IMG/VR virus record: IMGVR_UViG_3300037484_000292
Coordinates: 1-32,174 of that record
DNA from: a virus
Lineage: Duplodnaviria > Caudoviricetes
Direction: 5' to 3' (one strand)
DNA: 32,174 nucleotides
Part shown: positions 1-32,174 of the stretch, one piece after another
Layout of the letters: every line of letters begins with the position of its first letter
Numbering within the stretch: position 1 is the first letter of the stretch
The notes under the pieces: generated by a model
Told to the model about the DNA's origin: nothing
Database searches by the model: none
Seen by the model: only the letters and a program-made list of their open reading frames with translations
Translations under genes and position numbers: made by a program

Positions 1-521
1 ATATTTGCACCAACAGGAGTGACACAACCGCCAACATTTCCTGTATTTGCGTAAGTATAATGAATATCCAAATAATTGACATCATTATCAGATCTTATTA
101 TCGCTGAAACTCCTCTTATCTTTTTGTAATCAGATAATCCATGTGCCACTTGAACGGTAGCCGTTGTATCCATATCCCAATCGCCAATTTCAATTATCTT
201 AGTCCTTAAAACTGCACCATTATTTGTTTTAAATGCGGTTATTCCGACAGAGTTAAGATATGTTAAAATAGTTGCTTTAATATTTGCCCACGATAATTTC
301 TTTAGAATATTAGAAGCTGCTGAATCCATGAGTCCGACTATATCGGCATCGACTGGGGTTGTCTTTTCATCTGCGTTGTATATTTCATTTTCTAAATATT
401 CAAAATTCTGCCAGATAAGATTATTATTAGCTCTTAAATGGTCTCCCCTCGCCGCGTCAACATCGCTGAATAATGGAGCTGGAAGAGAAGGTAATGAAGG
501 ATCGTCATATGGTAGACTCAT
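1..521 (-). CDS. Putative tail fibre protein, N-terminal part (runs off the window)
   Basis: Not in the ORF track; translated by hand from ATG at 521 (ATGA overlap with the upstream stop): MSLPYDDPSLPSLPAPLFSDVDAARGDHLRANNN...KTTPVDADIVGLMDSAASNILKKLSWANIKAT..., open to the window edge. The KTTPVDAD..DSAA..LKKLSWANIK motif resembles phage tail fibres, and it lies right after the baseplate genes. Confidence 0.7.
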   Translation of the reverse strand, partial: MSLPYDDPSLPSLPAPLFSDVDAARGDHLRANNNLIWQNFEYLENEIYNADEKTTPVDADIVGLMDSAASNILKKLSWANIKATILTYLNSVGITAFKTNNGAVLRTKIIEIGDWDMDTTATVQVAHGLSDYKKIRGVSAIIRSDNDVNYLDIHYTYANTGNVGGCVTPVGAN

Positions 522-1615
522 TGTATTTGCCTCGCATCTGAAATTTCGTATTCTACATCATCTATATATAAAATTAATACTTTGCCTATTGGTTTCACTC
601 TGCGTAACAGTTCTATCAATGTCGATATTGCCAGATTTCCACCGGAAAGTTGGTGCATCTGCAATGTGATCTGGTTCGCATTAATGTTTGTGTCTGAAAA
701 TGACGCAAAAGTTCCGTAACCTTGAGTCCTTCCATCTGAAGGCGGCGGAGACTGAGACGTTATCGGGTAAGAAACAGAAGATGGATTAGGCGACCATACC
801 GCAATGGCTTCAGGGTCAGGCCTGCCGCCTTCGGGGTCGACAAGCCCTAAGTCTGCATTCGGCATAGAATTCTTGCGCCATGCCGTACCATCGGAATAAT
901 ACACGGAGCTTCTGTCTCCTGTGCCGTCGTCATCAACAATACAAATTGTTCCGGCTGAAGGCACTGCAACGGGAATACCGGCGGAAAAATACGGCGGATT
1001 TTCAAAATCTGTCACAGTTCGGGGCGCGCACCAAACTATGTTCCCGCCCGACAGATACCCCCTTGAATAAGATACTGCATTTTCCGCAGCACGTGTCCAG
1101 CCCGATGGCGTTGTCCATGCCCTTGCCGTGTAAGCTGTAGGCGAGGGAGTCGCGGGACTGGATGCCGTAGAATATATTAAAAATCCGGTATCGACTATTG
1201 ATGAAACCAGATTGCCTACAAGAACTTGTGGAGTAAACGTACTATCAAACCACGCAAACGGAGGCAGGCATACGGTCTGTAAAACCAGTATAATATTATA
1301 TAAAACCTCTTTTCGCCATGCCGTAGAAATTAACTTATAAAGTGCGGCTGCCTGATTATTGGTGCCGCCGCTAAACAGTATCCCATAAGAAGAAATTAAA
1401 TACGACAGCCATGAATTACGGGGAGTATCGGGAAAATCTACGAGCCAGGGCGTTAGGATGAGTTGACGCAAGGCCGTGACATCAGCAGCACGTCTGGCAA
1501 GAATGGCATTCCACCATGTTATATATGCCATGTGCGCTGCGGGAGCGTCTTCCGCAAGATTAAAATATCCGGGCGGCGTAAGATTTTTGACCGTTAATGC
1601 GGATGCTATATCCAT
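518..1615 (-). CDS. Baseplate wedge / tail-fibre attachment protein (putative)
   Basis: 365 aa ORF directly after baseplate J; C-terminal LLRRVKPIG resembles the end of gpI/Mu gp48-type wedge proteins; synteny. Confidence 0.55.
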   Translation of the reverse strand: MDIASALTVKNLTPPGYFNLAEDAPAAHMAYITWWNAILARRAADVTALRQLILTPWLVDFPDTPRNSWLSYLISSYGILFSGGTNNQAAALYKLISTAWRKEVLYNIILVLQTVCLPPFAWFDSTFTPQVLVGNLVSSIVDTGFLIYSTASSPATPSPTAYTARAWTTPSGWTRAAENAVSYSRGYLSGGNIVWCAPRTVTDFENPPYFSAGIPVAVPSAGTICIVDDDGTGDRSSVYYSDGTAWRKNSMPNADLGLVDPEGGRPDPEAIAVWSPNPSSVSYPITSQSPPPSDGRTQGYGTFASFSDTNINANQITLQMHQLSGGNLAISTLIELLRRVKPIGKVLILYIDDVEYEISDARQIQ

Positions 1616-3006
1616 TCCACTACCTTTACAGTTAAGTCTATATTTGCGGGATCAAGAAAAACATAACGATCATACCATGACGATCCATCAGAAAATAAAG
1701 CATCATTTACAAAATCTATGAATGTTTCGTCGTATTCGCCGAGTCCCAGTGTTACCGGAGATTCGTATTCCACTTCGGGATCAATCTCCATAGTTAGCGA
1801 TTCCACGGAATCATATACGACCTGAGGAGTATTAGACATAGTATTCAGATCGCTTATCAAGTCCCTAATTAACGCAATCCCGAATTGAGGCGATATAGTT
1901 TTTACATTACTGTTGCCGGAAATGTCTATTTCGGTAATAACATCATCGTATTCATCGTCTTCAAAAGTCACATTTGTAGTTCCGTTAATTCCGGACAGAA
2001 GAGACATAATCCGGTTAATGTAATTAACTGCAAAATCATTTGCCTGCGCTATTATTTCTTCCCTGTTAGCACTACTGTAAGCACGGATATTTATTACTCC
2101 GGTTAATGTTATTTTTACCGGTTGCGCTACAGTATAATAATAACTTTGCGGTATCTGAGATGTGTATATAGTGCCGGAATTAACCTGATGCAAAGAACTC
2201 CCCGCGCTTTGCGAATTTATAAATTCAAGCCTGTTGGCAAGTATTGAAAATATCTGTTCCATTTCCGCCGCAGTTGCCAGAATCCCGCCCGGAGTTCTTA
2301 CGACAAGGTTATATCCGTTTCCGGGAACCGGGACAGGGGTATCAAGAGCGACAGCGTTTCTATTGACGTATATTTTTGTATCTTCATAATATTTTTTTAA
2401 TTCGGTTTCAACCGCAACCGAGCCGTTCTGAGTTCCATATTCAGTTTTCTCATTGATTATTCTGTTAAGATATATTGCGTCCGATTCTTCCTCTGCCCCG
2501 CTTAATAACGGAAGCGTATTTATTCCAGTTAGACCAGATAATGACCCTATAGTAAAACTTATCCCTGCGGGAATGTTGTAGCCTATTCCCTCCTCTATCG
2601 CGGTGATATATACGTCTGCCGATCCCAGAGCCGGTATAATATTTGATGACACTCCGACACTGTATTGCTGTCCCGTTGATGCCGTGCAAATAGTATCGGA
2701 CGGAATACTGATTGGGGATGCAGTTGAATTGGTTACGACAATATATCCGGTGCAGGCCTGAGCGGATTTCCGGGGATTATTAGGATTAAGTAAATCGATC
2801 ATTGAGCCTACAGGCGACATCATGGCAGCCAGTATAGCCCCGATTTCTTCATCTATCAACACATCGGCCTCCGCGAACATATTCGCGAGTATAAGTTCCG
2901 GAGGATTACCGGGAGAAAATTTGATTGAAGACGGAGCCGAATCGATTATCTGAGCCAGCGCGTCTTCAAATGATAATTCTGTGTAAACTCCGTTTTCTAT
3001 TCCCAT
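1606..3006 (-). CDS. Baseplate J-like wedge protein
   Basis: 466 aa; VYITAIEEGIGYNIPAG and GAEEESDAIYLNRI match baseplate J/gp47 motifs (AxxxGxxxN; GxxxEsDxxxxxR); synteny. Confidence 0.8.
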   Translation of the reverse strand: MGIENGVYTELSFEDALAQIIDSAPSSIKFSPGNPPELILANMFAEADVLIDEEIGAILAAMMSPVGSMIDLLNPNNPRKSAQACTGYIVVTNSTASPISIPSDTICTASTGQQYSVGVSSNIIPALGSADVYITAIEEGIGYNIPAGISFTIGSLSGLTGINTLPLLSGAEEESDAIYLNRIINEKTEYGTQNGSVAVETELKKYYEDTKIYVNRNAVALDTPVPVPGNGYNLVVRTPGGILATAAEMEQIFSILANRLEFINSQSAGSSLHQVNSGTIYTSQIPQSYYYTVAQPVKITLTGVINIRAYSSANREEIIAQANDFAVNYINRIMSLLSGINGTTNVTFEDDEYDDVITEIDISGNSNVKTISPQFGIALIRDLISDLNTMSNTPQVVYDSVESLTMEIDPEVEYESPVTLGLGEYDETFIDFVNDALFSDGSSWYDRYVFLDPANIDLTVKVVEWI

Positions 3007-3007
3007 T

Positions 3008-3289
3008 TTATTTAACCGTTATAATATTGTCTTCAGCCGATATTGAATTTGGTTCATAATATTTTTGAATAATGCGTTTTACATCCGCGACACGATCTAT
3101 ATTGCTCTGTGACAGCTTCCATACCAGCGGATCACGTCCGTATGTATCGTCCGCGAAATTCCCGCCTTGTTCGCATCTGCATTCGCTCATTGCCTGTTCT
3201 TCAAGTGCAGCCTGTCCAGATACTTGCACGGATAATCCTGTTATAGAATTAACTTGAATTTCGCCGTTGCTGTTTAAACTAAGTGACAT
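3008..3289 (-). CDS. Baseplate protein, gp25/gpW/Mu gp46-like (putative)
   Basis: 93 aa between spike and J; GxxFxDxxYG motif (GGNFADDTYG). Confidence 0.55.
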   Translation of the reverse strand: MSLSLNSNGEIQVNSITGLSVQVSGQAALEEQAMSECRCEQGGNFADDTYGRDPLVWKLSQSNIDRVADVKRIIQKYYEPNSISAEDNIITVK

Positions 3290-3327
3290 AATTATTCTTA
3301 ACCTATTTTATAATTACTTGTCAAGGA

Positions 3328-3798
3328 TTAATCAAGTGTGTGATTTTCCGACAAATTACTGTCCTGCCACTGTGACGCTGTTATAGTGGGTACGTAATCA
3401 CTACCCGCTGCTGCTTGAATTATACCTAATGCCGTATCGACTGCTTGACACCATGCTTTAAGCGATTCACCTAATACCATAGGCTCTGTCCCCTCTCCGA
3501 GTTTCATTTTACCCAGTAATGTCATATCAATTTTATAAACAATCGGAGAAACAAGAGTTGCAAAAATTAACGGAAACGCGCCCCCGTTTTTATTAATTAG
3601 TAATTGCATTGATTGTTCAAAATCGTTAATTCCTTCCGCACAAAATACTATATCTCCGACACTGGGAAATAATCCGTTTATCGGCAACGCCTCAATTGTT
3701 AAGGCATCGACACCGTCAATACGAGTATATTTCGGCTGCACAACAAAAGCGTCAGGATTTATTATCCCCGTTGATATAACCTCTGCTGCGTAAATCAT
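3328..3798 (-). CDS. Baseplate central spike protein (putative)
   Basis: 156 aa; FPSVGDIVF (OB-fold PxxGDxV) and KLGEGTEPMVLGESL motifs typical of gpV/gp138-like spikes; synteny. Confidence 0.6.
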   Translation of the reverse strand: MIYAAEVISTGIINPDAFVVQPKYTRIDGVDALTIEALPINGLFPSVGDIVFCAEGINDFEQSMQLLINKNGGAFPLIFATLVSPIVYKIDMTLLGKMKLGEGTEPMVLGESLKAWCQAVDTALGIIQAAAGSDYVPTITASQWQDSNLSENHTLD

Positions 3799-4910
3799 AA
3801 ATAGCCTTCGTAAATTTTCATTTCCAGAATCCCGTCAATTCGCACTTGAGACAGTATCCAGTTGTTTGTCGCCGTTACCTCACAGCATAGTTCGTAGTCG
3901 TTCCTGATAATAAGATAGCGTATAATTATCATGTCGTAGGCTGCAACACCGAGCTTGGAAGCTATGGAATTTTGCTGCATGCCCGCGAATAAACCGGATT
4001 TGCTGTCATCAAATAGTAAAATAAAATCAAATAAACCTGCGTCAAAAACAGGCGTTTTGAATTTAATATTTGCATAATTTTCCACGCCTACAGCCCACAT
4101 AAGAGAACCCTCACTTCCTAAAAATGAGAATTTTGGCTTATTGACGTTACTAATGGTAGGCTTCGTTGTCTGAGACAGCAATGTTATAATCTTGCCGTTT
4201 ATTTTATAAGCTAATTTATTCTGCAAACAAATCTCATCCAGAATCATTGTAAACGAAGACGGCTGAAATAATCTATCACCAACAGGCAATAAGGTCGCGT
4301 TAGCCATTTTGGAAGAGTCCACAGCATATCCCGCTTTGACCGCAACTTCCGAAAGTTGATCTACAATCGTTCTGGTCTTTATAAGATGAAAAGCAAGATC
4401 AGTTCGGAATAACGTATCATCTATCGATGCGCCTTTAATAAATAAAGTAGCAGAAACACCCAGTGAATCAGGCTGAAGGATGGATGAATACGCAATAAAA
4501 GAACGTGATATATTTGAAGTCGAACTTATTTTTTCCACAACGACAGCATACATAATATTTACTGCTGGATTGGCAATCTTTTCAATAGCTGAAGCCATTG
4601 CATCCGGAGACAGTGCAGACGACACGAATCCGACAGAGACTTGAGAAATTAAATCAGACGGAGGCATTTTTATTGCTATGCCGATAGTCATTTTTAATGA
4701 CGATCCCAGCGGGATACCATTATGCGCAATTTCATAATTATACTTGCAGGAATAAACGTCCGGAGGCAATAACATAGTTATCCCTGAAGGCAGGTATTTA
4801 TAGACAAGGCTTGACAACTCTGCCGTTGTCCATTGGTCTGAACTGTCTGTCATATCGGCTACAATGACGGGATTACATACCGGATTACCCGGCGGATAGA
4901 AAATAATCAT
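3795..4910 (-). CDS. Baseplate hub protein (putative)
   Basis: 371 aa; position before the spike; LDEICLQNKLAYKINGKIITL resembles hub/gpD-type segments. Confidence 0.5.
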   Translation of the reverse strand: MIIFYPPGNPVCNPVIVADMTDSSDQWTTAELSSLVYKYLPSGITMLLPPDVYSCKYNYEIAHNGIPLGSSLKMTIGIAIKMPPSDLISQVSVGFVSSALSPDAMASAIEKIANPAVNIMYAVVVEKISSTSNISRSFIAYSSILQPDSLGVSATLFIKGASIDDTLFRTDLAFHLIKTRTIVDQLSEVAVKAGYAVDSSKMANATLLPVGDRLFQPSSFTMILDEICLQNKLAYKINGKIITLLSQTTKPTISNVNKPKFSFLGSEGSLMWAVGVENYANIKFKTPVFDAGLFDFILLFDDSKSGLFAGMQQNSIASKLGVAAYDMIIIRYLIIRNDYELCCEVTATNNWILSQVRIDGILEMKIYEGYL

Positions 4911-5224
4911 ACGTAATCAATCCTGTAATAAGTACATGTTAATGAAAAAATGTCATCCTCGGACGGAATAGCTCCCGTTGAAAAAAGTCCCCGAAATACG
5001 TCACATCCGGCTTTGACGTACACAACTCCCTTGAGAACGGCGGTTCCGCTTGTTTTATCATATAATTTGACCATAATATTACCGTCATCATCAGTCCTAT
5101 AATATTCCCATCCCGCCAGCTCTCCGTTTATACATTGAATATAATTCTGTACGCCTACTTCCGGAGTTAAAAAATTAAACACAGTAGTCGTAACCGCTGA
5201 TTCTATGTCTTTAAAATAACTCAA
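4907..5224 (-). CDS. Small baseplate protein (putative)
   Basis: 105 aa, overlapping start/stop coupling inside the baseplate cluster. Confidence 0.45.
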   Translation of the reverse strand: MSYFKDIESAVTTTVFNFLTPEVGVQNYIQCINGELAGWEYYRTDDDGNIMVKLYDKTSGTAVLKGVVYVKAGCDVFRGLFSTGAIPSEDDIFSLTCTYYRIDYV

Positions 5225-5898
5225 AACATACCCCCGATAGAGCTGCCGCCGTTTGGTGCTACGACTTCAGTAGCAACAGCAATAAGAGAGCCTACAAGAG
5301 ACGTGCTTCGCTGCTTAAACTGTTCCCTAAGCTTTATCGTGACCTTAACTCCGGCTATGCCCGCGTCATGTGGAACGCCTATTTCCTCAATGTACCATGA
5401 ACTTGAAAGATACGGAGTTGTCTGCTGAATAGTCCCAAGCGGAATATAAGACCCTAAAATAACAACAGGCATCATATAATTCTTGATTTGATTAAGTACA
5501 GATAAACACGATGCGACATACCCCGATGTTATGCCGGAAAGATTAGGCGTAATTGCTCCGTATGAAGCGAGAGAATTTGTAATAGCGGCGGCATTTGCCA
5601 GCACAACCTGAATTGACCTGAAAATGCTTTGATCTGCTGATTCAGGAAAGTCGGAAAATACAAGGTCAAGTTCTATCGTTGACGCTTCAATTACTGTTCT
5701 TGCCCTCATTTCTCCGGCCTGCGTAAGATTACCGGGAAGCCTTACCGATGCATGAGCGTCTTCTCTTGGTATCTCGCACATTGCAAATACAGGAACATAG
5801 GTATTTGTAAAATCCGGCATTCCTACAATTAAAGCCGATTGAAACAGATTTGTAACGGCTCCGGAAATTAACGATGCTATGTCAAGAGTAAAAGCCAT
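5221..5898 (-). CDS. Tail tube initiator / baseplate protein (putative)
   Basis: 225 aa immediately after the tape measure; synteny only. Confidence 0.45.
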   Translation of the reverse strand: MAFTLDIASLISGAVTNLFQSALIVGMPDFTNTYVPVFAMCEIPREDAHASVRLPGNLTQAGEMRARTVIEASTIELDLVFSDFPESADQSIFRSIQVVLANAAAITNSLASYGAITPNLSGITSGYVASCLSVLNQIKNYMMPVVILGSYIPLGTIQQTTPYLSSSWYIEEIGVPHDAGIAGVKVTIKLREQFKQRSTSLVGSLIAVATEVVAPNGGSSIGGMF

Positions 5899-6947
5899 TA
5901 TTTCCCCGCCCTTATCCTGTTGTTTGCTTTCTCAATTTGATTTGCTGCAAAATTTAATCCTGTTGCCACCGCCGTTCCAGCCGATACCATCTTTACCTGC
6001 AATTCATTTAATTTATTATTAAGACCTAAAAGCTCTTTAGCATTAGTGACAATTGCTCCAAATATTTCATTTATCTGCTGTTCGTTACGGTTAGACCATG
6101 CCGCATTCATGGTCTGCGCTTCCCTTTGTTCTTTCGTGGTTTCCTGTATTTCCTCAGCACCGTATCTTTTTAAAAGCTCAGCTTGAATTTTTTGAGCAAT
6201 AGTTGGCGGCAGATCTCCGAGACTGTCAGTCATTTGCTGTAATATCCAGCCCCTGTCTGTCCCGGTTGATTTCCAGTTTCCGGACGCAACTCTCGTAAGT
6301 GCCGTAGGATCGTATTTATTTGTTTTTGTGAATTCGCTGATTGCATCGGCAAGCGGCTGCTGAATTCTTCCGTATGACTGGCCTATGCCCGTTCGCAGCA
6401 TTGCCATTTCTTCATTCGACCATTTCCCTTTATCCGTTTGAAAGGATACTTTCTCACCATAATATTTTGCCGCCGCATTTCTTTGTGTGAGTCCATATTG
6501 TGCGCCCGCATACGCCTTAGCCATACTAATTGTTTTCGTAGCTGTAGCTAACACGGCTCCAGCTATTGCAAACGGAATTCCGGCAATTGCAATCTTTGAC
6601 AGTTCGGACAATCCTGAATGAATAGCAGACGCGGGGTCCATATCAGACATACTACGCGATACATTTGACGCTGCATTTCCAAACTTATCTACGGATTTAC
6701 CGAATTTATTTGTGTTTTTTTTATCTTTTTTGGAATCTTCGTCTTTGCGTTTGCTTTCTTTTTCGGATGTCTTTTTTGCCAGTTCTTCGGTTTTTGTTTT
6801 TTCTTCAGCAGTTGTTTTTGCGGCAAGAGTTACGGTGGTTTTTTTCTTTGACAGGTCTTTGCCTTTTTTCTGTATCTTATCCATCACGGATAAAACAACG
6901 TCCTGGCCCTTTACTCCTATTTTTACAAGATACGAATCAAGAGCCAT
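5898..6947 (-). CDS. Tape measure protein (short, 349 aa)
   Basis: Follows the frameshifted chaperone; N-terminal DSYLVKIGVKG, Lys/Ala-rich helical sequence, hydrophobic segment AIAGIPFAIAGAVLA. Confidence 0.65.
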   Translation of the reverse strand: MALDSYLVKIGVKGQDVVLSVMDKIQKKGKDLSKKKTTVTLAAKTTAEEKTKTEELAKKTSEKESKRKDEDSKKDKKNTNKFGKSVDKFGNAASNVSRSMSDMDPASAIHSGLSELSKIAIAGIPFAIAGAVLATATKTISMAKAYAGAQYGLTQRNAAAKYYGEKVSFQTDKGKWSNEEMAMLRTGIGQSYGRIQQPLADAISEFTKTNKYDPTALTRVASGNWKSTGTDRGWILQQMTDSLGDLPPTIAQKIQAELLKRYGAEEIQETTKEQREAQTMNAAWSNRNEQQINEIFGAIVTNAKELLGLNNKLNELQVKMVSAGTAVATGLNFAANQIEKANNRIRAGK

Positions 6948-7083
6948 TTCTTTTAACCTCTAAGAATCTGTCATATAACCTTTTTACGTCATTATAATCT
7001 ATCGTTTTTGCTTCCGTGTATGATAGAACCCCGGACACAACCAACAGATCAAAATCTATCAGAGATACGGCATGAAAAAAAAA
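6937..7083 (-). CDS. Tail assembly chaperone -1 frameshift extension (lambda gpGT-like)
   Basis: T9 run at 7075-7083 (AGT TTT TTT TTC) near the end of the chaperone; the -1 frame is open (HAVSLIDFDLLVVSGVLSYTEAKTIDYNDVKRLYDRFLEVKRNGS*) to TGA at 6937-6939. Confidence 0.7.
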   Translation of the reverse strand, partial: FFFHAVSLIDFDLLVVSGVLSYTEAKTIDYNDVKRLYDRFLEVKRNGS

Positions 7084-7505
7084 CTTTCAGCAATCTTTGA
7101 CAACAGTTGAATTACTTCTACCGATACCCCGGAAAAATCTTTCGGTATGGGAACCGCGCCGACTACAATACAACGCTGAAGGTTTAATACTTCAAGAGCG
7201 TCCATTATAGAATTTTCCCTTGCCCGTGCAATCTGTAAAGAGTTTACCGGCTTCTTAATCGTATATGTTATGCCATCGTATGCAAACTTAACTGAATCAT
7301 TATCGTATTCCACTATATCCGCTATCGCGCACACGGATAGTCTTTTCTTTTTGACAGTAAGCTCAGGCGCATCACTACGCATAATTTCAATCCATGCCGC
7401 TTCTTCTTCAGTCGGATCAACAGTCGAGCCATCCCCAACGGTTTTACTGTCAGCATTGACTACTTTAATGCGCGCAAGTGATATTTTAGGAAATTCAAAT
7501 TTCAT
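7059..7505 (-). CDS. Tail assembly chaperone (gpG-like)
   Basis: 148 aa between tube and tape measure, with a terminal slippery sequence. Confidence 0.7.
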   Translation of the reverse strand: MKFEFPKISLARIKVVNADSKTVGDGSTVDPTEEEAAWIEIMRSDAPELTVKKKRLSVCAIADIVEYDNDSVKFAYDGITYTIKKPVNSLQIARARENSIMDALEVLNLQRCIVVGAVPIPKDFSGVSVEVIQLLSKIAESFFFMPYL

Positions 7506-7981
7506 ATTTCTTTATCAGTCGCAGGGTCAACTTCTGCGACATCCCCAAATGAAATCTTTGTAGTGACATATCCCTTGTCTCTGCCGACACCCTGAAGTGG
7601 CATATCTAAAAAAACACATCTTTTATGTCGTTGTATTCGCGCGCCCTCGGCAGATTGCGTATTGTATTTGTAATAAAAATCAAAGTCAAATACCATCTGA
7701 GGCCGTGCTTGCCCCCACGATTTTAATTTGTCTAAATTAGCTCCGAGAAGAAATTTGACTTCACGCGTTCCAGCCCTGGGGAGGGAATGCATAAGTACGT
7801 CACGAGAACCGTCCGCAGACATAAAACGCTTCGCTCGGTCCGTGTCCATTGTGATGTCGCCAAGCAAATCTTCCTCGTTGTAAAAAGTATCTCCGGCAAA
7901 TTTTATAGATTCTCCGGTCACGCTTGCAACGAACGTTACGATACATTCGCCTATCGATACCGATAATGATTCCTGAGCCAT
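7502..7981 (-). CDS. Tail tube protein (putative)
   Basis: 159 aa directly after the sheath; RBS AAGGAGA; synteny. Confidence 0.65.
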   Translation of the reverse strand: MAQESLSVSIGECIVTFVASVTGESIKFAGDTFYNEEDLLGDITMDTDRAKRFMSADGSRDVLMHSLPRAGTREVKFLLGANLDKLKSWGQARPQMVFDFDFYYKYNTQSAEGARIQRHKRCVFLDMPLQGVGRDKGYVTTKISFGDVAEVDPATDKEI

Positions 7982-7992
7982 GTTATTTCTCC

Positions 7993-9156
7993 TTAACTAA
8001 AATTGAAAACAATTGTAAAGTAATGAATTGCCTTGTACGGCATGATCTGCGCTACTATCGCGCCGGCCGGGATAACTCCTTCCGATTGCCAGTTAGGATT
8101 AAGTACATCAATCTGCGATTTTGTTTTTGTTATTAAAGCATAATCCGCGGTGTTATCTTCCAGTGATAGGATTGCCCCCGCTTTCCATAACGCGTCTAGC
8201 GCTGATCTTATCAACGCCGCCACTTCAAGCACTCCGGGGTAATCGGCGTCAATCCCTGTGCGTCCTGCCGCAATGAGAGAATTGCGGGAAGATACAACGC
8301 AATAATCGTTGATGTAGTCAATTGCTATCTGTGTTTCAAGCTGCATTGATGCCGGAGGATTTACGGTTGAATTCATGAATGTATCATAGATAAACAATGC
8401 CGCGCCCTGATCTTTCGCGCCGTTATATTGTGCCAGAGATTGCGAGGCTATATAAGCCCGTGTAGTCGCTGAATAAGTATCCCCGTCCACTTCCTCAAAA
8501 TCATGTGCGTCCGACAGAGAGCCTATGCTGCGCGCTATCATGCCGCCGTACAGTACGAACACCAGAGCAGACAGTAATGGATTATGATATACGTAAGTAT
8601 ATTCGTCTATTTCATCGTAAGCGTTTGTTACGACAGTAATAGTCCGGCTCTGTGTTGTAAGCGATCCGCCAAGCAAAAGAGCAGCCGGCAGAGTGTCCAG
8701 GTCTTCCATCGTGAATGAATGAAAAAATATTTTTGCTTTCGCGTCCGTACACCAGTTAGAAGCAACTACGCAATCCGCAAGAAATGTACTTTCATCGTCA
8801 AGGCCGTTTGTCTGTGATCCTACATTTAGAAATGACCATGAACGCGGACTGTAATTCGCGTCATCAAGCATATTACTTGTCAAGGCCGATCCGCCGGTGC
8901 TGAGAATGTAAACTTTATCCGGTTTGACCGATCCCGCAAAAACAGTATTTAAAAATTTAGCAGTCGCGTATGCTGTGGGATTGTCATCGATAAAATCTTC
9001 AACCATTGCCTCGGTTACTTCGATGAGTCCGGAATTAGCGTCAGGGGTATAACCCGTAATAACTTCTCTTGTCGCAAATACGATCCTTCGCGCCAGACTT
9101 CCAAGAGTTCCGGTAGTTGCCTGACTAAGTAGTGTGATAAATGATGATGCTGACAT
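7993..9156 (-). CDS. Tail sheath protein (DUF3383-like, putative)
   Basis: 387 aa; C-terminal IRSALDALWKAGAI...YKAIHYFTIVFNF resembles DUF3383-type sheath C-termini; synteny. Confidence 0.7.
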   Translation of the reverse strand: MSASSFITLLSQATTGTLGSLARRIVFATREVITGYTPDANSGLIEVTEAMVEDFIDDNPTAYATAKFLNTVFAGSVKPDKVYILSTGGSALTSNMLDDANYSPRSWSFLNVGSQTNGLDDESTFLADCVVASNWCTDAKAKIFFHSFTMEDLDTLPAALLLGGSLTTQSRTITVVTNAYDEIDEYTYVYHNPLLSALVFVLYGGMIARSIGSLSDAHDFEEVDGDTYSATTRAYIASQSLAQYNGAKDQGAALFIYDTFMNSTVNPPASMQLETQIAIDYINDYCVVSSRNSLIAAGRTGIDADYPGVLEVAALIRSALDALWKAGAILSLEDNTADYALITKTKSQIDVLNPNWQSEGVIPAGAIVAQIMPYKAIHYFTIVFNFS

Positions 9157-9157
9157 A

Positions 9158-9679
9158 TTACACCTCGCTTATATATTCGTCTTCTAAAATTTCTTGTATC
9201 GTTTCAATAATATCATCAACAGGAATTTCAACACCGCCGTGAATTGTTGATATAAATTCTGCCACTGCCTGGCAATTAAAAACCAGTCCCCGCTGAATCA
9301 CTTCAAGGCCGCCTTTAAAATTAAATTCAGGCGTTTCGTCATGATTTAAAATATTTGCAATACCAGACCATATCATGCTTTCCGGCGATGTGATCAGTTC
9401 CCTTGCTGTTTCGTAAGGAATAAACAAGTTCGTATCGTTTGCTTTTTCGTGTCCGGCTGCTGTGAAAAAATTAAGTACGTATTCAAAGTCAATCAATACG
9501 CCGCTTACTGATGATGCATAAGGCTGTCTCTTGGTTACTCTGTAAGTCGTCTGCATATACGGATACGAAACAGGCTGAGCGACAACTCCGTATTTATAAA
9601 CCGGACAAACAATATCTCTGGCTATCAACGCTGCATTTAAAGCCGAGTTCATCGCATAATATTTCTGGTTTATGTTCAT
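9158..9679 (-). CDS. Tail terminator / neck protein (putative)
   Basis: 173 aa directly before the sheath; YPY motif; synteny. Confidence 0.5.
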   Translation of the reverse strand: MNINQKYYAMNSALNAALIARDIVCPVYKYGVVAQPVSYPYMQTTYRVTKRQPYASSVSGVLIDFEYVLNFFTAAGHEKANDTNLFIPYETARELITSPESMIWSGIANILNHDETPEFNFKGGLEVIQRGLVFNCQAVAEFISTIHGGVEIPVDDIIETIQEILEDEYISEV

Positions 9680-10041
9680 ACCACGCCTGCTATCGGTATC
9701 TCGTCACATGTTGCAACAACTGTAAAATTATGATTATCTTCTCTTTTTGCCACCCATTCGACAACTCTGTATGACTTATCATGATAAATTATTGTATCCG
9801 GTTGTTCTTCCCTGGCATCGGGAATTACAATCGTTATACCGTTACGAATAATAATCCCGCCCTTTTCTAATCTCTCGATGTCTTTAGCCTGTAATATTCC
9901 GACCGAAGCAGGAACCTGTATTATATCATCAGTTACAACTGCCGAGCCATCGCTATATTCGTCATATTCTAAATAAACAAGGGATACAAATTCTGATGCT
10001 ATTCTGCTTGCTGTCAACCCTTGCATTCCCCTGGTTCTCAT
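9676..10041 (-). CDS. Head closure / head-tail joining protein (putative)
   Basis: 121 aa; PDTIIYHDKSYRVVEW matches the DxIxxxGxxYxV pattern of head-closure proteins. Confidence 0.55.
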   Translation of the reverse strand: MRTRGMQGLTASRIASEFVSLVYLEYDEYSDGSAVVTDDIIQVPASVGILQAKDIERLEKGGIIIRNGITIVIPDAREEQPDTIIYHDKSYRVVEWVAKREDNHNFTVVATCDEIPIAGVV

Positions 10042-10055
10042 ATATAGTCCCTGTT

Positions 10056-10277
10056 CTAACTAGCATATGCCTTAGCAATTCTTTTATTTTTAATTCTTTG
10101 TACTCTTGCTTTATTCGTATAATGATACATATAAAACCCTTTAGCATGTGCCATAGAATAAGTTACAGGATATTTTAAGAAAGTCTTTGTTTGCCTGGCT
10201 TTTGGTGATATGGTTTTAAATAAACTATTGAAAAAATTTCTTATTGATATAAATGCCGATTTAAAATACCGAAACAT
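10056..10277 (-). CDS. Small basic hypothetical protein inserted in the neck cluster
   Basis: 73 aa, RBS AAGGAG upstream; shares NKARV(Q/N)RIKNKRI with the ORF at 21470-21670. Confidence 0.55.
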   Translation of the reverse strand: MFRYFKSAFISIRNFFNSLFKTISPKARQTKTFLKYPVTYSMAHAKGFYMYHYTNKARVQRIKNKRIAKAYAS

Positions 10278-10303
10278 ACTATGCTCCTTATTTCTATATT
10301 TTT

Positions 10304-10627
10304 TTATTCAATACCGGCTCCAGTTCCTAATAAAATTGCCTGCCGTCTCTCCGTTATGCGTTTCCTGAATCTTTCGGGATCATTTTGAGAGAATGAAGTT
10401 GTTAATCCGTTTTGTGATACTGAAGATATTTCAGGAAATTTATTATCAATGGCTAACTTCATGCATGCTGTATCTAACACTTGTTCAATATAATCATCCG
10501 TCAAATAATTAGAAAGTTTAACTTCCCTTTGTGCTGAATGAATGTATTCCTTTAATTCATCATCAGAAACGGCTGGATTTGCCAGCCGTTTCTTTAATGA
10601 TGCTGTAAAATCTAATTCACTGTACAT
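10304..10627 (-). CDS. Head-tail adaptor (putative)
   Basis: 107 aa after the capsid gene; ISSVSQNGLTTSF resembles the adaptor SxSxGxxSxSY motif. Confidence 0.55.
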   Translation of the reverse strand: MYSELDFTASLKKRLANPAVSDDELKEYIHSAQREVKLSNYLTDDYIEQVLDTACMKLAIDNKFPEISSVSQNGLTTSFSQNDPERFRKRITERRQAILLGTGAGIE

Positions 10628-12108
10628 TATGCGTTTACACTGAATACTAAATCAAATACCTGACCACGCTGTATTACCATCGGGCCGCCGAAGGTAAGCT
10701 GAGCTGCAAATGAACTTCTTTGTTCGCTTACAACGCCGGTAGTAATTCTCGGAGTCGCTGTTGTCATTGGCGACAAAATACCTTTCTTTCCTGTAGGCGC
10801 ACCGTGTACAACCGCAACAACATGATTGTACTGGGCGGTTCCAAGAGAATTTGTTCTTGCGTTCAATAGGCCTGAAGTCTTTGGAACTATCTCTTTAATC
10901 GTTCCACCTGTTGCAAGCTTCAAGGCTTCTCCGAGTGTACGGTTATAAGTTCCGGTTGAAAGATACTGTACAAGACTTGCATACATCGAAGTCGGAATAT
11001 ACAGTACAACTTTTCCGCTTGTCGCCACGTTTGTTAATGCTATAAGATTTAACAACCTTACAACATCAGCATATATCAAAGCAGCGTTTGCAGACGTTAC
11101 AGAAGGCAGTGGTAATGTTCTATCTGCCGGTTTATAGTTAAAATTGGTTATCTGCTGCACTAACTTTGTAGGGTTAGATGCCCAGTCTGAAGCTGCCGCA
11201 AGTATCGGAGATTCTAATCCTGCGCTTGCGAGTGCCAACATTATACCGGATGATAACAGACCGTAGTCCCCGGATTCTCCGTCAAAAGCGGAAGTTCCCC
11301 AGCCATCAACAAAAATGCGTTCACCTGCCTGCATGATCTGCTGTTCGATTGTAGCAAAAAGCTGATTCTGAAGGATAAACCCTGCCAGAGCCGGAGCTAT
11401 TGATCTTGCGTATCCAAGCAATGCCGCTTCCTGTTCCTGTTCAACAATGAACCCCTGCGCTTCTGTATGAGCATTTTTAAACTCATTGATAAGCGAAATT
11501 GATGCAAGATTATTGCTGTAAGTCCTGTCGTCGCCATAAGGGTTGAGATCGCCGAGCCGCTGTTTTGCCGCACCGGATGCCTCTATACGCGGTACACGAA
11601 ATCTTGACATCGCGCCTGCGCTTGCGCTAAGCTCTGCGGCAAGCTGTACGGCATCGCCTTCATCTACAAATGACTGTACGAATGTAAGCTGCTCATAGAG
11701 CTGGTCGGCAAGCTGCTGAAGCCCTGCGAACTGATCGTATCCGGGATTTCCAAAATAAGCGTTTAACGCTATCGCATGCGCGCCTTCCGGTGTCGATCCT
11801 GCTTTAATCGCGTTAGCGGCTATCGCATTTAATTTATCGCGTAAGCCATAAGCCATATCGACTACATGGTCAATAGATGCCCCGCCAAATGCAGTCCGTA
11901 ACGCTCCGATTTTATCGTTATGATCTGCGCTTGTGGCGTTTGCAACAGATAAAAGAGCGTCATGTAATGTCTTATATTCTTCATGCCCCTGTATTTCATT
12001 AACAACATGGCAGCCTTCAGCTTCATGCGACCTTGCATAAGCATTGCGGACAACCAGCCAGTTTCTGAATTTTTGCTCAGCTACCTGAGATGATGTAATT
12101 TTTTTCAT
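10627..12108 (-). CDS. Major capsid protein (putative)
   Basis: 493 aa, largest gene after protease and decoration gene; YGLL and LYIPTSMY segments resemble HK97-fold DUF2184-type capsids; synteny. Confidence 0.7.
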   Translation of the reverse strand: MKKITSSQVAEQKFRNWLVVRNAYARSHEAEGCHVVNEIQGHEEYKTLHDALLSVANATSADHNDKIGALRTAFGGASIDHVVDMAYGLRDKLNAIAANAIKAGSTPEGAHAIALNAYFGNPGYDQFAGLQQLADQLYEQLTFVQSFVDEGDAVQLAAELSASAGAMSRFRVPRIEASGAAKQRLGDLNPYGDDRTYSNNLASISLINEFKNAHTEAQGFIVEQEQEAALLGYARSIAPALAGFILQNQLFATIEQQIMQAGERIFVDGWGTSAFDGESGDYGLLSSGIMLALASAGLESPILAAASDWASNPTKLVQQITNFNYKPADRTLPLPSVTSANAALIYADVVRLLNLIALTNVATSGKVVLYIPTSMYASLVQYLSTGTYNRTLGEALKLATGGTIKEIVPKTSGLLNARTNSLGTAQYNHVVAVVHGAPTGKKGILSPMTTATPRITTGVVSEQRSSFAAQLTFGGPMVIQRGQVFDLVFSVNA

Positions 12109-12119
12109 GTTCTTTCACC

Positions 12120-12662
12120 TTATCCTATTGTCACAGATTTCAGGCGAGCATAAATATAGCCTGATTTAAGCTGTCCTGAATTCTGCACCCCGGGAACTCC
12201 GTAAAATACTTCGCCTGGAAACGCTACGTCTCCGCTTGAATTGGAAATTGTACCGTCCGGCGTAATATATGCGGCTGCACCTGCATCCGGTTCCTCACCT
12301 GTTTCCAGTGGGGACGCTGCAACTGCGGCCGGATCGGAAATCATACACGCAAAATCGCCATCAGCATATTCGCCGACACTCTGATCTATCTGTGAATTTG
12401 TCTGCGTTGCCGCTTCCAGAAATCCTACCGCAATAATAGCATAAGGATCGTATTCATCATCTACATAAGCGGCAGCACCTAATACAATACGCTGTTTCCC
12501 GTCTGCGTTTTCCTGCAATGTTACAATCGACCCTATCGGGGCTGCTGTAATTGTTGCGGCTTCGGGAATTACAAATAGAACGCCGTCAATACGTCTCGCG
12601 TCCCATTGCACCGCGCCGCGTTTCGGGTTTGTTTCACCTATTCCTAGTGTTAGTCCTGGCAT
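12120..12662 (-). CDS. Head decoration/cement protein (putative)
   Basis: 180 aa, Ala/Gly-rich, between scaffold and capsid genes. Confidence 0.55.
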   Translation of the reverse strand: MPGLTLGIGETNPKRGAVQWDARRIDGVLFVIPEAATITAAPIGSIVTLQENADGKQRIVLGAAAYVDDEYDPYAIIAVGFLEAATQTNSQIDQSVGEYADGDFACMISDPAAVAASPLETGEEPDAGAAAYITPDGTISNSSGDVAFPGEVFYGVPGVQNSGQLKSGYIYARLKSVTIG

Positions 12663-13756
12663 TAGAATATACCTCCTGTTGATACTTTTACTTCAGGTTT
12701 TTTGCTGATGATCTCGGCATACTTTGCGTTTACTGCTGTTATGCGTTTTGCTGGATCGGTTTCAGTAATTCCCATGAGAGAAGCAAGAGATGCAAAAGAA
12801 GGAGTTTTTGAGCCGAAATCAATATTGAGAGCAGTTCCTACTGCGTCAATAAGCGGTTGTGCGGGTTTTGTGTTCTCAAGGGTAGCCGCTTCTTTCTTTT
12901 CTTCTTCTTTCTTCTTTTCCTCTTCTGATTTTTCGTCTTCTTCGTTTTCTGCTTTGGCTTCTTTTTCTTCTTTCTTTTCTTCTTTGTCGTCCTTTTTTAA
13001 ATCTTCGACTGCATTACTGAGACTGGTTACTGCATTCTCAAGCTTTTCCAACCTCTCGCCATCATTCTTAGCGGTTACAGCTTTTGATACTGCATTCTCA
13101 ACTATCGCTGCTATTTGTTCTGCTGTTAGTTCCATATTTTTAACCTCATTGTTATATTTTCCGTCGGTATTAACCACAACGGCATTGGTTACCTTAATTT
13201 TATTTTCCTTATCCCGTACATGCGGCGCAAGTGCTACATGAGTTGCCCTCAAATCTTTAGCAATCGCATTGTATGGCTGTCCGTCCGGAGTTGTTCCCGA
13301 TTCCACAAGCAGATTATAAATATCCACGAACGCAGACGCTCCAAAATCATTCTGGCCCAGATTGCTTTTAATATATGCGACTTCTTTATTACCTTTTACA
13401 ATTCCGGCTATCATAGCGGCTTTTTGCGCGTTATCGTAATTAACAGTGTGCGCCCAGCCGTCAATTTTCTTATTACTTTCGTTTGTTGTGAAATCGTGGC
13501 TGCCTACAACCACCGGGGCAGTCTGAAGCGATTTTAAAAATTTCTCGTCTGATACAGATTCAGGGGGGTAATAAAGTCTAACGGTCTTTCCTTCGAGTTC
13601 TGAATTATTAGTTGTTAATTGCCCGGGAGCATACTCAAGAACTCCAACTCTCAGAGCCGGAACGGTAAAGCGTAATGATTCAATACGTTCCTGAAGATTG
13701 CACGCCTTTGCTGCCGGTCTTTTAAATAAATGTCGAATTAGAGATTTTATATTCAT
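12662..13756 (-). CDS. Prohead protease/scaffold (DUF2213-like)
   Basis: RVGVLEY, YYPPESV, PVVVGSH and THVALAPHVR motifs plus an acidic/Lys coiled-coil scaffold tail. Start moved to ATG 13756 (RBS GGGAGA) because the longer ORF runs through a terminator. Confidence 0.75.
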   Translation of the reverse strand: MNIKSLIRHLFKRPAAKACNLQERIESLRFTVPALRVGVLEYAPGQLTTNNSELEGKTVRLYYPPESVSDEKFLKSLQTAPVVVGSHDFTTNESNKKIDGWAHTVNYDNAQKAAMIAGIVKGNKEVAYIKSNLGQNDFGASAFVDIYNLLVESGTTPDGQPYNAIAKDLRATHVALAPHVRDKENKIKVTNAVVVNTDGKYNNEVKNMELTAEQIAAIVENAVSKAVTAKNDGERLEKLENAVTSLSNAVEDLKKDDKEEKKEEKEAKAENEEDEKSEEEKKKEEEKKEAATLENTKPAQPLIDAVGTALNIDFGSKTPSFASLASLMGITETDPAKRITAVNAKYAEIISKKPEVKVSTGGIF

Positions 13757-13766
13757 GTTCTCCCTG

Positions 13767-13805
13767 AAAAATAAAAAAGCCGAAAGTCCTTTTAGACCCT
13801 CGGCT
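13767..13805 (-). terminator. Intrinsic terminator upstream of the capsid operon
   Basis: Minus strand AGCCGAGGGTCT-AAA-AGGACTTTCGGCT stem-loop followed by TTTTTATTTTT. Confidence 0.7.
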
Positions 13806-13830
13806 GCTTGTTTCATCAGTACCGAAAAAC

Positions 13831-13983
13831 TTATTTAAAAGTTTTTGTTAATGTCGATTTAATTTTTATTGACTTGTTTATATGCTCGCTATCAATCTCG
13901 ATATGTACGTTCCTGTCTGCTTCTTTCATCAGTTCAAGAACTACAAGTCTTAATTTTTCTTCAAACTTATCAATATCAACCAT
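13831..13983 (-). CDS. 50-aa hypothetical protein
   Basis: Hand translation MVDIDKFEEKLRLVVLELMKEADRNVHIEIDSEHINKSIKIKSTLTKTFK*; fills the gap; no clear RBS. Confidence 0.45.
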   Translation of the reverse strand: MVDIDKFEEKLRLVVLELMKEADRNVHIEIDSEHINKSIKIKSTLTKTFK

Positions 13984-14012
13984 ATAGTATATTATGTCTC
14001 TTAAAATGTCAA
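13984..14012 (-). promoter_or_regulatory. Sigma70-like promoter
   Basis: TTGACA (14012-14007), 17 nt spacer, TACTAT (13989-13984). Confidence 0.6.
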
Positions 14013-14019
14013 CTGTTTT

Positions 14020-14754
14020 TTATGCTGCTTTTTTATCCTGCTTTGTTTCACGCACAACATAATGCTGTAAGGCTATTGCTTTTGTTGACGCTATTTCCGC
14101 CCAGCAACGGCAGCCATAATCCGTGCCCGGATTTCCTGTAAATTCTCTTCCAGAAAGATAAATAACTTTTGGTGGATCGGAAAATAAAAAACATTTATTA
14201 GCAAGTTTTTGATGTGTCTTCCTTACTCGTTTATCTCTTTGAGTACGCCAGAAATATCTGTCACTGTATTGCTGAATTATCCGTTCGTTAATTCCGATAC
14301 CGAGTTCGTATGCGCTGTCACTTCCTTTCTGTTTTGATAAAGCTGCAAAATTATCTTTAAAAGAAAATACTTTATATACGGTCTCATTCTCTTTTGCTTT
14401 GTAAAGTTTATTAAGTATTTCCTGCGATTTTTCAGTTCTTTGCAGATCGTTTATAGCATCATCTATGAGTTTGCTCTGTTTTTCTTTAGCTATAATCTGT
14501 AAATTTTCTTTAAGAGCTTCCTGCCTGCGTTGCCATTCCTCGACCCAGCCGTCAAGCGTTCCCCTGTAAACTTTCATTCCTTTCTGGCGATAATATTTCT
14601 CCAGCTCATAACGGTATCGCTTGGAAAACAATACTGCTTTATTATTATATTCCCGAATAGCTTCTTCATCGACTTGATTATGCCATATTCTGCGGGCAAA
14701 TCGGGCAACTTCATTTTCCCATTGAGGACTATATTTTTCAAATATATCTATCAT
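14020..14754 (-). CDS. Head morphogenesis / minor head protein (Mu gpF / SPP1 gp7 family)
   Basis: YFWRTQRDKRVRKTH and PGTDYGCRC motifs; downstream of portal. Confidence 0.85.
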   Translation of the reverse strand: MIDIFEKYSPQWENEVARFARRIWHNQVDEEAIREYNNKAVLFSKRYRYELEKYYRQKGMKVYRGTLDGWVEEWQRRQEALKENLQIIAKEKQSKLIDDAINDLQRTEKSQEILNKLYKAKENETVYKVFSFKDNFAALSKQKGSDSAYELGIGINERIIQQYSDRYFWRTQRDKRVRKTHQKLANKCFLFSDPPKVIYLSGREFTGNPGTDYGCRCWAEIASTKAIALQHYVVRETKQDKKAA

Positions 14755-14888
14755 TTAAGAGTAGAAGCCATTCCCGTCTGTATATGGGTATAACTAATCC
14801 TATTATCTTCTTGAGTTTTCCAAAAATATCTATAAATTTTAACTTTGTTTTTAATAATAAATCTTAAAAAATATTTTTTAATTTTCAT
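14751..14888 (-). CDS. 45-aa micro-protein carrying a gpF-like motif
   Basis: RBS AAGGAGA; MKIKKYFLRFIIKNKVKIYRYFWKTQEDNRISYTHIQTGMASTLK*; ATGA-coupled to gpF. Confidence 0.55.
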   Translation of the reverse strand: MKIKKYFLRFIIKNKVKIYRYFWKTQEDNRISYTHIQTGMASTLK

Positions 14889-14905
14889 TTTGATCTCCTT
14901 ATTTT

Positions 14906-16516
14906 TCATGTAAGAGGACTCGATAAAGCAGATTCTTTACCTTCTGTGTCAAGCTCGTCCCCTGTCTCCGAATTAAGCGGTTCATCAAATTGCAAAGATA
15001 TATCTTCCGCAAGTAAACCTTCCTGCTTAAACGCTTCTTCGAGTTCGGGATATTCCCTCTGTCTGATTAAAGTTTCTGTCTTCTTGCTAATCAAATCAAC
15101 TCGTTCCTGTTCGGTCTCTTCATAGATTGATTCAAATTCAATGTCGAAATCGTCCTCTTTCATATTAAAAGAAGCAAATTCTTTATCATATCTAATCAAT
15201 GTATTTACGGCAAATCTTAGCAGAGGCTCTATCTCTCCGATCTGATAACGTGAACTTATATTTTCATTTGTCGAATGTATCTGAAATGCTGCCTGTGAAT
15301 AAGCAGAGGTTCCGCCGCTAAAAAAGTATTCAGGAGAAATTCCAGTCACAGACCCGACAAAATCCTTGAAAACTACTGCGATGTCTGCCGTTCCGGGACC
15401 AATATTATTATTCATAATATCAAGTGCCATTCCGCGGGACTGCTCAATCGGAGTGCTGACTCCCATTGTCTGAGATAGTCTCTGTAATTGTGTTCTCATA
15501 CGTGCCAGCATAGTATCTGTCTGAATGTCGCCTTCCATTTTTTCAATGATAACTTGAGAACGAACAAGCAGAATCTTTAATACGTGAATATATAAATTCC
15601 ATGCCTCGGCTGCTGTACGCAGTTTAGGCAATTGATTAAGTCCGATTCCAAAAAGCGGCTCATAGCCAGGACAGGTGAAAAACGCGGATACGCCATGTCT
15701 TAACTTTGCACCCATACAGTATAAATCACCTACTCTCATTGGCGTGTATGGCTGAGTCACTCCACTATAGGAAGATCCCATACCGTAAGCAAACTGAGTA
15801 TCATTGAACACATTAAATGTTACGGCATCGCCTCTCTGAACAGGTACTACAAGCGAACCCCGCGGAGACAGCAAGCTGTAAAATAGTGCATCTTTAATCA
15901 CAGATTTAATTTTCTTTAAATTAATTGTGTTTACAATAGCTTCGTCAAAGCTGTCGTTTCTTGAATTAACGGTAGGAAACTTTTTTAAAGCGATTGCCAG
16001 AGGCCTGTCAACCATTTCAGAAAGAGTCGGCATTGAAAGATATTCATAGTAATTGATTCTATACGGGGAATAATCCATGTAAGTCATTAACATACTGGGA
16101 TCGGTAGAAGTGTTTATTTTGAGCGCGCCATCGGCATAAACAGAGTTGAAAACAGATGAAAATTCCTCATCAGCCTTTTTACTTGCCTTAAGTGGTTTAA
16201 ACTTAATGTTATTCTCAGCCTTAATAATTTCTGTTATACATGTCTTATCAATTTTTGCTTTCTTTACTCTGTCGTCTTCTCTTTTCGCATAAGCAAATAA
16301 TAAAGAATTTTGATTTATATTACTTGTCTCATTATTGCGTATTTCCGCGAGTTCCTGCATTGCGGAATTTATTATTCCATCGATGTTATGTACAGAAAAA
16401 GCGTTTTGAATTTCAGTGACTAATTTCTTGTTTCCGACAACTTCGTTTTCAGGGAGTAAATATAATTTTTCTACGGCATCAACAAGTGTTGAAAGTTGTT
16501 TGTATGGATTGTTCAT
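14906..16516 (-). CDS. Portal protein (DUF1073-like)
   Basis: 536 aa; MVDRPLAIAL, VTGISPEYFFSG and DIEFESIYEETEQERVD motifs typical of DUF1073-type portals; lies before gpF. Confidence 0.8.
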   Translation of the reverse strand: MNNPYKQLSTLVDAVEKLYLLPENEVVGNKKLVTEIQNAFSVHNIDGIINSAMQELAEIRNNETSNINQNSLLFAYAKREDDRVKKAKIDKTCITEIIKAENNIKFKPLKASKKADEEFSSVFNSVYADGALKINTSTDPSMLMTYMDYSPYRINYYEYLSMPTLSEMVDRPLAIALKKFPTVNSRNDSFDEAIVNTINLKKIKSVIKDALFYSLLSPRGSLVVPVQRGDAVTFNVFNDTQFAYGMGSSYSGVTQPYTPMRVGDLYCMGAKLRHGVSAFFTCPGYEPLFGIGLNQLPKLRTAAEAWNLYIHVLKILLVRSQVIIEKMEGDIQTDTMLARMRTQLQRLSQTMGVSTPIEQSRGMALDIMNNNIGPGTADIAVVFKDFVGSVTGISPEYFFSGGTSAYSQAAFQIHSTNENISSRYQIGEIEPLLRFAVNTLIRYDKEFASFNMKEDDFDIEFESIYEETEQERVDLISKKTETLIRQREYPELEEAFKQEGLLAEDISLQFDEPLNSETGDELDTEGKESALSSPLT

Positions 16517-16517
16517 G

Positions 16518-16931
16518 TTACCTCTCTATCTCATAAGAAATATTTTTAATCATCAGACCTTTTTCATAAAGCGGCTTATTAAAACCCTTGTATGCAATCG
16601 TAGCCGGCGCATTCTCTCTTAATTCTGTCTCGCCCTTAATAATACGCTTCGCTTCTGCTATAGAACCAACTCCTATCTTCCGCATTAATTCCGCTTCTGC
16701 TTTTTCATGATCGGATTCAATGGGATTATTTTTAATATTTTCAAAATACGCTGCAAAGGCATCCTTGAATTCTTTACTGCTAAGATATTTCTCTGCTGCA
16801 ATTCTTAACACAGGCCGGGGCGGAATTGTTTCTGTGCCGTAATGATTATCAGCCATTACATCAGACAGGCTTTCTCCGTTCTCATATTTTGCAGCTTTAA
16901 CGCCGAGTCTTACTTCCACAATATACTCCAT
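16518..16931 (-). CDS. Neck / HK97 gp10-like virion morphogenesis protein
   Basis: NHYGTETIPPRPVLR and NAPATIAYKGFNKPL motifs. Confidence 0.7.
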   Translation of the reverse strand: MEYIVEVRLGVKAAKYENGESLSDVMADNHYGTETIPPRPVLRIAAEKYLSSKEFKDAFAAYFENIKNNPIESDHEKAEAELMRKIGVGSIAEAKRIIKGETELRENAPATIAYKGFNKPLYEKGLMIKNISYEIER

Positions 16932-16940
16932 TGCCTCTGA

Positions 16941-17672
16941 TTATTTGTATTCAGTGCCGTAAAAAAAGTCAAGCGCATTTGGCGGATACCAACTAGTCTT
17001 ATGATTATACCAGGCCTTATTGACTGAACGTATAAATATTTTCTTTTCCGGGAATGATACCTTATCAATAGCTGCCAGTACAGAAGCGGCAGAATCAACA
17101 CCAATGAATTCACGACAACCCAGAGTCAATCCAACATACTCTTCAAATGTCGTTTTGCCCTCTCCGAGTTCGGAAATAATTCTATTATTTTTTTTGGCAT
17201 ATTCTTTTACTCGATCGATTTCCGATTGCGTAAAACTTCTATTCAAATTTCTCCAATCGGAGGTTGTCATAAAATCGCACACAAGATCACATTTAATCCG
17301 AGGGAAAGCAAACCCTGAACCATTCCACGGTCTTTGCCCCACCCTAATCTCGCCGAATATTTTAATAATACTCATATCTGTAATTTTTCCAGAAGGGTAT
17401 GTAATATTTATAGTTTTACATACTTTAATAAGTTCAGAGAGTGAATATATACAATACTTGCTGGGAGCAAATTTAAATATTTGCTCTCGCGTAAGAATAT
17501 CAGTAACCGGATATTTACTCCATAAATAATGATATTTTAATGCCTGCTTGATAAATTTTGACGCAGGAGTCGCAAGGTATATTTCCCTGACGGCAAATTT
17601 TTCCGCATCTGTCATACGCGCTTCAACTGTGAAAATATCGCCGAGCCCGCCTGTAAATAGAATTTTATTCAT
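16941..17672 (-). CDS. Glycosyltransferase, GT9-like (GT-B fold), divergent
   Basis: N-terminal GGLGDIF and C-terminal GKTTFEEYVGLTLGCREFIGVDSAASVLAA match the GT9 (heptosyltransferase) signature. Confidence 0.6.
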   Translation of the reverse strand: MNKILFTGGLGDIFTVEARMTDAEKFAVREIYLATPASKFIKQALKYHYLWSKYPVTDILTREQIFKFAPSKYCIYSLSELIKVCKTINITYPSGKITDMSIIKIFGEIRVGQRPWNGSGFAFPRIKCDLVCDFMTTSDWRNLNRSFTQSEIDRVKEYAKKNNRIISELGEGKTTFEEYVGLTLGCREFIGVDSAASVLAAIDKVSFPEKKIFIRSVNKAWYNHKTSWYPPNALDFFYGTEYK

Positions 17673-18336
17673 ATTTTTTAAACACTGCCGTTAATATATT
17701 ATTTTTCCACGGTGCTTTTCTAACTTCATCTTCAGCATGACTAGACAAGTAAAAAATAAATCCCTCTCTTCTGAAACGAAAATATAATGCTTCTAATGTA
17801 TAATAATGCAAATGTTCTTTTGGCCGATAGTGTCTCCATTTTTCTAAACTTTCATCTTTTTTCGGTGTGTCAAAATCGGGAACAGATAATACAATTAATT
17901 TTGCGCTTTCGGCAATTTTAAAAAAATCAATTTGCTGCTCATCAGTAAGATGTTCAAAAGAGTCCCATGCTGTTATTATATCAGGCCGTAAACCTTCAGG
18001 CGGCCTTAAATCAGCAGTGAAGTCATTTATGTCGTAACCATATGCGGTATACCCTGCCTTTCGTGCGGCTTTAACAAAAGACCCTGATCCGCATCCATAA
18101 TCAAGTATAGTTCCTTTTTTTAAAATAAAATGCAGTCGGATTTTATTTATTGCCGCTTCGGGGTAGGCAAGATATTTCTTTTCGTAATTTTCATCGTATT
18201 GAATAGGCGTTTGCATAGAAGGTCTGCCATATCCGCAACATTTACAAATGGTCATATCTTCTAACTCAAGATTGATTGTAAATGTATTTTCTAATCCGCA
18301 ATTTAGACATTTCATAAAATATCCTGTCCTGGCCAT
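17665..18336 (-). CDS. Class I SAM-dependent methyltransferase with N-terminal Cys cluster
   Basis: ILDYGCGSG motif I, WDSFEHL, PKEHLHYY; CLNC/CKCC putative Zn site. Type common in glycan/O-antigen loci. Confidence 0.85.
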   Translation of the reverse strand: MARTGYFMKCLNCGLENTFTINLELEDMTICKCCGYGRPSMQTPIQYDENYEKKYLAYPEAAINKIRLHFILKKGTILDYGCGSGSFVKAARKAGYTAYGYDINDFTADLRPPEGLRPDIITAWDSFEHLTDEQQIDFFKIAESAKLIVLSVPDFDTPKKDESLEKWRHYRPKEHLHYYTLEALYFRFRREGFIFYLSSHAEDEVRKAPWKNNILTAVFKKYE

Positions 18337-19013
18337 ACAACGCCGTCAATGTGCTTTCTGTGTTGTTCTTCTGTTTCTTTTGCAGCCGGTAAAAACATTG
18401 TTGGCTTTTCAAACAATCCGGCAAGCGTGGTAATAGCTCCAATTTGAGATATAACCATTTCCGCATTTTTAATCAGCAAGCATAATTCTGGAAACGATGT
18501 ATTGTTTCTCATGTCGATTGCATTTTGTATGTCCTGTAATTCCGGATAAATATCATGCTGTCCAACAAGTATAATTATACCATTTAAAGATGAAATTGAA
18601 CCATATGTCTTCTTAACATCGGGAGTGCACTCAAACATATATTTTTTATGCTGATGCCGTTTAGCTGCGTGAGGCGGAGCGAATACAATATATTTCTCTT
18701 TTATTTGTGGTTTTAAATTATAAAAATCTTTGTATCGTCCCCTGACTTTATCAACATATAATTCGTAATCATCACCCTGAAAATATATATCACGATAACT
18801 CTTTTTTCCGTACCGGGTATATTTTAATTGCTGAAAATCTTTTTTAATTATCGGCAGTATTCCGTTGTATTCAACCGGTACAGTCTTAGTATTGTCAAAA
18901 GGTTCAAGCGCATAGGCGTGGTTAGTTGCGACTGTTATATCAGGATTTAATTTCTCAATGTAGGGTAATAGATTGATTAAGTCGCCTAACCCGCTTTGAC
19001 ATTGTAAATTCAT
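18312..19013 (-). CDS. Glycosyltransferase, GT9-like
   Basis: SGLGDLINLLP at the N-terminus; DMRNNTSFPELCLLIKNAEMVIS...LAGLFEKPTMFL at the C-terminus. Confidence 0.7.
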   Translation of the reverse strand: MNLQCQSGLGDLINLLPYIEKLNPDITVATNHAYALEPFDNTKTVPVEYNGILPIIKKDFQQLKYTRYGKKSYRDIYFQGDDYELYVDKVRGRYKDFYNLKPQIKEKYIVFAPPHAAKRHQHKKYMFECTPDVKKTYGSISSLNGIIILVGQHDIYPELQDIQNAIDMRNNTSFPELCLLIKNAEMVISQIGAITTLAGLFEKPTMFLPAAKETEEQHRKHIDGVVWPGQDIL

Positions 19014-20239
19014 TATTTCCTCTGGTTTAAAACCTGTATTGCTTTTACATATTCCGCGACAACTTCAGATGTACCTAATGTTTCAACTGCTCCTGCTAAA
19101 GCATCCGGGCAATCATCATGCTCTGCCATTTTACTATATCTTACCACTTCTAATTTATATTCGTTTTGTGTCCCTTCAAGCATTCTCATTCGTTCCCGCT
19201 GTGAAGTTATAGCAGCCATTATTCTTTCGTGCTTGCTTCTGTTGCTTGGCTGATGATGAATTTCCCAGTAATTTTTTATTTTAACATTCAATTCCGATTC
19301 AGTCTCCCTCATAGCATCAATAAAAAATATTGACGTATCAGATAATTGCGATTCAATTACGCTTACTACCGGCGTATATTGATTTAAAAATACTATTATT
19401 TCTCTACGTGTTTGACGGTCAGAAATTGACTTTGGCCATTTACAACCTGTCCATACTATCTCTCCCGTCCTTCTTACCCCCACAACTGCCACTGCTGTAG
19501 AATCCGTATCAGCTTTATCTGAAAAACTAGGATCAATAAAAGCAACACAATAATCACATCCCCACGTATCGGCAATAGGGAATAGCCCTATTTGCTCTTT
19601 TAATAATATTTCAGTGTGGCCTTCCCATACGTGCAGATACTTATTATAATTTGTTTTCTTATCATATTCTAAATCATTTCTTAAAACTTGAGGAAACCAG
19701 GGATTGTCTCTCCAGTTTATATTTATTTTAAGTGTATCTTCTCGATCTGCAAGAGTATAATCTTGATGAACGGGATCTTCTTCTAAAGTAGGATTATAAG
19801 TAAATATAATCTGGCTATTAGGATTCCTGATGGTTGGAACTAATATTTCAAGTGATTTCCTGCTAACCGATTGAGCTTCTTCCACCCATGCATATTGAAC
19901 GCCTTCAGTTGATTTAATGTCCTGTGCATTCCCTCGGAGTCCTTTAAAAATAAAGTCCGATCCGGTTCTTTTGCAAATAATTCCTTGCTCGGTCACATAA
20001 AATTCAGAATCCCATTTATATGCATCTATTTTTTCTGTTAACAACTGCCAAACTGAATCTTTAATACTTCTCTGTATTTCTCTGCAACAGAGTATTCGAG
20101 CTTTTTTTGCTCTTGACTGACAAAGTAAAAAATCAGCTACTCCATGAGACTTTGCGCCTCCTCTACCTCCGTAAATATCAATAAATCTTTTTTGAGTTGA
20201 ATAAAGCGGAAGCAGTTTTATGGGAACTTCGATATTCAT
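19013..20239 (-). CDS. terL: Terminase large subunit (PBSX family)
   Basis: GGRGGAKSHG Walker A, CCREIQRSIKDS, WVEEA Walker B, YNP, nuclease HDDCPDAL. Confidence 0.93.
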   Translation of the reverse strand: MNIEVPIKLLPLYSTQKRFIDIYGGRGGAKSHGVADFLLCQSRAKKARILCCREIQRSIKDSVWQLLTEKIDAYKWDSEFYVTEQGIICKRTGSDFIFKGLRGNAQDIKSTEGVQYAWVEEAQSVSRKSLEILVPTIRNPNSQIIFTYNPTLEEDPVHQDYTLADREDTLKININWRDNPWFPQVLRNDLEYDKKTNYNKYLHVWEGHTEILLKEQIGLFPIADTWGCDYCVAFIDPSFSDKADTDSTAVAVVGVRRTGEIVWTGCKWPKSISDRQTRREIIVFLNQYTPVVSVIESQLSDTSIFFIDAMRETESELNVKIKNYWEIHHQPSNRSKHERIMAAITSQRERMRMLEGTQNEYKLEVVRYSKMAEHDDCPDALAGAVETLGTSEVVAEYVKAIQVLNQRK

Positions 20240-20826
20240 TTATCTTCGATTTCTTGCTGTGGTACTACTCCAATTATATTTATAACAGTTCCGGTTAACT
20301 CTCCGCCTTTTCCTGACAATTCTAACTTTTCTGCAATACCTAACATTTGTTTTAAACTATTAAGTGATACATTTTTATTGTGCATTTTAAATTCTATATC
20401 TTCAACTGTAAAAGATTCATCCTTTTCATCCGCACCTTTTACGGTTTTATAACTGCGTTTAACTTTTACAGATTCTATTGCGCGAGTATCAGTTTTATTG
20501 GTAGTTTTATACTGTAATTTATTGTCAAAATCAATATGATCTTTAATATCGGAAAATGAGAGACACTCCAGTTCCCGGCGAACTTTTAATACTAATTCTT
20601 CTTTGTCTTCGAGGATTTCATTTATCTTTTCTTTGAATGCTGCTTTTATCAAAGGTTTTGATAAGTTTTCACTTGCTATAACTTGAGCAGTCTTTTTGCT
20701 ATATTTTGATCTTATCGCAGCCTGAGTTCCATTGAAGTCTTTTAGATATTCAATTACAAATAATTTTTGACGTGGCTTAAGTTTGTCAAATGCTGATATT
20801 TCTTTTTGTTCTGTTTTATTTTCCAT
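20236..20826 (-). CDS. terS: Terminase small subunit
   Basis: RQKLFVIEYLKDFNGTQAAIRSKYSKKTAQVIASENLSKP is the classic TerS HTH signature. Confidence 0.92.
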   Translation of the reverse strand: MENKTEQKEISAFDKLKPRQKLFVIEYLKDFNGTQAAIRSKYSKKTAQVIASENLSKPLIKAAFKEKINEILEDKEELVLKVRRELECLSFSDIKDHIDFDNKLQYKTTNKTDTRAIESVKVKRSYKTVKGADEKDESFTVEDIEFKMHNKNVSLNSLKQMLGIAEKLELSGKGGELTGTVINIIGVVPQQEIEDK

Positions 20827-20834
20827 CTTACTTA

Positions 20835-20865
20835 AATATATATTATGTCACCTTAAAAAAGTCAA
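20835..20865 (-). promoter_or_regulatory. Putative late promoter upstream of terS
   Basis: TTGACT (20865-20860) with TATATA/TATATT 17-19 nt downstream; shares TTTTAAG..GACATAATATA with the promoter at 13984-14012. Confidence 0.45.
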
Positions 20866-20908
20866 ACATTTTTACAGTTCATATCGTTTTTTTATAGTGT
20901 ATATCTGT

Positions 20909-21091
20909 TCAGTTGATAGATTCATTTTCCTCTCCGTATCGTTCGTTGTACATTGCCAGTAAGTCGTGATAATATGAATAAGCCGGATTAAGACAGAACT
21001 GTTCTACTCGTTCGTTGACCTCAATGTGAGGACATTCGATCTTTCTTGTTATGTACATTTTTAGAACTTTTTCGTCGTTAGTCAGTTCCAT
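20909..21091 (-). CDS. Hypothetical protein
   Basis: 60 aa ORF in a tightly packed run. Confidence 0.5.
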   Translation of the reverse strand: MELTNDEKVLKMYITRKIECPHIEVNERVEQFCLNPAYSYYHDLLAMYNERYGEENESIN

Positions 21092-21282
21092 ATCTTCCCC
21101 GCCACATCCAAGTAAAAAAATATTATCAAGACTATATCCGCCGCTAAAGATATTCCTAGTATGACTATCATGTTATACCATAATGAATTGAATCTTTTAA
21201 ACTCGGTGAATTTCTTCTCAATGTGCCAGAGTCTTATGTGATACTGGTAGAATATGTTATGATGTTCGGTTGTTGTGTTCAT
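21082..21282 (-). CDS. Hypothetical membrane protein
   Basis: 66 aa; hydrophobic MIVILGISLAADIVLIIFFYL; RBS GAGGT. Confidence 0.5.
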   Translation of the reverse strand: MNTTTEHHNIFYQYHIRLWHIEKKFTEFKRFNSLWYNMIVILGISLAADIVLIIFFYLDVAGKIWN

Positions 21283-21294
21283 GTGGGGATTACC

Positions 21295-21465
21295 TCACTT
21301 TTGTTTTCGTATAATATCCACACGTTTAATACACGTACCTTCTGGAACATATATGTCTTTGCTAAACTCAATATAAACTTTTCCATCATCCATTTGATTT
21401 TGTCCTTTTCTACCCCAACTGCCCTTAAATTTTCTTTGTCCAAAATGTCCATATTTCTTTAACAT
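21295..21465 (-). CDS. Hypothetical protein
   Basis: Likely start MLKKY after RBS GAGGTGA. Confidence 0.5.
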   Translation of the reverse strand: MLKKYGHFGQRKFKGSWGRKGQNQMDDGKVYIEFSKDIYVPEGTCIKRVDIIRKQK

Positions 21466-21469
21466 TCTC

Positions 21470-21670
21470 TCACCTCTTTGATTTTTTAAATCCATTCTGG
21501 ATTCGTTTATTTTTAATTCTGTTTACTCTGGCTTTGTTGCTTATTACTGGTTGATAAAATGAATTTGCTTGATGATGTGAATCATCACTGGAAAATAGAC
21601 CGGTAATACCAGAATGAATAGCAGCAAAACACATTGCCATCATAACAACAAATTTATTATTCATCCTCAA
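21470..21670 (-). CDS. Small basic hypothetical protein
   Basis: Hydrophobic N-terminus; C-terminal NKARVNRIKNKRI shared with 10056-10277. Confidence 0.55.
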   Translation of the reverse strand: MRMNNKFVVMMAMCFAAIHSGITGLFSSDDSHHQANSFYQPVISNKARVNRIKNKRIQNGFKKSKR

Positions 21671-21673
21671 CCT

Positions 21674-21979
21674 CTAAAACTTTTTGAACTGTAAAGCCTT
21701 CCCAGCACTCGGCATTCTAAAACCCGCGGCCTCACCTGCATCTCTGAATTGCTTTTCGTTCCATGTCGGGATCGGCTTCCATAAATGACACTTGTTCGGG
21801 ATATGAATTTTGTTGAACGATTTATCCAAGAGACTAGAATATCTGCGCCGGTGTTCCTGTGACTGACAGAATAAATGATGTTCGTCCATTTCGCTGCTTT
21901 CTGAATCCTTGCAGTTTGCCCTTTCTTCTTCGGGGCATTCAAAGTTACCGCATTTTTTAGTAGTTTTAATTTTACTCAT
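21674..21979 (-). CDS. Cys-rich hypothetical protein
   Basis: 101 aa with five Cys; fits the gene packing. Confidence 0.5.
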   Translation of the reverse strand: MSKIKTTKKCGNFECPEEERANCKDSESSEMDEHHLFCQSQEHRRRYSSLLDKSFNKIHIPNKCHLWKPIPTWNEKQFRDAGEAAGFRMPSAGKALQFKKF

Positions 21980-22004
21980 TGTTTCCCTGCCTTAAAATAT
22001 ATTC

Positions 22005-22379
22005 TTATTCATTCACGACCTTAAATTTTCTGATTATTCTCGCTGCCTTTTCGGTTTCCATAGCATTATCAAATTGTAGTTGTTCATCAAAAGGCTCGCC
22101 CAAGGTTTCTTCGCCGTCATCATCATGTCCGGTAAAAGCAGTTCCGGAAAGAATATACGGCGCCGGCACGGGTTTTATCTGATAATCGATATCGACCAGA
22201 CCTGATATATCTTTATTCCTCTCGAAATTTAATGTAACGACAATTTTTCTTTTGGCATATGCATCTGTTCGAATATCTTGCAGATTGCCGATAATCTGAT
22301 CAATTGCCTCATCAATCAAAACCAGTGGCTTTCCATTCTCCATCGTACGAATAGATAGTTTTAATAATTCATCACTCAT
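22005..22379 (-). CDS. Conserved phage protein (family often labelled 'replication terminator protein')
   Basis: IIGNLQDIRTDAYAKRKIVVTLNF resembles the NIxDPNTxxxxKRKITLTL motif; RBS AAGGAG. Confidence 0.5.
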   Translation of the reverse strand: MSDELLKLSIRTMENGKPLVLIDEAIDQIIGNLQDIRTDAYAKRKIVVTLNFERNKDISGLVDIDYQIKPVPAPYILSGTAFTGHDDDGEETLGEPFDEQLQFDNAMETEKAARIIRKFKVVNE

Positions 22380-22422
22380 TGTTTTGCTCCTTAAATTTTA
22401 TTTTATAATATGTGAAAAAATT

Positions 22423-22731
22423 TTATGCACTTTTCTTTTTATCCTCAACCTCGTCATGACAATCAGGGCAGAGTGTTTCCATCATTTCAGGATCGCAAAG
22501 AAGGTTTTTCCGGATGCAATCATATATCTCTTGCCAATTACAAACTCCCTCAAGGTGATGAACTTCGACTTTAAACTCTTTTCCTTTCGCTACACTTTGC
22601 TTGCGTTTGCATTTCTGACAAGTGTACTGATCCCTCTTTATTGCCTTTGCTCTTTCGCGTGATCTCAGCCATAACATTCGTAATGCTGCTTTTATTTTAC
22701 TGTTTGGAGTGTATTCTAATTTTTTACCCAT
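22423..22731 (-). CDS. HNH endonuclease
   Basis: KRDQYTCQKC...EVHH...ETLCPDCH. Confidence 0.85.
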   Translation of the reverse strand: MGKKLEYTPNSKIKAALRMLWLRSRERAKAIKRDQYTCQKCKRKQSVAKGKEFKVEVHHLEGVCNWQEIYDCIRKNLLCDPEMMETLCPDCHDEVEDKKKSA

Positions 22732-23205
22732 TTACAAACTCACCTCACATCGATGTTTTAAATTTTCAATTTTAGATTTCAAGCCCCATATTCGCAAGGC
22801 TCCAAGTCTTGCCAGTTGATATTGATCTTCAACAGACAAAGGTTTTGCTGTATTATTTGTTTTCGCATTTCTATGAAATCTGCACCAATCTCGTTCGGAA
22901 TTATAAATAATTATTCCCGCGCGTTCAGGAATAAAGGATTCATGCTTTAATAATTTTTCAGGGATTGCAAAATATAATTTTTTTATTTTTTCGTTGTGAT
23001 GTCCATGTCTTTTCTGTGCATCCTTTTTTAAATCACTTGTACTTACTTTTATTTCAATTTCTGTTAAATATCCGGATTTGGACATTATTAATAAATCGCA
23101 TTCATGAAGCCATAATCCCCAACTTACATTTGGAACAATTAAATTCTGGCGATAATCAAATTTACGAGAAAGAGCTATCTCTATTTTTTGTGCAGTTACT
23201 TTCAT
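22732..23205 (-). CDS. PD-(D/E)XK nuclease, MmcB-like
   Basis: ECDLLIMSKSGYLTEIEIKVSTSDLKKD, LYFAIP, AGII motifs. Confidence 0.7.
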   Translation of the reverse strand: MKVTAQKIEIALSRKFDYRQNLIVPNVSWGLWLHECDLLIMSKSGYLTEIEIKVSTSDLKKDAQKRHGHHNEKIKKLYFAIPEKLLKHESFIPERAGIIIYNSERDWCRFHRNAKTNNTAKPLSVEDQYQLARLGALRIWGLKSKIENLKHRCEVSL

Positions 23206-23208
23206 GGA

Positions 23209-23799
23209 TTAATTCGCTACCTCGAATAAACTTTCCTGTCTGGCCCCGATAATCTCTGTCATATTAGCAAGTCCTCGGTAATGATTCGCTTCTTTCTCGT
23301 TTTTAACGGCTCCGAGTCTGCCCTGTTGATCGGATATAAGTCTGTTCTCGACCTTAATTATATAATCTTTCATTTCGTCGAATGTGAGTACAGCGGTCGA
23401 TGGAATATAGCCTTTAACAACTTCAATTTCCTTTGCATCGGGGCCATGATTTTCTTTTTCCATTCTCGTTATTATCCGGCAATTTTTTAAATGTTTATTC
23501 GGTATCTTTTTTACATCACCATCCGGAAGCGAGAAAAACAGGAACTCCGGTTTTAAAATCCAGTTATGTGTATAGTCTTCGGTTTCACTGTATAAATAAG
23601 CAACTTCCGGCAATAGATAGCCCCTATAATATTTATGTTGAAAATATTGAACGCTGTCCACAATCTCAAAGTATGCTTCTCCCCATTGCCCCTCGAAGTT
23701 TAAAGCGAACTCGCCGAGCTTTTTCATAAAATCATCGACTGTGAATACGATTTTTCCAGCAATTATTTGGAAACTTGATTTTGCTTGTTTTATTGTCAT
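23209..23799 (-). CDS. NinB/Orf-like recombination protein (putative)
   Basis: QHKYYRG...HNWILK...PSTAVLTFDEMKDYIIKVE pattern. Confidence 0.5.
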   Translation of the reverse strand: MTIKQAKSSFQIIAGKIVFTVDDFMKKLGEFALNFEGQWGEAYFEIVDSVQYFQHKYYRGYLLPEVAYLYSETEDYTHNWILKPEFLFFSLPDGDVKKIPNKHLKNCRIITRMEKENHGPDAKEIEVVKGYIPSTAVLTFDEMKDYIIKVENRLISDQQGRLGAVKNEKEANHYRGLANMTEIIGARQESLFEVAN

Positions 23800-23804
23800 T
23801 TTAA

Positions 23805-23936
23805 TTATTCCGATAACAGAATATCATCTTGAATATCGATGTCTTTGCTTTTACATTTCGGGCATTGTGTAAATGTGCGCTTGTCGCGCCAGCTTGCCCA
23901 GCAGTTCTTACACATATAATTATAAATGCGTTTCAT
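23805..23936 (-). CDS. 43-aa zinc-ribbon protein
   Basis: Hand translation MKRIYNYMCKNCWASWRDKRTFTQCPKCKSKDIDIQDDILLSE*; two CxxC; RBS GAGGTGA. Confidence 0.6.
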   Translation of the reverse strand: MKRIYNYMCKNCWASWRDKRTFTQCPKCKSKDIDIQDDILLSE

Positions 23937-24103
23937 TTACTCACCTCTAAAATAGTTTTATTTAATCCAATCATAATTATTTTAATGTCCCTTATTGTAT
24001 CCTCTGATTTCTGTAGTCTTTCTTCTAACCAATCTATATATTCGTTAGTACATCCTAATGTCTGCCCTGTTTCTTTTTCAAATTGTTCTTCGTATTTACT
24101 CAT
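23933..24103 (-). CDS. 56-aa hypothetical protein
   Basis: MSKYEEQFEKETGQTLGCTNEYIDWLEERLQ...; RBS GAGGTGA; ATGA coupling. Confidence 0.55.
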   Translation of the reverse strand: MSKYEEQFEKETGQTLGCTNEYIDWLEERLQKSEDTIRDIKIIMIGLNKTILEVSK

Positions 24104-24112
24104 ACATCACCT

Positions 24113-24336
24113 CTATATATTTAATTATTTAAAATAAATCCATTTCGCCATTTTTAATTTTATCAATAGCTTTATTATATCCAGCCGTATAAGCTATCTC
24201 CCATATCATTTTATCCGTAATATCTTTGAGTAATCTTTTTTCTCCGGTTATAGGGTTAGGATTATTACGATAAATTTCATAATATTCTTCTAATGTTTCA
24301 ATCATAATTCATTCTCCTATATATTTAATTATTTAA
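24113..24336. repeat. Exact 20-bp direct repeat CTATATATTTAATTATTTAA (24113-24132 and 24317-24336)
   Basis: Read directly from the sequence. Confidence 0.8.
24129..24305 (-). CDS. 58-aa hypothetical protein flanked by direct repeats
   Basis: MIETLEEYYEIYRNNPNPITGEKRLLKDITDKMIWEIAYTAGYNKAIDKIKNGEMDLF*; RBS AGGAG. Confidence 0.55.
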   Translation of the reverse strand: MIETLEEYYEIYRNNPNPITGEKRLLKDITDKMIWEIAYTAGYNKAIDKIKNGEMDLF

Positions 24337-24521
24337 TATGTTATTTTGCAATTATGTGAAATATATTTTTTAATTATTTTAATTGCATCGTTTAATGCTG
24401 TATTATAAGTATTAATATATACTTTAACTTCAATTGGGCTATTTTCTGGACGAGCAATTGTTTTATTTTGTATTTCGTTAATCATTTTTTGTAATTCTTT
24501 TTTACCAGTATAGTAACTCAT
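24333..24521 (-). CDS. Hypothetical protein
   Basis: Likely start MSYYTG after a G-rich RBS. Confidence 0.5.
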   Translation of the reverse strand: MSYYTGKKELQKMINEIQNKTIARPENSPIEVKVYINTYNTALNDAIKIIKKYISHNCKITY

Positions 24522-24733
24522 ATATACTCCCCCCCACATAATCTTTTATGTAAAACATAGCAAGCATTGAACGCCGCATTGTGAGCTATGGTTTTTATCG
24601 TTGAATTTTTCATTGATTTTCCATATTCGTCTTTATAGTGCTTATCTAAAAATTGTAATAAATCAACTATCGATGCTTCATAAATCTCATCCCAAAACAC
24701 TGGATAAAGTTTTTTTAATTTTGATGCTGTCAT
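24518..24733 (-). CDS. Hypothetical protein
   Basis: 71 aa; RBS AGGAG. Confidence 0.55.
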   Translation of the reverse strand: MTASKLKKLYPVFWDEIYEASIVDLLQFLDKHYKDEYGKSMKNSTIKTIAHNAAFNACYVLHKRLCGGEYI

Positions 24734-24757
24734 GTTTTTTCTCCTATTTAAAAATTA

Positions 24758-24955
24758 TTAAAATCCCATACATTCGGGCAATGCTTCATATTCAGACTCT
24801 TCCATTTCGATAACTTTAATAGTTATTATATCTCCGACTTGAGCATCATCCAAATATCCATCTTTAATTACATCTGTACTAATTTCACAACAAATTGCCA
24901 ATCCTTTATCTGGTTGAATTTCATATACTTTTATTTTCATATTTTTACTCCGCAC
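24758..24955 (-). CDS. Hypothetical acidic protein
   Basis: About 60 aa; fits the gene packing. Confidence 0.5.
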   Translation of the reverse strand: MRSKNMKIKVYEIQPDKGLAICCEISTDVIKDGYLDDAQVGDIITIKVIEMEESEYEALPECMGF

Positions 24956-25127
24956 GTATTATTTTACTATCTTCAAAATTTTTTAAATGCCTTAATCTTT
25001 CTGTAATTTTTAATCCATTTTGTCTAATAAGTATTTTAACATCTGATTCGGTTTTTACAGTTATGCTATCTGTTATATTAACGAGCCAGCCATCTTGGAC
25101 CTGACAAGCATATAAATTTTTACTCAT
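24945..25127 (-). CDS. Hypothetical protein
   Basis: 60 aa; RBS AGGAG. Confidence 0.5.
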   Translation of the reverse strand: MSKNLYACQVQDGWLVNITDSITVKTESDVKILIRQNGLKITERLRHLKNFEDSKIIRAE

Positions 25128-25160
25128 TCCATTCTCCTGTTACTGATATACTTAGTATTG

Positions 25161-25736
25161 TTAAATAAAATTCCATTGTTCGGCCATAGCGGCAGCTATA
25201 CCGGAAAATGTTATTGATCTACTTTTGGCATTATGCGACGAATGAAAATCAACCCACGTCCGATATCTTTTACCATCCCACTTTCTTTGATATTCTACAA
25301 CATCAGTCGGCTTTAGTAACGGTAAATTTTTAAGCCAAAGACAAGTCGCTTTTGAATATGGATGCCCAAATTGATATGGTTGTATTATTTGATCTGCTTT
25401 TCTATATTGTCGTTCAGGCAAACCTCTGGGGTTTTCTATCGCAACTTTTTCTATTATACTTTGAGTTAATTGCATAAAAAAATTCATACCTGCAATTCTT
25501 GCCTCTATTCTTCCGGGTTCATATATCCTGCAATTACTCATATTACTTATGTAAGTACACGGCGGATGCGCTATCATCATATCCCACCCCCCCCCAATAA
25601 TGTTCATGACATCACCCTGAATATGCTGTCCTGGTATCTCAGTTGGCAATAAATCGCATGACCATGCATCATGGCCTTTCTTTTTAAATGCCTCACGAAC
25701 GATTCCGGAAAATTCACATGCGATTAATATTTTCAT
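25161..25736 (-). CDS. Phage DNA cytosine methyltransferase-like protein
   Basis: ILIACEFSG (motif I variant), WSCD, AHPPCTY catalytic PC, IENP motif VI, RSITF C-terminus. Confidence 0.8.
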   Translation of the reverse strand: MKILIACEFSGIVREAFKKKGHDAWSCDLLPTEIPGQHIQGDVMNIIGGGWDMMIAHPPCTYISNMSNCRIYEPGRIEARIAGMNFFMQLTQSIIEKVAIENPRGLPERQYRKADQIIQPYQFGHPYSKATCLWLKNLPLLKPTDVVEYQRKWDGKRYRTWVDFHSSHNAKSRSITFSGIAAAMAEQWNFI

Positions 25737-25792
25737 TAAATTACATCCTCTAAGACTTGACTGATATGTTCGATCTTCCCTGCCCTTTCTGG

Positions 25793-27037
25793 TTAAACAA
25801 ATTTAGTATATTTTTTATAAAAATTTACGTTCACAATCCCACAAGCACCATTACGATTTTTAGCGACTATCAATTCGGTATCTGTTATTTCTTCGTTGTC
25901 CCGATAAATAAATATTACTTTATTCGCGTCCTGTTCTATGTCGCCGCTTTCCCGAAGGTCGGCAAGTACCGGACGTTTATTTTGTCTGTTCTCAACTGAT
26001 CTGCTTAGTTGTGATAAAAGTAATACCGGGATTTTATATTCTTTCGCAAAGTTTTTTAATCCCCTTGTGATGTCCCCGACCTGAATATACCTTTGAGCTT
26101 TCCTGTCTGTTGAATTTATAAGCCCCAAATAATCGACAACGATAATTGCCGGCTTCTCATAATCCATTTGTCGCTTGCTGGCATTGACTATATTTTCAAC
26201 TTTGAGTCCAGACTGTTCGTTAAAATGTAAATTCAGTTTCTTTATTTTTTGATATGCCTGTTGAACAACTTCAAGTTCGTATTTATCTAATATTCCGAGT
26301 CTTAACCGATAAAAATCAATATTAGTTTCTGCCGATATAAGCCTGAGCCCTAATTCCTTAACTGTCATTTCGAGCGAGAAAAATAATACTTTTCTTGTTG
26401 CCGATATATTCCGCGCGATATTGAGCGCAAGCGCGGACTTCCCTATCCCAGGGCGCGCCGCAAGTATAACGAGTTCTCCCTCAAAAAATCCATAAATTAA
26501 ATGATCGAGTTCCTTAAATCCGGTCTTAATATATTCGTTATCCTTGAGTTGTAAATTAGCGATATTGTTTCCGAGTATAGCCTCAACCGGATAAATTGAC
26601 CTGCCGTGCTCACGATCTATGTCCTTAAGTTTATGTTCTAAGTCCTCAATAATTTCGTTAGCCGATAATTCTTTGTCTGCCGACTTGTCTTTAAGTTCTA
26701 AAGCTACACCGTTAAGTTTTGCTTTCTGACTGGCTTCGATAAGTCGCTTTATATAAAATCCTATATTGGCAGATGTCGGCGAAGTTCTAAATATTTCTAC
26801 TAATTCAGAATCGCCGCCTATTTTTTCAAAATGTCCTTTTTGAATTAGTTTGTCTTTAAGTGATATAATATCTATATTCGATTTCTGGTCATAGAGTTCT
26901 TTGAGTGATAGAAATATAATTTTATTCTTTTCATTCTGGAAGTCTTCCGGTTCCGTCTGGTCAATAAGTTCAAGTAATGCGTTTTGACTTAATACGGCTG
27001 ATCCTATACAGGCTTTTTCAATATCATAATTATTCAT
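25793..27037 (-). CDS. dnaB: Replicative DNA helicase DnaB
   Basis: AARPGIGKS, FSLEM, VDYLGL, LSQLSR, DLRESGDIEQDA, KNRNG. Confidence 0.95.
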   Translation of the reverse strand: MNNYDIEKACIGSAVLSQNALLELIDQTEPEDFQNEKNKIIFLSLKELYDQKSNIDIISLKDKLIQKGHFEKIGGDSELVEIFRTSPTSANIGFYIKRLIEASQKAKLNGVALELKDKSADKELSANEIIEDLEHKLKDIDREHGRSIYPVEAILGNNIANLQLKDNEYIKTGFKELDHLIYGFFEGELVILAARPGIGKSALALNIARNISATRKVLFFSLEMTVKELGLRLISAETNIDFYRLRLGILDKYELEVVQQAYQKIKKLNLHFNEQSGLKVENIVNASKRQMDYEKPAIIVVDYLGLINSTDRKAQRYIQVGDITRGLKNFAKEYKIPVLLLSQLSRSVENRQNKRPVLADLRESGDIEQDANKVIFIYRDNEEITDTELIVAKNRNGACGIVNVNFYKKYTKFV

Positions 27038-27653
27038 TGACTACCTTTCCCTCTTTGTATTTTTTGTAAGGATAAGAATCATTATTTTGTTTATTATTGT
27101 GTATCCAAGTTCTAATGGTAGCCTGCCAGCTTTTCATTGGAGATTTATTTTTACCAACTACCCAGCCAATACTTTCATTTTTATCAAAAAAATATTTACC
27201 AGAGAATAATTTACAGTTTAAGTCATTAAGATATGATTGTATTTCTTCCGGTGTAGGTTTAATGAATTTCTTTGTATTATTAATTGTATTATTATATGTA
27301 ATATTCTTTTCAGCATTTCGTTGAGGGGTATTCATCTTTTCGTTTATCCCCCCTTCAGCATTTCGTTGAGGATCAATTAATTCATTAAGCCATATTTCTC
27401 TTTGATAACTTTCAAAATCAATTTTAACATTAATATATTGATATAATTTTAATTGATTTATCCATTTGCTTATTGTATTTTTATGAACATCATATAACTC
27501 CGCAAAATATTCATTTTTAGCCCAGCAATAACCTTTTTCATTGCAAAGTGCTGTAATTTCTCCGTAAAGAAGTCTAGCATTAGGGCATAAATTTTTATCA
27601 TAGCGAACATTTGCCGGTATAATAGCATAATAAGATTTTTTTTCGTCTGACAT
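27030..27653 (-). CDS. Phage replication initiator (N-terminal HTH)
   Basis: YYAIIPANVRYDKNL...ARLLYGEITALCNEKGYCWAKNEYFAELY; C-terminal FIKPTPEEI...MKSWQATIRTW; adjacent to dnaB. Confidence 0.85.
   Translation of the reverse strand: MSDEKKSYYAIIPANVRYDKNLCPNARLLYGEITALCNEKGYCWAKNEYFAELYDVHKNTISKWINQLKLYQYINVKIDFESYQREIWLNELIDPQRNAEGGINEKMNTPQRNAEKNITYNNTINNTKKFIKPTPEEIQSYLNDLNCKLFSGKYFFDKNESIGWVVGKNKSPMKSWQATIRTWIHNNKQNNDSYPYKKYKEGKVVNE
27271..27371. repeat. Putative replication origin: 18-bp direct repeats plus AT-rich tract inside the initiator gene
   Basis: TTCAGCATTTCGTTGAGG at 27309-27326 and 27354-27371; AT-rich stretch 27271-27308. Confidence 0.55.
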
Positions 27654-27662
27654 CCCTCCCCC

Positions 27663-27836
27663 TTAACTGCAAATTATCGTAATAACTTTGTCGCAACAGT
27701 AAAAAAATATTAACCAGAAAATAAGACTAACTGTCATCCAACGGAATACGTGTTTTGTAGACTGTTTTGAATGAAGCGCGTCTTTGTTAATAGCATCTAA
27801 AATCTTCTGATCTTTAATTGGTATCTTACAGGTCAT
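27663..27836 (-). CDS. 57-aa putative membrane protein
   Basis: Hand translation MTCKIPIKDQKILDAINKDALHSKQSTKHVFRWMTVSLIFWLIFFYCCDKVITIICS*; RBS GAGGT. Confidence 0.55.
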   Translation of the reverse strand: MTCKIPIKDQKILDAINKDALHSKQSTKHVFRWMTVSLIFWLIFFYCCDKVITIICS

Positions 27837-27900
27837 ACTCTACCTCGCTTTTTTATATGTTTGAAAACTGACAATTTTAATAAGACATAATTCAGATTTG

Positions 27901-28336
27901 AAGCCTTTAAAAATCCCCCGAAGGGGCGTCGGCTTAGAAACTTACCAAACATATCCGACCACATATTGCTATGATGTTTATAAGCAAACCTTTCGGTTGC
28001 AGTTAATCGAGGTCATCGAAGGTTGCCCCACTCGCTCGATCTCAGCCATGTCTGGCATGACCACTCAGTTTTTAAAGAGGTGTCTTCTTTTCCTCAGGTT
28101 TTCTTTGCTTGCATTTATCCGGCAGGTTTCCTCGCCATCGAATCAACGCTGCAAGTCGCGCGCCTTGCTTACGACACTTGCTTCGGACGCCCCCACATCT
28201 TAAGATGCTGTCTCGGCAATTCGCGCCGGTGTGATTGACTCACTGTGAAACTTTCCCTTAGACCCATCCGGCGCACTATCCATTATCTCAATCGCATTGT
28301 GTTGGTCTGCCTCCTTAACCTGGATTTAAAATACCC
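27901..28336 (-). ncRNA. Candidate large structured non-coding RNA (~430 nt), family unassigned
   Basis: No minus-strand ORF in the track; at least ten helices visible by eye, with GNRA/UUCG tetraloops on the minus strand; TATAAT at 28348-28343 just upstream. Confidence 0.7.
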
Positions 28337-28364
28337 AAAAAAATTATATTTGTAATCAATTTGC

Positions 28365-28535
28365 TTAATTGTAAAATTTATCTAAACGGTCATTTATAAA
28401 ATCTTTTCCAGCTTCAAATCCTTCTTCATATGCTTTTTTAAGAGCTTCATCTATAAAATAGGCCAATGATTTTGTATTTTCTTTCGCAAAATCCTGTTTA
28501 TAAAAATCAATTACAGTCCCTTGCGCTGTTTCCAT
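28365..28535 (-). CDS. 56-aa hypothetical protein
   Basis: METAQGTVIDFYKQDFAKENTKSLAYFIDEALKKAYEEGFEAGKDFINDRLDKFYN*; RBS AAGGAGA. Confidence 0.6.
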   Translation of the reverse strand: METAQGTVIDFYKQDFAKENTKSLAYFIDEALKKAYEEGFEAGKDFINDRLDKFYN

Positions 28536-28536
28536 A

Positions 28537-28719
28537 TTATTTCTCCTTTGGTACTGTTAAATCGTGTCCCTGCCCTGTTTTGTGATAATAGACGGTACAA
28601 TCTTTGTATTCACGTATGCCGTCATAGGTTTTATGACAAATTAGGCAGTTAGAAATACGACATAATCCCGTCGTATTCTGCACCATTTTATTTGTGCGGC
28701 GTTCTGCTGTGTTTGGCAT
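28537..28719 (-). CDS. Small Cys/His-containing hypothetical protein
   Basis: C-terminal part of ORF 28537-28791 (CRISNCLICH); start uncertain. Confidence 0.4.
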   Translation of the reverse strand: MPNTAERRTNKMVQNTTGLCRISNCLICHKTYDGIREYKDCTVYYHKTGQGHDLTVPKEK

Positions 28720-28726
28720 AACAATC

Positions 28727-29206
28727 TCACTTAATCTGTAAATTCCCTTGTTCAACCAGTTTTGCACCTTCAATCGCAATACCGGATTCAATTGCTTTTT
28801 TGATTGCTACCTTATCCGGTGTCACAACTTCTTTAACATTGCAATAAGTCATGTCTGCGAATCCTGGTATAATTTCAACGTGCTTTGATTTCCGTATCGA
28901 CAATTTGAATGTACCGGCCTCGATATTGCCTTCGTGCTGAATATAGGGTGTGAGATATTTCTTAATTGATTCTATCCTGTTGTCAGCTTTCTTTCGCATA
29001 TTATAAATGCGTTCTTCTTCCTGTTTGCATATATCAATACCGAGTTCAAGATTACGTACGTATTGACATAAATTTTCTATTTGCACCAAAGATTGAGTTT
29101 GTGCCTCGATAAGTTGCTGGAATTTATCTTCCGGTATCTCACCTTCGTTATGTTCTGCGATATATTCAATTTGCTTTTCGAGTTCGATCACGTTATACAG
29201 ATTCAT
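28727..29206 (-). CDS. Siphovirus Gp157-family protein
   Basis: MNLYN start, helical body, FKLSIRKS, PDKVAIKKAIESGIAIEGAKLVEQGNLQIK C-terminus. Confidence 0.85.
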   Translation of the reverse strand: MNLYNVIELEKQIEYIAEHNEGEIPEDKFQQLIEAQTQSLVQIENLCQYVRNLELGIDICKQEEERIYNMRKKADNRIESIKKYLTPYIQHEGNIEAGTFKLSIRKSKHVEIIPGFADMTYCNVKEVVTPDKVAIKKAIESGIAIEGAKLVEQGNLQIK

Positions 29207-30264
29207 GCTATTTTCTCCTTCTTTTCTTTTGTCCTGGATTTAACAAATCTTTTATGGCAATATGGACATTCGATTTCATCCAATGATTGTTTTTTAAGTT
29301 CTTCTTTCACTCTCGCAACTTCCTGCGATGCCTGCTGCTTTAATTTTTCCTCTCTCGCTTTGGCATCCTGTTTTGCTTTTTCATTGGCCGCCTTCTGTTT
29401 GGCAAGAATTTCTTCCTGTTTCTTCCGTTCGACTTCTGCTTCCATTTTTTGATCAGCAAGAATATTTTCCTGCTTTTCGCGCTCAAGTCTGGCTTTCCGA
29501 TCCGCAGCTTCTTTTTCTTTCTGCGCTTTTTCCTGAATAAGCCTTTTTTCTTCTTCAAGTTTTAATCGTTCAACGGTTGCCTTCTTTTCTTTTTCGATTG
29601 CCTCGATTTTTAATTTCTCGTTTTCGAGTTTTATCCGGTTTTGTTCTTCTGCTTCTAATTTTTCTATTTGAGCTTTCCTTATTTTTGCGCCTTCATAAGA
29701 TTTTTCAAATTTTTCGTCCGACATACAGATTAAATCTGTCCAATGAAAATTAATGTCCTTAAAAGTAAACTGTTGGCCTTCCCATTTTAAGCCTAATTCA
29801 AACATTTTATTTCTTCGTTCTGTCTGAGTCTTTTCTTTTCTCTCGTTTTCAATTCTCACGGCTTCTACTTTACGTTCGTTTTCAATCCTTTCCTGCTCTG
29901 CTTTTTCTGCTGCTTTAATCTCAATAAACTTTTCCTGTTTTTCCAGATATTCTTCAATGGGTTCGATAAGAGCTTTTAATACATTTGCAATTCCATCTAT
30001 CGCTTTGCCTTCCCTGAGTGCCTGCTCTTTTAGAGTCTTCCTTGCCTTTTCTACTTTGATTCTTTGCTCTCGTAAAAACAATCTGCCAACTCGTGCAATT
30101 TGCATATCAACAGTTTGGTTTTCATTGGTAACTATAATTGATTTTGCTTTCGTTTCCCATTCTGCGGCAATTTTAAAATAGTCGGTAAATTGAGTTAAAA
30201 TATAATCCGCTTTCGTTTGATCTAATCCACTTGTTTGTACAATTACCTGTAATTGATTTTCCAT
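29203..30264 (-). CDS. Coiled-coil phage protein with C-terminal CPYC motif
   Basis: RIKVEKARKTLKE...GKAIDGIA...IEPIEEYLEKQE, then a long E/K-rich coiled coil. Confidence 0.6.
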   Translation of the reverse strand: MENQLQVIVQTSGLDQTKADYILTQFTDYFKIAAEWETKAKSIIVTNENQTVDMQIARVGRLFLREQRIKVEKARKTLKEQALREGKAIDGIANVLKALIEPIEEYLEKQEKFIEIKAAEKAEQERIENERKVEAVRIENERKEKTQTERRNKMFELGLKWEGQQFTFKDINFHWTDLICMSDEKFEKSYEGAKIRKAQIEKLEAEEQNRIKLENEKLKIEAIEKEKKATVERLKLEEEKRLIQEKAQKEKEAADRKARLEREKQENILADQKMEAEVERKKQEEILAKQKAANEKAKQDAKAREEKLKQQASQEVARVKEELKKQSLDEIECPYCHKRFVKSRTKEKKEKIA

Positions 30265-31193
30265 TATGCTGCCCCCTGCATTCTTGTTAATTCAACGTCA
30301 AGTTCAGCAATCGACCAGTGACAGTTAGCGAATAAATTATATCGTTCTGCATCGGTCATATTTTTAACGGAAAACTTAAGGTCGTCATTTAGTGAGTTAT
30401 AGAAGTTGTTATATTGAACAAGCGGATCGACTTTTTCTTTCTTTGATTCCGGCTTTGTCGTTGCTTTTCCAAGTCTATCTGATTCTTCCATTTCTTCAGC
30501 AAAGGACGATTTACTTGTTTCGCGAGTAAAATCTTCAACATCCTGTGTAAATATATCACTTACGCCGGTTGCAGTGATAGTGGCAGATACTAAGGCTCTT
30601 TTATATGCCATCTTTAAGACTGTATTGTAAACATCTGCTATGTCTGTATTCTCAATACGCCCGACTTGCTGGCCTTCTATTTGTTGATCTCCGTCTTTAT
30701 ATTTTTGTCCGCATCCGCCTGTTTTTTTATAGCATAGCCAGCCACCGCCATATTCTTCTTTCCCTTTTATGATCGAGTCTTTCCTACATTCAGGACAAAG
30801 ACGTTTCCCTTCTCTATATCTGAATTTAGTTTCTTTAGTAGAACAAGAGCCTATTCCCTGTCCCCAAAATACGCCGGTTTCCTTGTGATATAATCCTATT
30901 GTTATTTCAACTTCTCTATGACAATCCCCTAGTTCACGCATTATTTTATCATCAATTTTAGGTACAAGTTTAAACAATAAGTCTAATTTTTCTGCCCCTG
31001 ATTTATATAGTGTTTCCTTTTTTGTACCCGGTATCATCCCATAATGTTCATCTTTAATCATTATTTGTTCATATAAATCATGTACCATATCGAATTGCTG
31101 TTTAACACTCGCTACCGTCATTGCGTTAGTGTTTATTATAGCAATATCTTTTCCGTTGCCATTATTTGTGTTGACATTCTGTGTGGTTTCCAT
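30264..31193 (-). CDS. Putative single-strand annealing/recombination protein with Zn-finger insert
   Basis: HYGMIPGTKKETLYKSGAEKL and NTVLKMAYKRALV...SDIFTQDVED motifs; CPEC...CYKKTGGC insert; near Gp157. Confidence 0.55.
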   Translation of the reverse strand: METTQNVNTNNGNGKDIAIINTNAMTVASVKQQFDMVHDLYEQIMIKDEHYGMIPGTKKETLYKSGAEKLDLLFKLVPKIDDKIMRELGDCHREVEITIGLYHKETGVFWGQGIGSCSTKETKFRYREGKRLCPECRKDSIIKGKEEYGGGWLCYKKTGGCGQKYKDGDQQIEGQQVGRIENTDIADVYNTVLKMAYKRALVSATITATGVSDIFTQDVEDFTRETSKSSFAEEMEESDRLGKATTKPESKKEKVDPLVQYNNFYNSLNDDLKFSVKNMTDAERYNLFANCHWSIAELDVELTRMQGAA

Positions 31194-31224
31194 AAACTAC
31201 TCCTAGATTATTTAATTTTGTTAG

Positions 31225-31259
31225 GGCTGTGGAAGTTAATGGCTTCCACAGCCTTTTTT
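31225..31259 (+). terminator. Intergenic hairpin with U-tract on the + strand
   Basis: GGCTGTGGAAG-N7-CTTCCACAGCC (11-bp perfect stem) followed by T6. Confidence 0.6.
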
Positions 31260-31261
31260 AT

Positions 31262-31651
31262 TTATGCCGTCACTCTTATTGAGTTCGGCAGCATCAACGC
31301 TTTTGCGGCTTTACGAGCTTCTTCCAGGTCTTTTGTCATCTCTCTGCGAAGGATTTCTATCTCTATGATCTTATCTTTTACTTCACTGATTTCTTCATCG
31401 TAAGATTCCAGTAGAATACGCACCGCCTCGCGCCTCATGTTTAAATCCAATAATTTATCAGACATTCTATCCTTGTCCTCGCATACTTGTAAAATCCCTT
31501 CTTCGAGTTCCTTAATAACGTCATCAACTCCCGGCTCTTCATCAATTTTATCTTTTGTGCCTTCATCTTCCTGATCTTCCGGATGCAATCTTTTTTTATC
31601 TAACTCATTGATTGCCTTACGCATCTTTTTTAAATCGTACAACTTTGCCAT
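31262..31651 (-). CDS. Hypothetical coiled-coil protein
   Basis: Start moved to MAKLYDLKK (RBS GGAGG, TAATG overlap). Confidence 0.6.
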   Translation of the reverse strand: MAKLYDLKKMRKAINELDKKRLHPEDQEDEGTKDKIDEEPGVDDVIKELEEGILQVCEDKDRMSDKLLDLNMRREAVRILLESYDEEISEVKDKIIEIEILRREMTKDLEEARKAAKALMLPNSIRVTA

Positions 31652-31818
31652 TATCGACCTCCCAATGATTTTTTTGAAACTGCTGTTTGTGCTTCCGGTT
31701 TGACCTCCTTTTTTAATGGAATGAAAAACGTCTTTTGGTTTTTGCCACATCTGAAGCCAAACACACGCGGCATATCAAATTTGTAATAACCGGATATAGT
31801 TTGATTTATCACTTTCAT
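31651..31818 (-). CDS. 55-aa hypothetical protein
   Basis: MKVINQTISGYYKFDMPRVFGFRCGKNQKTFFIPLKKEVKPEAQTAVSKKSLGGR*; coupled at both ends. Confidence 0.5.
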   Translation of the reverse strand: MKVINQTISGYYKFDMPRVFGFRCGKNQKTFFIPLKKEVKPEAQTAVSKKSLGGR

Positions 31819-31988
31819 GCAATTATTTCCTCGATATATTCATGTCTCTTTAATGCTGCCAACATGCCCCTGTGATTTATTACAGCTTCATCATTCAGCG
31901 TCCAGGTATCGTATTGCTGTTCCTTAGCTTCCATGTTACGTAAAACTGATTCAACGAAAGGATTGATTGTTAAGAGTTTGATTGTCAT
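31815..31988 (-). CDS. 57-aa hypothetical protein
   Basis: MTIKLLTINPFVESVLRNMEAKEQQYDTWTLNDEAVINHRGMLAALKRHEYIEEIIA*. Confidence 0.45.
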   Translation of the reverse strand: MTIKLLTINPFVESVLRNMEAKEQQYDTWTLNDEAVINHRGMLAALKRHEYIEEIIA

Positions 31989-31992
31989 AGAT

Positions 31993-32174
31993 TTACCGGA
32001 TTATTTTATTTTTAAATTCATCCGGTAGTGTAATACCCTTGAGATCACAGCCTCTAAGATCGAGATAGCCGCCCATGGATGTCGGTAGTGTAATACCCTT
32101 GAGATCACAGTCTCTAAGATAGAGAGAGCCGCCCATGGATGTCGGTAGTGTAATACCCTTGAGATCACAGTCTC
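31993..32174 (-). CDS. C-terminus of a 20-aa leucine-rich-repeat protein (partial)
   Basis: ...DCDLKGITLPTSMGGSLYLRDCDLKGITLPTSMGGYLDLRGCDLKGITLPDEFKNKIIR*. Confidence 0.75.
   Translation of the reverse strand, partial: DCDLKGITLPTSMGGSLYLRDCDLKGITLPTSMGGYLDLRGCDLKGITLPDEFKNKIIR
32023..32174. repeat. 60-bp tandem repeat (at least 2.5 units, truncated by the window)
   Basis: Units start at 32023, 32083 and 32143 with CGGTAGTGTAATACCCTTGAGATCACAG. Confidence 0.95.

Follow-up and report, generated by a model that had tools for sequence, protein, structure and literature searches.

The largest gene-free interval of a tailed phage probably encodes an RNA element with some function, whether an RNA acting in trans or a leader acting in cis. 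Our leading reading, which we hold tentatively, is that of a mobile, modular noncoding RNA (ncRNA) of a probably spirochaete-infecting phage, which would be organized like GOLLD and ROOL, large phage RNAs recently shown to build RNA-only cages, without being a member of either family. The evidence supports a 56-nt core rather than one ornate fold of 430 nt. In the leading reading, an inserted cassette consisting of the interval and a 56-aa gene would encode a folded ncRNA of ~440 nt, the working core of which would be a 56-nt 3′ module with a predicted pseudoknot. The RNA would be made from the early operon or from a TATAAT site, and its 3′ end would be set just behind the module, by a hairpin–U5 signal in the window and by RNase P–type cleavage at a tRNA-like sequence in G001, the other phage that carries the module. 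The knot may protect the 3′ end or dock a partner, the 5′ domains would be exchangeable, and the RNA would act in trans as a stable and abundant molecule, by analogy with GOLLD and ROOL.

A gene-free interval in the early region

The window, which is the whole stretch of DNA that was analyzed, corresponds to the whole linear virus record IMGVR_UViG_3300037484_000292 (32,174 bases). The minus strand carries all the genes, in the order baseplate, head, terminase, and then the early region. The host is possibly a spirochaete, since a 387-aa protein (7993–9156) has a relative with 95% identity (MBN2401992.1) that is annotated in a Spirochaetes metagenome-assembled genome (MAG), which is a single label, other relatives of this protein being labeled differently. 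At the end of the record, 31993–32174 (minus strand) holds an open reading frame (ORF) fragment that consists of leucine-rich-like repeats of 20 residues in tandem. The features of the early region that concern us are the following:

25793–27037, minus strand: DnaB, early region (protein family match)
27030–27653, minus strand: replication initiator, early region (protein family match)
27663–27836, minus strand: downstream flanking ORF, 57 aa, the first gene ahead of the replication initiator and DnaB
27837–28364, minus strand: gene-free interval, 528 nt, flanked by two small early-region ORFs
27900–28340, minus strand: candidate ncRNA, ~440 nt, 48% GC, with ends placed by composition, the TATAAT hexamer, and the terminal hairpin
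27909–27926, minus strand: UUCG-loop GC hairpin of 4 bp followed by A and five U, a weak terminator-like 3′ end
27928–27983, minus strand: conserved 56-nt module, 55/56 identical to G001:1845–1900
27979–27974 with 27952–27947, minus strand: predicted pseudoknot helix 1, 6 pairs, within the module
27973–27962, minus strand: predicted pseudoknot helix 2, a GCAA-capped hairpin of 4 pairs, within the module
27959–27955 with 27932–27928, minus strand: predicted pseudoknot helix 3, 5 pairs, within the module
27984–28000, minus strand: GAAA-capped hairpin with a 22-nt look-alike in G001 locus B
27984–28340, minus strand: 5′ and middle region, a chain of local hairpins for which no homologue was found
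28186–28194, minus strand: 9-bp long-range helix, 5′ arm (inverted repeat I13), paired with 27930–27922, probability 0.88
28343–28348, minus strand: TATAAT hexamer lacking a −35 match, a putative promoter by sequence
28365–28535, minus strand: 56-aa ORF traveling with the element, with a gene-like codon score and a 33% identical relative in G001
28537–28719, minus strand: upstream flanking ORF, 60 aa, with a G001 relative at 37395–37604
28727–29206, minus strand: Gp157/Gam-like gene, early region (protein family match)

A sequence-only reading of this DNA had described the interval as the sole long one without a minus-strand gene and as visibly richer in GC, and both observations hold. Its 528 nt make it the largest minus-strand gene-free gap left by the 57 ORFs listed, the runner-up being 111 nt, and the GC content of 27900–28340 is 48.1%, compared to 35.0% in the remaining early region, where the best other 441-nt window reaches 41.7%. 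The other gaps, when pooled, have 31% GC, while 45 to 53% is reached by late genes in 400-nt windows. A replication origin at the interval is unlikely since iteron-like 18-bp repeats sit inside the initiator gene; there, 27309–27371 contains two exact copies with a degenerate one between them, which are likely to be the origin iterons.

A module shared with a second phage

A public contig of run X1 matches just 27928–27983, at 55 of 56 positions, with flanks unlike those of the window. A 17-base pattern taken from that contig retrieved one IMG/VR record, G001, which is identical to the contig over 721 bases and is a fragment of another phage, larger than the window (43 kb, 31% GC). By sequence comparison, G001 is the one homologue found, and the 5′ 350 nt of the element are without a detectable one. 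The limits of the module, although set by homology alone, match the predicted pseudoknot: the final base is the end of the last pseudoknot strand, and the start lies 4 nt before the first. This match supports the ncRNA reading, as does the fact that the lone substitution (27960) is unpaired. The 15 Watson–Crick pairs of the pseudoknot are reached by 66 of 2,000 dinucleotide shuffles (P = 0.033) and in 30 of 574 genome windows. On the other side, the reading is weakened because there is a sole homologue and none of the 15 pairs varies, i.e., two near-identical sequences provide no covariation.

Homologous coding pieces of the window and G001 are 74% identical and the cassette proteins 33%, against 98% for the module, which again supports an ncRNA; at 74% background identity, 55 matches out of 56 have a probability of ~1e-6. 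This near-identity may nevertheless stem from recent exchange because the two phages share a second island, 34 bp of noncoding DNA at 24097–24130 that is 97% identical in G001 between unrelated flanks, and because both are present in run X1. The 34-bp island belongs to a short gene-boundary repeat; an 18-bp AT-rich gene-boundary motif has two copies in the window (24113–24130 and 24317–24334) and one in G001 (3800–3833), in each case after a stop codon and ahead of a ribosome-binding site, before unrelated genes.

The organization around the G001 module (locus A) offers further points of comparison. A 60-aa relative of the 28365–28535 ORF comes first, then a gene-free stretch and the module, which only four bases separate from a tRNA-like sequence; the small genes that follow the module are unrelated. 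Since the gene-free stretch has 44% GC vs. ~30% on both sides, noncoding DNA lies ~13 GC points above the flanking genes in both phages, which supports the ncRNA reading. Further support comes from tetraloop hairpins, confined to the minus strand in locus A (P = 0.034) as they are in the window (P = 0.022), and from the candidate 3′-end signal that directly follows the module in both phages. In G001, this candidate is the tRNA-like sequence (G001:1765–1840; L083 1419–1494, minus strand), which scores 29.3 bits for a cut-off of 29 and is missed by ARAGORN. Its acceptor and T arms are intact, it has no normal D or anticodon arm and no encoded CCA, and its D, anticodon, and variable regions are predicted to form a single long irregular hairpin. 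Rfam detected nothing else in G001. The claim that the element has no tRNA partner is right for the window, where there is none; its sole homologue abuts the tRNA-like sequence. The 5′ regions of the window and of locus A share neither sequence (104 of 300 shuffles score as high) nor pairing profile (27 of 30), which weakens the ncRNA reading.

The small protein encoded at 28365–28535 has its 60-aa G001 relative (33% identity) upstream of the module, and a profile of the two proteins found only themselves among five candidates. The G001 relatives of the flanking ORFs 28537–28719 and 27663–27836 are found elsewhere, at 37395–37604 and 37606–37764, one base apart, and the comparison of flanking ORFs shows that the window departs from G001 at a start codon. 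The adjacency of these genes in G001 supports the ncRNA reading; it also ties the two flanks to each other, which is evidence against a chimera formed at the shared 56 bases. By this comparison, the simplest reading is that a small gene plus RNA of ~700 bases was inserted at a gene boundary, which is what it looks like, while a cassette lost from G001 could account for the same arrangement. The upstream flanking ORF also contains, in its 5′ part (28630–28700, minus strand), a strong hairpin with a folding z of −2.92 that is matched by 0 of 200 shuffles; this region is absent from the G001 relative.

In G001, a second region (locus B, G001:27273–27705; L086 7273–7705) is a candidate large RNA by itself. 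It is a gene-free stretch of 433 nt with 47% GC, bordered by tRNA-Met on one side and the gene for an HNH endonuclease on the other, which holds two perfect 10-bp helices and has no Rfam match. A 22-nt GAAA hairpin of locus B recurs at 28001–27980 of the window with one C–G to U–A swap (2 of 300 shuffles do as well), and its end motifs loosely resemble the downstream motifs of the window (P = 0.04 to 0.05). A single-sequence covariance model of the window finds locus B with an E value of 0.25, outranked by a chance match, and for the whole pairing profile 24 of 30 shuffles score as high. These likenesses are suggestive of homology with the window RNA, but do not establish it. Before the tRNA-Met, 730 nt of G001 (26465–27198; L086 6465–7198) have few ORFs, several GC-rich hairpin clusters, and no Rfam match.

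A more far-reaching version, doubtful when all its parts are taken jointly, is that there exists a new modular phage RNA family, of which the window RNA is a recombinant. Unrelated 5′ domains would share a single pseudoknotted 3′ core that can be exchanged, the cassette and its small protein would move between phages of one host, and the 3′ end would be produced either by a terminator or by RNase P at a degenerate tRNA retained solely to signal processing. The window RNA would combine two G001 RNAs, with a junction at four shared bases (27983–27980). Another module junction, or an artifact, is possibly seen in a short, low-depth contig of run X2, which is identical to the window over 28219–28360 and diverges in its last 9 bases, just after the GCGCCGG/CCGGCGC domain. 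Between X2 and the window, there are 0 changes in 142 positions of the RNA region vs. 6 in 256 positions of the ORFs, a difference that is not significant (P = 0.09).

Searches for further homologues retrieved G001 alone. By BLAST, the window RNA gave only 24- to 38-nt chance pieces in GenBank phages and nothing in plasmids, and both G001 regions gave nothing in phages. Collection scans require exact words, which divergent members would escape. Beyond G001, none of the 10 other matches in viral collections extends past the pattern, nor does any of the 34 in metagenomes (4 of which are in repeat arrays), and none of the 12 in genomes shares the downstream motifs (11 are in long open frames). 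Two further pattern scans gave no match, another returned G001 only, one of the nine matches of a scan of this kind is G001 locus B, and nine motif loci from pattern scanning have no Rfam match. No further RNA homologue was present at 80 of 117 Gp157 loci, at 80 of at least 586 DnaB loci, or in five unrelated genomes, and a neighbor search by the downstream flanking ORF gave one locus, G001 again.

Folding, ends, and alternative readings

Each helix listed in the sequence-only reading is present at its minus-strand coordinates. The further claim that the interval is dense in helices was not confirmed beyond chance level: the global folding z of the minus strand is −0.43, 34 of 100 shuffles folding equally well (the plus strand has +1.09), and 120-nt minus-strand windows across 27870–28350 range from −0.65 to +0.91. 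The module is no different (z = −0.19), and a nested alternative fold exists for it. These chance-level values, of the kind expected for shuffled sequence, weaken the ncRNA reading. Folding z is, however, a low-power test for such RNAs because a true ROOL, that of plasmid pMP118, scores just −1.39 globally (−0.77 locally) with the same folding script and 40 shuffles; under these settings, the window scores −0.36 globally and +0.17 locally. In the full-length ensemble, some of the listed helices are likely (GAUCGAG, 0.95; GCAUC, 0.87; GCGCCGG, 0.77; GCAAGU, 0.66; and GUGA, 0.64), whereas others are not (CAUA, 0.25; GGUCAUG, 0.11; GAGG, 0.06; and AAACAU, 0.0). The pseudoknot helices are not favored in this nested ensemble, which weakens the ncRNA reading.

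The assertion that GNRA and UUCG loops are specific to the minus strand fared better. GNRA/UNCG hairpins with at least four pairs number three on the minus strand, compared to 0.62 in 2,000 shuffles (P = 0.022), and zero on the plus strand, which is a mild enrichment. When overlapping windows of 441 nt are taken along the minus strand of the genome, 9 of 289 have an equal count, some of which overlap the candidate region. Since the P values are modest (0.02 to 0.03) and several tests were run, the reading is correspondingly weakened. At the 5′ end, there is indeed a perfect TATAAT at 28348–28343 and no good −35, as had been reported. Scanning detected neither a sigma-70–type promoter that includes a −35 box nor a terminator at the proposed ends, which also counts against the ncRNA reading; the hairpin at 27909–27926 has 4 pairs, under the 5-pair threshold of the terminator scanner. 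What survives of the proposed ornate ~430-nt RNA is that a structured ncRNA outside any Rfam family is the best reading; homology backs only its 3′ 56 nt (perhaps 78).

Since the region lies just upstream of the replication genes, it is conceivable, if rather unlikely, that it is a cis-acting leader, in which an attenuator or antisense switch in the early transcript would control read-through into the initiator and DnaB. The control exerted by P4 CI and P1 C4 is a precedent for such a mechanism. As with P4 CI and P1/P7 C4, a structured RNA in a phage early transcript would precede replication functions in the window, would contain complementary sites, and may be linked to RNase P; it differs in that the element is much longer, has no Rfam match, and has complementary sites that are not kept in G001. 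The 9-bp long-range helix, which excludes both the terminator-like hairpin and the last pseudoknot helix, fits a switch. The motif AAGCAA, which was chosen post hoc, has four copies, where 0.5 are expected, upstream of the complementary sequence in the GAAA hairpin, and a perfect 9-nt complement of the module (I9) lies just before the next ribosome-binding site. However, the long-range helix is absent in G001, and locus A has none of the switch features; there, the module is followed by a tRNA-like sequence and by small genes that are unrelated. In addition, the terminator stem has just 4 pairs, and there is no match to any Rfam cis-regulatory or antisense family.

It is unlikely that there is no functional RNA at all, which would make the interval decayed or foreign DNA, the 56-bp island a DNA site (operator or promoter) or a scar left when phages sharing a host recently recombined, and the hairpins the product of chance. 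The chance-level folding z would be expected in such a case, as would the absence of any further homologue from the collections scanned, and the 34-bp island is a second near-identical noncoding stretch common to the same two phages. Left without explanation, however, would be the presence in both phages of GC-rich noncoding loci with strand-biased tetraloops, the coincidence of the island with a closed set of helices, and its tRNA-like neighbor. Finally, that the island is coding, within a plus-strand protein (27898–28203, 101 aa, or 28023–28238, 71 aa), is very improbable: although the island is open in the same frame in G001 (L083 1418–1621) and its substitution is synonymous, both ORFs start with TTG and run against the direction of every other gene, neither has a PHROG or Pfam match, the ORFs of the two phages share only the 18 island codons, and a check for coding signal gave codon scores (−0.15 and −0.22) that lie among those of 19 shadow ORFs (−0.05 to −0.32) and below those of eight small genes (−0.05 to +0.24).

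If the leading reading of a cassette-borne ncRNA is true, this would be a compact, uncatalogued, and mobile RNA with a core 98% kept between otherwise different phages, and would offer a small testable unit, of 56 to 80 nt, with which to study the role of these RNAs. If the island is a recombination scar, it has little significance.

Comparison with known RNA families

To our knowledge, few classes of large phage RNAs are known, and the function of GOLLD and ROOL is still open. The interval is uncatalogued in Rfam, where covariance-model searches gave no match at gathering score for the whole window and none at E values up to 10 for 27700–28500. A relationship to GOLLD or ROOL, of which a compact relative had been suggested, was not detectable, and neither model matches the window phage or G001: GOLLD (RF02032, a 416-position model) gave no match to either record at E values up to 10, in a search run without a positive control, and ROOL (RF03087) gave none in a search that recovered its positive control pMP118 (130 bits, E = 1.1e-29). 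There is likewise no Rfam match to OLE, raiA, HEARO, RNase P RNA, tmRNA, group I/II intron domains, small ribozymes, or C4, and ARAGORN found no tmRNA in the window.

A retron, group II intron, or OMEGA/HEARO element was rejected because no gene is interrupted and there is no reverse transcriptase, IscB, or TnpB nearby; that such partners are missing had been pointed out before, and the neighbors are indeed small ORFs, the Gp157/Gam-like gene, the initiator, and DnaB. Partial motif likenesses to the group I intron, group II intron, RNase P, tmRNA, pistol, twister, and type I-F CRISPR repeat were also rejected, being incomplete or out of order and with no Rfam match. Our literature searches showed no description of the element. 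The module motif does not occur in the searchable supplements of PMC12286853 and PMC10690425, and other large lists of candidate RNAs could hold it.

According to PMC12286853, GOLLD combines a conserved 3′ region with a variable 5′ one and is located near tRNAs, and ROOL is a phage/prophage RNA with pseudoknots that is frequently near tRNAs. PMC6582537 describes mycobacterial GOLLD clusters with tRNA or pseudo-tRNA neighbors plus an HNH gene. GOLLD has an elaborate structure supported by covariation and forms a multimeric nanocage. The 3′ part shared by the window and G001 is 56 nt and not ~400, and the window has no tRNA. The likenesses to GOLLD are that the window element is phage-borne, gene-free, and hundreds of nucleotides long, and that the window and locus A together display a conserved 3′ and a variable 5′ part, although over 56 nt and in two sequences only. 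In G001, moreover, the module lies ahead of a tRNA-like sequence, and locus B, between tRNA-Met and an HNH gene, recalls the order of tRNA, large RNA, and HNH gene in the mycobacterial clusters (PMC6582537). When compared to ROOL, the window RNA is shorter and has no match to RF03087, but it resembles ROOL as a phage RNA with a predicted pseudoknot and a similarly unremarkable folding z.
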